A stretch of 64,000 nucleotides of DNA, taken from Promethearchaeota archaeon. Its GTDB lineage: Archaea; Asgardarchaeota; Lokiarchaeia; Sigyniarchaeales; SOKP01. Location of the stretch: the NCBI GenBank assembly GCA_016930515.1, contig JAFGGO010000027.1, positions 1-64,000 on the forward strand, given 5' to 3'. Positions 1 through 64,000 of the stretch are shown piece after piece (positions within the stretch are counted from its first letter, which is position 1; the number at the start of each line of letters is the position of its first letter). The position numbers and the translations under genes were made by a program. A model generated the notes under the pieces. It saw nothing but the letters and a program-made list of their open reading frames with translations, did no database searches and was not told where the DNA came from.

Positions 1-294
1 CAACTATTTTAGTAAATCAAATGATTGCTTTTTCTACGATTTTTGTTCTATAGTCAACCTTAATCCATAGAAACCTCATTTTTTTCATATTCATTGTAAT
101 TTGGTTTTTTTGGGTTCCAAGTTTTTTAAATTGGTTATTAAACAAATAAAGAAATTAATATGAAATAATGAGATCTTGCTAAAAGGAAGAAATAAGATAT
201 TATAAAGCATTAAATGAAAAAAAAAGTGTTGATTGTTAAAAATAGTCCCATATTTCAAGAATGATTTTTATTTTTTCGCTTATTATTAAATTGT

Positions 295-1050
295 ATGGAT
301 CTTAAATATCTCAAGCTTTCTATCGAAAATAAGGTAGCTCTAGTCACTTTGCATCGCCCCGACAAGAGAAATGCTCTTTCTCCTGAAGTATTAGGCGAGA
401 TTGAAGCATTATTCACGCAATTAGGCGAAAACAAGGAAGTTAATGTGATCGTATTTACAGGTGGAGAACAATATTTTTCCGCAGGTTTCGACCTTAATTT
501 CGTGCGAACGCTAGAAAAAGTATCGAACGAGGATTTCACGGCTCTCTTTCATAGAGCTTATCGGGCAATGATGTTTTGCACTCAACCCGTCATTGCGGCA
601 GTTGGCGGTCCAGCGATCGCAGGTGGCTTTGATCTTAGCTTGATGTGCGACATTCGGTACGCGTCCGAACGGGCTAAATTTGGCCAACGGGAAATTGTCC
701 TCTCGCTCACTCCCGTCATGGACCCTTTGTGGCGGATCATTGGGTTAGGACGCGCCTTGGAGGTTGCTCTCACGGGTAGAATTTACGACGCACACGAAGC
801 CGAACATATGGGATATGTGAGCAAGGTTTTTCCCGAGGGAAAGTTGCTCGATTCAGTCATGGAAATAGCAAAAACAATGGCGTCTTATGATCGCGAAGTC
901 TTGCACGAAACGAAACAACTCGCCCAAAATGTCGTAAATCAAGACTTGGATGGAGCAATGAGGCTTCAAGAGTGGCTTTTTAGGTCATTTATAGGTTCGG
1001 AAGATAATCATAAGAGGGTGGACGCTCTATTGGAGAGTCTTAAAAAATAA
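295..1050 (+). CDS. Enoyl-CoA hydratase/isomerase (crotonase superfamily)
   Basis: RPDKRNALS, FSAGFDL, PVIAAVGGPAIAGGFDLSLMCDIRYA and FGQRE crotonase motifs. Confidence 0.9.
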   Translation: MDLKYLKLSIENKVALVTLHRPDKRNALSPEVLGEIEALFTQLGENKEVNVIVFTGGEQYFSAGFDLNFVRTLEKVSNEDFTALFHRAYRAMMFCTQPVIAAVGGPAIAGGFDLSLMCDIRYASERAKFGQREIVLSLTPVMDPLWRIIGLGRALEVALTGRIYDAHEAEHMGYVSKVFPEGKLLDSVMEIAKTMASYDREVLHETKQLAQNVVNQDLDGAMRLQEWLFRSFIGSEDNHKRVDALLESLKK

Positions 1051-1150
1051 ACGAAAATATCTTAAAAACACTACCTTTTTTCTTTTCTTATTACAAGTAT
1101 TCCCCTTAATAACAAACAATAATAGTTTGGTAGTCATAAATTAATTATAT

Positions 1151-3214
1151 ATGGATTTGATATTGCGTAAAAGGGACCTCGTTAAGGCACCCAATTTGAA
1201 AAAAACTTTTACCTTGATAAACCAGCACTTGTATGGCAGACTAAAATACACCGATACCGACACGAGGACTCGTTCGAAAGAAATCGTCAACTTGTTATTG
1301 ATTAAACTGGTAGACGAAATGACGAAATCGGCTGATGATGAGTTAGATTTTTGCGTCAAGAATTCAGAAACGGATCGAGAATTGTATGAAAGGTTGCAAT
1401 CGTTTTTCACTTCAAAAGTAAAAAGGAAATATCCTGACCTTTTATCTGATAAAGATTTTCTATCTTTGAATCCCGAACTTACCAAATTAATCGTTCAAGA
1501 ATTGCAGCATATCTCACTCTTACGCTCATCAAAAGATGTGTTTGCTGACGCTTTTGAAGTCTTTGTAAGTAAACTCTTAAAAGAAGAAGGAGGTCAATTT
1601 TTCACACCTTCTAATGTTGTTCGGTTTATGGTGCGCTATTTAAATCCAAATCTCACCTCGCTAGTGTTAGATCCTGCCTGCGGGCATGGAGGTTTTTTAT
1701 TAGAAGTAAAAGACTTATTATGGGAAAAAATCAACCAAGCAGAGGTTAACGCTTTTGAATTTGGAAAAAAAATCGTTTCTAACTTATATGGCATTGATAA
1801 AGACGCCTTTTTGGTGAAAATATGCAAGCTCTATTTGGAGATTTTGAGCAGTGGAAAATCCAATATCGTATGCGAAGACTCGCTAGATCCTCTGAATTAT
1901 CGTTCTCAAGCCCGTGAACTCATCAAAAATGAGAAATTTGATGTGGTGCTCACGAATCCTCCGTTTGGTGCTAAAATACCCATAGAAGAAAAGAGAATCT
2001 TGGAATTGTACGAGCTTGGATACCAATGGAAAAGCTTTGGTAAGGATAGTTGGAAAAGATCCTCAATACTCGTGAAAAAAAAGGCACCTCAAATATTATT
2101 TATCGAGCGGTGCGTTCAATTATTAAAAAACGGAGGCAAATTAGGGATCATCTTGCCTGAGGGTATATTTGGAAATGTTTCTGATGGAAATATATGGGAA
2201 TTTTTAAAATCAAAAGGAATAGTCCTAGGTGTTGTCTCTTTAAGCCAGAATACATTTCAACCATATACCTGTAATAAAACAAGCATTTTATTCTTCCAAA
2301 AACTTGAAAAAATACCTAAAGATTACGAGATCCAGTTTGCTATCGTAAATCATGTGGGACACGATAAGGACGGAAAAGATCTTTTCAAATTAAACCGAGA
2401 CGGAAGTAAGAAGCTAGACAATGATGGTAAACAAATTATTAATGATGATTTGTTAGAACTTAACGAGAAAATGAAAAAATGTGAGAGATTTAATTATCAC
2501 AAAAAGCAGCTCGTTTTCAAGATAAATTATAGCGAAATAAAAAACAACATTTTCATCCCGTACTATTACACTGGGGTGGAAAAAAAACTTAAAATACTCC
2601 AAGAAAACAAGGATTATGTACTCAGATCAATAAAGGATTTAGTAAAAAATAAAATTATATATTCACCTAAAAATAACCACCTTCCACGAGGAGACGAAAT
2701 AGGCTCTCATGTGTATGGCCTGGGTGAAGTACCATTCATAAGGACGAGCGAAATTTCTAATTGGGAAATAAACCTTGACGCTCATAAAAAAACCTCTAAA
2801 GAAGTATACGAGCAATATAAGCATAAACAAAACATCGAATTTGGGGACCTCTTACTGGTAAAAGACGGTGGACCTAATTTAATTGGAAAAACTGCGTTCG
2901 TTACTGAACTCGATACTAACATAATCATTCAAAGCCATATTTTCCAGCTTAAATGCTTGGAAAACGACGATGCAATCGATCCTTACCTCCTCATTTACTT
3001 GCTCAATTTAGATATCGTTCAACAACAAATTCAAGCAATAACTTTCGTACAGGGAACCATAGCAACGATCGGAAACCGCGTGATGGATGTAATCTTACCT
3101 TTACCGGCACAAAAAGAGAAAAGAAAAGAAATCTCAACTCGTGTTCGGGAAATCATTGAAAAAAAGGTCGAAATCAGAAAAAAAATGAAAGTGCTCTCAT
3201 TGGATTTAGATTAA
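1151..3214 (+). CDS. N6-adenine DNA methyltransferase (HsdM-like) fused to a C-terminal HsdS-like target-recognition half-domain
   Basis: GQFFTP, DPACGHGGF (motif I), VLTNPPFG (motif IV), LFIERCVQLLKNGGKLGIILPEG; C-terminal VPFIRTSEI..GDLLLVKDG..IGKTAFV..DPYLLIYLLN..LPLP resembles a TRD. Confidence 0.88.
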   Translation: MDLILRKRDLVKAPNLKKTFTLINQHLYGRLKYTDTDTRTRSKEIVNLLLIKLVDEMTKSADDELDFCVKNSETDRELYERLQSFFTSKVKRKYPDLLSDKDFLSLNPELTKLIVQELQHISLLRSSKDVFADAFEVFVSKLLKEEGGQFFTPSNVVRFMVRYLNPNLTSLVLDPACGHGGFLLEVKDLLWEKINQAEVNAFEFGKKIVSNLYGIDKDAFLVKICKLYLEILSSGKSNIVCEDSLDPLNYRSQARELIKNEKFDVVLTNPPFGAKIPIEEKRILELYELGYQWKSFGKDSWKRSSILVKKKAPQILFIERCVQLLKNGGKLGIILPEGIFGNVSDGNIWEFLKSKGIVLGVVSLSQNTFQPYTCNKTSILFFQKLEKIPKDYEIQFAIVNHVGHDKDGKDLFKLNRDGSKKLDNDGKQIINDDLLELNEKMKKCERFNYHKKQLVFKINYSEIKNNIFIPYYYTGVEKKLKILQENKDYVLRSIKDLVKNKIIYSPKNNHLPRGDEIGSHVYGLGEVPFIRTSEISNWEINLDAHKKTSKEVYEQYKHKQNIEFGDLLLVKDGGPNLIGKTAFVTELDTNIIIQSHIFQLKCLENDDAIDPYLLIYLLNLDIVQQQIQAITFVQGTIATIGNRVMDVILPLPAQKEKRKEISTRVREIIEKKVEIRKKMKVLSLDLD

Positions 3215-3244
3215 GTATTAAAATCGTGAAAAAAAGGAAAAAGA

Positions 3245-5032
3245 CTAATAAAGGGCGTCGATCTGTTCTCCGTATTTTTGAAAAACATTTCGTCGCTTTA
3301 ATTTCATGGTTTGCGTTAAGAGTCCGTTTTCAAGAGTGAAGTCTTCTGCCGTAAAGATTAACTTCTTAGGAACCTCATAATGCGCAAAATTATCTTTCAA
3401 CTGATTTTGTACGGTTTCCTTTAGAAGCTGCTGGATTTCTGGATTTTTTACAAGATCAGAAGGATTTATCTCGGATATTCCCATTTCTTTAGCCTCGATT
3501 CCAAGTATACCAAAGTCAGGAACAACTATTCCAACATTATATGGTTTTCCATCTCCAAAAATCATGATGTTTGCAACCAGTGGGTTGAGCTTTATTTCTT
3601 CCTCAATGGCTGCGGGATGGACATATTTACCATTTTCAAGTTTATATTCTTCCTTGAACCTGCCCGTAATGTGTAAGAATCCGTCTTCGTCGAACCATCC
3701 TCTATCGCCAGTTCGAACTCCTTTTCCTAAGACAGGGTCTTCTACCATGGTCTCTGCGGTTTTAGCTGGTTTGTTGTGATATCCTTGCATTACATTAGGA
3801 CCATAGCAGATAATTTCGCCGTCCAAGCTATCTTCTCCGACTAAGGACTTGTCAATAACTATCGTGACATTTTCGATTGGTCTTCCTACCGTGCCTATTT
3901 TTTGAGCCGAAGGACAATTCACGGTCATGGTTGGAGATGTTTCTGTCATGCCGTAGCAATCGTAGGTGGGAACGCCTAGATCGATGAAAAATTGAGCAAT
4001 ATCCGGGTTCATAACAGCACTACCTGTGACCGAAAACCTTAATCGACCTCCAAATAATTCCCGCAAGTTTGAAAACATGAATTCCATTGATTGTTTTTCT
4101 TCTTCGTCAATAGTTCCCCCTTCTCTCAATATTTTTGAATTTTCTATTGCTTTGAGGAATGCGCTCTCTACATCTGGACCTGCTTCTTTCATTTTATGGT
4201 GTATGCCGTTATAAATGTTATTAAAAACGCGTGGAACCGCCATGAATATTGTAGGTTTTACTTTTTGCATGTCTTCTGTTAATGTTAATGTCGTTTCCAT
4301 GAGTCCAACAGACATGCCGTGATATGTGTTTAAGTATAATTCTGAGGTTTGACCATAACTATGAGCCCAAGGAAGGATCCCAAAGGTAACATCATTTTCA
4401 TCTATGCCTGGAAAAGCCGCGTGAGAGCCTAGTAAATTAGAAGTAAAATTTCCGTGACTTAAGAGCACGCCCTTAGGATCTCCCGTTGTTCCAGATGTGT
4501 AAATGAGGCCAGCAATATCACTCCAGTGTGGTTTCAGAGAGGGTACTGGATTTTTTGCACCTAATTCTTCTAAATTCGACATGGTATTGTTTCCTTCACC
4601 ACGAATTATGAATATTTTCTCCAATGTATCAATGTCGCCCTTAAAGTCTTTTATTTTCTCATATACATCGTTATTCACCACGAACAAGAAGCGTAATCCG
4701 CTGTCCTTAATAATATAATGCCATACCTTAACTAATTCTTTCTCGTACATTGGAACCAACCTAGCATTAAGACCATAAGTTGCGTACGCAATGACGGCCC
4801 ATTCCACGCTGTTATCGATTATAAGTCCTACGGATTCTTGTTCTTTCAGACCGATATGTGCCAAGCCTCCTCGGAGATTGTTAACTCTATCGGTCACTTG
4901 CTCATAAGTGGTCCATTCGTAATCTCCGTTAGAATTTTTCGTACCAATAAACGGGCGCTTTCCAAACTTTTTGACTGCGTCTTTAAAGAGATCAACCAAA
5001 TTCGTTGGATACTTGAACCATTCTTCTTTCAT
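3245..5032 (-). CDS. fadD: Long-chain-fatty-acid--CoA ligase (AMP-binding)
   Basis: IYTSGTTGDPKG P-loop, YGMTET, RTGD, ITGRFKE, KLKR. Confidence 0.92.
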   Translation of the reverse strand: MKEEWFKYPTNLVDLFKDAVKKFGKRPFIGTKNSNGDYEWTTYEQVTDRVNNLRGGLAHIGLKEQESVGLIIDNSVEWAVIAYATYGLNARLVPMYEKELVKVWHYIIKDSGLRFLFVVNNDVYEKIKDFKGDIDTLEKIFIIRGEGNNTMSNLEELGAKNPVPSLKPHWSDIAGLIYTSGTTGDPKGVLLSHGNFTSNLLGSHAAFPGIDENDVTFGILPWAHSYGQTSELYLNTYHGMSVGLMETTLTLTEDMQKVKPTIFMAVPRVFNNIYNGIHHKMKEAGPDVESAFLKAIENSKILREGGTIDEEEKQSMEFMFSNLRELFGGRLRFSVTGSAVMNPDIAQFFIDLGVPTYDCYGMTETSPTMTVNCPSAQKIGTVGRPIENVTIVIDKSLVGEDSLDGEIICYGPNVMQGYHNKPAKTAETMVEDPVLGKGVRTGDRGWFDEDGFLHITGRFKEEYKLENGKYVHPAAIEEEIKLNPLVANIMIFGDGKPYNVGIVVPDFGILGIEAKEMGISEINPSDLVKNPEIQQLLKETVQNQLKDNFAHYEVPKKLIFTAEDFTLENGLLTQTMKLKRRNVFQKYGEQIDALY

Positions 5033-5321
5033 ATAAGTTCATTACCTCTAATTTATAGAAAAATATGATTAAATTTTGAAAAAATTTATTTTACCATTAC
5101 AAATTTACGAATAGTTATAAATTTTAATCTAAATTTTTAAAGAAATTTATGATTGATGATTAGTGTTCGCTGAAAATATGACAGAACTGTGAAAAAAAGC
5201 AAGGAAAATTATATTATCCTCAAATAATAATTCTTTTTTATCTTAATGGCTTCTCCCAAATATCGTATGAATTAATTTTCGTTTAGAATATAATTTAATC
5301 TTTATAAATAAAGCAAAAATC

Positions 5322-6422
5322 ATGAAAAGATTTAAGAGCATCGATCTCTTGCGTGGATTGTCCATGGTGTGGATGATATATGGCCATATAATGGATTGGT
5401 GGCTCGAACCTTCCAGTTATTGGTTTTATCATTGTATTCGGGCAATGGGGGACGTCTTTGGATCGGGATCGTTTATCTTTCTTTCGGGGATTAGCACGAT
5501 GATTTCTTATCGAAGGAGAAATGAAAGAGCTCTCTCTTCGGGTGGAAGTGATTTCTCGCAAGTTAGAACCGAATATCTCTTTAGAGCATTCTTTTTCTTA
5601 CTTGTGGCCTTTGGATATAACTTTATCGTTTCAATAATGGCAATGAATTTTTTCTTGATTTGGAACTGGTTTGTACTCCAAACCGTGGCGTTCTCGCTAT
5701 TTCTAGCTTGGCCATTACTAAAAAGTTCTAAATTAGTGCGAATCATCTTAGGGGCGCTAATAATGATTGGAAATCAAATTCTTCTCGCCTTCCTACTTCC
5801 TTACGAAGGGGAGGCAAATATCCTTGGCGTTTTATTCCACATCTTTTATACAAATATCAAACTCGACCCAATTTTTTCGTTCTTCCCATTCTTTTTGATA
5901 GGTACTGTATTAGGAGATCTCGTACACGATCTATCTAAAATAGAGCATTCAGAAGAGCAAATGACCTTGGTAAGAAAACAGTTATTGTTTCCTTCGTTAA
6001 TCTTGGGAACGATATTATATTTAACTGGCATCGTCTATTTATTTCCCACTTTCATCCATCACAGGACCTTTCCGTGGTTGATTTATGACCTCGGGTTTAT
6101 TTTAATTGTTAGTTCAATGTTTATTAGCTTGGATTTCCTCGGTGCGTTAGATCGAAAGAAAAGCTATAAGTCTCTATTTTATTTCTCTTATTATTCAATT
6201 TCAGCGTATTTGGCTCATAATCTCTTATTTTTCGTATTTACCCAAAAACTTAATTGGATTTTATTAACACCTGCCGCGTTTATAACAATAATTCTTGTAG
6301 GCGTGCTTTTAAGGGCACTTTACAAGTCAAAATATAGGGAAGACGTATCGCTTAAGGTTCAAATTGGAAAAATAGCATTGTATCTCACGAAAAAGATTGA
6401 AAATAGGAAATTATCCTTATAA
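5322..6422 (+). CDS. Membrane acyltransferase-like protein (HGSNAT-catalytic/DUF1624-like)
   Basis: N-terminal RFKSIDLLRGLSMVWMIYGH, FIFLSGIS, VLQTVA; about 10 TM segments. Confidence 0.7.
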   Translation: MKRFKSIDLLRGLSMVWMIYGHIMDWWLEPSSYWFYHCIRAMGDVFGSGSFIFLSGISTMISYRRRNERALSSGGSDFSQVRTEYLFRAFFFLLVAFGYNFIVSIMAMNFFLIWNWFVLQTVAFSLFLAWPLLKSSKLVRIILGALIMIGNQILLAFLLPYEGEANILGVLFHIFYTNIKLDPIFSFFPFFLIGTVLGDLVHDLSKIEHSEEQMTLVRKQLLFPSLILGTILYLTGIVYLFPTFIHHRTFPWLIYDLGFILIVSSMFISLDFLGALDRKKSYKSLFYFSYYSISAYLAHNLLFFVFTQKLNWILLTPAAFITIILVGVLLRALYKSKYREDVSLKVQIGKIALYLTKKIENRKLSL

Positions 6423-6490
6423 TAATATTTCTCTTTATCTTTTTCTCTAAAAATTTATATATTTTAACACCAATACAACAATAGATCTAA

Positions 6491-7387
6491 ATGAAAGACG
6501 ATATTTCTAATAAAATGATCATAACGGCCGCCCTCACGGGAGCATCAACTACTCGAGAACAAAATCCCGCAATACCGCATACGGCAGAAGAATTTGGAGA
6601 GGAGGCTAAGAAATGCTACGAAGCTGGAGCGTCAATCGTTCACTTGCATGTGAGGAATCCGACAACTGGGCTTCCCGAGATCGATCTAGAAATAATCCGG
6701 GCGGCACTCGCAAACATTAAATCGAAAGCTCCCGATCTGATCATAAATCTCAGCACGGCCATAAATACTTTAGCAACCCAAGAGCAGAGAATCGCTCCCG
6801 TGAAGAACTTTAAACCACCGCTCGCCTCCTTAAACTCAAATTCTATGAACTTTTCTATCGGGGACTATAAAACTGGAAGGGTTATCAAGGGAGGAGATAA
6901 CATATTTGCAAACGACTTTAAACTCGTGCAAGCTTTTGCCAAGGAAATGAAAAATGTAGGAACTAAACCGGAGATCGAGATTTACGACATGGGTGGCATG
7001 TATAATATTCTATTTCTCAACAAGCAAGATGGGCTATTCAAACAACCTTTACATTTTCAATTCGTTTTTGGAGTATTAGGGGGGATTCCTTTTACAATGC
7101 AAAATTTGGCATTATTAACCGCCCTCTTACCTCCTGGCTCAACTTGGAGCGTATGTGGTGTTGCAAAGCAACAATTTCAAGCAGGCATTTGCGCTGCTGC
7201 ATTGGGTGGACATGTGCGAGTTGGTTTGGAAGATAATATTCGGCTTATTTCTGGTGAACTGGCGAAAGGAAGTTGGGAGCAGGTAGAATGGGCCGTTCGA
7301 TTGGCAAGAATAACGGGAAGGGACGTAGCAAGTCCTTCTGAAACTCGAGAACTTTTACGCTTGCGAAACAAAGATATTTCAATTTAA
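6491..7387 (+). CDS. kce: Beta-keto acid cleavage enzyme (3-keto-5-aminohexanoate cleavage family, DUF849)
   Basis: IITAALTG, NPAIP, GASIVHLHVR, PEIEIYD, GGHVRVGLEDN. Confidence 0.9.
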   Translation: MKDDISNKMIITAALTGASTTREQNPAIPHTAEEFGEEAKKCYEAGASIVHLHVRNPTTGLPEIDLEIIRAALANIKSKAPDLIINLSTAINTLATQEQRIAPVKNFKPPLASLNSNSMNFSIGDYKTGRVIKGGDNIFANDFKLVQAFAKEMKNVGTKPEIEIYDMGGMYNILFLNKQDGLFKQPLHFQFVFGVLGGIPFTMQNLALLTALLPPGSTWSVCGVAKQQFQAGICAAALGGHVRVGLEDNIRLISGELAKGSWEQVEWAVRLARITGRDVASPSETRELLRLRNKDISI

Positions 7388-7432
7388 TTTGGAATATAAC
7401 TACTCTTTTATTTGAAGGAAAAAAAGAAAATA

Positions 7433-8188
7433 TTATCTGATGAATAACTCCTTGATAAATCGTGGAAGAACAAAACCAATGTAAAACGAGATTGCCGAAA
7501 TAATGCCGCAAAGTCTTGAAATCACGACGATTATTTCCCCAAAATCAACAAAAAAGGTTTCAATGATCGCTCCAGATGTAAAAACAATAAAAGCAACCAA
7601 CAAGAACTTTCCTTTTAGGCGAATCTCCCTATTGTCAGCCTCTAATGCGATATAGGAAAATATTATTCCAGTTACGACAAAAGATAAGGACGCAAATAGA
7701 ATGAAAACATCTACAATATCGTTCCAGTCTGCGTAATAGGGGCTTTTTCTCGTCCCGATGGACGAGTAATCCGTAAGGAACGACGCCAAGAAGTAAATCT
7801 CAAACAGTATTCCCATAACAACCATTATACATACTAAACTTTTACGTAATTTATCCTTGGTTTTGAGAACAATGTCTCCAAAGGCCTGTATCCACGTGTA
7901 GAACATGAAAGGTATAAACGCGTTCGCCAAGAAGAAATAAATAGGGTCCGCTAATTGATATTTAACATCCCCGCCAATGGTCATGGTCAAGAAAGAGATG
8001 GAATCGCCCCACCAGGCTGTCGTGAGCAAGATCCAAGTAAGACCTACCAATAATAGCTGCCTGTCTTTATATTTAAAATATTTAACGATTATCAATATCC
8101 CTAAAATAAGGGAAATTAAGGTAAAACCTAAACTAACTGCTCCTTGTAAAAATTGAATTGGTGTGATTGGTGTCATTTTATTTTTCAC
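7433..8188 (-). CDS. Orphan 7-TM membrane protein, copy 1 of tandem array
   Basis: About 7 hydrophobic segments; shares QGA..KY.KYKD.QLLLVG.TW..WW.D..YFFLANA and FYIGFVLP with neighbours. Confidence 0.8.
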   Translation of the reverse strand: MKNKMTPITPIQFLQGAVSLGFTLISLILGILIIVKYFKYKDRQLLLVGLTWILLTTAWWGDSISFLTMTIGGDVKYQLADPIYFFLANAFIPFMFYTWIQAFGDIVLKTKDKLRKSLVCIMVVMGILFEIYFLASFLTDYSSIGTRKSPYYADWNDIVDVFILFASLSFVVTGIIFSYIALEADNREIRLKGKFLLVAFIVFTSGAIIETFFVDFGEIIVVISRLCGIISAISFYIGFVLPRFIKELFIR

Positions 8189-8311
8189 TATGAAATAGTT
8201 CGTAGCTTATTGATTAATAGACCAATGTGACTACAATATATATATAGCTATTGGAATTCCTTACAGAAGCGTCAAAAAGAATCTATAATTATATAAAATT
8301 CTAATGTTATT

Positions 8312-9055
8312 TTATACAATTTTGAAAATTTTTTTTACAAATTTTGGTAAAACGAACCCAATATAGAAACAAATAGCTGAAGTAATTCCAAGTATCCGGG
8401 CAATTATTATTACTGCTAAAACATCTGTAAATAATATTTCAAGGAAGGTTGCTAATGTGAAAACGACAAATGCACCTAACAAGAACCACCCCTTCAATTT
8501 GATATGTAGTTTTTCTGATTTTATGGCCGTGTATGAGAAAACCATTCCCGTGATTACCAGAAACACGGATCCGCTCAACAAATATGTATTTACATACCAA
8601 TTCCAATCGACTATGTAATAATCTATTCTTCTTCCTAATAGTCTATAATCGTAAAAGAATATTATCAAAAATACGATCTCAAAAATTATTGCCCAAAGGA
8701 CGAGAATATTTCTTATTATCTTCTTTAATTTCTGTTTCTGGTCAACAAAAACTAATTCGCTAACAGTTTTTGGCCACATGTAAAAAATTGGTGCTATGAA
8801 TGCGTTCGCAAGGAAAAAATAGGTTTCATTTGGTAAAACATTGGTTGTGAACATGTAATATATAAATGTCAATGCGTCTCCCCACCAAGGGGAAGTTATT
8901 AACATCCATGTCATCCCTACCAAGATTAATTGTTTATCCCTGTATTTATAATATTTATATAACATTAATCCACCTAATACCCCAGATATTGCCGTAAAAA
9001 TCCAAGTTAATGCTCCTTGTAAGATAATTAGTACAGGATCTGTTGAAAATGTCAT
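8312..9055 (-). CDS. Orphan 7-TM membrane protein, copy 2 of tandem array
   Basis: Clear paralog of 7433-8188 (TSPWWGD, YFFLANAF, FYIGFVLPKF). Confidence 0.8.
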   Translation of the reverse strand: MTFSTDPVLIILQGALTWIFTAISGVLGGLMLYKYYKYRDKQLILVGMTWMLITSPWWGDALTFIYYMFTTNVLPNETYFFLANAFIAPIFYMWPKTVSELVFVDQKQKLKKIIRNILVLWAIIFEIVFLIIFFYDYRLLGRRIDYYIVDWNWYVNTYLLSGSVFLVITGMVFSYTAIKSEKLHIKLKGWFLLGAFVVFTLATFLEILFTDVLAVIIIARILGITSAICFYIGFVLPKFVKKIFKIV

Positions 9056-9288
9056 ATTTTTTTCATTCTTTTTTTGAAATTTTTATTCAAATATATACAA
9101 AACTCTACAAATTTAAAACTAGCTTTTAAGATAATATATTAAGATATGATCTGTTTAAATATTAAAAGGAGCAAGATCTTTTTCTAAAAAAATATTGAAA
9201 AAAACCAATAAAATTTTATATTAAGGCGCAACGCATGAAAGGTTTTTCTTATCTACTTATTGAAAAGTAATAAAAAAAAAGAAATTAA

Positions 9289-10006
9289 TTAGAGATTAAA
9301 TAGGTTTTTCACGAATTTTGGAAGGACAAAACCAATATAGAACGCTAGTGCCGAAATAATGCCACAAATTCGAGCAACGAGAATCAATTCGGGAAAATCT
9401 ACGAATATGACTTCTAATAAAGTCCATAAGGTAAAAACAACGAACGCTACGGCCAAGATTTTCCCTTTAGCCCTAACCAGCGAATTTTCCGATTTCATTG
9501 CTTTGTATGAGAACAATAATCCTGTTATTGTAAAAATAATTGCTCCAGATGTAATGTATGCAGTAACGATCGGATTCCATTCTGCCAGATAAACACCTTT
9601 TCGTTCCCCTATTTGCGTGTAATCAGTTAAGAACATGAAGAAAAACACGATCTCAAATACGATCGCCCATATACCAAGAATCCATATTATTGCATTTTTA
9701 ATTTTTGGTTTTTCTGCTAAAACCAAATTTCCAAAAGTTCTTGGCCATAATAAGAACATCGGGAATATAAGTGCGTTAGCAAGGAAAAAATAGGGCGCAT
9801 CTGCTAAATAAGTAGTTTCGTCTCCAATCAGAATCAGGCCACCACGGAGATGTTAAAAAAATCCAAGTAATGCCCACCAGCAACAATTGCTTTTCCTTAT
9901 ATCTAAGGTATTTCAAGATCAACAAAATTCCTAAAATCAAGGAAATTAAAGTGAAGGATAGCGTTAAAGCTCCTTGAATAAATAAAATTGGGTCTGTAAT
10001 TACCAT
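9289..10006 (-). pseudogene. Frameshifted third 7-TM paralog (ORFs 9776-10006 plus 9289-9759)
   Basis: The first frame reads ...TSPWWPDS; homology continues in another frame as LIGDETTYLADAPYFFLANALIFPMFLLWP; junction at about 9826-9837. Confidence 0.85.
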
Positions 10007-10151
10007 TTCCTATTCTATTGAAGTTAATTTATTAATTGTATATAAAAAACGCTCTCTAAATATATAATTTTAGGTCGTTAAGGAAAGATATGTGTTCATT
10101 AAATTTTTGGTCTTTCAATTTTTAAATTTAAAGCATCATTAACAATAATTA

Positions 10152-11117
10152 ATGCGTGATACACTCGATCAACTCAGTTTTGATGTTTCACAATTAGTAG
10201 AGAAATATCAAGGAAAAAAATTATACGATTTCTTCCAAAATTACGACATTAGGTCAAATAGCATGGGTGAATTCATGGAATTTTCTTGGATAGCTAAAGA
10301 TTTCGTTCAAAACATCGATTTAAACAAAACAAAAGCAAAAATTCTTTTTAACTTAAAAGTTGCCCTGAATATTGGAGAAAAGATCGAAATACGCTTGAAA
10401 CAAAGGGGTTTGAAAAGTTTAAGAGACTTGACCCATTCGCTCAAGTATAGGTGTTCTGCTCTTGATGCGCTCCGCTTGATAAGAAACAACAATCACGAAA
10501 AACTCATGCATAATCGATATATTTGCGATTTAGATGTTGCGTTTTGTTTTAAATTGGAAGATCTATTATTTATTGATATTGAGACATTAGGGATCTTTGA
10601 TAGTCCGTTAATTATTGTGGGAGTTGGGTATTTTCGTGATTTGCAATACGAGATTCGCCTTTTTTTTGCCCGCACGCTTGAAGAGGAGATCTCCATTTGC
10701 GAGCACCTACGAAACGAAGTATTTCCTAGATATAAATGTTTTGTAAGTTATAACGGCAAGAGTTTTGACATACCCTTTATTGCAAATAGATTCTTGTATT
10801 TTTTTGATGAAAATCCAATGATTCATCCCCAAGACATGCCATATAAGGAGAGTAATACCCTTTATCATCACATTGATTTATATCACAACTGTCGTCGTAA
10901 GTACAAGGGCCTGTTCGATAGTTTTTCTCTGACTAATATGGAAGAAAATCTCTTGGGTTTTTATCGAACAAACGAATTACCAAGTAATCTCGTCGGAGCT
11001 TGCTATAAAAAATATTTGGAAAATCCCGAAAGATACATCGGTTTGGTAAAAGAGTGCATTGAACACAATTATTACGATGTGTATTCTTTGCCTCTTATAC
11101 TTGAAAAATTATTATGA
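10152..11117 (+). CDS. YprB-like RNase H-fold (DEDD) exonuclease-domain protein
   Basis: FIDIETLG, YNGKSFDIPF, HIDLY, SLTNMEENLLG, HNYYDV; HhH-like IGEKIEIRLKQRG. Confidence 0.82.
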   Translation: MRDTLDQLSFDVSQLVEKYQGKKLYDFFQNYDIRSNSMGEFMEFSWIAKDFVQNIDLNKTKAKILFNLKVALNIGEKIEIRLKQRGLKSLRDLTHSLKYRCSALDALRLIRNNNHEKLMHNRYICDLDVAFCFKLEDLLFIDIETLGIFDSPLIIVGVGYFRDLQYEIRLFFARTLEEEISICEHLRNEVFPRYKCFVSYNGKSFDIPFIANRFLYFFDENPMIHPQDMPYKESNTLYHHIDLYHNCRRKYKGLFDSFSLTNMEENLLGFYRTNELPSNLVGACYKKYLENPERYIGLVKECIEHNYYDVYSLPLILEKLL

Positions 11118-11213
11118 CAAATACGACATTATTATAATCCAAAACCTTAAGTAAATAAAATTTCTTAAATAATAAAAAGAAATTCGTTTATTTTCGAGGC
11201 TAAAAAGTCGACG

Positions 11214-12386
11214 ATGCAACTAGGCGGACTCATTAAAAAAGAATTCGGAAGAATAAAAAGCGATAAACGTACTCTCGTGCTTCTCTTCTTCATTCCCCTC
11301 ATTCTCATTATCATCTTTGGACTTGTAACTGGAGGAGGTCCTACAAAATTCTTTACGGCAAGTATTATTACCCGAGATAGCATGCCCTTGGGTCAAGAAG
11401 TCAACGGTACGGCTTATTACGATGAAATATTTATATCTACCGTGCGAGATAATTGCTCCGCTTTTGGATTCCATTCGGCTTATAATAGCACGACTGAGCA
11501 AGAATATGATTCTCACTACGCCAAGTGTTTAGATCTTTTAAAAAACGGTGTTATTGGTGCAATTATCATTCTTCCAGAAAATTTTACCGAATCGGTTGAG
11601 AATGCCACTTCAAGCAATCCTCTTGTAAAAAGTGTTAATCCAGTCTTGATTTATGCCATAGACGGTTCGGATATAGAATCAGTAAACGCTATTAAAATGG
11701 CAATACAAGAACCATTAGCGCTCTTTCGCTCTCAAGTTGGAATGTTGAACAATTTTACTACGATAATGCCATCGCTCGAATTTTCAGTACCTTTTTGGGA
11801 AAGTCAGATGCTCAATTACGCTTTAGGATTGATGCTCCCGTTGATCATAATTGGTACGACAATGAACTTGACATCATTATCAATAGTATCTGAAGGACCC
11901 TTGGCACGGATGATGCTCACGCCCACGGCAAAAAATGAGATTATTCTTAGCAAAACCATCGCAAATATAGTTATAATGACTCTTCAAGCAACGGAAATTT
12001 TCGTGATGTTATCCTTTTTTGGATTGTATTGCTTGGGTTCGCTATTTGATTTTTATGCAACACTATTGCTCACGGGTTTATGTGGTATTTCAATTGGACT
12101 ATTCATTTCCGCTCTTGCTACTACGGAACAAGCTGCGAATCAAATGTACTTGATGTTTTTTATCGTATTAATAATATTTTCAGGAATGTTTGGGGTTGGT
12201 GGCACTGACGAGATGAAGTTTGTAACAAGCTTGCTTCCATTAGGATATTCGAAAGAATTAATTGTAAGCATTACCCTAAGAGGGGCACCAATGAACATGC
12301 TTTCAGCGTTTAAAATGGTAATAATTAGCTTGGTATTTCTATTATTGGCTTATTTAACCTATAGATTTAAAAAGGTGGAAGTATGA
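11214..12386 (+). CDS. ABC-2 type transporter permease with large extracellular domain
   Basis: KKEFGRIKSDKRTL elbow helix, TM1, extracellular loop, RMMLTPTAKNEIILSK, GLFISALA, LLPLGY. Confidence 0.88.
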   Translation: MQLGGLIKKEFGRIKSDKRTLVLLFFIPLILIIIFGLVTGGGPTKFFTASIITRDSMPLGQEVNGTAYYDEIFISTVRDNCSAFGFHSAYNSTTEQEYDSHYAKCLDLLKNGVIGAIIILPENFTESVENATSSNPLVKSVNPVLIYAIDGSDIESVNAIKMAIQEPLALFRSQVGMLNNFTTIMPSLEFSVPFWESQMLNYALGLMLPLIIIGTTMNLTSLSIVSEGPLARMMLTPTAKNEIILSKTIANIVIMTLQATEIFVMLSFFGLYCLGSLFDFYATLLLTGLCGISIGLFISALATTEQAANQMYLMFFIVLIIFSGMFGVGGTDEMKFVTSLLPLGYSKELIVSITLRGAPMNMLSAFKMVIISLVFLLLAYLTYRFKKVEV

Positions 12387-13639
12387 CAAGAAAGGATAAT
12401 ACAACTAAGAAAAAGTTACCCCTTTTTAAATCCCGTAGCAACAGTCTTTTTCGATTCTCTCGTCAAGTGAAAAAGGAATTCAAGCTTCTGTGGACCGACA
12501 AGTTCAATATCTTTTTAGCGCTCGTATTACCTCCCATGATCATTTTCTTAATTGCCTTCACTACGGGTGTCGAGGAAGAAATCTCTCCAATTAATTGCGT
12601 TGTTGTTACTTACGATTCTAACATGATCACTACTCCTAATAATTATACTGAGTATTTATTTAATAATATCACAGACTTTTCACACGATAACTATTCGTAT
12701 CTGTATCTAAATGCCGTGAATAATTCACAATATTTAACGCCCTTAGAATATAATAATCAGTTCTATCTAAACGCAACTACCGATATATACGCCATGGAAA
12801 CGGCAAGGAATTATCTGGCTGAAGGGCATGTATCTGTTATTATTGTAATCCCTATTGATTTTTCCGAAATGCTAACGCTTGGATTACCCGCATTTGTGAA
12901 TTGCATTGTTGACGGTTCGAGCGTGTTAACTCTTCAGGACAATTTAAACGCCGTGTTGGATTCCGTCAATGTATTCGTTTCAGAAAACAATCTCACGCCT
13001 CAGATAGAGCTGGTGGGATTCGAAGAATTTTCAGTTCCTAAAAATTTGAACTTTAAGTTCAACGCAATGGTAACGTTCATCCTTCCAATCATGGCATTTG
13101 GGCTCCCAATCGTACTGACAATCCTGGTTATAGTAAAAGAAAAACCCATAGCCCGATTGTTGCTCACTCCCGTAAAACGAGCAGAAATATTACTCTCAAA
13201 ATATGTTACTTATAGTGCGATTTTAGCAATTCAAACTTTATTATTGATTGTCAGTTCGGTATCGCAAGGACTCTATTGCGTGGGTAGTTATTTTGATTTA
13301 TTCTTGGCATTATTTATGTTGGGATTTTCGGCTTTGGCGTTGGGGTTGTTCATATCCACGATATCTAAGACGAAAACGGAAGCTAACCAATATTTTTTCA
13401 TGTCGTTTATTCTCATTATCGTGCTTAGCGGGTTGTTCATTCCGATAGATTCAATGCCGCTTTACCTGCAAGTTGTAGCATGGATCCTTCCCTTGAGCCA
13501 CGCAGGACCGATGATTAATAACGTTTTAACGAAAGGAATGCCCGCCATAGGTTTCGATTTTTATTGCCTATTAGCAGTTTCATCCGTCTTATTTGCCTTG
13601 AGCGTTATATTATTTCAAAGAAAACAATACGAGGCATGA
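12383..13639 (+). CDS. ABC-2 type transporter permease (second subunit)
   Basis: KKEFKLLWTDK, sequon-rich extracellular loop, RLLLTPVKRAEILLSK, SGLFIPIDSMP..ILPLSH; ATGA overlap with the upstream gene. Confidence 0.88.
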   Translation: MTRKDNTTKKKLPLFKSRSNSLFRFSRQVKKEFKLLWTDKFNIFLALVLPPMIIFLIAFTTGVEEEISPINCVVVTYDSNMITTPNNYTEYLFNNITDFSHDNYSYLYLNAVNNSQYLTPLEYNNQFYLNATTDIYAMETARNYLAEGHVSVIIVIPIDFSEMLTLGLPAFVNCIVDGSSVLTLQDNLNAVLDSVNVFVSENNLTPQIELVGFEEFSVPKNLNFKFNAMVTFILPIMAFGLPIVLTILVIVKEKPIARLLLTPVKRAEILLSKYVTYSAILAIQTLLLIVSSVSQGLYCVGSYFDLFLALFMLGFSALALGLFISTISKTKTEANQYFFMSFILIIVLSGLFIPIDSMPLYLQVVAWILPLSHAGPMINNVLTKGMPAIGFDFYCLLAVSSVLFALSVILFQRKQYEA

Positions 13640-14673
13640 ACATGTCCCTAAAAAAATCAAGTCCAATCGTTGTTGAGGTCGACGATCTGAATGTTTCCTT
13701 TGGAAAGAAGAGGGTGGTCAAAAATGTTTCACTCACGGTAAATTCTGGCGAAATTATTGGGGTTTTTGGAATTTCTGGTGCGGGAAAAACTACGATGATT
13801 CGCGTGATAACTTGCCAGCTCAAAAAAAAATATTGGACGGGAACAGTTAAAGTAACGAATTTATCCGCTGCGAGAAATAAAAATCAATCGAAAATATTGG
13901 GAAACATTGGATACGTGCCACAGCTGGAGGAATTGAATTTATATTACGATTTTAAACCCTACGCAAATATCGATACTTTTGCCTCGACATACGGAATGGA
14001 TGTAAAAAAGGCAAAAGATATCGCAGAAAATTTATTCACGATTCTTGACATACCAAAAGATACTTGGAGCAAGAAACTAAAAAAGATGAGTGGTGGTGAA
14101 AAAAAAAGAGTCTCAATGGCTTTAGGCCTTATTCATCAACCGGCAATTCTATTCTTGGACGAACCTACGACGGGAGTTGACGCATACAAGCGATATTCAA
14201 TTCTAACTTATTTAAAAAAATTGAACGTGCAATTAGGGACGACGATGTTTATCATTAGCCACGACATGGAGTGTTCCTTAGTTTGCGATAAGGCCGCTAT
14301 AATGCGGGAGGGAAAGTTGCTTGAATTTGGAAAACCAGCAGATTTAATCGCTTCACTTCCCAGTAATGGCGTTATTGCTTCATTTACGATAGAAGATTTA
14401 AACAAGAAGAAAATCGAAGAAATAAAAGATTTTTCTCCTGTTAGAAACATTATTAGGGCGGGAAACGATGTGATTGAGGTTTTAATGGATAATTACGACG
14501 AGAATATTTCCGACTTGGTCCAGCATATTATGAACGCAGGAATTAAGATCACATCAATGACTAAGGACATCGCAACTTTTCGGAGATATTTCCAAATTCG
14601 TATTCAAGACGAAGAGGAGAAGGAAAGAAGAAATATCGATCATTTATCAGAATCCAATGACATGAATAATTAA
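13636..14673 (+). CDS. ABC transporter ATP-binding protein
   Basis: GISGAGKT, GYVPQ, MSGGE, LFLDEPT, ISHD all intact; start reassigned to ATG 13636 (ATGA overlap with the permease stop). Confidence 0.93.
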   Translation: MNMSLKKSSPIVVEVDDLNVSFGKKRVVKNVSLTVNSGEIIGVFGISGAGKTTMIRVITCQLKKKYWTGTVKVTNLSAARNKNQSKILGNIGYVPQLEELNLYYDFKPYANIDTFASTYGMDVKKAKDIAENLFTILDIPKDTWSKKLKKMSGGEKKRVSMALGLIHQPAILFLDEPTTGVDAYKRYSILTYLKKLNVQLGTTMFIISHDMECSLVCDKAAIMREGKLLEFGKPADLIASLPSNGVIASFTIEDLNKKKIEEIKDFSPVRNIIRAGNDVIEVLMDNYDENISDLVQHIMNAGIKITSMTKDIATFRRYFQIRIQDEEEKERRNIDHLSESNDMNN

Positions 14674-14694
14674 AAGAGGTTAATAAATCTTAGA

Positions 14695-17600
14695 ATGAAA
14701 AAGAAAACAATTAGTGCGGTAGTCAGATCCTCTGAGATTTTTAAAGTAAGCCCTAAATTCAAGAGAAAGCTTAAAGTGTTTATAATTATCGCGATTCTCA
14801 TCTTGATACCTATAATTGGAATGGCTTTGGTAAACATTCCATATATTTCCTATTTTACACCAGAAGAAGTAGACGAATACAAGGACAGCATGTATTTCTT
14901 CTCAAATTCCCATCAAAATTCCGCTTCGGGTTTGTTTATAGAGGCCGATATTGATTCTAACTTCAGGATCGCAACTGCAATTAATTGGACTAGTTTCAAT
15001 CCACAAATTTTTAACCTTATAAATCCCGTTGATAACGATTATTTAAAATCCATCTCAAAACCTAATTTTTACCTCGATTATCTCTTCGATAAGCAAAACA
15101 AAGACGGTTCATTTTCAGATATTGGAGGTTTAGGAGACATGTTTACTACTTATCAGGTCATTGATACGATTATGACCTTGAACGAATCCTATATTAATTC
15201 CATTCGACATCAAGACAAGATTAATAGGATCATGACATTTCTAAATTCCTCTTCATATACGGATCCCGCGAATCTAACGACCGGATTTAAAAATAGTCAA
15301 TTTTCGTTATTACCGGATATGATATCAACAAGTAATGCAGTGGAAATTGCGAACTATTTTTCTTGGGATTATTTTTTAAACAATCAGAACATTACAAATT
15401 ACATACTTGGATCCTTAAGGACTATTACAATTGGATCACTCATAACTGGATGGGGGTATTCTAATTCGTTATTATCTGCAGATCCTGATGCCGAAAGCAC
15501 TTTTTATGGAATTAAGGCTTATCTTGGATTGAATAAATCGTATTCTACTGCGGACAAGATATTATTTATGGGATTTTTTAATGATATTTACGATCCACTT
15601 AATGGTGGATTTAGGAATACATTAATATCAATAAATGATATTGAATCGACATATTATTGTCTTTCTTCAATAGAAAGGCTAAATTATAGTTATCCAGTTT
15701 TGTTCAACGCAAGTCGAACTCTTAATTTTATATTAAATTGCTCCGATCCTGATGGTGGTTTCGGTTTAAGACCAGATATTTTAACAAATTACTCCTCTGA
15801 TTTCGTTTCTTCAGGGGCAGCAATGAAAGCTTTAGCCATTCTCGAGCGGAACTTTAACTTCAGCGAAGAACAGCAACTCGCCATTAACGAAACAAAAAGC
15901 AGGTTTTACACTTGGTTATCTGGTTATCAGGCGTTAAACGGTTTATTTGGACACATCACCATTGAGTCCAACTATTGGGGCGTTTTATCTGCCATTCAAT
16001 ATTACCCTTCGAGCTTTCTCGATCACATTAATGTTAAAAATATATTCGCTTATATAAACAGTTGCTATGTCATTGAGACGGGAGGCTATTCGAGTGAGCC
16101 ATTCATACCTTCGAGTCTTTTTTCAACCTATCTTGCTATTAATATGTACGATATTTTTACATCCTATGTGGACGATTTGTGGTTGTATAACGAGTCCGCA
16201 ACTGAAGCATATATTGCGTCGCTTCAAAATCCGGATGGTGGTTTTAGAATTGGAAACGATCAAGATAGTTTATTCCGTCAACTTGGAGTGTTTTATTCCG
16301 TTATAAACGATTTAATCGATGTTAATACTTCGATTGTGGAAAGCACTTATTGGGCTGTTGAATCGCTTGATATTCTTGGCGCCCTAAATTTAATAGATTT
16401 AAATAATCTAACTCATTTTATCCGGTCGTGTCAGAACGCAGATGGGGGGTTTGGGTTGTTCTTAGGCTTTTCCTATAGCGATATTATTTCAACATATTAT
16501 GCCTTGCATGTTTTTTATTTGTTTGATTCTGAACCCCTATCGAAAATATTGGCAATAAATTTCCTCAAGAACGCTCAAAACACTGACGGAAGTTTTTCTC
16601 CCATGCCAACTTTATCCATGCTCGGTTTGTCGGTTTCCTTCTTTTTGGTTACTTATCTCGGGGCAAAGGGGTTGTACGATTTTTCTTATCAACCTACTGA
16701 TATTTGGGCTTTTTTGGATTGGTTCGTACTGTGTGTTGATAAAAAAACGGGAGGCGTGGGAGATGTGCAAGGATTTGGCGGTGATTTAAGAAACACGGTA
16801 TACGGAATGATCATAATTGACGATTTAAGGTACGATCGAGCATTCGATCCAGAACCGTGGACGACGCTTTTTACAAGGATCTTATTAGTCGAAATTATTG
16901 CAATTGTTGGTTTTATCTTGTTAAAAATGAGTTCTTACGCAAATGTGGTTATATTAAGAAGAATTAAAGCTAAATTAGGGATTGGTGAAAAAATGGAAGT
17001 ATCTTATCTTCGCCGCTACCCTGCGATTCGATGCGAAAATCTGAGCATTTTTGCGGGGAGGAAATTGATCGTGAATTCAATGTCTTTAACTTTAGAACAT
17101 GGAGAAATATTAGGAGTTCTCGGCGAAAGTGGTGCTGGAAAATCCACTTTCGTGAAGAGTCTGCTCGGAATGAGAAAATTTAAGGGGACAAACCAAGTAT
17201 ATGGAATGGATGTAAAAAAGAAATCAAAAAAAATGCGTCCAATTTATGGATATGTACCTCAGGATTTGAGCAAGATCTATGAGGATTTTACGACATATCA
17301 GAACATTCTTTATTTTGGCAGGCAATACGGCTTATCCGAAAGAGAAATTAGAAGGAAAGCGAAACGCATTCTGAGAAGCCTGGAAATTGATGATAAAATG
17401 CACGAACAAGTGAAAAATCTTTCTGGAGGTCAAAAAAGGCGTGTAAGCATTGCAATTGGCTTAATCCACGACCCGATCATCGTCTGGATGGATGAGCCTA
17501 CTTCAGGATTGGACCCTGTTGTACGAGAGAATTTATGGCACGCTCTCACTCGAATTAACGAAGAATTTAATACGACACTCATCGTGATTACCCATTATCC

Positions 17601-17976
17601 AGAGGAATCGCGCTTTTGTAATAAAGTTGCAATATTTGGAAGGGGGCGTGGTTTGATAGATTTTGGACATCCGAAGGATCTCTTGGGGCAATTACCAGGA
17701 AAGGGGAGAACAATTGGATTAATATTCAGAAATACGGAAGAAAAAGCCCTTGAAAGACTCGAATCGATATTAGGTATTAGTAAAGCATTAGAAAACAAAG
17801 CAGGAATGGAATTCTCCCTTCTTTCTGATCTTAATATAAGAGAACTTAAAAGTAGAATCGAACTTGAATTTGGACTCTCATCAATAGCCGAATTAAAGCA
17901 AACAGATAGTAAAATGGAGGAATATTTTCGATACAGGGCCATGGATGTCCCTTCTGACGAAATAGATCTTGGTTAG
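14695..17976 (+). CDS. Fusion: TM + prenyltransferase/squalene-cyclase-type repeat region + TM + ABC ATPase
   Basis: Repeats QNKDGSF, SDPDGGFG, QNPDGGF, QNADGGFG, QNTDGSF plus D/E-x-x-ST-Y-Y/W helices; C-terminal GESGAGKS, GYVPQ, LSGGQ, WMDEPT, ITHY. Confidence 0.85.
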   Translation: MKKKTISAVVRSSEIFKVSPKFKRKLKVFIIIAILILIPIIGMALVNIPYISYFTPEEVDEYKDSMYFFSNSHQNSASGLFIEADIDSNFRIATAINWTSFNPQIFNLINPVDNDYLKSISKPNFYLDYLFDKQNKDGSFSDIGGLGDMFTTYQVIDTIMTLNESYINSIRHQDKINRIMTFLNSSSYTDPANLTTGFKNSQFSLLPDMISTSNAVEIANYFSWDYFLNNQNITNYILGSLRTITIGSLITGWGYSNSLLSADPDAESTFYGIKAYLGLNKSYSTADKILFMGFFNDIYDPLNGGFRNTLISINDIESTYYCLSSIERLNYSYPVLFNASRTLNFILNCSDPDGGFGLRPDILTNYSSDFVSSGAAMKALAILERNFNFSEEQQLAINETKSRFYTWLSGYQALNGLFGHITIESNYWGVLSAIQYYPSSFLDHINVKNIFAYINSCYVIETGGYSSEPFIPSSLFSTYLAINMYDIFTSYVDDLWLYNESATEAYIASLQNPDGGFRIGNDQDSLFRQLGVFYSVINDLIDVNTSIVESTYWAVESLDILGALNLIDLNNLTHFIRSCQNADGGFGLFLGFSYSDIISTYYALHVFYLFDSEPLSKILAINFLKNAQNTDGSFSPMPTLSMLGLSVSFFLVTYLGAKGLYDFSYQPTDIWAFLDWFVLCVDKKTGGVGDVQGFGGDLRNTVYGMIIIDDLRYDRAFDPEPWTTLFTRILLVEIIAIVGFILLKMSSYANVVILRRIKAKLGIGEKMEVSYLRRYPAIRCENLSIFAGRKLIVNSMSLTLEHGEILGVLGESGAGKSTFVKSLLGMRKFKGTNQVYGMDVKKKSKKMRPIYGYVPQDLSKIYEDFTTYQNILYFGRQYGLSEREIRRKAKRILRSLEIDDKMHEQVKNLSGGQKRRVSIAIGLIHDPIIVWMDEPTSGLDPVVRENLWHALTRINEEFNTTLIVITHYPEESRFCNKVAIFGRGRGLIDFGHPKDLLGQLPGKGRTIGLIFRNTEEKALERLESILGISKALENKAGMEFSLLSDLNIRELKSRIELEFGLSSIAELKQTDSKMEEYFRYRAMDVPSDEIDLG

Positions 17977-17988
17977 GTGTTTTAAACA

Positions 17989-19722
17989 ATGACAATTATA
18001 GAAAATCTCTCGAGAAAAAAGGAACTTGAAACGCTCCGATTAAAGATCGTAGATGCGATCAGATATTCAACGAGCTATTGGATGATATTTAAGGAAAAAA
18101 CATTTGGTATCGCAACTATTTTGGACATAATATACAAGCGTTCTTATATTGAAGTCTTATTCTTTACAAAATACGATGTGTTAAATTTTAGCGTGCCTTT
18201 ATTGAAAATTTCCACACCTATTGAAACTGAAGTTGATTTTAACGAAATTCTTCTTGAGCCGGATATTGATGATGATGGTCTCGTGAGCCCAAAAAAGATA
18301 ATACAACGCCTAAACAATCTTATAAAAAACGAAATCAATCATCATATTGCTATTTTAGACGAACAAATAATGTTAATTCAAGAAAAATACGAGAATTACA
18401 CAATAGAAGATAATCCATACAAGAGAGTTATTTTTATTCATTTCAAGAACTTTTACATATCGTTAAAAGTTGATTTCGAGAAATATCCCCTTGCTCCAAA
18501 ATTTTCTTTTTCAAAATATCTATCGAAATTATGTTCTTTAAACCAATTTTTGGACAAAAAATTTTTCAAGAATTGGGATAGTACTAATGCTCCCAATGTG
18601 ATAGAATGCATCGATCTTCTTGTAGGGATTATCTTAGAAAAACAAAATTTTGATAAGTTACCAAATGGTTCTCAGCATGTAATTCTTGAAAACTTAACGG
18701 TAAATTCTTCCTTCAGGAAGATTTCTTTTAAGATACTTCGCGGTCAATCAATAGGAATTATTTATTCCATTCAATACCCTAAAAAAGATAAAGAAATATC
18801 AAATCCATTAGACGAGTTCTTTCAAGCGATTTCAGGTAAAAACACCTCTTTTAATGGAAAAATTAAAATTTTTGGAAAAAATGTGCAATTGTTATTGAAG
18901 AGCGAAATGGAAAAAATTGTTACAATATCATCAGATACTGATGTATCATTTGGAGCTTCAACTATTTTTAGAAAAATGATCAAAAATTATCATCCAAAAT
19001 TCCAAGGGAATGAAACCAAGAAATCTATTCAAGATTCTCAACTGAAGATTAAAATAGGAAAGTTCCCAAAAATATGGACTGTTTATGAAGCACGAAGAAG
19101 AAGATCTAAAAAGGATTACATTTCAAAAATTTTAAAATTAACTAGTTTATATGATAGAAAAAACGAAAAAATCAAGAAACTGTCGAAATTAGAGCAAATA
19201 TTGTTTCAAATCTCTAATGCACTTTTGCAAAAACCTTTCTTGATTCTGCTTTCGTTAAGTTCAACATATTTGGGGCGCTTAGAAATTGAAAAATTAAATA
19301 AATCTATCTCTAACATTGAAAGAAAATTTCATGTTTCCTTCATCATTCACGGCTCGAAAGATGTAATTTCGAGTTGCGATCAAGTCATGACGATTACAGA
19401 AGAAAAAATTGATATAGGATCTGTTGAAGATTATGTGCATAAATTACCACAATCTGGAGAGATTATAACTGTAGAATTAAGCAATCCAGACCGTGCTGCA
19501 GTGAAGGAAATGCGTTCTCTTGATTCAGTCTTCATCATTGAAGAGAGAAGGAACGAGAAATATAAGTTATTCGTTAAAGAGGATCCTGAAATAATCCTCC
19601 TTTATTTATTGGAATTGTTTGGTCCAAAATTGTATAATTTTAAGCGTTTTAAAGCGACTTTAGGAGAATATATTGAATTTTTAGAAGGTCGCAGATTAGG
19701 TACGCAATATAAATTGAGGTAA
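17989..19722 (+). CDS. Putative UBC/RWD-like domain fused to a degenerate ABC ATPase
   Basis: ISLKVDFEKYPLAPKFSF...KNWDSTNAPNVIECIDLL; ABC-like ISFKILRGQSIGII, GKIKIFG, KKLSKLEQ..ALLQKPFLILL lacking Walker A GKT and Walker B DE; LPQSGEIITVE tail shared with the other ATPases of the operon. Confidence 0.6.
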   Translation: MTIIENLSRKKELETLRLKIVDAIRYSTSYWMIFKEKTFGIATILDIIYKRSYIEVLFFTKYDVLNFSVPLLKISTPIETEVDFNEILLEPDIDDDGLVSPKKIIQRLNNLIKNEINHHIAILDEQIMLIQEKYENYTIEDNPYKRVIFIHFKNFYISLKVDFEKYPLAPKFSFSKYLSKLCSLNQFLDKKFFKNWDSTNAPNVIECIDLLVGIILEKQNFDKLPNGSQHVILENLTVNSSFRKISFKILRGQSIGIIYSIQYPKKDKEISNPLDEFFQAISGKNTSFNGKIKIFGKNVQLLLKSEMEKIVTISSDTDVSFGASTIFRKMIKNYHPKFQGNETKKSIQDSQLKIKIGKFPKIWTVYEARRRRSKKDYISKILKLTSLYDRKNEKIKKLSKLEQILFQISNALLQKPFLILLSLSSTYLGRLEIEKLNKSISNIERKFHVSFIIHGSKDVISSCDQVMTITEEKIDIGSVEDYVHKLPQSGEIITVELSNPDRAAVKEMRSLDSVFIIEERRNEKYKLFVKEDPEIILLYLLELFGPKLYNFKRFKATLGEYIEFLEGRRLGTQYKLR

Positions 19723-19728
19723 GAATTG

Positions 19729-20496
19729 ATGATAAAAAGCATATACTTGATGCAAGAAAACGGAGTATTGTTATATTCAAAAGAATATCAGAATGTCTAT
19801 TTTGATACTAACCTTTTGATCGGCTTTTTTGCTTCAATAGCCAACTTTAGCAGAGAAGCCTTAAACACGGCTGTGAAAAATGTTGATTTGGGAGAGGAAA
19901 ATAAGGTCATTCTTCAAGCTAATCCAAAAGAAGGGCTTATGGCTGCGGCGATTGTGAGTCCTGGGGATAACATTTCCCTTATTCAAGAGATTTTAACCAA
20001 TATTATCTTGGATTTTATCAACGAATTTCCCTCGTTCGAAGATCCTGAAAGACTTGACCGTGCAACAATCGAATTAATTTTTAAGGTTAATATGAGGAGA
20101 AAGACATTTCCCTCACCACCCCTACTTCTTACTGCTTCTTTAATCCTGTTGACTCCCGTTCTGATTATTCTCGTGTTCATCTCAATATATTTAACTAACG
20201 CGTTTCAAGAACTGTTCTACAATTTCACATTCAGTTTAGTAGTTTATACATCGATTACATTGTTATTTCTCACGGTAATTCCGAACTTAATTTCTGGTTT
20301 CTTAGCTCCAGATAAGAGATATGCGTGGTTTAATACATTTGCAATCATTGCTTTCGAAGTTGTTTTTTATGTGGTATCAGTTGAGCGATTATTTGCTCAA
20401 ATAACTTTAGCTAACCTTCCCATAAATTTCTTGTTGTCAATTGCTTCAGCGTATTTTGGATTTCAATTGTCTTCCCGCAGATATCTAAAAAAATAG
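19729..20496 (+). CDS. Longin-like N-terminal domain fused to about 4 TM helices
   Basis: IKSIYLMQENGVLLYSK...LLIGFFASIANFSREAL pattern followed by hydrophobic helices; GAGGT upstream of ATG 19729. Confidence 0.65.
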   Translation: MIKSIYLMQENGVLLYSKEYQNVYFDTNLLIGFFASIANFSREALNTAVKNVDLGEENKVILQANPKEGLMAAAIVSPGDNISLIQEILTNIILDFINEFPSFEDPERLDRATIELIFKVNMRRKTFPSPPLLLTASLILLTPVLIILVFISIYLTNAFQELFYNFTFSLVVYTSITLLFLTVIPNLISGFLAPDKRYAWFNTFAIIAFEVVFYVVSVERLFAQITLANLPINFLLSIASAYFGFQLSSRRYLKK

Positions 20497-20539
20497 AATT
20501 TTTTAACTAACACGAATTAAAAAGAGTGTTGTTGCTTAA

Positions 20540-22222
20540 ATGGACGAAGAATTAATAAAAGCGTTTTTAAATACGAATTGGAACTGCTTGAATCGAAAAG
20601 ATATTATTGAAAGATTGCAAAAAAACACTTACGATATTATCGTGATTGGTGGTGGGATCACGGGTGCTGGTGTTGCAAGAGAAGCTGCGTTAAGAGGATT
20701 AAAAATTGCGTTAATTGAAATGCAAGATTTTGCAGCGGGGACTTCTTCGCGCAGTTCAAAATTAGCTCATGGGGGCATAAGGTATTTGGCAAGTGCGGAG
20801 ATGGAATTAGTAAAGGAAGCCACAACTGAAAGAAACTGGTTAAGGGCACACTTACCGCACTTAACTCGGCCCATCCCGTTTTTATTCGCTAACTGGGAAG
20901 GTGGGAAAGACAAAAAAAGATCGATAAAAGCCGCAGTTAAGCTATACGATTTTTTAAGCGATAATGACCAGGAATTCAAGAATTATAAGCAGCATTCATG
21001 GCTTGAGCCCGAAGAAATCGCAAATGTGGAGCCTGAAATGAAAAAGGACGGTAATTTAGGTGGTGCCATCTATTATGATAATAATATAGACGATGCCCGA
21101 TTAACAATCGAGACCATAAAAGAAGCTATCATTCGCGGTTCCGATGCGTTAAATTACTGTAAGGTCATCGATTACATAAAGGTAGATGGAACGATTGTTG
21201 GCGTGAAATGTGAAGATCTAGAGGATAAGATCACATTTAGTATCAACGCAAGACAAGTTGTAAACGCAACGGGGATATGGACCGATCAATTGCTTGAAAT
21301 ATACCCCGATGATGTTCCAAAACCTCTTATTCGTCCCACAAAAGGCGTTCATTTAGTATACAAGAAGGAACATGTGAAGAATCGAATGGCAACAATAATT
21401 CGCTCAATAAATGACGGAAGGGCTTTTTTCATCTTACCAAGGGGCGATTTTACGCTTATAGGAACAACAGATACGGATTATAACGATGATTTAGCAAATC
21501 CATATTGTGCAAAAGAGGACGCAGATTATTTAATTGCTTCCGTGCAATATTACTTTCCAAAGGCGGAACTTGAATACAAAAACATTGTTTCGGCTTATGC
21601 TGGTATAAGGCCCTTGGTAATGCAAAAAGGTAAATCCGAAAGCGAAATATCTAGAAAACACTTGATCTTTTTTTCCGAAGACGGCTTGTTATCGATCACG
21701 GGAGGTAAACTCACGACTTTTAGGAAAATGGCAGAAGATTTATTCTTGGAATTAGAAAAAAAGAACATTTTTAAAGAAATTTCGCGGAACGAAGGTTTTT
21801 CAAAGCAATTATATGTGTCATCTTTCGAGAGAGAGATATTTGATGAAAAAGTTAAAAAAATAGATCTTATTTTAGATCAAAAAATAATTGATTTATTATA
21901 TCAACAATACGGAAGAGGAGCGCTGGAAATCTTAGAGATTGCTTCAGAAAATCCCTCTTATATAGAACCATTAGAAAAAAACTCACAGTTCATCCCTGCA
22001 GAAATAATATATATCCTTCGAAATGAATTTGCACCCCACTTAATTGATGTACTTTGCCGTAGGACTGAAATATCTATTCTTATTCGGCACGACAAGCAAA
22101 AAGGGATTGCAAATAAGGTTGCGAGACTAATGGCATCTGAATATTTGTGGGATGAAAATAAAACCCAAAATGAAATTAGCATTTATTTAGAACATATTAA
22201 AAAATCCGTGGAATTTGTGTAA
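20540..22222 (+). CDS. glpD: FAD-dependent glycerol-3-phosphate dehydrogenase (GlpD/GlpA family)
   Basis: GGGITGAG, GTSSRSSKLAHGGIRYL, DDARL, KGVHL, IGTTD, AGIRPL, GGKLTTFRKMAE. Confidence 0.92.
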   Translation: MDEELIKAFLNTNWNCLNRKDIIERLQKNTYDIIVIGGGITGAGVAREAALRGLKIALIEMQDFAAGTSSRSSKLAHGGIRYLASAEMELVKEATTERNWLRAHLPHLTRPIPFLFANWEGGKDKKRSIKAAVKLYDFLSDNDQEFKNYKQHSWLEPEEIANVEPEMKKDGNLGGAIYYDNNIDDARLTIETIKEAIIRGSDALNYCKVIDYIKVDGTIVGVKCEDLEDKITFSINARQVVNATGIWTDQLLEIYPDDVPKPLIRPTKGVHLVYKKEHVKNRMATIIRSINDGRAFFILPRGDFTLIGTTDTDYNDDLANPYCAKEDADYLIASVQYYFPKAELEYKNIVSAYAGIRPLVMQKGKSESEISRKHLIFFSEDGLLSITGGKLTTFRKMAEDLFLELEKKNIFKEISRNEGFSKQLYVSSFEREIFDEKVKKIDLILDQKIIDLLYQQYGRGALEILEIASENPSYIEPLEKNSQFIPAEIIYILRNEFAPHLIDVLCRRTEISILIRHDKQKGIANKVARLMASEYLWDENKTQNEISIYLEHIKKSVEFV

Positions 22223-22322
22223 ACTTAAATTTAAAAAATTGGACTCCGTTAGAATTATATTTAAAACCAATGATAATTAAAGTAACAATAATTCAAAAAT
22301 TAAAATCTAAAGTGAAACATTC

Positions 22323-22982
22323 GTGATATTACAAAATGTAGGGGATATTCTCAGACCTGTTGCTGGATATGCTGGGCTGTTTATGGTGCTCCTTGGAGTT
22401 ATGTGGCTAATCTTTGGGCTCTACGAAGGATATAGGCGGAAATCATTCAAGGATAGAAAGGTTGAGGATTGGAACTTCAAAATCACTAAATTCTTGAAGG
22501 GCTTGACATTATTAGGCTTCCTCGTGGGGCTTCTATGCATTATTGTAGGTGTAGTCGGGTTGTTAAATAGGGATGTTCCTCCTAGTGTTGCTTATGGTGT
22601 AGTAGTTGGAGAGAAAATTAACTATTTCACATCCATACTCTTAGTTGTCCTTGGAGTGGTTACATTCATAAAACCTGCTAACGACTTACCAATTGCCACG
22701 GTTCTAGCTCTTATTGCGGCTTCCGCTATTACTATCGTAGTCGCGCTTATCATACCTGAAAAGGGTTACGCTGTTGTAGAGGTACTTGAAATAAAATGGG
22801 TTCTTGTTGTGTTGTTTATCATCATCTTTGCTCTCTCTGCTATCGTAGTTAAATTCTTTTCGAAAGGCTTTATGACAGCTTCCAAGGCGATATCTTGGCC
22901 TCCTCTTGCGATAATTGTCGCGATCTTTTGCATGCTTCAAGGTTTGCTCGTGATGATAGGATATTCGATCGTTCCTTACTAA
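22323..22982 (+). CDS. Hypothetical multi-pass membrane protein
   Basis: About 6 hydrophobic segments; no recognised motif. Confidence 0.7.
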   Translation: MILQNVGDILRPVAGYAGLFMVLLGVMWLIFGLYEGYRRKSFKDRKVEDWNFKITKFLKGLTLLGFLVGLLCIIVGVVGLLNRDVPPSVAYGVVVGEKINYFTSILLVVLGVVTFIKPANDLPIATVLALIAASAITIVVALIIPEKGYAVVEVLEIKWVLVVLFIIIFALSAIVVKFFSKGFMTASKAISWPPLAIIVAIFCMLQGLLVMIGYSIVPY

Positions 22983-23054
22983 TTAATTTTATTTTTTTTA
23001 ACATGCTACTTATTTTAATTCATTAACCAATAGCTCTTTTTTTAAATAGTTATT

Positions 23055-24140
23055 TTAATGTGACACAATTCCCAAAATATCCTTTTTTAAATCTCTTCCA
23101 CATTTTGGACATGTTTTATCGTTTTTAATATCAATTTTCGTAAACATGTATCCCCTCCTTCCCAGTAAAAGATGTCCACAATTTGGACAATAGGTATTGC
23201 TTCCCTCTTCGTGATTTATGTTTCCCACATAAGGAAAATAAAGCCCTGCTTTTTTCGCGATATTGTATGCCATATTCAAGGTTTTCACAGGAGTTCTTTC
23301 GTCAGATGGAGCCTTGAAATCTGGGTGGTAGGCTGAAAAATGAGTTGGCGTGTTTTTACCAAGATTTTCAACCACCCAATTACATAACAATTCCATATCT
23401 TCTTTTTTATCGTTCAAACCTGGGATTATTAAGTTCGTAATTTCTACGTGTATTCCTCCCTCTTTAAATCTCTTTGCAGTGTCTAATACGGGTTTTACGG
23501 ACTTTACACCACAGATCTTTTTGTAAAAGTCGTCGCTCATCGCTTTTATATCTATATTAGCGGCGTCAATACCTGCGCTAATCAATTCTTCACTTGCTTC
23601 GGGAGTGGAATACCCGTTTGTCACTAATATAGTTTTTATATGTTCTTTTTTCATCAACTGGGTGACATCTAAAACCCATTCGTGCCATATAAGTGGTTCG
23701 TTGTAAGTAAATGCGAGGGTTTGTGCCCCGCTCTTGAGAACTTTCTCAATCAACTCTTTTGGATTCATTTCAACGAGCTTCATTTCCCGATTTTTGAGTT
23801 CTTCGATGTCGTAATACCCCGTTTTACCGTTATCCGAAGGACTTGCTTGGCTAATGGTCCAGTTTTGGCAATTCAAACATCGAAAAGAACACCCTATCGA
23901 AGCTATTGAATACGCAGTGGCTCCAGGCCAAAAATTATATAATGGTTTTTTCTCAATTGGGTCTAAACTACCTTTTGATATCAATGAACCGTAAATCAAG
24001 GAATAAAAATCTCCACTTATATTTCTTCTCGTTCCACAAATCCCTGTTCTCCCTTCAACGACTATGCATTCGTTCGCGCACACTCGGCATCTCACTTTAT
24101 TATCGTCAAGTGAATCCCATAATCTAGCTTTAATCTTCAA
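23055..24140 (-). CDS. amrS: AmmeMemoRadiSam system radical SAM enzyme
   Basis: CRVCANEC..GICGTRRN, DPIEKKPLYNF, GCSFRCLNCQNW, FTYNEP, C-terminal CPNC..CPKC. Confidence 0.9.
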   Translation of the reverse strand: MKIKARLWDSLDDNKVRCRVCANECIVVEGRTGICGTRRNISGDFYSLIYGSLISKGSLDPIEKKPLYNFWPGATAYSIASIGCSFRCLNCQNWTISQASPSDNGKTGYYDIEELKNREMKLVEMNPKELIEKVLKSGAQTLAFTYNEPLIWHEWVLDVTQLMKKEHIKTILVTNGYSTPEASEELISAGIDAANIDIKAMSDDFYKKICGVKSVKPVLDTAKRFKEGGIHVEITNLIIPGLNDKKEDMELLCNWVVENLGKNTPTHFSAYHPDFKAPSDERTPVKTLNMAYNIAKKAGLYFPYVGNINHEEGSNTYCPNCGHLLLGRRGYMFTKIDIKNDKTCPKCGRDLKKDILGIVSH

Positions 24141-24242
24141 CTTTTATTCTCACTTTATTTCACAATAGGAATTCCCAAAAGTAATTAGTCTAAGATTCTT
24201 AATATGTATTCCACTTAAAGAAGTAAAAAAGGATTGATCTAA

Positions 24243-24677
24243 ATGGAAGTAAACACAAATGAAATAGTATCTTGGTTTCAAAAAGGATTAAATTGCTCTC
24301 AGTTCGTTTTATCTCGGTTTGGACCACGATTTGGTATAAACGAGCAATGTAGTTTAAAGATAGCAGGTGGATTTGGAGGTGGAATGACGATGGGAAATAC
24401 TTGTGGCTCAATTACTGCTGCATTTATGGTTATTGGACTCAAGTTTGAAAAGATCAATGAGGAAAACACAAGCCCACATGAAATCACTTACCAAAAGATA
24501 AGGGAGTTCGTAAATCAATTCACAAAACTCAATAAAACGATCATATGCAACCAATTAACTGGTGTGGATATGTCAACGCTCGAAGGAAGGGAAAAAGCAA
24601 GAAACGAGAATATTTTTCTAACAACCTGTCCTAAAGTAATTCAAGACTCTATAAACATTTTAGAATCCATTCTATAA
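24243..24677 (+). CDS. C-GCAxxG-C-C family redox protein
   Basis: GLNCSQ, GFGGGM..TCGSITAA, IICNQL, TCPK. Confidence 0.85.
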   Translation: MEVNTNEIVSWFQKGLNCSQFVLSRFGPRFGINEQCSLKIAGGFGGGMTMGNTCGSITAAFMVIGLKFEKINEENTSPHEITYQKIREFVNQFTKLNKTIICNQLTGVDMSTLEGREKARNENIFLTTCPKVIQDSINILESIL

Positions 24678-24724
24678 CTTTAAACAATGTATATAGTACT
24701 AAATGATATGTAAAGGTCCAAAAT

Positions 24725-25660
24725 TTGCAAGTTAAAGAAGATATTAGCCTCACTAGAGAAGAAATTGATCAATTAATCAAGAAAAAATTAATTCTATTAA
24801 ATGAGATTGATAGAAATCAAGGAAAAGGGTCCGAATATATTCGAATTCTAAGCGAGATCGCATTACTCAAGCTTGAGATTGAGGAATTCGAAGAATCTGA
24901 GAATTATTTTAAGACATGTCTGGCTTTTTTTGAAAAACAGAGCGATAATCTTGGAAAAGCTGCTGTTTTGGGTCTCTTAGGTGCCCTATTCTATAAGAAG
25001 GACCAATTTGAAGAATCTATCAATTATTATCGACAAGGAGATCTATTATACAAGGAACTCCTCCAGTTTAAAGAACAAACAACATGCTTAATCGGAATTG
25101 GAAGCGCTTATCTGAAATTAAATAAGCTAGACGAAGCAAGCGATATATTTTTTAAATGTAGTGCAATTTGTGCTGACAACCACGATGTCTACGGATTATT
25201 AGAATGCCTTCAAAATTTAATATTTATCTACGAAAAAGAAGAAAAATGGGATGTTGTCTTTGAATTGTACAAAAAAACCCTTAAAGCTTTCAAGGAATTA
25301 AAAGACCGACAAGGCATGATCGTATCGTATTTTAACTTGGGAATATTAAAAAAAAAAAAAAATTACGAGGAAGCGTTAATCTATTTCAAAAAAGGAACAA
25401 ATGTGGCAATTGATTCAAACTATTCTGAATTAATAGTAAAAGGGCTAAGTTATATAGCCGAATGCTTGTTCTATACGGGTAAAATAAGAGATGCAACGAA
25501 TCAATTGATAAAAAGCCTCCATTTAGCTGAAGAAATTAAAGCAAAAAACGCGATTATACAAATCTCAGTGTTGTTAAAATCGTTTGGGCTTAGTGAAACT
25601 GATATCCAAGAAAGCCTTAAAAAATATCGCGAAGATAGGAAAATAACGAAAAATAAATAA
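24725..25660 (+). CDS. Tetratricopeptide-repeat protein
   Basis: Repeated LG.L......EA..YF helical pattern. Confidence 0.82.
   Translation: MQVKEDISLTREEIDQLIKKKLILLNEIDRNQGKGSEYIRILSEIALLKLEIEEFEESENYFKTCLAFFEKQSDNLGKAAVLGLLGALFYKKDQFEESINYYRQGDLLYKELLQFKEQTTCLIGIGSAYLKLNKLDEASDIFFKCSAICADNHDVYGLLECLQNLIFIYEKEEKWDVVFELYKKTLKAFKELKDRQGMIVSYFNLGILKKKKNYEEALIYFKKGTNVAIDSNYSELIVKGLSYIAECLFYTGKIRDATNQLIKSLHLAEEIKAKNAIIQISVLLKSFGLSETDIQESLKKYREDRKITKNK
25348..25362 (+). repeat. A15 homopolymer inside the TPR gene
   Basis: 15 consecutive A encoding LKKKKN, currently in frame. Confidence 0.9.
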
Positions 25661-25707
25661 TTAAATTGACTTTACTTTAATAGTAAATTATTTATTCTCT
25701 ATTAAAG

Positions 25708-27126
25708 ATGAAAAATTGTCCATTTTGTAATCAAGAAGTGAGAGAAACCGATAAGTTTTGCATTCATTGCAAGAAACCACTTTTAACATTCATCTCGCAG
25801 AAGGAGGGTTCCTTAAACAAGAGCTTGCAACCATATAATTACTTACAGTACGAGGACGAGGATCAAGACGAGGAGTTCAATATTTCTGAAATCGATAGCG
25901 ATGTCATTGACAGAAAAATAAGAAAAATAAGTGCCTCTTTAGAAGCAGCGCAAGCTTCGGGGATTACAACTGGGGATTTATTGCTAAAAAAGGCTTCTTT
26001 ATACTATCAAAAAAGAGATCTCGGAACTTCTGCAAAAATTGTTGAATTAGCTCTTAACTCTTTCGATTCCGAAAACGATCTGATGAATGTTGCTATATGC
26101 CATAACGAACTAGGTTTAATTCAAGAGGATATAGGCATTTACGATGAAGCTATCTATCAGTTTGATAGAGCGATTGACATTCTTAAAAATCTCGGAGATT
26201 CTCAAAAATTAATAAGAACATATAATAACATCGCAAATATTTACCATTTAATTAAAGATTTTGAGCATTCTTACGAATATTATAAAAAAGCCATTGACCT
26301 AGCTCGAAAAGAAAATCTCGTCATGGAAGAAGTCAAATCGTCCTCAAATTTGGTTGATGTATTATTCTCCTTTAAAAATTACGATTCGATCGAAAAAATT
26401 CTCGATAGAAACGCGTTTATTTTTAATCAAATCGGAGATATTAATGGTACAATTATTACTTTGATAAAATACGGGAAATTAAATTTCCACAAAGGACCAA
26501 ATTACTTCGATAAAGCGCTTAAATTATTTACCGATGCCTTAGATCTTGTTGAAAAGATTAGCGAAAGAATTTCAATCTATTCAAAATCACAATTGGAATG
26601 GGAGTGCTATTTATACATTGGAAAAGTGTATTATAAGAGAAAAAATTACGAAAAAGCCGAAATTAATATTTTAAGAAGCCTTGAATCACTACGGACCCAT
26701 GAAATTGAAGATAGTCTTAACCAAGCGTTAGTTTTGAAACTAATAGGTAAGATTTATTCTGCAAAAAATAATTTTATTAAAGCAGTGGAATATTTCGATT
26801 TATCTTCGATAACTTACGAAAAATTCGGGGCATTATATGACAAGGCGTTGGTTAAGATATTGGCTGCTCAAGATATCATGGAAAGCAACAATGACGATTC
26901 AAAAGCCTTAAATTATTATGAAGATGCATTAAATATATTTCAAGAGCAAGGATATGATAAAGAAGTGGCAGATACCTCTCAAACTTTAGGGGATATTTAT
27001 ATAAAGCTTAATTTGGAAGGAATAGCTCTTGAATATTTTGAAAAAGCTAAAGATACTTACCAAATTTTAAAAGATAAGTTTAATTCGCAACTCGTTAAGG
27101 AAAAAATACAATCCTTGAAAACTTAA
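25708..27126 (+). CDS. Zinc-ribbon + TPR protein
   Basis: N-terminal CPFC..FCIHC, acidic linker, multiple TPRs (CHNELGLIQ, TYNNIANIY). Confidence 0.85.
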   Translation: MKNCPFCNQEVRETDKFCIHCKKPLLTFISQKEGSLNKSLQPYNYLQYEDEDQDEEFNISEIDSDVIDRKIRKISASLEAAQASGITTGDLLLKKASLYYQKRDLGTSAKIVELALNSFDSENDLMNVAICHNELGLIQEDIGIYDEAIYQFDRAIDILKNLGDSQKLIRTYNNIANIYHLIKDFEHSYEYYKKAIDLARKENLVMEEVKSSSNLVDVLFSFKNYDSIEKILDRNAFIFNQIGDINGTIITLIKYGKLNFHKGPNYFDKALKLFTDALDLVEKISERISIYSKSQLEWECYLYIGKVYYKRKNYEKAEINILRSLESLRTHEIEDSLNQALVLKLIGKIYSAKNNFIKAVEYFDLSSITYEKFGALYDKALVKILAAQDIMESNNDDSKALNYYEDALNIFQEQGYDKEVADTSQTLGDIYIKLNLEGIALEYFEKAKDTYQILKDKFNSQLVKEKIQSLKT

Positions 27127-27974
27127 GACACAAATGTTTCAATCCCCTCGGTAATTAATGGTAGAAAAGCTAGGCACAGAACGATTTCGAATGTACAAAA
27201 AAGGATCCAAAACCATTTTACTTTATTAATAGGATATTTTTTATATTCAATAAAAACTAAAATTGGTACGGACCACCAAAAATAGTGAGGAACTTGTAAA
27301 AAAATTAGCATATCGTTGTAAGATACAACATTTCCACCAACGCCCGAACTCGTGATGAAAGACATCAACACGATACCAAGCACGAGAATTAATGCTGGAA
27401 AAATCTCTTTTCTGAGTTTTCGTTCGAAGTATAAATTAATTAAAAATAATATTCCGAACGCTATAATTGATGTTAACTTGTAAAAGGCGAGTAATAAAAA
27501 GAGAGGTGCAAACCATTTATCCTTATATTTCTGATACATGTAAAGAGAAAAAGTTATCCATATGTTTGTGTTAAAGAGCATTGACCACCAAAAAACCATG
27601 AGAATATTACCATATAACCACCACTCCTGATACGAGTTTTTAACATTTTTTAAAATATAGAAAAACATGCCGAAGGTTATCATTAAATGGATTGTAAAGC
27701 TTAAATACTCCGGTAATAGCATCCATACGCATAAGACGCAAAAGTAATTTAAATAAAGATATCCTTCTACCTCGTATATGTCTTGACCCATCCAAAAGCG
27801 ATTCACTGCAATATAATAATAGCGAAAGTCGTGTCCAAAAGGGACTCCATTCACTAGGCGCACGACGCTCGTGATTATGCCGATGCAAAAAGAAATGAAC
27901 ATGATTGCTAAGAAGGAGTACAATACTTTTTGATTTATACTACTTTCAACGAGCTCATATCCTTCTTTAGACAT
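27123..27974 (-). CDS. Membrane protein, GT-C/GT87 (DUF2029)-like
   Basis: TM then HDFRYYYIA...GQDIY...YLY, multiple TMs, FYKL. Confidence 0.55.
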   Translation of the reverse strand: MSKEGYELVESSINQKVLYSFLAIMFISFCIGIITSVVRLVNGVPFGHDFRYYYIAVNRFWMGQDIYEVEGYLYLNYFCVLCVWMLLPEYLSFTIHLMITFGMFFYILKNVKNSYQEWWLYGNILMVFWWSMLFNTNIWITFSLYMYQKYKDKWFAPLFLLLAFYKLTSIIAFGILFLINLYFERKLRKEIFPALILVLGIVLMSFITSSGVGGNVVSYNDMLIFLQVPHYFWWSVPILVFIEYKKYPINKVKWFWILFCTFEIVLCLAFLPLITEGIETFVS

Positions 27975-28066
27975 AACTATCTTAATAATTAATATCTAAA
28001 TAATATTATGGGAAAGTTACTCAAATAATGAATTAACAAAATGTCAAGATGTGAGGTTATTAACCT

Positions 28067-29698
28067 TCACGGAAGTAAACCAAGAGAATTTCGCATTTTT
28101 TTTTCTGTATCCGTGGTTAATAAGTCTAGGTAGCGTAAAGAGGATATTCCCTTCATCAAACGCTTTTTTATATTTGGATCTTTTGAAAGGTTCTTGTTCT
28201 CGCAGCAAAATTCAAAATTTGACCTTAAAATCATGTCGTCTTCGATTTTATTAACTAAAATTGCTTGAAAATCTTGTAAAGGGCTTGAAAATATTTCGTA
28301 AATCGAACTTGAATCTCCAATTCGTCCTGGAAATACAATACTAATTCGCTCTTCCATCATCTCCTCGTCTTCAATGAACATTGCGTATAGTGGCATGTAC
28401 ATCCATCGAATAGGCATTGCAAAGAAATCGGACTTATTGTCGGGTATGGACCATTGTTTCAGTTCTTCGGCTTCTATTAGACAAGTATTGTGTTTTTGAA
28501 CGATTATTTCTGTAATTTGCTTGTACAACGCCTCTAAATCGTCTCTATACGATGTAATCTCTATGACTGCGCTTTCTTGTTCCTTTTCAATCGTGGTTAT
28601 TTGGTGATTTCTATCCTGTAGGCGCGTCTGTAAATCTATCTCGTGTTCCTTCAGTTTTTGAGACGCCCTTTCGTCAACTGCTTTAGCTTTTTCTAAAATA
28701 TCTTCATATTTTTGCGATAAATTATTTATACTTTCTAAAAGTCTCGTTCCTTGTTCTTTCAGATAATTAAAATGAACTAAAAATTTTGGTTGAAGATCTT
28801 CAAAGACTTTTGATTTGAGACTTTCGTCTCGAGTGAAAAATTTATTTTTTTTTATCATGTCTTCCAAGTTTCTTTCAACGGTTAAAAAAAGCGTCGAAAC
28901 ACTCTCAATGATTTTTTTCTTTTCTTCCACCCTCCAATTTTCGATCTCGTCCCCCTTATAATCCTTTTGAATTTCAACTTGTGAATCATCTATTAATGAG
29001 GATGTTTTCTTGAGTTGGGAACTAAATCTTTGTTTCACATCAGAAAGATTAACTTTTAAATCTAATAGTTTTTTGTCAACGAATTTACTGATTAATTCTA
29101 TTTGATTTTTCCATCTTAGTGCGTTTCCTTTCATTTGTTCGAAGGTTTTTCTGTATTTTTCAGCAATGTCAATGGCCATTTCTGTTGATAACTTTACATT
29201 TAAAGGCATGTAATTCGAAACAGGTTCAATTTTAATAGTTGGGAGCATTTCAACGATTGTTTTAAGGAAATCAGGCGATAACAAGCCCTCAATCTCGAGT
29301 GATTGGAACTCGGAATCTTCGGACTCGCTTATAATTTCGGCGTCAACATCTTTATATGTTATAATATTTATAATTTGCTGTAATTGGTCTTTTTCGGTTT
29401 TTGTTCCCGTATCGCGTAAAAGGTGTCCAATTAATGGTTGTCTGGGAGGATTAGACAATTTTCCTTTTTTTGACAAGATCGCTAGACCATCTAATAGTAT
29501 ATGAGTTGAAATAGTTCCCGGAACGCTAGCAAAAGGCCAGAGAAGTCTTGAAAAAGAGAGTATCTTTTCTCCATTCTTTATATCCCTCGTCAATAAATAA
29601 TAAGCGATGGTTAATTCCTCGTCATCGCGTATGGGTGGCAAATTAGGATTCTTTCGTAAAAAAAAAGGCAAGATGTTTTGATTTCCGTGAATTGAAAT
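28067..29698 (-). CDS. Hypothetical long coiled-coil protein
   Basis: Heptad-rich central region of roughly 250 aa flanked by globular segments (RLLWPF, WMYMPLY); start uncertain: TTG 29671, or ATT 29698 after AGGGGA. Confidence 0.75.
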   Translation of the reverse strand: MSIHGNQNILPFFLRKNPNLPPIRDDEELTIAYYLLTRDIKNGEKILSFSRLLWPFASVPGTISTHILLDGLAILSKKGKLSNPPRQPLIGHLLRDTGTKTEKDQLQQIINIITYKDVDAEIISESEDSEFQSLEIEGLLSPDFLKTIVEMLPTIKIEPVSNYMPLNVKLSTEMAIDIAEKYRKTFEQMKGNALRWKNQIELISKFVDKKLLDLKVNLSDVKQRFSSQLKKTSSLIDDSQVEIQKDYKGDEIENWRVEEKKKIIESVSTLFLTVERNLEDMIKKNKFFTRDESLKSKVFEDLQPKFLVHFNYLKEQGTRLLESINNLSQKYEDILEKAKAVDERASQKLKEHEIDLQTRLQDRNHQITTIEKEQESAVIEITSYRDDLEALYKQITEIIVQKHNTCLIEAEELKQWSIPDNKSDFFAMPIRWMYMPLYAMFIEDEEMMEERISIVFPGRIGDSSSIYEIFSSPLQDFQAILVNKIEDDMILRSNFEFCCENKNLSKDPNIKKRLMKGISSLRYLDLLTTDTEKKMRNSLGLLP

Positions 29699-29800
29699 GT
29701 GATATCCCCTTTAATATGTTTTACTTGATTACCTAATGGAAAACCTCTATTTTAAAATGAATCTTTTTTATAAAAATGTGAATTTAAAAACTTAAAAAAA

Positions 29801-30676
29801 TTACTTGAGTTGCTCGACATTATTAGCTATTGCTAATATTAATAATGACGCAATAATGAGTAATGGGGGAATAGTTGCTTCCATATGAGGCCACCCCATT
29901 GTATCAAAAACACCTTGAAAGATTCTTCCAGCGAAATATAGCAAGAAACCAAGTCCATTAAGAGCGTATGATTTTCTTAATACTCCAAAAGTCTTCCATG
30001 CTAAGTAGAAAAACATTAATGGAATAAGAAATACTAATAAAGGAGAAAAAACGAAATTATTTAGAAACCTTCCACCTGGTGTTTTTCCTATTAAATACGC
30101 AGATTGATCATACCCCATTTGATAAGCTATATTATAATCAGGGTCTAAAAATAATTCATTATTAAGCAAGAGAACGGAAATGCCAACAATAATAGGAATT
30201 AATATCAAAATTCCTCTCACGATTAACCTTCGCTTGTCGTTATTAAAAAAAACAACTAAATCTTGCTTAATTTTCGATTCTTCTTTGATTTCTCTCTCTT
30301 TATCAACAGGTGTGGGAAGCAACAAAATTCCTAATACTCCCATAGCAGAGGCAATTCCCATCCATGTGAAAAATGTGGCAAGTCTATAAACCGTTAACAA
30401 GAGTTCCCCGGTAACAGGCGATCCTATTGGATTTTCTACTGAAGCAGCTGGATCGGGAAGGAAAAAATAATAGAGCATGAAAAAGATCCTTCCTATAGCA
30501 AGAGCTAAAGTAACTCCCGCAAAATATATCCAATACATCTTTTTTGAAGTTCTAAACTTGAGTATAAAATAAAAAAACAACAATATATAATACCCAATAA
30601 CAATGAAATATAATCCTAATTCAATAGCGCCCCAATTTGTAAGTCCCATATCATAGCTAGGAATTGCATTTATCAT
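29801..30676 (-). CDS. Orphan 7-TM membrane protein
   Basis: About 7 TM segments; GRIFF and GVLRKS..NGLGFLLYFAG; no output domain. Confidence 0.75.
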   Translation of the reverse strand: MINAIPSYDMGLTNWGAIELGLYFIVIGYYILLFFYFILKFRTSKKMYWIYFAGVTLALAIGRIFFMLYYFFLPDPAASVENPIGSPVTGELLLTVYRLATFFTWMGIASAMGVLGILLLPTPVDKEREIKEESKIKQDLVVFFNNDKRRLIVRGILILIPIIVGISVLLLNNELFLDPDYNIAYQMGYDQSAYLIGKTPGGRFLNNFVFSPLLVFLIPLMFFYLAWKTFGVLRKSYALNGLGFLLYFAGRIFQGVFDTMGWPHMEATIPPLLIIASLLILAIANNVEQLK

Positions 30677-30811
30677 GTTTAAACACCATTAATAGATCTA
30701 ATTTTTATAGTTATAATTTATTATAAAACAATCTTATTTAATTCTTTAGATATCTCAAAATACAAATATCATTATTAATTTTTCTACTTATTAAAAAATA
30801 ATATCAAGCTC

Positions 30812-32302
30812 ATGATCGTTGAAGACAACATAGAAACGTTCAATTCCTTGATTAAGCGTCGAGGATTCATATGGGGGCCTTCCCCAGAGATATATGGTGG
30901 ATTAGCTGGGTTTTATTCTTATGGTCCGGCTGGAATGGAATTAAAAAATAATGTCCTTTCGAAATTTCGAAGCGAACTGAGGGCATTGGGTTTTGGAGAA
31001 GTAGAATGTCCAACAATCATGCCCGAGATCGTATGGCAAGCTTCAGGACATTTAGAGCGATTTATAGATCCCGTTCTCAAATGCGAAAAATGTAACACCT
31101 TGTATAGGGCAGATAAATACTTGCAGGAAATGCTCCCCGATACGATGATCGACGGGCTTTCGTTTGAAAAAATGGAAGAATTGATCCAAAAAAATGAATT
31201 AAAATGTCCTAAATGCGATTCCGAATTCAATAAAATAGAAGAATACAATTTAATGCTCAAGACATCGGTTGGAAACGATAAGATCGCTTATTTACGCCCC
31301 GAAACGGCCACCACAACCTATTTATTGTTTAACCTTTTAAACCAAGATGCAAGGAGACAATATCCAATTAAAGTGTTCCAATACGGTAAGGCATATCGAA
31401 ATGAAATATCTCCGAGGCAATTGGTTCTCAGGATGAGAGCATTCGACCAATTCGAATTGCAGCTTTTTATAGGAAAAGATCAGGAAATGAATTTTGAAGA
31501 TTACGAAGATATTAAAACGAGCAATATACCCCTAATCGATTGGAAAATGCAAGAAAAAAACATTGACATTCCTAAGATGACTTCGCTCGAAGAAGCACTA
31601 GAGAAAAAAATCCTAAAAAAACCCGCATACGCATATTGTCTTAATCTGGGGTATAATTTAACGATGCAATTAGGATTTCCAGAAACCGTAGTGCGTTTTA
31701 GACAACACTCTCCGGACGAAAGAGCTCATTACGCAGATGACGCGTGGGATTTGGAGGTCAATACGACGCAATTTGGATGGGTTGAAATCTGCGGTATTCA
31801 CGATAGAACCGATTACGACCTCAAGAGACATGGGGAATTTTCTGGGCAATCCTTTGAAATAAGCATGAATGAAGATCCTAAAGTTAAAGAGGTGCCTCAA
31901 ATTCTCGAAATTGCGTTTGGTATTGATAGAATTATTTATACCCTGCTTGAAAATACATTCAACGTCGAAGAGGGGAGGATCAACCTCAAATTAAATTGTT
32001 CAATGGCACCTAATACCGTGGCCGTCTTTCCCTTGGTAAAAAATAAGTCCGATATCTTAAAACTCGCAAGAGATGTTCACTTGAACCTGCTTAAACATCG
32101 AATCAAATCGTTTTTCGATTCAGCGGGATCGATTGGAAAAAGGTATAGAAGACAAGATGAGTTAGGCACACCATTTTGCCTAACGATCGATTACCAGTCA
32201 CTCGAAGATAACACGGTAACTTTTAGGGATCGCGATTCCATGCAACAAGTTAGGGTAAACATATCTGACCTTCCAGAACTCATTAGGAAAAAATGCAATT
32301 AA
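30812..32302 (+). CDS. glyS: Glycine--tRNA ligase (alpha2, archaeal/eukaryotic type)
   Basis: KRRGF..EIYGG, YLRPETA, YRNEISPRQ, AHYA, GWVEICG..DRTDYDL, SIGKRYRRQDELGTP. Confidence 0.96.
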   Translation: MIVEDNIETFNSLIKRRGFIWGPSPEIYGGLAGFYSYGPAGMELKNNVLSKFRSELRALGFGEVECPTIMPEIVWQASGHLERFIDPVLKCEKCNTLYRADKYLQEMLPDTMIDGLSFEKMEELIQKNELKCPKCDSEFNKIEEYNLMLKTSVGNDKIAYLRPETATTTYLLFNLLNQDARRQYPIKVFQYGKAYRNEISPRQLVLRMRAFDQFELQLFIGKDQEMNFEDYEDIKTSNIPLIDWKMQEKNIDIPKMTSLEEALEKKILKKPAYAYCLNLGYNLTMQLGFPETVVRFRQHSPDERAHYADDAWDLEVNTTQFGWVEICGIHDRTDYDLKRHGEFSGQSFEISMNEDPKVKEVPQILEIAFGIDRIIYTLLENTFNVEEGRINLKLNCSMAPNTVAVFPLVKNKSDILKLARDVHLNLLKHRIKSFFDSAGSIGKRYRRQDELGTPFCLTIDYQSLEDNTVTFRDRDSMQQVRVNISDLPELIRKKCN

Positions 32303-32378
32303 AAAAAAAACTTATTTAATCAAGAAATCTTTTCATACTAAATTAAATTGCATATATATACACTAAAAGTTAGCACCA

Positions 32379-35084
32379 ATGAGTCAATTCAGGTTTTATC
32401 CTTCTAAAAAGATAACGAGAATAAATTCTCGTTTTTTACAAAAGATGGCTGGTCTTACAGTTGCTCTAATCGTTTTCGCAAGCATTTTTGCAGCTTCTAT
32501 TCCACGACCTATGAATAATACAATCTTAGATGAAGGTGTTGATGTCTACAAGCCACTCGATTTAGATACATCATTAATTCCCGCAAGTTATTTATTGTGT
32601 CCTTATACAACAAATATGAGCAAGGTGTACGATTTCTTCCAAGGGAACTTTAGAACTCCTCATTCAAATTTACTTTATTATAGGTCAGGAAACGAAGATG
32701 GTACTTCCTTCTACGAAGATATCACTTATTCCCTCGATAACTTGCTCTTTTATAAGACGCTTCCCAAATACGATGAAGAATACGATGAGGCAGATGTTCT
32801 TAATGCTTATATAAATCTATTAACCACGAACTTAAAATATGATAGCGGAAATGTTTTTATTCATTCGATAAATGGAACTACTGGTGAGATAGTTGATGGG
32901 GATCGATATTTGATGGATAACTTAATGCCCATCTTTTTATTGTTAGAAAATTACAATCCAAGCGTAAAAACATATATTGAAAACATAAACACCTTCCTCG
33001 GAACTGATCTTTGGGATGTAGGAAATTATGGGTATTATCACTCTAATTCCTCAACCTCGTCCAAGTTTGCGATAGACAATTTGTACGCTGTCTTAGCTAA
33101 CTTGTTGATTTATCGATCCTATTCAAGCCTCTCGCTCGGAACAAATGCTTACGAATCAGCAAATAAAACAATAGATAAGTTAATGGCTAATATGTGGGAT
33201 AATGATCCCGATGAAGAAGGATTTTTTATAGTTAATGACCAAGATTGGACCGATCTGGGGGGTTCTAACAACAATAAACAACTCGATGTGAACGCAGTTG
33301 GGATAATGGCGCTCGTGGATTATTACATGACAACTAACAAGAGTACTTACTTGGACAACGCAACTCTCCTATATAATAGAATTGATGCTAACTTATGGGT
33401 GTCGGGAGAAGGCTATTTAGATACTGCGGGAGCTGATTATTGGAATACACCTAGTAATATAACTATAAGTTCAGAATCAAACGCTCTCATGATGCAAGCT
33501 TGCTTGAAGCTTTTTGAAGCCACGGGTAACATGACTTATTACGACAAGGCTTACGAGCTATTTCAATGCTTCGAAACCAACTTTTACGACATTAATAACA
33601 ACGCTTACGATTTTATTTCTCCCTACTATGGAGGGAGCACCAATAAGAATATTACATCAAACTTGAGGGTTATTGAGGCTAACTTGAAAGCTTCTGATAT
33701 TTATTACTCGTTCGACCTAGAAGCGAACTATGACGAAGATCTGGAAGGCGTTCCTAACTTTATTTTAGAGGAAGACGCAATGAATATAACTTCTCGATTG
33801 AGCTATCAAGCATATCAGGGTAAGATCTATTACTCAAATATCCCTATAAATTATACTATTAGAGAATCTAATGATAATGGTATTGGATGGACAGTAATAA
33901 ACGAAACCAGCGGTATTACAAACGATTTAAATAAATCTCACGAATTATCATACGAAATTACCGAATCAATGCCCGTAAAAGAGAATTATTCCGTATTAAT
34001 ATATGTATACTCGGAAAAATATGTGCTTGAAACAACCGAGTTATTTTTTGATGTATCCTCTGGACTCGTGGTTGTTGGTTCAATAACTGGACTTGAGGAA
34101 ATTCTCTATCAAGGACCAACCTTGAATGTGACGATTGCCATTAACAATACCAGGAGGAACGACATAATTTTAAATACTACGCTCAATAGTGTTAATATAG
34201 AAAATCAATCAATATCAAATATTTTATTCTCGACAAGTAATCTTACTTACATTTCTTTCAATCTCACAACTAACGACAACGCAGCTCTTGGAGACGATGA
34301 TTTGATCTTCCAATTCAAAAAAGGTAGCGTTTTGTATTTTGAAAAACTCGTTCCTATTACAATTGGTGATTCGTTCAAATATTCACCCTTAATTTACAGT
34401 ATGAAGGTAGTAAATGGAGAATCGCTATATATAGCCTTTAACTTGATAAATTATTTACCGAAGGATCCTCAATCGATAAATCTTAGTTTCTCGGGAAATT
34501 CCATCGATCCATTCCTTGAAGAAATTACTTTAACAGCGTTAGAATCAAAACCCATAAATGTACAATTAAATGTTACAGGTGCCGATACTGAATATATCGT
34601 GATGAACCTTTCGAAAAACGATGTAGTGTATTATACAGAGACACTCGAAATTAAAATCGTACCATTGATAGAAATCGTTTCATGGTCTGCTCCAAGTTCA
34701 ACACCCCAATGGGAGCATTCCCGAATAATTTTACGATTAGTATATAACGGAAATAATCCAGAACGATATTCACTATCACTTATTGATCAAAATACAGATC
34801 AAGGAGTTGTAATCACCAAACTCCTTACCAAAGGAGAAAATAAGATCGAGGCGTCTATGGTGTCAACATTAAATCCTTACGAATATGGCGTGAAAAGTTA
34901 TCGCTTCGAATTGAAAGATAGCGAAGGAAACATAATAACTTCCAATTTTTTCGAAGTTACCATTGAATTATCAATGACCGCGTTGTTCTTGTGTTATATA
35001 TTACCTATCTCCATACCAATTGCGCTTATATTAATCTATAAGAATAAAGAATTAAAAAATAAACTATTAAGAAGATCAAAATGA
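32379..35084 (+). CDS. Membrane-anchored surface protein with (alpha/alpha)6 glycosidase-like domain and beta-sandwich domains
   Basis: N-terminal signal/TM; repeats such as LDVNAVGIMALVDYYMTT..YLDNA..LW and NALMMQACLKLFEATG..YYDKA; many N-x-S/T sequons; C-terminal TM + basic tail. Confidence 0.6.
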   Translation: MSQFRFYPSKKITRINSRFLQKMAGLTVALIVFASIFAASIPRPMNNTILDEGVDVYKPLDLDTSLIPASYLLCPYTTNMSKVYDFFQGNFRTPHSNLLYYRSGNEDGTSFYEDITYSLDNLLFYKTLPKYDEEYDEADVLNAYINLLTTNLKYDSGNVFIHSINGTTGEIVDGDRYLMDNLMPIFLLLENYNPSVKTYIENINTFLGTDLWDVGNYGYYHSNSSTSSKFAIDNLYAVLANLLIYRSYSSLSLGTNAYESANKTIDKLMANMWDNDPDEEGFFIVNDQDWTDLGGSNNNKQLDVNAVGIMALVDYYMTTNKSTYLDNATLLYNRIDANLWVSGEGYLDTAGADYWNTPSNITISSESNALMMQACLKLFEATGNMTYYDKAYELFQCFETNFYDINNNAYDFISPYYGGSTNKNITSNLRVIEANLKASDIYYSFDLEANYDEDLEGVPNFILEEDAMNITSRLSYQAYQGKIYYSNIPINYTIRESNDNGIGWTVINETSGITNDLNKSHELSYEITESMPVKENYSVLIYVYSEKYVLETTELFFDVSSGLVVVGSITGLEEILYQGPTLNVTIAINNTRRNDIILNTTLNSVNIENQSISNILFSTSNLTYISFNLTTNDNAALGDDDLIFQFKKGSVLYFEKLVPITIGDSFKYSPLIYSMKVVNGESLYIAFNLINYLPKDPQSINLSFSGNSIDPFLEEITLTALESKPINVQLNVTGADTEYIVMNLSKNDVVYYTETLEIKIVPLIEIVSWSAPSSTPQWEHSRIILRLVYNGNNPERYSLSLIDQNTDQGVVITKLLTKGENKIEASMVSTLNPYEYGVKSYRFELKDSEGNIITSNFFEVTIELSMTALFLCYILPISIPIALILIYKNKELKNKLLRRSK

Positions 35085-36799
35085 CTAGAAACATCAAAAT
35101 TCGCAGTTTAAGCCTAATTTTTATCCTGGTTTTTAGTTTCTCTTTGGTTTGCTCGGTTTTATCCGTAAATCAAGCGAACAATGGATATAATAATAATGCA
35201 CTTGGACGAGATCTTGATTTAAAAGCTTCTTTTGGCGCTTTAGATCCAACTGACATTGAGATCAACGGTTCCGCTATTTACCGTCATTTCCAATGTTTAA
35301 ACATTTCGGTAAACACGACATCTATATGGGGTGCGACAGTAGATAATGTTGACATGGAAATAAGCTTCAGCAATGGTACGGTTTCTATATTTTCAATGGA
35401 TGATTTTATATCTGAAAATTATTATAGTGAGATATATTCTCCGGGAAGAAATGCTCCGCTTGGGATGCAAACGGTTCGCTTTTACGCAAAAAACGGTAGT
35501 ATCATTCTGAATGATGACAATACGACTAAATCGTTTTGGATAAAACCAAATTGCGAAGTAACTCTTGATTCTCCAGAAGGATATTACCTTGACGAGACCG
35601 TATCTGGACTTATCACGGCAATAAACGAGAGCATGTCAACTTACGATTGGAACTCGTGGAATGTGTCTATAATGGACGCTCAATTTTCAGAAAAATTTGC
35701 GTTGTCAGGTACGAGTCTAGAAGATTTTACTTTTCAAATTAATAATACTTATTTCACTGATTTTAACTCGTATTATTATGTTGCGGTTGAATTGAATAAA
35801 GACGACACCACTCAAAAAGCGATCTCGTATTTTACTTTCAAACTGCTTAATTACAATCCGGAAATAGATCCTTCAAGCATATCTATACCGGCAGAAATCC
35901 TGAGATCCAACAGTGATAACGCTAAAATCATCGTAAATGTTTCTGATTACGAAGAAAATCCTATATATTTAAATGTCTCAGTTGCATTCCAGCACGATCT
36001 TTTTACATCCGATTTAATTCCACTCCTTAATAACAACGGAAGTGGCGTGTTTGAAGGTGAATTTTCAATAGAATATGATCTTCCGATTGGAGATTATGTA
36101 GTTAATATAACAGCTAGAGACAGCTATGGTGGTATTGGTTGTTATGTATATTCAAGTTATTTATCAGTTTTAAACAACCCTCCCATAATAGAAACTTACT
36201 ACATTAACGGCGCTCCAGCTTCGAGCGGAATTTCAATTTATTATGGGACCGATATCGTATTCACGTTCAATATCTCTGATGTAGAAAGTGATCCTCTTTA
36301 TGTGAAAGTTGCGTTAGTAGATCCACACAATCACTGGGTTAATTCAACCTCAGAATACGCCGAAAACATGAAAATAATCGTAAGAACCACCGATTTAGTA
36401 ACTGGAATTTGGTATATATATATCTATGTAACGGATGCTGACGGAGCAGTTGTTAGTCTTACCGATGATTATGGAAATGCTCCTAGCTCTTTAACTATAG
36501 TTCCAGATTTATTAAGCGCAGTTTTGCCTTGGATTGCTTTAGTTGTTGGATTACTACTCGGTATTCTTGTTGGTTTTGGTATCGGATATTATAAAATTAA
36601 GTCTAAAAACGGAGAACCAAGAGTTAAAGGTACTCTAAAGAAGAAATTGATTTCTCAAAAAAGTACTAAAGATGTTTCTTCTGAAGTAATAGATGCTCAA
36701 GAACCTAAAAAAGACGAAGAGACAAAAAAGACAAAAACCGAGCCCCAAGAACCAGAACAACGTAAAACTCAACAAAGAAAGATAAAAAGAAAATTATAA
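35081..36799 (+). CDS. Single-pass surface protein with Ig/cadherin-like domains and charged cytoplasmic tail
   Basis: Signal peptide; NYNPEI..VNVSDYE, NNPPII..NISDVE, GDYVVNITARD; TM; K/E-rich tail; ATGA overlap with the previous gene. Confidence 0.65.
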   Translation: MTRNIKIRSLSLIFILVFSFSLVCSVLSVNQANNGYNNNALGRDLDLKASFGALDPTDIEINGSAIYRHFQCLNISVNTTSIWGATVDNVDMEISFSNGTVSIFSMDDFISENYYSEIYSPGRNAPLGMQTVRFYAKNGSIILNDDNTTKSFWIKPNCEVTLDSPEGYYLDETVSGLITAINESMSTYDWNSWNVSIMDAQFSEKFALSGTSLEDFTFQINNTYFTDFNSYYYVAVELNKDDTTQKAISYFTFKLLNYNPEIDPSSISIPAEILRSNSDNAKIIVNVSDYEENPIYLNVSVAFQHDLFTSDLIPLLNNNGSGVFEGEFSIEYDLPIGDYVVNITARDSYGGIGCYVYSSYLSVLNNPPIIETYYINGAPASSGISIYYGTDIVFTFNISDVESDPLYVKVALVDPHNHWVNSTSEYAENMKIIVRTTDLVTGIWYIYIYVTDADGAVVSLTDDYGNAPSSLTIVPDLLSAVLPWIALVVGLLLGILVGFGIGYYKIKSKNGEPRVKGTLKKKLISQKSTKDVSSEVIDAQEPKKDEETKKTKTEPQEPEQRKTQQRKIKRKL

Positions 36800-36835
36800 A
36801 AAAAAAATATCTTTACTTATTCTTTTTTTTAGCTT

Positions 36836-37750
36836 TTAACTTAATCCTAAGTCATGTAATTTATATTGGAACTTGCCCAATTTTCCCCCATAATTACCAG
36901 CAGAGATTCTTCTTACACCAGGTACTTTAACTGCGGCTTCGATTCCAAGTTTCATTGCTTTTTTTATCACGTCTTCCGTAGCACCATCTAAAATAATCTC
37001 GTAGACGCATTCATCGCCTTCTTTTAGTAAAGAGTTTTCAATCTTGCTCTTTAATGTTGGACAAAGAGGATCGTTTGTGGATGCCCCCAAGAAAGAGTAT
37101 TGGGATCCAACTTTAGAACCAGAACGAGCAATTCCTCCTGGAAAAGGAGCTATCACATTTTCTAGGTCCTTAATGGCTTCGATCGCCTTTTCGGCAGCTT
37201 CTAACCCAGAATCTTGGTCTTTTGATATAATAAGAAAATTACCTCCAGCAATTCCTTTCCCAGCTTTAGCAATGCTTTGTATGATAAATTCTCCATCCAT
37301 TACGGGGATTTTCCACGCCTCAAAAGGATAAACGCCTTCTAATTTTTCCTCGTACTTATCACCGAAATAACGCAAGTTTGCTCCTATCTTTGCTTCAAAC
37401 TCTTTCTCTGGTTCTAAAGAACCTTTTAAAGCGTCAAAACACGCCGTGGTAGGGCATGTGAGAACGCATTGTCCCAAGCGATTCATGAGGATAGTTCCAA
37501 CTTGTTTTTTGTCTTGAATGAAGAACATTACGATAACTCCTGGTCTCTTATCTGGGGTCTTATCCGCTGGAACCATCACATCAATGGCCGCTTCCGCATC
37601 GCAGTGGATTGTGGATGTACCATAACCAGTGGTTACCTGTGCCGCAATCCTTGCCCATTTTTCATTCTTGGCAGTGATTAAAATTCTAGCAAAAAATCCT
37701 CCAAAAGCCTCGCAATATGTATCTTCTATTTCTACTCCGTTTAATTCCAT
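36836..37750 (-). CDS. ftr: Formylmethanofuran--tetrahydromethanopterin N-formyltransferase
   Basis: NGVEIEDTYCEAF, GQCVLTCPTTA, GIAGGNF, PFPGGIARSGSK, ISAGNYGGKLG. Confidence 0.96.
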   Translation of the reverse strand: MELNGVEIEDTYCEAFGGFFARILITAKNEKWARIAAQVTTGYGTSTIHCDAEAAIDVMVPADKTPDKRPGVIVMFFIQDKKQVGTILMNRLGQCVLTCPTTACFDALKGSLEPEKEFEAKIGANLRYFGDKYEEKLEGVYPFEAWKIPVMDGEFIIQSIAKAGKGIAGGNFLIISKDQDSGLEAAEKAIEAIKDLENVIAPFPGGIARSGSKVGSQYSFLGASTNDPLCPTLKSKIENSLLKEGDECVYEIILDGATEDVIKKAMKLGIEAAVKVPGVRRISAGNYGGKLGKFQYKLHDLGLS

Positions 37751-37922
37751 TCTTACACACTTTTAATAATTGTTTATTGACAATAAAATGTAATTTTATG
37801 TCATTTCTAAATTCTCCTCATTTAAAAATGATTCTGATTTTGAACATTCGGGTTATAAACCTTAAAAAGTTTCGAAAATTTAGGAAGTTAACGATATAAA
37901 TTTGATATTTTAATTGGTTAAT

Positions 37923-38762
37923 ATGAGCGAAGATAAAATTTTAAAAATCGGTATTTTAAAAAACGGAACTATCGGGTCATCCTTATTGCTCGCGTTTCTT
38001 TTGGATGAGAGGGCTGAAGGACAGCGTATAAGCGTCGTGGAAGTTACCTCGGGACCCAAGATGCACCCTCCAGAGGTTTGCACGACAGTAATGGAAAAAT
38101 TATTGGAAATGAAACCTGAGTTAATCATCATGTCAAGCCCAAATGCGGCTTTAAAGGGGCCTAAAGCATGTAGAGATATGGCCGGACACATACCAACAAT
38201 AGTTATTTCTGATGCGCCAGCAAAAAAGGCGGTTGATGAGATAAAGGAAAAGGGAATGGGATACATATTGGTTGACGCAGACTCGATGATTGGTGCCCGT
38301 CGTCCTTTCTTGGATCCTGTAGAAATGAGCATTTTTAATTCGGATTTGTTAAAAGTTCTAGCAATTTCGGGAGCTTTGAGTGTTATTGCATTTGAACTCA
38401 ACAAGGTAATCATGGACATGCTCGAAGGTAAAACTCCAACGCTTCCAGAAATAATTATCGATTCCAAAACTGCAGTCAAGGCTGCAGGATTCTCAAATCC
38501 TTACGCCGAGGCAAAGGTTATTGCCGCATACGAATTGGCTTCCTCTGTATCTAAAGTTACTGGCAAAGCATGTTTTCAATTAAAAGAAAGAGAGGATTAC
38601 ATGCCATTGCTAGCAGCCGCACACGAAATGATGAAAACTGCTGCAGAACTATGCGTACAAGCGAGAGAAATTGAGAAAAGCAACGACACGGTCCTTAGGA
38701 CGCCTCATCACGCGAAACAACACTTCCTCAAGAAGGTCAAGCTTCACGATAAAGAAGAGTGA
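37923..38762 (+). CDS. mtd: F420-dependent methylene-H4MPT dehydrogenase
   Basis: LLDERA, SGPKM, SPNAALKGP, DSMIGARRPFLDPVEM..FNSD, FSNPYA, LRTPH. Confidence 0.95.
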   Translation: MSEDKILKIGILKNGTIGSSLLLAFLLDERAEGQRISVVEVTSGPKMHPPEVCTTVMEKLLEMKPELIIMSSPNAALKGPKACRDMAGHIPTIVISDAPAKKAVDEIKEKGMGYILVDADSMIGARRPFLDPVEMSIFNSDLLKVLAISGALSVIAFELNKVIMDMLEGKTPTLPEIIIDSKTAVKAAGFSNPYAEAKVIAAYELASSVSKVTGKACFQLKEREDYMPLLAAAHEMMKTAAELCVQAREIEKSNDTVLRTPHHAKQHFLKKVKLHDKEE

Positions 38763-38873
38763 AATTGTAGTATTACACCTTCTTTTTTGTATTTTTTTTA
38801 TTTTATTTTATTCAAAATATGATATATTAAACAATAATATAAAAAGGAAACAAGAATGATTAAGATATGAAAA

Positions 38874-39824
38874 TTAAATAGAGCTTCTCAAAAAGTCTTC
38901 AAGATTCTTGAGTTCTTCTCCATTCAAGGCGTTCATGACACCATTGAAAACTTCGGGTTTTTTATTTTTTGTAACGGCCATGATTACTCCAACATCTTCG
39001 AGTTGTTTGATAAGCACATAAGAATCGTCAGATTCGTAAACGATAGTTGATAACGAAAGAGGTGATGGATTCGTGTTTACGAGCAGCATGACTTTTGAAT
39101 AAATCTGATAAAGATTAGAGTCTAATGTTCCCATTTCCAATTTCATAAATTGTAGTGGTTTACTATCGAATTTTCCTATAGTTGAAGCGATGAGCAAGCC
39201 ATCTGGCTGGTTGAATAACATGTATTCTGAGAGCGATTCTGATTTCAATTCGTTTAACAAATGTCTTATCTTTCCTAATCTTTGCATGGATAATGTGTTT
39301 TTTTGAATCTCGTAATCTAAAATTTCAATTAGTCTGTGTTGGGCGCTCCCTTCCTTTACGGATACGGGAGTAAAAACAATCTTTTCTTTAATTTCTTTTT
39401 CCAAGTCTTTTGATAGAATCTCGTAGTAATCGTCTTCCCTAGAATTGTCCAAGTCAATCTTGTTCAATAATACATATATCTTATCTACATGGGGGCTAAA
39501 TTCCCATACATACGTGTGAAATTTATCGAAGATATCTTTTACATTAGCCTCTGGAGCAGCAGTATCCACCATAAATATTGCCGTGGTAATCTCTGAAAAG
39601 ATCAACTCGCGTTGGGATTCAGAAAAATACCTTTCCATGTAGCGTTCTTGCCCTCCAGCGTCCCAAATGTTTAACTCCATGATACCTCGAAAGATAAAAT
39701 TTTCTCGAGAAACGCCTTTGGTCGGCTTGAGGTTTATGACTTTCATGAAATTATATCCGAGACAAGTTGTTCTCATCAAGCTTGTTTTTCCCGCGTTTTG
39801 AGGACCAAAAATGAGAATTTTCAC
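38874..39824 (-). CDS. Rag/Gtr-like small GTPase with C-terminal roadblock-like domain
   Basis: G1 GPQNAGKTS, G2 PT, G3 WDAGGQ, G4 NKID; C-terminal FNQPDGLLIAST; AGGAGG upstream. Confidence 0.88.
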   Translation of the reverse strand: MKILIFGPQNAGKTSLMRTTCLGYNFMKVINLKPTKGVSRENFIFRGIMELNIWDAGGQERYMERYFSESQRELIFSEITTAIFMVDTAAPEANVKDIFDKFHTYVWEFSPHVDKIYVLLNKIDLDNSREDDYYEILSKDLEKEIKEKIVFTPVSVKEGSAQHRLIEILDYEIQKNTLSMQRLGKIRHLLNELKSESLSEYMLFNQPDGLLIASTIGKFDSKPLQFMKLEMGTLDSNLYQIYSKVMLLVNTNPSPLSLSTIVYESDDSYVLIKQLEDVGVIMAVTKNKKPEVFNGVMNALNGEELKNLEDFLRSSI

Positions 39825-40219
39825 GATCTGATACCTCCTTGACTAATGGTTGTTTTAAAGGTCATTTTTTTTAAGTATTGTGCGTGATGGTTTATAAATT
39901 TCATAATCAAGCGTGAATTATGTTTTAATATTTTCAGAATTATATTCCTTTTTTTAAAATATTATACTAATTTTTGCTATTTAATATTTTTCTTTTTTTC
40001 GCCTTCTTTTCTTTTTATTTTATAAATACTCACTTGAATCGCATATGAAATCTCATTTAGAACTAGATAAACTCATTTTTCCCTCTAATTCTATCAATAG
40101 TTGAAATGTTTTAAGGATTGATAAAAACTCGAGGGACAAGAGCGATTGAAATAAATATAATTAAATATTTTGTTTTTTAAGTATTCAAAATGCACGATAA
40201 AAAAACGAGAATGAGAAAA

Positions 40220-40747
40220 ATGGATCTTTTAAAATACATACGCAATGTACCTAATTGGCCAAAAGAAGGAATTCAATTCAAGGATATAACGACATTATGC
40301 GTGGCACCCGAAGCTTTTAAAGAGGCTTGCGATCGATTAGTTACACATTACAAGGGAAAGGGAATCACTAAAGTTGCGGCGATTGAAGCGAGAGGATATG
40401 TCTTTGGATCAGTCATCGCCTATTTAATAAACGCAGGTTTCGTACTTGTCAGAAAGCCAGGAAAACTGCCCGCCGACACAATACAAGAAACTTACGAGCT
40501 TGAATATGGAACTGATACCATCGAGATGCACAAGGGCTCGATCAAAGAGGGTGAAAAAGTCCTCATTATAGACGACTTATTAGCAACTGGTGGAACCGCA
40601 AAAGCTGCAGCAAATTTGGTTGAAAAAGCTGGAGGTGTCGTTGCAGGAATCGGGTTCGTGATTGAGCTCACGGGGAGCTTACGCGGGCGGGAAAAACTTG
40701 AAGGATACGAAATATTTTCGTTATTAGATATCTCTGTAGAAGAGTAA
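40220..40747 (+). CDS. apt: Adenine phosphoribosyltransferase
   Basis: PNWPKEGIQFKDIT, IEARG, VRKPGKLP, YELEYG, IIDDLLATGGT; start chosen by family length (alternatives 40190, 40211). Confidence 0.95.
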   Translation: MDLLKYIRNVPNWPKEGIQFKDITTLCVAPEAFKEACDRLVTHYKGKGITKVAAIEARGYVFGSVIAYLINAGFVLVRKPGKLPADTIQETYELEYGTDTIEMHKGSIKEGEKVLIIDDLLATGGTAKAAANLVEKAGGVVAGIGFVIELTGSLRGREKLEGYEIFSLLDISVEE

Positions 40748-40796
40748 TTTTTTTAATATCTGATTTTAAACTCTTTTTTATTTTTTAACATTAGTT

Positions 40797-41675
40797 TTAT
40801 AAAATAGCACCTTCTAATGAGTGGTGGCAGGAACAATCCTTATCCATATCAATATTTGGGATAACAGTTTTCAATAATTTATTCAAATTTTCTGCGTTTT
40901 TAGCGATAGTCTCAAGGACCTCAGTCACATTTACTTCTAACTTGTTTATCGGGTTCCCGCATCTCTTGCATTTCAAAGCTTGTTCTACAATTCCACAATT
41001 TTGGCACTCTCCTGCCCATACATCCAAATCGGTCACCATCGCAACGCAACAATAACACATTTCCATTTCAGCAGCAAGAACAACTTCTGGATATGTAGTC
41101 ATTCCAACTACATCCGCCTCCCATTTGCGGAACAATTTAGATTCTGCTCTTGTAGAAAATCGTGGTCCCTCAATACAAACATAAGTGCCACCTTTTTGTA
41201 TCATCATTCCTTTATTATTTTTACCTGATTCAAAGAACAAGTCGTTTAAATAACTGCAATACGGTTCTGCTTGTCTAATGTGACAAACCTGACCTCCTTC
41301 GTAAAAACTATCTTTTCGATTTTTTGTTCTATCGATATATTGATCAACGAGAATAAATTTTCCTTTTTGGTGCTCGATCTTTAATGATCCTACGGCGGAA
41401 GGAGATATCACGAATTTAACGCCCATATTTTTAAGCGCCCACATATTAGCCCTGAAATTCAGCTTGTGTGGGGGGATATCGTGTCCCATTCCATGCCGAG
41501 TCAAAAATGCTATTTTTTTACCAGCAAATCTCCCAACTTTCAGATGGTCTGAAGTGCGACCATAAGGTGTATACGATTTGATTTCTTCCATATCTTCAAG
41601 ATAGAGCTCGGATCCTGTTCCTCCAATAATTCCAATAGCAACTTTGCTTTCTTCATATTTCATGGTTATACTCAA
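40797..41675 (-). CDS. mtnP: S-methyl-5'-thioadenosine phosphorylase family enzyme with zinc-ribbon insertion
   Basis: IGIIGGTG, RHG..H, AVGSL, IEGPRFSTRAES, VGMT..PE, VTDLDVW; inserted CQNC..CKRC. Confidence 0.88.
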   Translation of the reverse strand: MSITMKYEESKVAIGIIGGTGSELYLEDMEEIKSYTPYGRTSDHLKVGRFAGKKIAFLTRHGMGHDIPPHKLNFRANMWALKNMGVKFVISPSAVGSLKIEHQKGKFILVDQYIDRTKNRKDSFYEGGQVCHIRQAEPYCSYLNDLFFESGKNNKGMMIQKGGTYVCIEGPRFSTRAESKLFRKWEADVVGMTTYPEVVLAAEMEMCYCCVAMVTDLDVWAGECQNCGIVEQALKCKRCGNPINKLEVNVTEVLETIAKNAENLNKLLKTVIPNIDMDKDCSCHHSLEGAIL

Positions 41676-41720
41676 TATTCAATTTGTTATATAATATTAT
41701 ATATAGTCTGACATATTATA

Positions 41721-42152
41721 CTACTCTATAATTATAATACCATTTAACTTGCATTGCTTCTTATAATAATTTAATAACCATTCATTCAAAATATTTTTAT
41801 TTTCATTTGGAAGATGGGAGTAATAAATTCATTTCTTTTTTAGAGTAATTTCAAAGGTTGATATGCAACGATATGGATTCTCAACCTTAGAAATAAAAGA
41901 CAAATCCCATAGATTATTGTGAAAACTATGATGTTCATCAATCAATCCCCTATTTCCAGAAAAACTTGAAATATAAGAATATTTCAACTCCATTACTGAA
42001 GAGAATCTTTCTTTTCCGATTGATTCAAGAATTATTGTTTCGAGAGAAGACTCGATAATTGTTGACTCGTTTTTACTATTCTTTTTTACTTGAATATCGT
42101 TTTTAATAAGCCTTTTAAAATAAAAGTATAGTGCATAAAATTTCTCCTCTAT
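41721..42152 (-). pseudogene. Unannotated tandem paralog of 42186-42605 (ATA first codon, in-frame TGA at 41829-41831)
   Basis: Manual translation IEEKFYALYFYFKRLIK...SSLETIILESIG...VMELKYS...FHNNLWDL...LKKK*IYYSHLPNENKNILNEWLLNYYKKQCKLNGI is colinear with the neighbour. Confidence 0.82.
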
Positions 42153-42185
42153 TATATTTTTTCTAATTTTTTTAAAAATTAAAAT

Positions 42186-42605
42186 TTAATCATCAATATT
42201 AATTCCATTTATTCTACATCGTTCTTTACAGTAATCTAACCATTCACGCAAGATCTCTGCATTTTCATCGGGAGAATAAGACCAATAAGTCCCAACATCT
42301 TTTAGAATAATATTTTCAAATCCATGTGGAATGTTTTCCCAATCTTCTCCCCATAGAGGGACGTTAAGAATCCATAATTTATTGTGAAATCTAGCTTGCT
42401 GCTCCTCATAGTGAGTTTTATATCTGTACACATTAACATTCGAATATTCCATATCCATTATTAAGCAAAAAGAATAAACCCCAATTATTTCAAAAATCGT
42501 TTGTCTTAAAGAAAAATTGGCATCATTAGTGTTTTTGTTATTATTTTCATCTTTCGATTTTAAAAACATATTAAAATAGTCAAATATTTGTTGAAATTCC
42601 TCCAT
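42186..42605 (-). CDS. Hypothetical protein (139 aa)
   Basis: ORF supported by the colinear adjacent paralog. Confidence 0.75.
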   Translation of the reverse strand: MEEFQQIFDYFNMFLKSKDENNNKNTNDANFSLRQTIFEIIGVYSFCLIMDMEYSNVNVYRYKTHYEEQQARFHNKLWILNVPLWGEDWENIPHGFENIILKDVGTYWSYSPDENAEILREWLDYCKERCRINGINIDD

Positions 42606-42711
42606 TACATTTTAGTCATTTTATCAGCATTAATATTTTGTGTAAATTAACTAAAAAATAATTTATACCATTTTTAATTATATTTTCAAAAAAAACGATC
42701 TTGTGAATGAA

Positions 42712-43461
42712 ATGGTTAAAATTGGAATAATTGGTGGTTCGGGACTCGATGATCCTGATATTTTAAAGGATGCAAAGGATATAGAAGTAAATACAACTTA
42801 TGGAAAACCTACCTCTCCTTTAAAAATGGGAAAGATTTATGATGTGGAAGTGGTCTTAATAGCTCGTCATGGTAGAGAACACACTATTCCGCCAACGCAG
42901 GTTAATTATCGAGCTAACATACAAGCGTTAAGAGATCAAGGTTGTACTCATATTTTAGCCACTACTGCCTGTGGAAGTTTGAGAGAGAAAATTGTAAGAG
43001 GAGACTTCGTCATTCTCGATCAATTTATCGATTTCACCCGTTTAAGAAAGCTCAGCTTTTACGAAAAATTTCCTCCAGGAGATGCAAAGCACACGGCAAT
43101 GGCTCGCCCTTATTCGGAGGAATTAAGAATCTTTCTGATTGAAAGCGCTAAGGAATTAGGTCTTAAATATCACGAAAAGGGTACCGTTGTAACTATTGAA
43201 GGGCCAAGATTTTCTACAATTGCCGAATCTAAAATGTTTCGGTCATGGGGTGCTGATGTTATTAACATGAGCATTGCTACAGAAACAATGCTTGCTAACG
43301 AAGCGGGAATCCCTTACGCTGCAGTCGCTATGTCTACGGACTACGATTGTTGGAAGGAAGACGAGGCCCCGGTAACGTGGGAGGAAATACTCGAGGTTTT
43401 TGGAAAAAATGTGAGTAATGTCATAGCTTTATTAACTAATGTTATTAAGAAGATCAAGTAA
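42712..43461 (+). CDS. mtnP: S-methyl-5'-thioadenosine phosphorylase
   Basis: VKIGIIGGSGLDDPDIL, ARHGREHTI, TTACGSLRE, IEGPRFS, WGADVINM, TDYDCWKE. Confidence 0.93.
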   Translation: MVKIGIIGGSGLDDPDILKDAKDIEVNTTYGKPTSPLKMGKIYDVEVVLIARHGREHTIPPTQVNYRANIQALRDQGCTHILATTACGSLREKIVRGDFVILDQFIDFTRLRKLSFYEKFPPGDAKHTAMARPYSEELRIFLIESAKELGLKYHEKGTVVTIEGPRFSTIAESKMFRSWGADVINMSIATETMLANEAGIPYAAVAMSTDYDCWKEDEAPVTWEEILEVFGKNVSNVIALLTNVIKKIK

Positions 43462-43617
43462 TAATTTTTCCTCAAATTTTTCTTTTTTACTTCATATATT
43501 AGAAAACTTCTTATGCAATAAAACACTTGTATTATCCAATAGAGATAAAATTGTAAGTAAATGCGAAAATTCTATTCGCGTTTCTGTTTTTAATTCTTTT
43601 TATTAGTGAAATTTAAT

Positions 43618-44916
43618 ATGGTAAAATTAACCTTTTTAGGTGGCTGTCGAGAGGTCGGCCGTTCTGGAATACTTTTGCAATCTAAAAACGGTTCTAAGGT
43701 CGTTTTAGACTACGGAATTCGGTTTAAAGGTAAGGAACGCCTTCCTAGCGAGATAGATACTGAAAATCTAAGTGCGATAGCCGTCACGCACTGCCACGTG
43801 GATCATTCCGGCGGCATTCCATTGTTGTATAAATCATCAAACGCTCCATTGTATACAAATCCAATAACGCTTCGGATTTCTGAGATTTTAATTAAAGACA
43901 TGCTAAATGTGTCTAAATTCGAATATCCTTTTGGAAAAGATGAATTAGATACCATGCGACAAAATGCAAAATTCTTAGATTTGGGCGTTCGCCAAAAAGT
44001 AAACGATGATATATATTTAACATTTTACGACGCAGGACATATTCCAGGAAGCGTTTCAATCTTGGCTGAGGTAGACGATAAATGCATTTTCTATACGGGT
44101 GACATTAATAACCAGGAGACAAACCTTGTAAATATTGCCGATCCCACGTTCGTTCCGAATATCGATGTTTTAATCACTGAAAGCACTTATGCTTTAAGAG
44201 AACACCCTTCTCGAATAGAAGTAGAAAAACGATTCGTAGAAAATGTAATAAATGTAACGGATAATGGCGGGAAAGTGCTCATTCCTGCCTTTGGAGTAGC
44301 ACGATCTCAGGAAGCCTTACTCATCTTGGAGAAATATAATTACGATGGTAAAATCTATATCGACGGATTAGCCCGAAAAATATGTAATGTATATCAAGAA
44401 TATCCTGAATATTTGAAGGATATCAATCGATTTGTAAAATCCTTGAAGCGAGCACGATTTATTACCGAAGAGAAATATAGAGACTCCGCCAAGCGTTCCA
44501 ATGCGGCAATAATAGCACCAAGTGGTATGTTAAAAGGAGGTGCTTCGATGAATTTCGTTAAATCCTTCTTAGAAGACCCGACATCGGCTATATATTTAGT
44601 TGGATATCAAGCAGAGGGCTCTCCGGGCCGGAAACTCCTCGATGAGGGTGTTTTTGAATACAAAGAAAGAATCCGAAGAAAGAAAATAAATGGTACTCTT
44701 GTTGCGAAGTGTGATAGGGAATATTTTAACTTTTCAAGCCACGCTGATGGGTTACACCTCCACGAATACATTAACGGATTAAAATTTCATAACAATTCGA
44801 AGGATATATTTTGTGTTCACGGAGATAATAAGTCGGCAACTTTCTTTGCAAAGGAGCTAGTCCAAAAGGGATTTAATGCCGTCGCTCCAGAACAAGACGA
44901 AACTTACACAATATGA
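43618..44916 (+). CDS. MBL-fold beta-CASP ribonuclease (aCPSF2-like)
   Basis: LGGCREVGRS, THCHVDHSG, AGHIPGS, YTGD, ESTY, PAFGVARSQE, FSSHAD, VHGD. Confidence 0.9.
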   Translation: MVKLTFLGGCREVGRSGILLQSKNGSKVVLDYGIRFKGKERLPSEIDTENLSAIAVTHCHVDHSGGIPLLYKSSNAPLYTNPITLRISEILIKDMLNVSKFEYPFGKDELDTMRQNAKFLDLGVRQKVNDDIYLTFYDAGHIPGSVSILAEVDDKCIFYTGDINNQETNLVNIADPTFVPNIDVLITESTYALREHPSRIEVEKRFVENVINVTDNGGKVLIPAFGVARSQEALLILEKYNYDGKIYIDGLARKICNVYQEYPEYLKDINRFVKSLKRARFITEEKYRDSAKRSNAAIIAPSGMLKGGASMNFVKSFLEDPTSAIYLVGYQAEGSPGRKLLDEGVFEYKERIRRKKINGTLVAKCDREYFNFSSHADGLHLHEYINGLKFHNNSKDIFCVHGDNKSATFFAKELVQKGFNAVAPEQDETYTI

Positions 44917-44992
44917 ATTATACTCCATTTTAAAGAAAGATTTCCATCTTTAGAGTTTTATATAGAATATAATAGGAATCGGTCTTTTGTGT

Positions 44993-46504
44993 TTATTTAT
45001 TTTCTTTTATTTGTTCTCTGATCACACTATCTATATGAGTTAAGAATTCGTAAATTTTATCGAATGGAACTTTCGTTCCAGCAGCAGGGGGATGACCTCC
45101 TCCTAATGCGTTCAATCCCGTGAGTTCTAAGGCCTTTCTAATAGCCTCTGAGAGATTTACGCCTCGTTCAACGAGCGATTCATGAGCCCTTCCAGAGATC
45201 TTGTAGACTTGTTCAGTTTCTCTAGTAGCTATTCCGAATATGGGTTTATTTGTATCGATCCTATCAAGATTGTCAAACACTAATATCGACGCAATAACTC
45301 CAATAACGCTTTCTGGTATTTTATCTTCCCCAAAATAATACTGAATGTTATCTTTAGATTGGATCTTGTTGTTTTCGTAAATCCACGATATGCTACGGGA
45401 AATTAACGATTTATAATTCTTAAGTATTTCAATTGCTTGATCGTATGCTTCCTTTCTATCGCCCATGGCAACTGCGATACCAATTGATCCGTTATCAGAA
45501 CGACCGGTTGAGTTTAATAAGTATGAAAACTCTCTAACATCGTGGAGTTCTAAGTATTTGCTTTCTTTTGGAAGAACATACTTGTTAACTATTAATCTAT
45601 CAATGACTTCGCTTGGTTCGATACCCAACTTGATCGTGGAATATTCGAGAATTGAAGTTGATATCTTTTGCTTTTGATCCTGATTTAGGTCGTGGAGAGT
45701 CTTTATCGTGCCGTCTGAATTTTCCATCAAGACTCCAGAAGTCTGTAAAAACTTCAAGGTTCTATTGGGATCGTTTGTCAAACCCGGTAATTTAAAATCA
45801 GTTGAATATGCAATGGCTTCATTTAAGGGTTTTATAGATGAAAAGCTAAGATCGTGAACTATTTCGATGTATCTTCCCGATATAGCGTCGTTTAAGATCT
45901 CAAGGTTAGCTCCAGTAAACGATTTGTCTTTTTCTTGGTTTTGAACATCTCCCGTTGCACCTACGATCGCAATTGAAGAAAGATCGATGTTTTGGGAATT
46001 CAAACATTTAGCAAAAAGATAACACATGCCTGCTCCTGAGATTTCGCTGCTTCCGTTTACGCCAAAGAAATATGGGTTAATGTGCCAAGGGCTTGTATTT
46101 TCCCTGATTTTCGAAATGAGGTCTACTTGTTCTATATCTGAAATTCCTTGAGGAAGATGATGATCTAAGATTATAAAATTTGGATCTTTTATGTTATTTG
46201 ATAACTTTTCGTGGAGTTCTAAGAATTGACCACTTCCAAAATCAGAAAAAATTAATAAGTTGTGGGTATAATCAGACCATGATGCAATTTTCTCGATCTC
46301 TTCCCTTTCTAACTGCTTTAATATCGTTATTTGGAATGGTATTTTTTCCCTGAATAGTGCCTTCCCGAGGATTGCTCCTGCAGAGAGCCCATCCGAGTCT
46401 ATATGCGTGAAAATATGAATTGGTGATTCCAATTGTGATATCTTTGAAGAAAAATACTGCTTGGTTTTTTCCATTCCTTCGATAAGTCTCATGAACATGC
46501 TCAT
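44993..46504 (-). CDS. DHH/DHHA1 nuclease, RecJ/GAN (Cdc45-related) type
   Basis: HIDSDG, SDFGSG, ILDHH, VGATGD, SGRA, GGGHPPAAG. Confidence 0.88.
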   Translation of the reverse strand: MSMFMRLIEGMEKTKQYFSSKISQLESPIHIFTHIDSDGLSAGAILGKALFREKIPFQITILKQLEREEIEKIASWSDYTHNLLIFSDFGSGQFLELHEKLSNNIKDPNFIILDHHLPQGISDIEQVDLISKIRENTSPWHINPYFFGVNGSSEISGAGMCYLFAKCLNSQNIDLSSIAIVGATGDVQNQEKDKSFTGANLEILNDAISGRYIEIVHDLSFSSIKPLNEAIAYSTDFKLPGLTNDPNRTLKFLQTSGVLMENSDGTIKTLHDLNQDQKQKISTSILEYSTIKLGIEPSEVIDRLIVNKYVLPKESKYLELHDVREFSYLLNSTGRSDNGSIGIAVAMGDRKEAYDQAIEILKNYKSLISRSISWIYENNKIQSKDNIQYYFGEDKIPESVIGVIASILVFDNLDRIDTNKPIFGIATRETEQVYKISGRAHESLVERGVNLSEAIRKALELTGLNALGGGHPPAAGTKVPFDKIYEFLTHIDSVIREQIKENK

Positions 46505-46609
46505 TGATGTAATATAATCTGCATTGATTTCTCAAATCATAAAGGAGAATATTTATATAAATTTATCAAATTAAATATAAATACTCATTAAAAATCAAAA
46601 AAATATTCA

Positions 46610-47608
46610 ATGTTGAAGAAAATGATGAATATAAACGATCTAACCTTAAAATTAGTTAACAAAATACTTGAAAACAAGGACTTGCTCGGAGCAACGGTAG
46701 AAAAATTAAGCTCGGGTCAAACAGTAATCGATTTAACGAATGGTACCTGGGAAGCGGGAAGAATTCTTGGAGAAATATGCATGGGTGGTTTGGGGTCAGT
46801 AAATTTTAACAGTTGTAATGTTGATGGTCATTTTTTTCCCGCCCTAGATGTTTGCACGAGCGAGCCAATTATATCTTGCATGGCGTCTCAATTAGCGGGA
46901 TGGAGTGTTAAGCTCAAAAAAGATGTTGAGAAAGACGGAATTGTAAAAAAAAAAGTAGTCTTTCAGTCCTTGGGTTCTGGTCCTGCTCGCGCCAAGGCTA
47001 GGGGAGAAACGCTTTTTGACGAAATTTCTTACACCGATGCATCTAACTGTGCCGTGATCGTATTTGAAACTCGCACTATGCCTGACGAAGAGGTAATGGC
47101 AATAGTTACGGAAAAATGCAAAGTACCTGCTGAAAAAACTTACGCTGTTTGTGCGCCAACGGCAAGTTTGGTGGGTTCAATACAGGTTGCAGCAAGAATT
47201 GTGGAAACAGGAATTCATAAATTGCACGAGATTCATTTTCCCTTGGATGCCTTAATGGACGGTTTTGGTAGCGTGCCCATCGCTCCCGTGGCAAAAGACG
47301 ATTTTGCCGCTATGGGTCCCCCCAACGACGCAATGTTTGCCCTTGGTCAAACATTCTATACGATAAATGTTGATAAGGAAAAAGAAGTAGAACTATTTGA
47401 ATTGCTTAAAAAAGCGCCAGCAAGCACTTCTTCTAGTTATGGAAAACCGTTTAATGTGATTTTCAAGGAAGCAGAATTCGATTTTTACAAGATCGATCCT
47501 GGTTTGTTTGCACCCGCTCTTTATACCTTAAATAATATTAAAACGGGAAAAACAATGACTGTAGGGCGGTTAGATAACAACTTGCTTAAGCAATCCTTTG
47601 GTCTTTAA
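46610..47608 (+). CDS. mch: Methenyl-H4MPT cyclohydrolase
   Basis: EICMGGLG, SQLAGW, GSGPARA, APTASLVGSIQVAARIVETG, FYKIDPGLFAP. Confidence 0.95.
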   Translation: MLKKMMNINDLTLKLVNKILENKDLLGATVEKLSSGQTVIDLTNGTWEAGRILGEICMGGLGSVNFNSCNVDGHFFPALDVCTSEPIISCMASQLAGWSVKLKKDVEKDGIVKKKVVFQSLGSGPARAKARGETLFDEISYTDASNCAVIVFETRTMPDEEVMAIVTEKCKVPAEKTYAVCAPTASLVGSIQVAARIVETGIHKLHEIHFPLDALMDGFGSVPIAPVAKDDFAAMGPPNDAMFALGQTFYTINVDKEKEVELFELLKKAPASTSSSYGKPFNVIFKEAEFDFYKIDPGLFAPALYTLNNIKTGKTMTVGRLDNNLLKQSFGL

Positions 47609-47689
47609 AAATTCTTATCTTAATAATTTTTTCTTTATTTGTATTTAAAAATTGTAAAAAAATAACAAATCAAGAAAAGTAATAATTTT

Positions 47690-49003
47690 CTAAATATTCG
47701 TAAGTTCTTCTTGATATTTCATCACTTCGGTCATGTCAATATCGCGATCGAATGTGATTTTTTGGTCTATACCCAAGTATGTGCAGGCAAGTTGGGCGGA
47801 AGCAGCGATTTCCGCTTTCTTAAGCGAGATTTGGTATACATCCTCGGGATCGGTCATTTTTGCCTTGAGTGTGCTTATATTTTCCAAGACCTTTCGCTTG
47901 TTCTTGTCTAAATCTGCTTTCTCCATTCTTAGGGTCTGGATTTCCTTATCGATTTTAATGGATGGTTTTAACTGCTGTTCTCTTCTCAGGTCGTTGATCC
48001 TGTCAATGATTTTAACTCTTTGTTCGTCGATGGTTTCCTTGTGATTAAACTCGGCCTCGTATTGGCTCTGATGCGTCACTTGATAGTTGGTTGTTCTCTC
48101 GTTTTTCATCTTGTAAAGCAAAGAACCCATTTTATCGGCAACGATAAATGGTAATTGATTACTTACGATCAAGCGTGTTATGTTGTTGAGATCGAAAAAG
48201 TTCAGGTTATCGTATTTTGATTGCAAGTAATTCTTCAAATTTTCCGAATTGTGCTCGCACTCGATCTCGGTCCAGTCGTGGATGGCTAGTCTTCTCCTGA
48301 AAAAGATGAGTTCCCAATCTATGCCAAGCTCTTTCAATAGTTCTAAAAGCTTATCGTCGTTCGGTTTAAAGGTTTCGATTATCAAGTACAATTGAAGTCC
48401 GTAGTATTTGTGTTCTTCTTGTAAGTAATAACCTCTTTGTTGCATTGATGCAAGAATTTTCAGCTTGATTGATGTATTGCTCGATATGTTTTTCTTACCA
48501 CAGTTCAAATAGATGACGTTACCCTCTTCGCTCACGTATTCAGCATCAAGAAATCCCAATATGCTCTCTTGGTTTTCTCTTATAAAATCCATGAGGCCTG
48601 TAAGAGTGGGTTTTACGTTAAACCTGATGAGATCACCTTGACTAATAGTCACGTAATCGCTTGGGTTTCCTCCAACCGCAAGTTTGATGGAATAGAGCAG
48701 TAGATCCTCTTCAGTACCGTATACTTCTTTTATTGCTTCGTTAATAGGAAATACTTCGTTATCTAAAATTTTGATATCCGCTAAAGAGCTTTCATACGGT
48801 TCGGGATCACTAAGAATCTTGTTAAGAACTGGAGCTTCTGAAGCGTCCACCTCGATTTCGTAATTTCTTGCTAAGTCCTTTCGAATCACGCAAAATGATT
48901 TGTCTTTTTTTCCTTCCTTGTTGAACATGGATAGTGATGTGTGTTCATCAATTACCGCGCGAAACTTTTCGGTGAATCTATTCTCCGTGTTATCGTTCTT
49001 CAT
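47690..49003 (-). CDS. Hypothetical protein with C-terminal coiled coil
   Basis: 437-aa ORF, AAGGAG upstream; no recognised motif. Confidence 0.75.
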   Translation of the reverse strand: MKNDNTENRFTEKFRAVIDEHTSLSMFNKEGKKDKSFCVIRKDLARNYEIEVDASEAPVLNKILSDPEPYESSLADIKILDNEVFPINEAIKEVYGTEEDLLLYSIKLAVGGNPSDYVTISQGDLIRFNVKPTLTGLMDFIRENQESILGFLDAEYVSEEGNVIYLNCGKKNISSNTSIKLKILASMQQRGYYLQEEHKYYGLQLYLIIETFKPNDDKLLELLKELGIDWELIFFRRRLAIHDWTEIECEHNSENLKNYLQSKYDNLNFFDLNNITRLIVSNQLPFIVADKMGSLLYKMKNERTTNYQVTHQSQYEAEFNHKETIDEQRVKIIDRINDLRREQQLKPSIKIDKEIQTLRMEKADLDKNKRKVLENISTLKAKMTDPEDVYQISLKKAEIAASAQLACTYLGIDQKITFDRDIDMTEVMKYQEELTNI

Positions 49004-49168
49004 TCTTCTCCTTTGAATATTTCATCATCAACTTTTATGACTTCTTTGTTCTCTATTAAAATAAAACGAATTTAGTCTTAAATTCTTATCGCTAACAATT
49101 TAAAAATTTCTTGTAGATCGTTTATATTAAGGAAAGAACTCATTTTACGAATTAAAAAAAAAATATGC

Positions 49169-49354
49169 TTATTTCAGCTCATCTTCGAGATAATAATGAG
49201 TACCTTTCTTATAGTATACGATGGTAGAGCTAAAATTGTTCCGGATGGTGTATTTATCTCCGTCAACATCTTCCACTTCAAAGGAATAAGGTAATCTTCT
49301 CTGCTTTATAATGTCCGCAATGATAGAATGTTCGTCTTCGGGTTTCATGATCAT
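49169..49354 (-). CDS. Small hypothetical protein
   Basis: 61-aa ORF with protein-like composition filling an intergenic gap. Confidence 0.55.
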   Translation of the reverse strand: MIMKPEDEHSIIADIIKQRRLPYSFEVEDVDGDKYTIRNNFSSTIVYYKKGTHYYLEDELK

Positions 49355-49498
49355 TCAACTTTTTTTAAGATTTATATAATTAAAACAAACAAGACAAAAA
49401 AAATTTTTGGTTTAGTAAATCAATATTATTATAAAAAAAAAGTTAAAAAACTTCCAATATTAAAAAAATCATATTATATTACATTATGAGTCTTTACA

Positions 49499-50470
49499 AT
49501 GAAAGCTTTAATTACGGGAATTACTGGTTTTGTAGGAAGTCATTTGGCAGAATACTTGTTAGGCAAGGGAGACACGGTGTTTGGAACGTACAGGTGGAGG
49601 AGCCCTCGGGATAATATAGAACATATCAAGCATAAAATAACTCTTGTAAATTGCGAGTTATTAGACGCCATGTCTGTGAAAAATTGCATATCGACCGCTA
49701 AGCCAGATGTGATTTTTCATTTAGCGGCACAATCATATGTTCCATCGAGTTTTGACGAGCCTGCTGCAACTTTGCAAACAAACATCATCGGTACTCTCAA
49801 CCTCCTCGAAGCAGTAAGGCAGATCGGAATAGACCCCATCATACACATCTGTTCGTCCTCCGAAGTGTATGGTCAAGTTAAAAAAGAAGAGGTTCCCATC
49901 CTCGAAACGAATGTTTTTCGACCAGCCTCTCCATATGCCGTTAGTAAGGTTGGAGAAGACATGATCTCTCTCCAATATTTCTTAAGTTATGGCATTAAAA
50001 CAATAAGATCTCGAATGTTTACTCATACGGGTCCAAGAAGAGGAGAAGTATTTGTTGTTTCAGCGTTTGCAAAGCAAGTGGCAATGATTGAGGCGGGTCT
50101 TCAAGAACCAGTTTTGAGAGTAGGAAATCTCGATTCAGTCAGAACATTTCTCGATGTGAGAGATGCTGTTAGAGCTTACTATTTGCTCGTTCAAAAATGT
50201 ATTCCTGGAGAGGTTTATAACATCGGAGGTAATACTACAATGACTATAAGGCAAATGCTTAATCTATTATTGAATCAATCGTCAATGAAAGACGAGATAA
50301 AGGTTGAAGTAAATCCAAAACTTCTCCGTCCTTCAGATGTCACGCTTCAAGTACCAAATATTGATAAGTTTGTCAGTGCAACGGGATGGAAGGCTGATAT
50401 TCCGCTTGAAAAAACACTTCTCGATACTTTAAACTATTGGAGAGCGCGACTTAAGGTTCACGCACCCTGA
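49499..50470 (+). CDS. GDP-mannose 4,6-dehydratase / GDP-sugar reductase family SDR
   Basis: GITGFVG, HLAAQS, SSSEVYG, SPYAVSK, GNLDSVR..DVRD, RPSD. Confidence 0.88.
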   Translation: MKALITGITGFVGSHLAEYLLGKGDTVFGTYRWRSPRDNIEHIKHKITLVNCELLDAMSVKNCISTAKPDVIFHLAAQSYVPSSFDEPAATLQTNIIGTLNLLEAVRQIGIDPIIHICSSSEVYGQVKKEEVPILETNVFRPASPYAVSKVGEDMISLQYFLSYGIKTIRSRMFTHTGPRRGEVFVVSAFAKQVAMIEAGLQEPVLRVGNLDSVRTFLDVRDAVRAYYLLVQKCIPGEVYNIGGNTTMTIRQMLNLLLNQSSMKDEIKVEVNPKLLRPSDVTLQVPNIDKFVSATGWKADIPLEKTLLDTLNYWRARLKVHAP

Positions 50471-50668
50471 TAATTTCTCTCTTTTTAAAACTTTCACAGG
50501 TTATAATCAATTACTATTAAAATCTTTAAAGTAAAACACTTTAATTCGTGTAAATAGTATTAAAAATGCTTTAAATTTTTAATAAAACGATTAGTTTTTT
50601 AACCAAAAGACCATTTTAATAAATAATTATTTCAATTAACTTTTTTTAGATCAACAGGGATCATTAAT

Positions 50669-51916
50669 ATGGTAAAGCAGAAACTCGATATCGGTTTATT
50701 CAGTTGCATGTATAGTCAAACAAATGGAACGGCTCATTCTGTACGGTTCCTCTCGGAGGCACTAGCCTCAACGGGACACAACATTCATGTGTTTGCTCCA
50801 AGGATAGAAGATGGTCATAAAAAACCTGTTAACCTTCATTTTCACGATTTAGGTGGAGCGCGCATATCGAAAAAAACAGGTTTCGTGCTAAGCCTTCCCT
50901 TTCATAAATACTTTTTTTGCCAGGAAGATTACCTCGATATTGCTCATATACACACGCACGCAACGATAGGGAGTATGGCGGTAAATTGGGCCAAATTCTT
51001 AGGCATTCCAATGATCGGCTCTCACGGAAGTCCGCTTCAATTCTACGCGGCTCAATATGTTCCAATAGTCGGGAAATTATTAACTAAATTTGATTTGACA
51101 TGGCGATACGAACGACATATCTTTGACAAATACGACCTAATTCATGTTCCAGGAAAATCAAAAAAAGAACAACTAAGAGATATGAGGTTCAAGGAACCCA
51201 TTGTTTGCTTGACGAATGGAATATCTGATTATTATTATAAGAACATTAATAAAAACGGTATTAGAGATAAATATAACATAGAAGGAAAAAAAGTGCTTTT
51301 ATACGCTTCTCGCTTTTCTCCCGAAAAACACATGCTTAGCGTGATTAAAAAATTCCGTGAGATACGCAAGGAGGTGCCTGATGCTCATCTCTTGTGCGTG
51401 GGAAGTGATGGACCTTCCAAGGATCCATGTGCCAGATATGTAAAGAGGCATTACATGTCAGATTATGTGTCAGTTGTTGGTCATGTTCCATTTGAGGATT
51501 TACTCCGATTGTACAATACTGCGGATATCTCATGCCTATGGTCGTGGATAGAAGCAGAAGGATTGGTCCTTCTCGAAGCGATGGCCCAAGGAACACCTTC
51601 AGTAGGCGCAAACGGTTGTGGTATTCGTGATGTCATTAAACACGGAAAAACAGGTTATCTTGCCAATAATTTAGATGAATTCAAGGAAAGAGTCGTAAAA
51701 CTAATGAAAGATGACGATTTAAGAGCGGAATTCAGTAAAAATTGTAAGGAAATATCTCAAAATTTCAAGCATAGCAAGATAGCACAAACTTGGATTAAAA
51801 TGTACAAGTTCACGATCAATGAACTTTATCCCTTGAAATATTACGGTAAGGAACGCAAGGAAAGAGTTGAATTATTAAAAGAATTCATCAAAAAAGAGCC
51901 TTCTTTAACATTTTAA
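50669..51916 (+). CDS. GT4 family glycosyltransferase
   Basis: NGTAHS, HIHTH, NGI, SRFSPEK, EAEGLVLLEAMAQGTP. Confidence 0.9.
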   Translation: MVKQKLDIGLFSCMYSQTNGTAHSVRFLSEALASTGHNIHVFAPRIEDGHKKPVNLHFHDLGGARISKKTGFVLSLPFHKYFFCQEDYLDIAHIHTHATIGSMAVNWAKFLGIPMIGSHGSPLQFYAAQYVPIVGKLLTKFDLTWRYERHIFDKYDLIHVPGKSKKEQLRDMRFKEPIVCLTNGISDYYYKNINKNGIRDKYNIEGKKVLLYASRFSPEKHMLSVIKKFREIRKEVPDAHLLCVGSDGPSKDPCARYVKRHYMSDYVSVVGHVPFEDLLRLYNTADISCLWSWIEAEGLVLLEAMAQGTPSVGANGCGIRDVIKHGKTGYLANNLDEFKERVVKLMKDDDLRAEFSKNCKEISQNFKHSKIAQTWIKMYKFTINELYPLKYYGKERKERVELLKEFIKKEPSLTF

Positions 51917-51923
51917 AGTACTT

Positions 51924-52679
51924 TTAGAAATTATAAATATTCCTTAATTTTTCGAGCTTTTTTTGACATTTTATGCACAAGCCCGTGTATTTAAAGTCTA
52001 TCTCCTCAACCGTTTGACAAAACTTCATCACGCATAATCTATTTTCGCAGTGGTCGAGACCCAAGACGAGATGCCCTATCTCGTGTAAGACTTCTTTTTG
52101 TATTCTCAAATTGTATAACCCTCGGTTTCTTTTTCTCTTATAAAATTGCTCTTTTAATGTTAAAGAAGATATAACGCAAGTTTTGTGATCCAAGTTGGCT
52201 TCACCAAACAAGAAATTAATATCTTTAGAGCTACTCGAATAGATGGGGAGGTTCGTTAAAGCCATTATCATGTCGAGGTTATTTTCGATTCTCTTATCGA
52301 TTAGGACTTGATAGAACTTATTTGTGGGGTGGAGTCGTACCTTTTCTAGAATTTGAACACTGGCACCTTCATACTTCTCTTTCTTGATCCCTTTTGACAT
52401 CATTTTTTTTGAGAAGCGATATCGCCCAAGATCGATGATATTAAAAAAAAAAGATTCGAAAACCAATTCGATTCTACTAGCAATTTTATTAAAATATTTT
52501 CTTAAGAATGCACCACAGAACAAGATGCCCAGGTTACAGGGAAAAACAACTTCGTTCATTTGAGGGTCTACTAATTGGAATTGAAAAGGTGTCAGAATGC
52601 CCCAGCGTTGGACTAATTTAATTATTTTTTCTTTTGACCTGGCAATTCTTCGTTCAAATCGTTTTATTCTAGAACTCAT
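51924..52679 (-). CDS. Archaemetzincin (peptidase M54-like)
   Basis: FLFGEA, KEVLHEIGHLVLGLDHC..CVM..ID.K..LC..C. Confidence 0.85.
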   Translation of the reverse strand: MSSRIKRFERRIARSKEKIIKLVQRWGILTPFQFQLVDPQMNEVVFPCNLGILFCGAFLRKYFNKIASRIELVFESFFFNIIDLGRYRFSKKMMSKGIKKEKYEGASVQILEKVRLHPTNKFYQVLIDKRIENNLDMIMALTNLPIYSSSSKDINFLFGEANLDHKTCVISSLTLKEQFYKRKRNRGLYNLRIQKEVLHEIGHLVLGLDHCENRLCVMKFCQTVEEIDFKYTGLCIKCQKKLEKLRNIYNF

Positions 52680-52862
52680 TTGAATAAACCCTTATGTCTT
52701 TAATAGATAAAACCTCTAGCCTTTTAAAATCTATGTCTTTTGTGAAAGTTGTTAAATATAAATAAGTAATATTAGCATTATGGCTTTTTAGAATTTAAAA
52801 GGTTATAAAGAATCCATCACATTCTATAGTAAAATAGATTTAATTTTACCTCATGAATTTAA

Positions 52863-53906
52863 ATGTCAAACGCTGACCATAATTCTAATGAACAAGAAGA
52901 TAAATCCCTTGAGAATGACGCAGGTGTACCAACTGAAGCTTCGATCGAACAGATCGATAAAAATACCATCCCTCACTTCTTTCCAACCTTTAGGATAACA
53001 AGGAAATATTACTCACTTCCAATAATATTGGTTGTTATATTTGCTGGATTTTTATCTTATATAACATACATCGAAGCGGGTATCCAAATTGATCAAGGAT
53101 ACATACCTGGTGGACGCTCCGATCCTTTCATTGGTTTGCTAAATGGACTCATATTCATAGCAACCGCCGTAATCTCCGCCTTTATAATGATCTATTTTGC
53201 AAAGAAGAAAGGCATTGGAGTCTTGAAATATGTGTTCGCCTTCAGTTTTTGCTTATTGGGATTTACCTTGACATATTTTTTTAGTTCGGTTATTGCTTAT
53301 CTTCTTATCCTAGATCTCCCTCAGTTATACCCTATTTATAATGTTGTTGATATTGAATTGCTTGTTCTTTCAGGGATCTTTGCTTTATACATTGTATATC
53401 AATACCTTAAATCAGAATCCGTGTTTACAAAGAACTTCGTGGTTCTTTACATTGGATTGTTGACTGGAGCGATTTTAGCAATAATAATGCCCTTGTGGAC
53501 GAATCTTGCTATATTAATCGGAATATCGCTTTGGGACATTTTTGCCGTGCTTTATAAAAAGGGCCCTATCAAGGAAATGATAGATCTCGTCTCCCAAAGA
53601 GAAATCAACGAAGAAGTTGATTTAATCGAGCGGGAAAGAATTAAAGCTGGAGAAGCAGAATACAAGGCAGAAAAGCTAGAGATAGGAATCGGCGATCTGG
53701 CATTTTATAGCATGCTTACTTCAAGCGCGCTCTTATTTACTGGTGAACTAATTGTAATGATCTTGACAGCAATAGCTGTATTGATAGGTACTGGAATTAC
53801 GATTTCAGGATTAAAAAAAAATAGAATCCTTCCAGGGCTCCCGATATCAATCTTTTTAGGGCTTGCCACCATGTTAATATCTTGGGGCGTTTTAATTTTA
53901 GTTTAA
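52863..53906 (+). CDS. Presenilin-family intramembrane aspartyl protease
   Basis: SLWDIFAVL..GPI, IGIGDLAFYS (GxGD), LPGLPISI; about 9 TMs. Confidence 0.88.
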   Translation: MSNADHNSNEQEDKSLENDAGVPTEASIEQIDKNTIPHFFPTFRITRKYYSLPIILVVIFAGFLSYITYIEAGIQIDQGYIPGGRSDPFIGLLNGLIFIATAVISAFIMIYFAKKKGIGVLKYVFAFSFCLLGFTLTYFFSSVIAYLLILDLPQLYPIYNVVDIELLVLSGIFALYIVYQYLKSESVFTKNFVVLYIGLLTGAILAIIMPLWTNLAILIGISLWDIFAVLYKKGPIKEMIDLVSQREINEEVDLIERERIKAGEAEYKAEKLEIGIGDLAFYSMLTSSALLFTGELIVMILTAIAVLIGTGITISGLKKNRILPGLPISIFLGLATMLISWGVLILV

Positions 53907-54009
53907 ACAATTTCAGATGATTAATATTAATTTTTGGTAAAAAAACCCCTCTTTAAACTTTTTATCTTTCTTAACAAAATTTTTAAAATATGTAAGGTAA
54001 AAAGTATTT

Positions 54010-55197
54010 ATGGTTAACATTGATAATGTAAAAACAATTACGGTACTTGGAGCGGGCGTCATGGGCCGCGAAATAGCTCAAGTCGCGCTCATGGGTGGTT
54101 TTGAAAAAGTGTTCCTTTATAGCAGGTCTGAGGAAACGATTAATAAAGCTCGAAAATTCATCGCAAGTGGTTTGGAAAAGCTTCACTCAAAAAATAGTTT
54201 AAAAGAAGGATTTACGCCAGAATTATTGATGGAAAGACTTCATACGGTAAGGGACGTGAGTGAGGCAGTTAAATCAACAGACTTCGTCATAGAATCCGTA
54301 CCTGAAATAATGTCTTTAAAACAAAATATCTTCAAACAACTCGGAGAATTGAGTCCAGAACATACGATATTGACGACGAACACCTCTACAATGAGCATCA
54401 CGCAGATTGCAGAACATTCTGGTAGACCCGATAAAGTCGTGGGAATGCATTTTTTCACACCTATTCCCTTGCTACGATTGATTGAAATAATAAAAGGAGA
54501 GAAAACTTCAGACGAGGCAGTTGATATCACATTAGAGGTTGGTAAAAGGCTTCCTGCAATGAAAGGAAAACGATTCCTTCCCGTGATTCAAAAAGATAGA
54601 CCCGGATTCATCGTTAATCGACTCACGATTGCAACTAACTTGTATTTAAGCTGGTTGTTGGACTACGCAATGGACAAAAATGTACCAATAGAACAATTAG
54701 ATGCCGATCTTGGTGGTATCACTTATTTAGGACCATACGCAAAATGGGATTATTTTGGTATTGACACGGTTTATAATGTGATGAAATACTTTTCTGAGGT
54801 TCTCTCTCCTGAGTTTGCTCCGGGAAAAACGCTTAATAAATTACTCAAGGAAGGTAAATTGGGAAAAAAGACGGGAAAAGGACTTTTCGAGTGGGTAGAC
54901 GGTAAGCTTGAGCTAGATAAATCTAAAAAGGCAGGGCTTTTCAATTACGATCTTTACATGGCTTTACAACTAAACGAGGGATGTCGTCTATTAGAAGAAG
55001 GAGTGGTTAGGAACTATTCTGACATAGATGAAACAATGGTTGCAGGAATGGACATGCCGGGGCCTTTCGAATTAGGTAAGGACAAGTATAAGGAATGGGT
55101 CAAATTACTGGAAGACTTCGTGGAACGATCGGGTAAACAATATGCAAAACCGTGCGAAACTCTGAAATCAGGGAAATTCCTCGAAATGGAAAAGTAA
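54010..55197 (+). CDS. 3-hydroxyacyl-CoA dehydrogenase
   Basis: GAGVMG, VIESVPE..LK, TNTST, GMHFF, PGFIVNR; two C-terminal domains. Confidence 0.92.
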   Translation: MVNIDNVKTITVLGAGVMGREIAQVALMGGFEKVFLYSRSEETINKARKFIASGLEKLHSKNSLKEGFTPELLMERLHTVRDVSEAVKSTDFVIESVPEIMSLKQNIFKQLGELSPEHTILTTNTSTMSITQIAEHSGRPDKVVGMHFFTPIPLLRLIEIIKGEKTSDEAVDITLEVGKRLPAMKGKRFLPVIQKDRPGFIVNRLTIATNLYLSWLLDYAMDKNVPIEQLDADLGGITYLGPYAKWDYFGIDTVYNVMKYFSEVLSPEFAPGKTLNKLLKEGKLGKKTGKGLFEWVDGKLELDKSKKAGLFNYDLYMALQLNEGCRLLEEGVVRNYSDIDETMVAGMDMPGPFELGKDKYKEWVKLLEDFVERSGKQYAKPCETLKSGKFLEMEK

Positions 55198-55299
55198 ATT
55201 TCTCCTCTTATTTTCATTTTTCTTTATTTAAAAAAATTATAAATACAAGCTCTTAGATAATAATACTAATTACTTTTTAAAAAACACGGTAAGATTAAA

Positions 55300-56115
55300 A
55301 TGAGTAAAATTACGGATTTAATCAAAAAACATTTGAGCTTTATAATAGTATTATGTGTCATCATCGTTATAGACACATTAATTGCCATTGCTTATATTAC
55401 GGATCCTGGATTTTATTTACCTGGAATTCCTGAATTAAATCCAGAAATGAGTTCCATAAATTTCGCAGTTTTTGGGCTTTCTGTTCAAACCATCATATTC
55501 CTTTATGTTATTGGGTTTTATTTGATGGGAAGGTGGATAAAAACAGGAAAGAAGAACGCATCGACTCTATTGTGGTCGTTAGCGTTCCTCTTATATGGGA
55601 TTGTTTTTGTTGGGATCTTATTAAGCAGTTTTGGTGTTGAATGGGCTAATATGAGAGATCCTCAGATCTTTTTTATTTGGAGGAATTTCCAAATCTTATG
55701 GGTGGCATTGATGTATGTTGGTATTGCAAAAATTCTTACGGAATCTAAGGCATTACAATATCTCCCTGCTGTTATCTTTCTCGCTTTAGGATATCTTATT
55801 TTCTCGATAGGATTATTAATTATAGGAGAAATAAATCAAACCTTTGCTTTATTTCTCTACTCTTTCTGGTGTCCTTTATGCTCCATTATCGCATATAGTT
55901 TCTTCTTGTACGGAAGAAAAATGAAGATTACCAGCGCAAAAATCATATCAATTGGATTTACATTATTAGGAATTACTTATATGGCATGGGCGCCGTGGTA
56001 TAAGCCTGAAGTGATAGAATTATATTTCTTTTGGTTCTTTCTATTCAACGTGTCATTATCCTTTATTCTTCTTGGATATGTGGTCATGCCATACGAAATA
56101 AAAGCAAAAAGTTAA
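55300..56115 (+). CDS. Multi-pass (7-8 TM) membrane protein
   Basis: Hydrophobic pattern; no catalytic motif. Confidence 0.75.
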   Translation: MSKITDLIKKHLSFIIVLCVIIVIDTLIAIAYITDPGFYLPGIPELNPEMSSINFAVFGLSVQTIIFLYVIGFYLMGRWIKTGKKNASTLLWSLAFLLYGIVFVGILLSSFGVEWANMRDPQIFFIWRNFQILWVALMYVGIAKILTESKALQYLPAVIFLALGYLIFSIGLLIIGEINQTFALFLYSFWCPLCSIIAYSFFLYGRKMKITSAKIISIGFTLLGITYMAWAPWYKPEVIELYFFWFFLFNVSLSFILLGYVVMPYEIKAKS

Positions 56116-56137
56116 TGAAATCTGAGGGTGGGAATTC

Positions 56138-56554
56138 GTGATAAACGCAGTCTTCATTATTAGAAAAGGAATATGCATTTTTTCTCGACAATATGGAGAA
56201 AAAAATATTGAAAGCGACCGATTTTCGGCTCTGATTGAAGGTCTCAATAGGTTTGCTGAAAATATATCGGGAGGTGTCTTGCAACAAGTAATTCTTGGCA
56301 AGGACACTTATTATCTTTCCGTCATAAACGATATTCTATTCGTCTATCAACACGACGAATTGAAAAGCTCGAAACTCGAAAAAATTTCAAAAACATTTAG
56401 TGATAAATTTTTTGAACTCTTTCATGTGGACTTGATTAAAACAGAAAACAACCCTTCCGTGTATGTGAAATTTGAAACGGAAGCAGATGACATTCTAAAA
56501 ATGAAGGGAAAGCCATTCCATAAAAAGATGCACGATTTCGCTTCAAAGTTTTAA
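56138..56554 (+). CDS. Longin-like domain protein
   Basis: INAVFIIRKGICIFSRQY...FSALIEGLNRFAE...F.ELF pattern. Confidence 0.65.
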   Translation: MINAVFIIRKGICIFSRQYGEKNIESDRFSALIEGLNRFAENISGGVLQQVILGKDTYYLSVINDILFVYQHDELKSSKLEKISKTFSDKFFELFHVDLIKTENNPSVYVKFETEADDILKMKGKPFHKKMHDFASKF

Positions 56555-56689
56555 ATCTTTCCTTATTTTTTCTCTTTCTTTTCTTAACTTGTTATACTAG
56601 TTTATAGGATTATTTACCTAATTATATAGATTTATATAATTTCATGACAAACTATAAAATCATACTCTTAATTAATTATATTGTTCACC

Positions 56690-57334
56690 ATGATTAATCA
56701 CCCCAATCCTCAGAAATTTCACGGACTTCTAACGGCGCTTACGGATTGTTTAAAAAAACTCGTTAGCAACAATGCGGATGTGATTGGCGCCGCAATCGTC
56801 TCGCTTGAAGGAATGCCCATTGCCTCTACTTTTTCTAAAGACATAGACGATGCCTTGTTGGGCGCCATGATGGCCGCCGTGCAATCCTTTGCGGAACGCT
56901 CGGTCCGACAACTTTCGCGTGGTGCACTCAAGAGCGTTTTGATAGAAGCAAACGAAGGAAATATCTTGATATCAAAGGCTGAAAACGGTACGATTCTTTG
57001 CGTGCTTACCAAACCTGAACCTAGCTTGGGCATGATCTTGCTAAATGTTCAATCAACATGCAACGAAGTATCAAAAATGTATGCAAGGGAGTTGTCAACG
57101 GAAGAGATTGAGCGTGCCTATAGGAAGATACTATTAATCATGAAAGAAAATAACACCTCGCGATTGTCGCTAGAACGGACCCGTCTTCCAGAATTCTTCG
57201 AATCTAACCTTTTAACGAATAATCAAGATGGGTTACCCTCTTTCAAGCTCGAAGTCGATTTGTACTTGAAAGAAAACCAAGTGAATGTGTTCTATGACAA
57301 GCAAAAAGTTTCAATTCAAAAATTTGACAATTAA
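56690..57334 (+). CDS. Roadblock/LC7 (MglB-like) domain protein with C-terminal extension
   Basis: VIGAAIVSLEGMPIAS, LGAMMAA..AER..QL.RGAL..VLIEANEG, LGMILL. Confidence 0.88.
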   Translation: MINHPNPQKFHGLLTALTDCLKKLVSNNADVIGAAIVSLEGMPIASTFSKDIDDALLGAMMAAVQSFAERSVRQLSRGALKSVLIEANEGNILISKAENGTILCVLTKPEPSLGMILLNVQSTCNEVSKMYARELSTEEIERAYRKILLIMKENNTSRLSLERTRLPEFFESNLLTNNQDGLPSFKLEVDLYLKENQVNVFYDKQKVSIQKFDN

Positions 57335-57377
57335 TTTTCGCTCTTTAAGATCCCCGTGATAATGATTTTCAAATGAA

Positions 57378-57665
57378 GTGATAAAAACGACAGATACTAA
57401 AAATGGAGATGAGGCCCCTAAGACGGGTGTTGAGAAAATAATTGATTTCTTTAACTCCCTTGAAACAAATAAACCCCTCGCTATCGCGGAAATCGTGGAA
57501 AAAACGGGATTGTCCTGGACTTTCGTGAGAAAAACTCTTGAACAACTGAAAGAAGACTTTATTGGTCTGAATTTTGAAAAATCGGGGAATACGTGGATTG
57601 CTTGGAAGGATAGGGACAGGATTGCCAAGAAAATGGACGACACGTGCGGACATCTCTTAAAATGA
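57378..57665 (+). CDS. Small winged-HTH protein
   Basis: AIAEIVEKTGLSWTFVRKTL followed by a beta-hairpin. Confidence 0.7.
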   Translation: MIKTTDTKNGDEAPKTGVEKIIDFFNSLETNKPLAIAEIVEKTGLSWTFVRKTLEQLKEDFIGLNFEKSGNTWIAWKDRDRIAKKMDDTCGHLLK

Positions 57666-57772
57666 TTTTTAAGCCTCTATTCTTGAAAGATTCCGATCGT
57701 TTAATTATCAAGAATTTTAAAGTAAAAAAGGATGTTTATTGAATATAGAATTAACCGAAAAAAGTGAAAAAA

Positions 57773-58282
57773 ATGAATGAAATGGAAGAAAAAGTTTTAG
57801 AAAAAGCGTTTGAACTTGGACAAAAATACGAAAAAAAAAATACTGGCTGCGCACAAAGCGTTATTGCCGCACTCTTTGACGCTTTAGATATATGGAACGA
57901 AGATATTTTTAAATCTGCTAGCGGTCTGGCCGACGGATTGGGATTAACGGGAGATGGGTCTTGTGGAGCTCTCGTTGGGGCTTCCATGGTAATTGGATTC
58001 TTGTTTGGACGAGAACGGAAGGATTTTGGAGACATTCAAAAACCAATAAAATCCTACATGCTCGTTAAACAACTTCACGACCAATACATTCAAGAATACG
58101 GGTCCTGTCGCTGCCACGATGTCCAAAAGACTTTTACAGGAAAAACATGGAACATGTGGAACCCCGAAGATTTAAAAAATGCAATGGAACCTGGAGGCTT
58201 GTTAGATCATTGCCCTCAACTTGTTGGGAATGTAGCCCGATTAGCGTGTAAAATCATATTAGATAATGGATTCACTTTTTAG
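57773..58282 (+). CDS. C-GCAxxG-C-C family redox protein
   Basis: GCAQSV, GLADGLG..SCGALVG, CRCHDV, HCP. Confidence 0.87.
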   Translation: MNEMEEKVLEKAFELGQKYEKKNTGCAQSVIAALFDALDIWNEDIFKSASGLADGLGLTGDGSCGALVGASMVIGFLFGRERKDFGDIQKPIKSYMLVKQLHDQYIQEYGSCRCHDVQKTFTGKTWNMWNPEDLKNAMEPGGLLDHCPQLVGNVARLACKIILDNGFTF

Positions 58283-58533
58283 TAATTTTTCAAAACTTTG
58301 TTTTACTTTTCTTTTGCTTGTTTTTTATTGGATTATTAATTTTTTTACTTTGAACTTCGCTAACGCTGTACTCTTTTAGTTTACAATGAAATTTTTCTTA
58401 TTTCAAGATTTTATTGCAAAAAGTATTACCTCTCTTTCTAAATAAAAATGGAAGATTTTAGAAACCTATAATAACTGTCAAGTTGAATTATTAGATATAG
58501 GATTATTTACATGATTAGGGATGTGAATATAAA

Positions 58534-60414
58534 ATTAGAAGTAAAAAATTAAAAAAAATCACTTTTGTTTTATTCCTCTTTCCATTTCTATTTCTTGGTT
58601 TTTGGTGTTTAAACGCTCCAACCAACGGAGCAAGTGGTTTTAAAATAGAAGATATAGAGAACCCAAGAACCTCGCTCAGTATCTCCTGGACACCTAACGG
58701 CACGGTCGTTTGCAACGCACAAAATATTCAATCAAGTGTTGAAATGATTGAAGACGGTAATGGTGGCGCTTTTATTTTATGGGAGGACACGAGAAACGGG
58801 ATAACTAATATAGATCTTTATATCCAACGAATAGACCAAAATGGTGAAGCACTATGGGAAAACAACGGTACGATTGTCAGCAACGAAATGCAATATCAAC
58901 AACGCGCTTCTCTTATCTCGGACGGTGATGACGGAATAATCGTGGTATGGCAAGACAATAGGGATGGTTCTGATGAAGACGATATTTACGCACAGAAATT
59001 TAACGCATCAGGAAATCCTCAATGGGAGCTTAACGGTACGATCGTTTGCAACTCACCAGATGTTCAAGGAAGCCTTGAAATGATAAGCGATGGTGTAGGG
59101 GGCGTAATCGTGGTTTGGCAAGACGAAAGAGATGATTCTGGAGATATCTATACCCAAAGGATAAATGATAATGGCGTTCCCCAGTGGAATGATAATGGCA
59201 CGGTAATTTGTAATTATACTGGCACGCAAAGTAATCCCAAAATAATAAGTGATGGCGCTCAAGGCGCGATAATTGTATGGGTGGATGGGAGAGTCGGTAC
59301 GGATATCTACGCCCAAAAAGTAGATGCTAACGGGATTTCTCAATGGACTCTTAACGGTATTGTAGTTTGTAACCAAACAGCAAGTGAATTATATCCTGAA
59401 ATAGTGAGTGATGACAATGGTGGAGCCTTTGTAGCGTGGGTTCAACCAAAGCCAGGAAGTCGTAATAGAGATCTATACATTCAAAGAATCGATACCAATA
59501 GCGTTAGACAATGGGGTTCTGAAGGCAAAATCGTGAGTAATACTGATGGTGATCATTTTTTTCATCAAATAACTGCCGATGCAATCGAGGGCGTTATCGT
59601 CTCGTGGTGCGACAGTACAAACGGTGATTACGATGTCTACGCTCAGAAGTTTGACAACGATGGATCTTCACAATGGACACCTAATGGAACCGTAATTTGT
59701 AACGAAACGGGTGAACAACAATTCGTTAATATTGTTGATGACGGTATTGGAGGTGCTATTATTTCTTGGATTGATTCTCGGTCGGGAAATAATGATCTTT
59801 ACATCCAGCGCGTAAATTCTGAGGGAATTTCACAATTGGCTGCAAATGGTACGGCTGTATGTAACGAATCGCACAATCAACAGGATCTTCGGATGATAAA
59901 GGCCGATATTGACTCAATTATCATTGCGTGGCAAGACTGGAGGATAGATCGCGATATTTACGCTCAAAGAATAGAATTTTCTCAAGAACCAGAAGAACCA
60001 GAATATAATTTCGCTCCAAATGCAAACCATCCCGAAGATATTCTAACCTCTACTTCAGGAACGGAAACCATCAATTGGATATTAACTGACGACACGGGAA
60101 CTGGACAATATAGGGTACTCGTTAACGACACTTCAAATAGTTATCGTGCGTGGGTGGATTGGACTTCGTGGACGAACAATACAAATCTTCTCGTACCCAT
60201 CAATCGCACGGAATTAGGTCTTTTCAATTATTCCATTGAATATTTCGACGATCAAGGCATGTTCGGCGTGGTTGATACGGTATTGGTATATGTGTACTCT
60301 AATACCCAGTCTAATAATATATTTGGGTTTGATGTGTTGATCACCATTGGAATTACGATGATTTCACTGTTATCCGTTGCTTTGTTTCTTAAAAAAAGGC
60401 AAAATATAAGTTAA
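58534..60414 (+). CDS. Secreted, C-terminally anchored protein with 8 beta-propeller-like repeats
   Basis: Eight repeats of about 55 aa (W..NGT.VCN...ISDG.GG.I.VW.D.R...DIY.Q); signal peptide found upstream of the listed ATG 58744; C-terminal IFGFD-TM-KKR. Confidence 0.8.
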   Translation: MRSKKLKKITFVLFLFPFLFLGFWCLNAPTNGASGFKIEDIENPRTSLSISWTPNGTVVCNAQNIQSSVEMIEDGNGGAFILWEDTRNGITNIDLYIQRIDQNGEALWENNGTIVSNEMQYQQRASLISDGDDGIIVVWQDNRDGSDEDDIYAQKFNASGNPQWELNGTIVCNSPDVQGSLEMISDGVGGVIVVWQDERDDSGDIYTQRINDNGVPQWNDNGTVICNYTGTQSNPKIISDGAQGAIIVWVDGRVGTDIYAQKVDANGISQWTLNGIVVCNQTASELYPEIVSDDNGGAFVAWVQPKPGSRNRDLYIQRIDTNSVRQWGSEGKIVSNTDGDHFFHQITADAIEGVIVSWCDSTNGDYDVYAQKFDNDGSSQWTPNGTVICNETGEQQFVNIVDDGIGGAIISWIDSRSGNNDLYIQRVNSEGISQLAANGTAVCNESHNQQDLRMIKADIDSIIIAWQDWRIDRDIYAQRIEFSQEPEEPEYNFAPNANHPEDILTSTSGTETINWILTDDTGTGQYRVLVNDTSNSYRAWVDWTSWTNNTNLLVPINRTELGLFNYSIEYFDDQGMFGVVDTVLVYVYSNTQSNNIFGFDVLITIGITMISLLSVALFLKKRQNIS

Positions 60415-60482
60415 TAAAATTAATTTCTTTCTTTTTTCTTTTTTCATGTCCAATTTATTTATTTCGGTACTTCACTACTAAA

Positions 60483-61061
60483 TCAAGTGATATTGTTCAA
60501 GGTAGTACAAATTTCCTTCCAATCACGGACCCTTATTACATTGCCTTCACACGAACTTTCCTTATTCCAAGGTTGATCGTACAATAATAAATATTTCTCT
60601 TTCATGATTTTGATTGGTTCTACCAAATTAGGATTATCGTCGATGTATATGTCAAAATCGTAAGCGAGTTTTAAGTCCCATGGCCTTTCCTTCACGATGA
60701 TAAAATCCTTATAGTGAATGCCTTCCTTAATTTCGTGAAACCTTAATTTCTTTACAAGATCGGAACGAAAACGAGGTTGTCCGGCAGAAAGGATGGATAC
60801 ATCGCTTTTTCCGTGTATTCTTTTCAAGTATTCGGGTGCATTATCGTCGATAAACGGGATTTCCATCATTTTTTCGTATGCTGTATAAAAAAGATTGAAA
60901 AATTCTCTTTCTGAAAGGTCCCAATCCAAATAGAAATCCCAACGAGTTATGTCGCTCTTTTTTCGGTTCGTCTTGTAAACTTCGTTAAATTCCTCGATAA
61001 ATCTTTCAATCGCATCGAGCAAGACGCCGACAATGTCAACGGCTATTGCTTTTTTTGTCAT
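60483..61061 (-). CDS. HAD-superfamily 5'(3')-deoxyribonucleotidase (NT5C)-like protein
   Basis: IAVDIVGVL, YIDDNP, YDQPWN, RVRDWKEI. Confidence 0.78.
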   Translation of the reverse strand: MTKKAIAVDIVGVLLDAIERFIEEFNEVYKTNRKKSDITRWDFYLDWDLSEREFFNLFYTAYEKMMEIPFIDDNAPEYLKRIHGKSDVSILSAGQPRFRSDLVKKLRFHEIKEGIHYKDFIIVKERPWDLKLAYDFDIYIDDNPNLVEPIKIMKEKYLLLYDQPWNKESSCEGNVIRVRDWKEICTTLNNIT

Positions 61062-61200
61062 TCTAATTGAAATAATAATCTTTAAATTTTTGATAATTTA
61101 ATTTCTTATCTCTAAAAATATAGCCTTAAATTTGAGATTTTTGTTAATAAGAAATGTGATACAAATTGGTGTTGTGAGTCGTTCTCTATTGATCAAATCA

Positions 61201-61220
61201 TAGTGTGAAACTTCACACTA
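61201..61220. promoter_or_regulatory. Perfect inverted repeat TAGTGTGAA-AC-TTCACACTA, candidate operator
   Basis: 9-bp arms with a 2-bp spacer, between divergent genes, 67 nt upstream of the FrhB-like start. Confidence 0.55.
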
Positions 61221-61287
61221 ACTTTTATTTGCAATCGTTAATTTTTCCACGCAATACTAAACATTATTAATACACATTGAAAAAATC

Positions 61288-62223
61288 ATGAAAGTAGAAA
61301 AATCTAGTCAAGATCTCGAAAACGAGGTAATATACGCAGGTCTTTGCATTCATTGTGGAAGCTGCAACGCTTTTTGCCCCCACATGGACTTTAATCAGAC
61401 AACTGGAGAAGCATTTGTCGTCGATGAATGCGCTGAGACCGTGGGTTTGTGCTATAATTCCTGTCCGAGGAGTTTTCTTCCCATTAAAGAAATCGAACAA
61501 AAACTCTTTGGTGAAAGCAGGATTGATTTAGGAGTGGGCGTTTACAAGGATATTATCCAAGTAAAAGCGAAAAACGATGACATTCTACACGCTCTCGTCG
61601 AAGCCGCCTTTAAAGAAGGCGTTATCGAGTGCTTGGTTTTAGGGGAGCCAAACGGAGCAAAACCTGCCGTATCTTTTCCAAAAATTGTCTATAATGCCAA
61701 GGACGCCAAGAAACTCATCCCGCAAAAGACTATGGACAACGCTGGTCCTTTAGTAACTGGTATTGGTCAAGCTTACAAGGAATACAAGAAAAATATTGGA
61801 ATTATCGCCAATCCGTGTCACCTACAAGGCTTAGCAAAAATTCTCGTTTCTGATTTTAACACGGGTGCCGAAAAGACATCCTTAAAGATCGCTTTTGCGT
61901 GTTCTTCTGGTGGCATGGCGGGATGCAAGTACTGCACGGACTTTTCGGGCGAATTTTCGGACATCTCGTATTCCCCTTGGGGCGCTCCCAAGCCAGAAGC
62001 CCTCTTGATCATCAGAACCGCCGTTGGTCAAAAAGTAGTGGACGCTGCGAAAAAAATGAAACTCATCGAAGTAACCAACCCGAATCCGGACTTGTCCGAG
62101 ATGAAAAAGTTCCTCAACAAGAAGCGCAAGAAGAACTTCAAGACGCTCTTAGGAAAGTCGCTCGTAAGAGCCAAATACTTGGATTTCAGCTACGACGAGC
62201 TCAAGGACATCCTCGAAGAATAA
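61288..62223 (+). CDS. Coenzyme F420 hydrogenase/dehydrogenase beta-subunit (FrhB/FdhB family)
   Basis: CIHCGSCNAFCP, GLCYNSCPR, ANPCH, GCKYCTDFSGEFSDIS, IIRTAVG. Confidence 0.85.
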   Translation: MKVEKSSQDLENEVIYAGLCIHCGSCNAFCPHMDFNQTTGEAFVVDECAETVGLCYNSCPRSFLPIKEIEQKLFGESRIDLGVGVYKDIIQVKAKNDDILHALVEAAFKEGVIECLVLGEPNGAKPAVSFPKIVYNAKDAKKLIPQKTMDNAGPLVTGIGQAYKEYKKNIGIIANPCHLQGLAKILVSDFNTGAEKTSLKIAFACSSGGMAGCKYCTDFSGEFSDISYSPWGAPKPEALLIIRTAVGQKVVDAAKKMKLIEVTNPNPDLSEMKKFLNKKRKKNFKTLLGKSLVRAKYLDFSYDELKDILEE

Positions 62224-62482
62224 TTCTTTAATTTTCTTTCTTTTAACTTTTTTTCACAATCTCCATCAATTTAAAATGAAATTTTTAAAGTGTAGATTTT
62301 AATGACAATTTCCTAATTTTTGTCGACTCCGGGTTCCTAAATAAATCAACGATTCCTCAGCAATTTTTGGCCCTCTCGCAAAATTTAAATAGTATTTTAT
62401 AACATATAATACCAAGGATTCAAATTAGGCTTCGATTTTTCCTTTAAACATGGAAAAAAATAGTCATCGTGCGAGACAACTC

Positions 62483-64000
62483 ATGAGAATTTTAATAGAC
62501 ACGAACATCCTCATTGCGAGAGAGAACCATCACATAATTGAACAAGAACTTCAAACGCTTTTAAGGGTCGTTCAAGAATTAAAACACGAAACGCTCGTCC
62601 ATCCAAAATCTATTGAAGATGTTAGAAGAGATCCAAACGAAATCCGAAGAAACATTACCCTCTCAAAACTCAACACTTATCAAATTTTAGAACACGCTCC
62701 AAGACCGTCCACAGATCCAAGCTATATCGAGAAAATAGGAAATCCAAAAAATATCAACGACGAAATAGACGATTCCTTATTATTTGCTGTCCACAAGAAC
62801 GCCGTTAATTTTCTCATCACGGAAGATCTTGGCATTCAGAAGAAAGCAAGGAAGCTTAACATCTCTGATAGGGTTCTGAAAATCGTTGAGGCATTAGACC
62901 TTTTCAAGAGAGATATCCCCAGGGCGATCAAATTACCTCCTTCACTACAAGGTACTACAATGGCTAATTTAGACATCGAAGATTCCATATTCGAATCTCT
63001 TCGAGAAGATTATCCGGATTTCAATATATGGTACACAGATAAAGCAAGAGAAGGAAGAAATTGTTGGATATATCGCAGGAACGACGGATCCTTAGGTGCT
63101 GTTTTAATTTATAAAATGGAAGACGAAGCAAACGAAAACGCCAGACCTCCATTAGAAAAGAAAAGGCGCCTCAAAATCGCAACTATGAAGGTCACCTATG
63201 TTGGTTACAAAATCGGCGAGTTATTGCTAAAATTGTCTTTTGAATACGCCATTAAAAACAATATTTCAGAAATATATTTAACGCATTTTACCCGAAAAGA
63301 CGATTATTTAGTTGATTTAATCGAGCAATATGGGTTTAACAAAGTATCAACCATTCATCGAGATTGGACGGAACAACCCGAAGATGTTTATATTAAAAAG
63401 ATTTTTATTGAGAAAAAAGACATTCGCGATCTTACACCGTTAGATATCTCGAAGAATTTTTATCCTAATTTTTACGATGGCATAAAAATTAACAAATTTA
63501 TCGTTCCAATTCAACCAGAGTATTTTAGACTTCTATTTACTGATTTTCCCATAAGACAAACAACGATAAGCGAGTTTGCTGGAGATTTTATCATAGAAGG
63601 AAATACCATTAAGAAAGCATATTTAAGCCATTCTGCATCGAAAAAAATGAATCCAGGTGATATTCTTTTGTTTTATCGGTCTGGAGATTTTAAAGGCGTA
63701 TTATCTCTAGGAGTAATTGAAAATGTGGAATACGATATGCAAGATCCAAATGAAATTTTTTCGATAGTTGGAAAGCGCACCGTTTATTCGTTCGCTGAAA
63801 TTGAAAAAATTTCCCAAGAAAAAACAACGGTAATTATTTTTTCCCATCACTTCCATTTTAAAACTATTGTGGAATATGACAAACTATTAAAAGAAAAAAT
63901 CCTTACTGGTCCATCTCAATCAATAACAGAGATCGACCAAGAAAAATATCTAAAAATAAAAAAATTAGGTGGTATCGACGAACGTTTTGCTTTCGATTAA
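62483..64000 (+). CDS. PIN + GNAT + PUA/EVE/ASCH-like fusion protein
   Basis: PIN: ILIDTNILI..DD.LL..FLITED; GNAT: LKIATMKV..GYKIGELLLK..YGF; C-terminal IVPIQPEY..GNTIKKAYL..PGDILLFYRS. Confidence 0.8.
   Translation: MRILIDTNILIARENHHIIEQELQTLLRVVQELKHETLVHPKSIEDVRRDPNEIRRNITLSKLNTYQILEHAPRPSTDPSYIEKIGNPKNINDEIDDSLLFAVHKNAVNFLITEDLGIQKKARKLNISDRVLKIVEALDLFKRDIPRAIKLPPSLQGTTMANLDIEDSIFESLREDYPDFNIWYTDKAREGRNCWIYRRNDGSLGAVLIYKMEDEANENARPPLEKKRRLKIATMKVTYVGYKIGELLLKLSFEYAIKNNISEIYLTHFTRKDDYLVDLIEQYGFNKVSTIHRDWTEQPEDVYIKKIFIEKKDIRDLTPLDISKNFYPNFYDGIKINKFIVPIQPEYFRLLFTDFPIRQTTISEFAGDFIIEGNTIKKAYLSHSASKKMNPGDILLFYRSGDFKGVLSLGVIENVEYDMQDPNEIFSIVGKRTVYSFAEIEKISQEKTTVIIFSHHFHFKTIVEYDKLLKEKILTGPSQSITEIDQEKYLKIKKLGGIDERFAFD
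63978..64000 (+). CDS. Probable 5' end of an ASCH/PUA-domain gene, cut by the window edge
   Basis: Overlapping frame reads ACG-AAC-GTT-TTG-CTT-TCG-ATT-AA (xNVLLSIK), like the ASCH N-terminal LLSIKP motif; AGGTGG upstream. Confidence 0.45.

Follow-up and report, generated by a model that had tools for sequence, protein, structure and literature searches.

The window, meaning the whole stretch of 64,000 nucleotides analysed here from a Promethearchaeota archaeon (an Asgard archaeon of the Loki type), contains a conserved six-gene operon whose fourth gene, P0001, encodes an ABC ATPase joined through the membrane to a large repeat-bearing ectodomain. The features of P0001 and its operon partners are summarized in Table 1.

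Table 1. Coordinates in the window of the six operon genes and of the domains and motifs of P0001.
Feature	Position	Strand	Remark
Gene 1, ABC-2 permease P0007	11214..12386	+	extracellular loop ~160 aa
Gene 2, ABC-2 permease P0006	12383..13639	+	extracellular loop ~170 aa; 4-nt overlap with gene 1
Gene 3, second intact ABC ATPase P0005	13636..14673	+	
Gene 4, P0001: TM1, predicted double-toroid ectodomain, TM2, ABC ATPase	14695..17976	+	1093 aa
P0001 N-tail, aa 1-27, cytoplasmic	14695..14775	+	10 Lys/Arg; positive-inside
P0001 TM1, aa 28-50	14776..14844	+	KD peak 3.27
P0001 first ectodomain helix, aa 56-71 (model 6-21)	14860..14907	+	assigned to C-terminal toroid
P0001 inserted toroid, aa 84-389, 'gamma' position	14944..15861	+	folds alone (model)
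P0001 C-terminal toroid, aa 390-715, 'beta' position	15862..16839	+	adjoins membrane (model); strongest Prenyltrans signal
P0001 motif TGGvGDxxGFGGDLRN, aa 685-700	16747..16794	+	most conserved non-framework ectodomain motif
P0001 TM2, aa 727-748, then RRIKAK	16873..16938	+	KD peak 2.54
P0001 ABC nucleotide-binding domain, aa 776-1005	17020..17709	+	catalytic motifs all intact
P0001 C-terminal domain, aa 1006-1093	17710..17976	+	as in DrrA/GldA-type ATPases
Gene 5, P0002, N-terminal domain and degenerate (dead) NBD	17989..19722	+	
Gene 6, P0003, soluble domain ~125 aa and at least 3 hydrophobic helices	19726..20496	+	

Pfam searches of P0001 revealed Prenyltrans repeats (PF00432; E 4e-29, four stretches) and an ABC_tran domain (PF00005; E 5e-26, aa 794-937), and its repeat motifs (four strict QxxDG[GS]F plus six [DN]G[GS]F) alternate with D/E-x-x-S/T-T/Y-Y/F helices. 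With the hydrophobicity profile and the motif scan, these results agreed with an earlier sequence-only reading, which had described one open reading frame with a transmembrane helix at residues 28-50, a repeat region, a second transmembrane helix and a complete nucleotide-binding domain (NBD). TM1 is probably an uncleaved signal anchor and possibly a cleaved one; about 675 residues separate it from TM2, and a linker of about 30 residues leads from TM2 to the NBD. The ectodomain is placed outside the cell because it is bounded by two TMs, the charges follow the positive-inside pattern and the NBD is necessarily cytoplasmic. By this topology, the repeat region lies between the TMs and opposite the NBD, and would not share the cytosolic location of prenyltransferase beta subunits.

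The sequence-only reading had assigned the same orientation, citing also the many N-x-S/T sequons; the orientation stood, but the sequon argument lost most of its force. P0001 carries 15 sequons in the ectodomain and 3 after TM2, and across 34 homologues the density was 22.6 per 1000 aa in the ectodomain versus 9.8 after TM2. Shuffles of each part gave expected densities of 14.2 and 5.2, respectively. The excess over shuffles was similar in the ectodomain and the NBD, and sequons were dropped as proof of an outside location; the excess mostly reflects an N/S/T-rich composition and is unspecific to the ectodomain.

Sequence motifs identify the NBD of P0001 as an intact ABC ATPase of the DrrA/NodI/ABCA type. 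Walker A (GESGAGKS at 810), LSGG (at 909) and Walker B (IVWMDE at 929) are present, and in the homologue alignments all three are invariant across the family, as are the Q-loop Gln856 and the H-loop His967. Its best profile matches were DrrA, NodI and GldA models, with a drrA model E-value of 8e-51, a match too weak to reach that model's equivalog cut-off, and the GldA model aligned over residues 778-1079. The nearest solved NBDs were those of ABCA3/7/1/4 (E 1e-56 to 1e-48; ABCA3 2e-56). The C-terminal domain is collinear with the C-terminus of P0005, whose own NBD is also intact and is 32% identical to the fused one (E 1e-51).

Structure modelling predicted with high confidence that the ectodomain folds into two alpha/alpha toroids, the barrel fold and number that the sequence-only reading had proposed from the repeats. 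The whole-ectodomain model reached a pLDDT of 90.9 and a pTM of 0.90, and residues 84-389 modelled alone gave the same values (90.9 and 0.90). Among the matches listed, the nearest structures for both toroids were prenyltransferase betas (Z 24-30, rmsd 2.3-3.0, 15-22% identity): the whole ectodomain matched RabGGTase beta with Z 29.9, rmsd 2.7 and 22% identity, and residues 84-389 matched FTase beta with Z 25.9 and rmsd 2.4 over 261 aligned residues. Terpene cyclases scored well below these (Z 17-19 among the matches listed), and toroids of glycosidases or thioester domains gave Z 13-18 among the matches listed. The proposed kinship to GGTase/FTase beta subunits and terpene cyclases was thereby recovered at the level of structure. 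The Prenyltrans Pfam signal was uneven between the halves, at 3.5e-22 for the C-terminal toroid versus 2.4e-07 for the other half.

The alignment ranges suggest a nested order of the two toroids, like that of the beta-gamma didomain in class II terpene cyclases, because single-toroid chains aligned about 280 residues across the model range 7..664, SHC was collinear over 456 residues (chain 10..628), and the match of the excised residues 84-389 to GGTase-3 beta began beyond the first helix of the latter (chain range 43..303), so that the excised part lacks this helix. In such an order, the toroid formed by the first helix and the C-terminal half, within about 6-12 residues of both TMs, would sit directly on the membrane.

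The motif analysis confirmed the earlier statement that the signatures of both enzyme families are missing. In prenyltransferase betas, Zn2+ is bound by the Asp and Cys of DxCY and by a His. A motif scan found no DxCY in P0001, and neither DxDD nor DxDTT was present in P0001 (regex D.DD) or in consensus sequences built from 34 and from 18 homologues. The homologue alignments revealed no conserved His in the ectodomain, and the family-invariant Asn700 aligned to the position of RabGGTase beta that we take to hold the Zn-ligand His (BLASTP register, RabGGTase beta fragment). The CGEQ thioester motif was absent from the ectodomain, where the Cys contexts are YYCLS, LNCSD, NSCYV, RSCQN and VLCVD, and thioester domains of the alpha2-macroglobulin/complement type gave structural matches of Z 13-17 only among the matches listed. 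Conserved Cys residues occur only at the repeat-framework position xxCxxxDGGF; Cys pairs were considered as disulfides or metal ligands and set aside, this position being common to RabGGTase beta. Across the wider family, invariant ectodomain residues were mostly Gly, Phe and Asp of the repeat framework, with the 685-700 motif as the exception: D690, F694, G695 and N700 were invariant down to 33% identity and D697 was invariant or nearly so. For PPTA repeats of a prenyltransferase alpha subunit (PF01239), the genome itself (94% complete) gave one sub-threshold match of 22.7 bits against a cut-off of 29.5. By its sequence, the ectodomain has neither the Zn site of protein prenyltransferases nor the DxDD acid of cyclases and is apparently non-enzymatic; the two invariant Asp of the 685-700 motif could just as well belong to a catalytic or metal site of a new kind.

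The partner genes point to an exporter. Both permeases, P0006 and P0007, belong to ABC2_membrane_3 and have their large outer loop after TM1. Their nearest solved structure was an insect ABCH chain (database title 'ABC transporter G family member 23-like'); we take this protein to be a lipid exporter. P0005 likely starts at the ATG at 13636, giving an ATGA overlap with the permease stop. In P0002, LSKLEQ stands in place of the signature and LLSLSS in place of Walker B. The operon was found in 25 loci, with identities falling to 32-38%, and in one (L032) it was kept through a gene-order rearrangement. Two ABC2_membrane_3 genes precede the fusion in 22 of these loci; for the remaining three, the permease flank was ended by a contig end, was unresolved or contained one permease only. 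The dead-NBD gene is present in all of the 25 loci whose sequence includes that flank, and the sixth gene in most. By its sequences, this Asgard operon specifies a heteromeric type V (ABC-2/ABCA-like) exporter with two distinct permeases and two distinct live ATPases. Complex predictions combining the ectodomain (aa 51-718) with the two permease outer loops, run with alignments, scored 0.34, 0.01 and 0.01, which weighs neither for nor against an association. A promoter and terminator scan gave fewer sites than shuffles; its models are bacterial and not applicable to an archaeon.

The fusion is genuine. At 90% identity, proteins that carry it form >100 clusters, drawn from several public sources, with >100 full-length fused homologues at 47-66% identity to P0001, and because it recurs in so many clusters from independent assemblies it is no misassembly at the junction. 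Relatives of the whole ectodomain were only proteins of about 1040-1150 aa or fragments, and no unfused one was found; two of the objections that the sequence-only reading had raised against itself, a faulty junction and homologues existing only as separate genes, were thus answered. The fusion was present in 33 of the 68 genomes sampled from its own family, in one copy per genome, and was rare in other Asgard families. The operon is accessory: since about half of the sampled genomes of its own family lack it, some of them ~100% complete, it does not represent a housekeeping lipid pathway. A literature search on the fusion, Asgard prenyltransferases and ABCA-like Asgard pumps found no description.

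The same genome encodes a 365-aa toroid protein, built of a leader, one toroid and a TM anchor at the C-terminus, and further, larger toroid proteins in open frames of 1006-1478 aa. An atlas labels 14-22% of members in some archaeal single-toroid clusters as ribophorin II (PF05817). This label was dropped as unsupported: PF05817 had no match in this genome or the controls and none in Pfam scans of both halves (E up to 10), and a literature search on the link found no paper.

Our preferred explanation, held tentatively and with somewhat less than even confidence, is a type V exporter carrying a tethered, non-catalytic extracellular module that accepts or binds hydrophobic, probably isoprenoid, cargo. 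One live ATPase displays, in a single chain, about 675 residues outside the cell on a hairpin of two TM helices, and this toroid pair would catalyse neither of the known reactions, prenyl transfer or cyclisation. The pump would extract a hydrophobic, most likely isoprenoid-tailed, molecule from the membrane, and the toroid pair would take it up as a tethered outside acceptor; the cargo might be an archaeal lipid, or else a polyprenyl-linked glycan or something similar. We infer the role of isoprenoid-lipid acceptor from the kinship of the fold, which by itself does not imply prenyl binding, and the lipid-exporter type of the pump. TM2 links the ring and the NBD in one covalent chain, so ATP-driven movement could also reach the ring. 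Such an arrangement would resemble the outer domains of ABCA proteins, or the TM-anchored LptC and MlaD, which take lipid from ABC motors. Surface-protein lipidation, one use that the sequence-only reading had offered for the domain, gained no support from any result here.

Among other explanations, an unlikely one is that the toroid pair serves as an extracellular sensor or receptor, with an outside ligand gating the fused ATPase by way of TM2, and perhaps also acting on the dead ATPase and the small membrane protein, comparable to BceAB-type substrate sensing. The direct covalent link that TM2 and the ~30-aa linker make between the ectodomain and the NBD, the missing catalytic motifs and the extra non-transport parts that always accompany the operon (the dead NBD, and in most loci the sixth gene) are consistent with it, but two intact ATPases and two ordinary permeases fit a working pump, profile searches found no dedicated signalling output domain in the operon, and sensing can coexist with an acceptor role. 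Slightly less probable again is enzymatic activity of the ectodomain at a new active site, for example as a cyclase, hydrolase or lyase that works outside the cell on the exported molecule; the site would lie at the beta-gamma interface or in the conserved GD...GGDLRN motif. Class II cyclases use a beta-gamma didomain as their catalytic scaffold (PMC12324236), and the ectodomain resembles it; D690, D697 and N700 vary little or not at all down to 33% identity, and many (alpha/alpha)6 glycosidases match (Z 13-18). Against this, DxDD/DxDTT, the Zn triad and a thioester motif are all missing, the glycosidase matches are clearly weaker than those to prenyltransferases, and the conserved motif is in register with an ordinary RabGGTase beta repeat and therefore may be structural.

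That the toroids form a surface scaffold or adhesion module, as one of the organism's several extracellular toroid proteins, with the ABC part merely anchoring or regulating its display, seems quite improbable. The other toroid proteins of the genome (365 aa; open frames 1006-1478 aa) would suit it, but this ectodomain was never found without the NBD and always lies inside an exporter operon, which argues for a role within the pump. Uptake is the reading to which we give least credence, and very little: the ectodomain would be a tethered substrate-binding domain, as transcobalamin or intrinsic factor is for cobalamin. Transcobalamin also uses an alpha6/alpha6 barrel, and tethered binding domains exist in some ABC importers; however, both the permeases and the NBDs belong to the ABC-2/type V exporter group, and the toroid pair fills nearly the whole ectodomain, with no room for a separate beta domain of the cobalamin type. 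The transcobalamin-like ligand-binding option of the sequence-only reading is weakened accordingly. No transcobalamin chain was among the 50 matches listed per structure search, an absence that carries little weight by itself.

If the exporter with an outside acceptor is taken one step further, the operon would encode a new archaeal envelope machine. Its ABCA-like pump would extract an isoprenoid lipid or a polyprenyl-linked glycan and pass it to a double ring that derives from prenyltransferases and is tethered outside the cell. We regard this fuller version as rather doubtful. If it is true, Asgard archaea would have an equivalent of the Lpt, Lol and Mla hand-off systems of bacteria, and the toroid that underlies eukaryotic protein prenyltransferases would have a non-catalytic, extracellular use. 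Eukaryotes have no closer known relatives than the Asgard archaea, and how these organisms construct and reshape their envelope and protrusions is poorly understood. Here the pump ATPases are most like eukaryotic ABCA lipid exporters, and the outside of the pump bears a fold with which eukaryotes bind geranylgeranyl and farnesyl groups inside the cell. Among ABC transporters, we have seen no other design that links an ATPase across the membrane to a large ectodomain. If the ring binds isoprenoid lipids, the operon would be the first candidate in archaea for a lipid-extraction or hand-off machine, with a clear set of parts. Because the family is well defined, has one copy per genome, is highly conserved and is confidently modelled, expression and binding studies are feasible.

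Compared with known systems, the ectodomain shares the (alpha/alpha)6 toroid of the PF00432 prenyltransferase betas (RabGGTase/GGTase-3, GGTase-I and FTase) and their repeat signature F-I-x-x-C-Q-x-x-D-G-G-F ... S-T-Y-[YW]-A-L. Unlike them, P0001 has two toroids per chain, located outside between two TMs and fused to an ABC ATPase, with the invariant Asn700 in place of the Zn-ligand His and no DxCY. Class II terpenoid cyclases (squalene-hopene cyclase, oxidosqualene cyclase, and drimenyl or copalyl diphosphate synthases) also have two homologous toroids, one apparently inserted after the first helix of the other, and align collinearly with the ectodomain over 400-490 residues. The ectodomain differs from them in having no DxDD/DxDTT and in the relative orientation of its domains (rmsd 7.6-8.2), and it is bitopic, whereas these cyclases are monotopic enzymes of the cytoplasmic face.

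The pump itself resembles the type V exporters (DrrAB, NodIJ, GldAFG and RbbA; ABCA/ABCH) in NBD family and in all NBD motifs, in its ABC2_membrane_3 permeases with a large outer loop after TM1 and in its heteromeric 2+2 composition. The additional dead ATPase and small membrane protein of this operon set it apart from the usual members, and we know of no type V exporter in which a TM hairpin displays a 675-aa toroid pair ahead of the NBD. LptC of LptB2FGC and MlaD of MlaFEDB are TM-anchored extracytoplasmic lipid acceptors of ABC machines, and MacB, LolCDE and NosDFY are mechanotransmission ABC systems. With all of these, P0001 would share the concept of a cytoplasmic ATPase that powers work on a hydrophobic cargo, or its hand-off to a domain positioned on the outer face next to the permease. 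The folds used there (beta-jellyroll, MCE and beta-helix) are unrelated to toroids, and to our knowledge the acceptor in such systems is either a protein of its own or a portion of the permease and is never fused to the ATPase, as the toroid pair is in P0001.

Analysis of the operon carrying the fusion gene shows a type V exporter of 2+2 layout, one of whose motor subunits bears a double toroid outside the cell that is predicted to hug the membrane. The locus lies in an AT-rich stretch (GC ~31–39% in 2-kb windows), and the genome it comes from measures 4.0 Mb at 94% completeness. Domain searches with the fusion protein (P0001) revealed matches to Prenyltrans (PF00432, E 4e-29) in four stretches and to ABC_tran (PF00005, E 5e-26) at aa 794–937. 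The repeats described in the sequence-only reading were present as four strict QxxDG[GS]F and six [DN]G[GS]F copies, and the NBD was complete, as that reading had claimed, with GESGAGKS at 810, LSGG at 909, IVWMDE at 929 and an invariant H-loop His967. Because a hydropathy scan gave two strong TM peaks (28–50 and 727–748), the N-terminal tail (aa 1–27) carries 10 K/R and RRIKAK follows TM2, the 675 aa between the TM helices are predicted to face outward and the ATPase inward. Sequons had also been taken to place the repeats outside; across 34 homologues they were indeed denser outside than inside (22.6 vs. 9.8 per 1000 aa), but shuffles (14.2 outside and 5.2 inside expected) attributed this excess mainly to composition, and sequons were rejected as topology evidence.

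Features of the operon, its surroundings and the compared loci (coordinates refer to the window unless a locus or genome is named)
Feature	Coordinates	Strand	Description
Upstream gene	10152-11117	+	321 aa; RNase_H_2 superfamily domain (E 4e-25), also faint PolB-exonuclease match; just upstream of operon
Operon gene 1	11214-12386	+	ABC-2 permease (P0007)
Operon gene 2	12383-13639	+	ABC-2 permease (P0006); overlaps gene 1 by 4 nt
Operon gene 3	13636-14673	+	Intact ATPase (P0005); ATGA overlap with gene 2
Operon gene 4, fusion ORF	14695-17976	+	P0001, 1093 aa; 21 nt past gene 3
Operon gene 5	17989-19722	+	577 aa, cytoplasmic; ~220-aa N-terminal domain and degenerate NBD
Operon gene 6	19726-20496	+	256 aa; ~125-aa soluble head and at least three hydrophobic helices
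GlpA-like gene	20540-22222	+	FAD-dependent glycerol-3-phosphate dehydrogenase (DAO + DAO_C, E 2e-55)
Paralogue P0276	L002:1246-2343 = G000:C130	+	365 aa; single Prenyltrans toroid (E 6e-20)
P0277	L002:25-1059 = G000:C130	+	344 aa; adjoins P0276
Large downstream protein	L009:20679-23204	+	~1470 aa, Loki-type genome; weak Prenyltrans match, ~5 kb downstream of operon
Locus L032	G294:C172:75096-86254		Other family of the same class

To evaluate whether the fusion is real, we searched a 5.8-billion-protein collection, which returned 677 matches. Both Pfam domains were present in all of the best 120 clusters of these matches, drawn from NCBI, JGI, ENA and Logan assemblies; most were full length (~1000–1070 aa, 47–66% identity), with a few truncated fragments. 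The named homologues come from Promethearchaeota/Lokiarchaeota MAGs, with single rows labelled Hodarchaeota and Hermodarchaeota. Exhaustive HMMER searching with the ectodomain only gave whole-length matches solely in proteins of 1042–1153 aa or shorter fragments, and ranks below E ~1e-31 held only repeat-level matches to other toroid proteins. The recurrence in independent assemblies and the ectodomain result therefore exclude both misassembly and the occurrence of homologues only as separate genes: the fusion of toroids to an ATPase is genuine.

Of the 301 genomes sampled across the phylum, 40 matched an ectodomain profile (E <= 1e-20). These included 33 of the 68 genomes of the window's own family (its own genome counted apart), a single genome from each of two further families in the same class, and one from a different class, whose 1085-aa frame is full length (E 2e-101); the last three of the 40 gave weak, partial matches. 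Several ~100% complete genomes of the window's family had no match at this cut-off, and with presence so patchy the fusion is accessory rather than universal among Loki-type Asgard archaea.

Exporter genes adjoined the fusion in 25/25 loci examined, down to 32–38% identity, and the six-gene order was identical wherever both flanks were available; several of the 25 loci had an unresolved gene or a flank truncated by the end of the contig. Gene 6 was missing in the single deep-branching genome represented by L013 and L033; in L032 the genes were rearranged and still linked (gene 5 on the opposite strand, then ATPase, fusion, permease 1 and permease 2). Over the NBD and C-terminal domain the fused ATPase is 32% identical to P0005, and neither lacks any of the motifs. 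The gene 5 NBD is predicted to be dead, because LSKLEQ stands at its signature position and LLSLSS at its Walker B position. Genes 5 and 6 matched no Pfam family in a Pfam scan and are conserved together with the pump. The fused NBD was grouped with DrrA, NodI, RbbA and GldA (NCBIfam), its nearest solved NBDs being those of ABCA3, ABCA7, ABCA1 and ABCA4 (E 1e-56 to 1e-48), and the nearest solved relative of P0006 was an insect ABCH chain ('ABC transporter G family member 23-like', 5e-11). Judged from these sequences, the operon is predicted to encode a heteromeric type V (ABC-2/ABCA-like) exporter.

The GlpA-like gene begins 43 nt past the last operon gene and is absent from that position in the other loci, two of which (L009 and L010) carry an FAD_binding_4 + CCG pair some kb downstream instead. 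Upstream of the operon, L009, L010 and L012 contain small GTPase genes (Arf/Ras/RagA-like).

The ectodomain (aa 51–726) was modelled with AlphaFold2 from a 34-sequence alignment, yielding ~25 long helices (pLDDT 90.9, pTM 0.90); aa 84–389 modelled alone folded equally well (pLDDT 90.9). Foldseek returned RabGGTase beta as the best match to the whole model (E 6e-11, TM-score 0.72 by target). VIA-align gave Z 29.9 for RabGGTase/GGTase-3 beta (rmsd 2.7, 281 aligned, 22% identity), 25–27 for GGTase-I and FTase betas, and weaker scores for terpene cyclases (17–20) and for glycosidase, epimerase and thioester-domain toroids (16–19). With aa 84–389 alone, FTase and GGTase-I betas scored Z 25.9 (rmsd 2.3–2.4), and squalene-hopene cyclase (SHC) and other cyclases were weaker (16–18).

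Single-toroid structures aligned over ~270–330 residues each, yet their range spanned ~4..665 of the whole model. The GGTase-3 beta match began at chain residue 43 with the excised aa 84–389 vs. 15–16 with the whole model, so helix 1 is missing there, and SHC and oxidosqualene cyclase aligned collinearly over 456–488 residues (rmsd 7.6–8.2; SHC chain 10..628). From these alignment ranges only, we read the first helix (aa 56–71) as part of the C-terminal toroid (390–715), with the toroid of aa 84–389 inserted after it. Given this nested order and linkers of ~6 and ~12 residues to the two TM helices, the C-terminal toroid should sit directly on the membrane.

Neither DxCY nor DxDD was found in P0001, in agreement with the earlier reading. 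BLASTP of a RabGGTase beta fragment against aa 640–726 aligned a 22-letter stretch of the fragment with CVDKKTGGVGDVQGFGGDLRNT; the His of the fragment, which we take to be a Zn ligand, aligned with Asn700, invariant among homologues down to 33% identity. The wider family alignment contains no conserved His; conservation of His73 is confined to the closer homologues. Conserved Cys 349, 457 and 680 (579 partly) occupy one common framework position per repeat, xxCxxxDGGF, which is also where Cys lies in RabGGTase beta. No CGEQ thioester occurred among the P0001 Cys contexts, and no PPTA alpha subunit scored above threshold in the window's genome. Invariant ectodomain residues in the wide alignment were mostly framework Gly/Phe/Asp, except for a membrane-proximal motif, TGGxGDxxGFGGDLRN (685–700). 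On these catalytic-site comparisons, the ectodomain appears to lack the defining chemistry of prenyltransferases and class II cyclases, yet keeps the scaffold of both.

Other toroid proteins in the window's genome comprise P0276 and larger ones with open frames of 1006–1478 aa. P0276, whose toroid lies between an N-terminal hydrophobic leader and a C-terminal TM with RRRK after it, is a predicted membrane-anchored extracellular single toroid; the C-terminal end of P0277 is actin-like, and an internal stretch of this protein has several CxxC pairs, possibly inserted zinc ribbons. Given these further proteins, this lineage appears to use extracellular toroids repeatedly as a surface module. In the ESM Atlas, some archaeal (Bathyarchaeota-rich) ~300-aa single-toroid clusters carried a Ribophorin_II (PF05817) label on 14–22% of members, for which we found no support in the window's genome, and double-toroid clusters of 587–595 aa occurred in Actinomycetota.

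The typical cargo of type V pumps is lipids, lipid-linked polymers or hydrophobic metabolites, the prenyltransferase-type nearest structural kin bind C15–C20 isoprenoid chains in the toroid funnel, and in archaea both membrane lipids and glycan carriers are isoprenoid. On these grounds, and because the ectodomain always accompanies the pump, we tentatively propose, at slightly less than an even chance, that the toroids form a tethered module that binds or accepts the hydrophobic molecule moved by the pump. Mechanical coupling would be possible as well, since the toroid is covalently linked to the NBD by way of TM2. In descending order of likelihood, the ectodomain might instead be a sensor, which we consider unlikely, or a new enzyme, which seems rather doubtful; a surface scaffold is improbable, and the binding domain of an importer highly improbable.

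The literature searched contained no published description of the fusion or operon, and public databases hold the fusion under automatic names only ('prenyltransferase/squalene oxidase repeat-containing protein' or 'ATP-binding cassette domain-containing protein'). As a type V ABC exporter, the system is unprecedented in its accessory ectodomain. Functional analogues of the toroid module are presumably LptC, MlaD and the outer domains of ABCA proteins. The domain order as we read it is that of the beta-gamma didomain described for class II terpene cyclases (PMC12324236), whereas the inter-domain angle differs.
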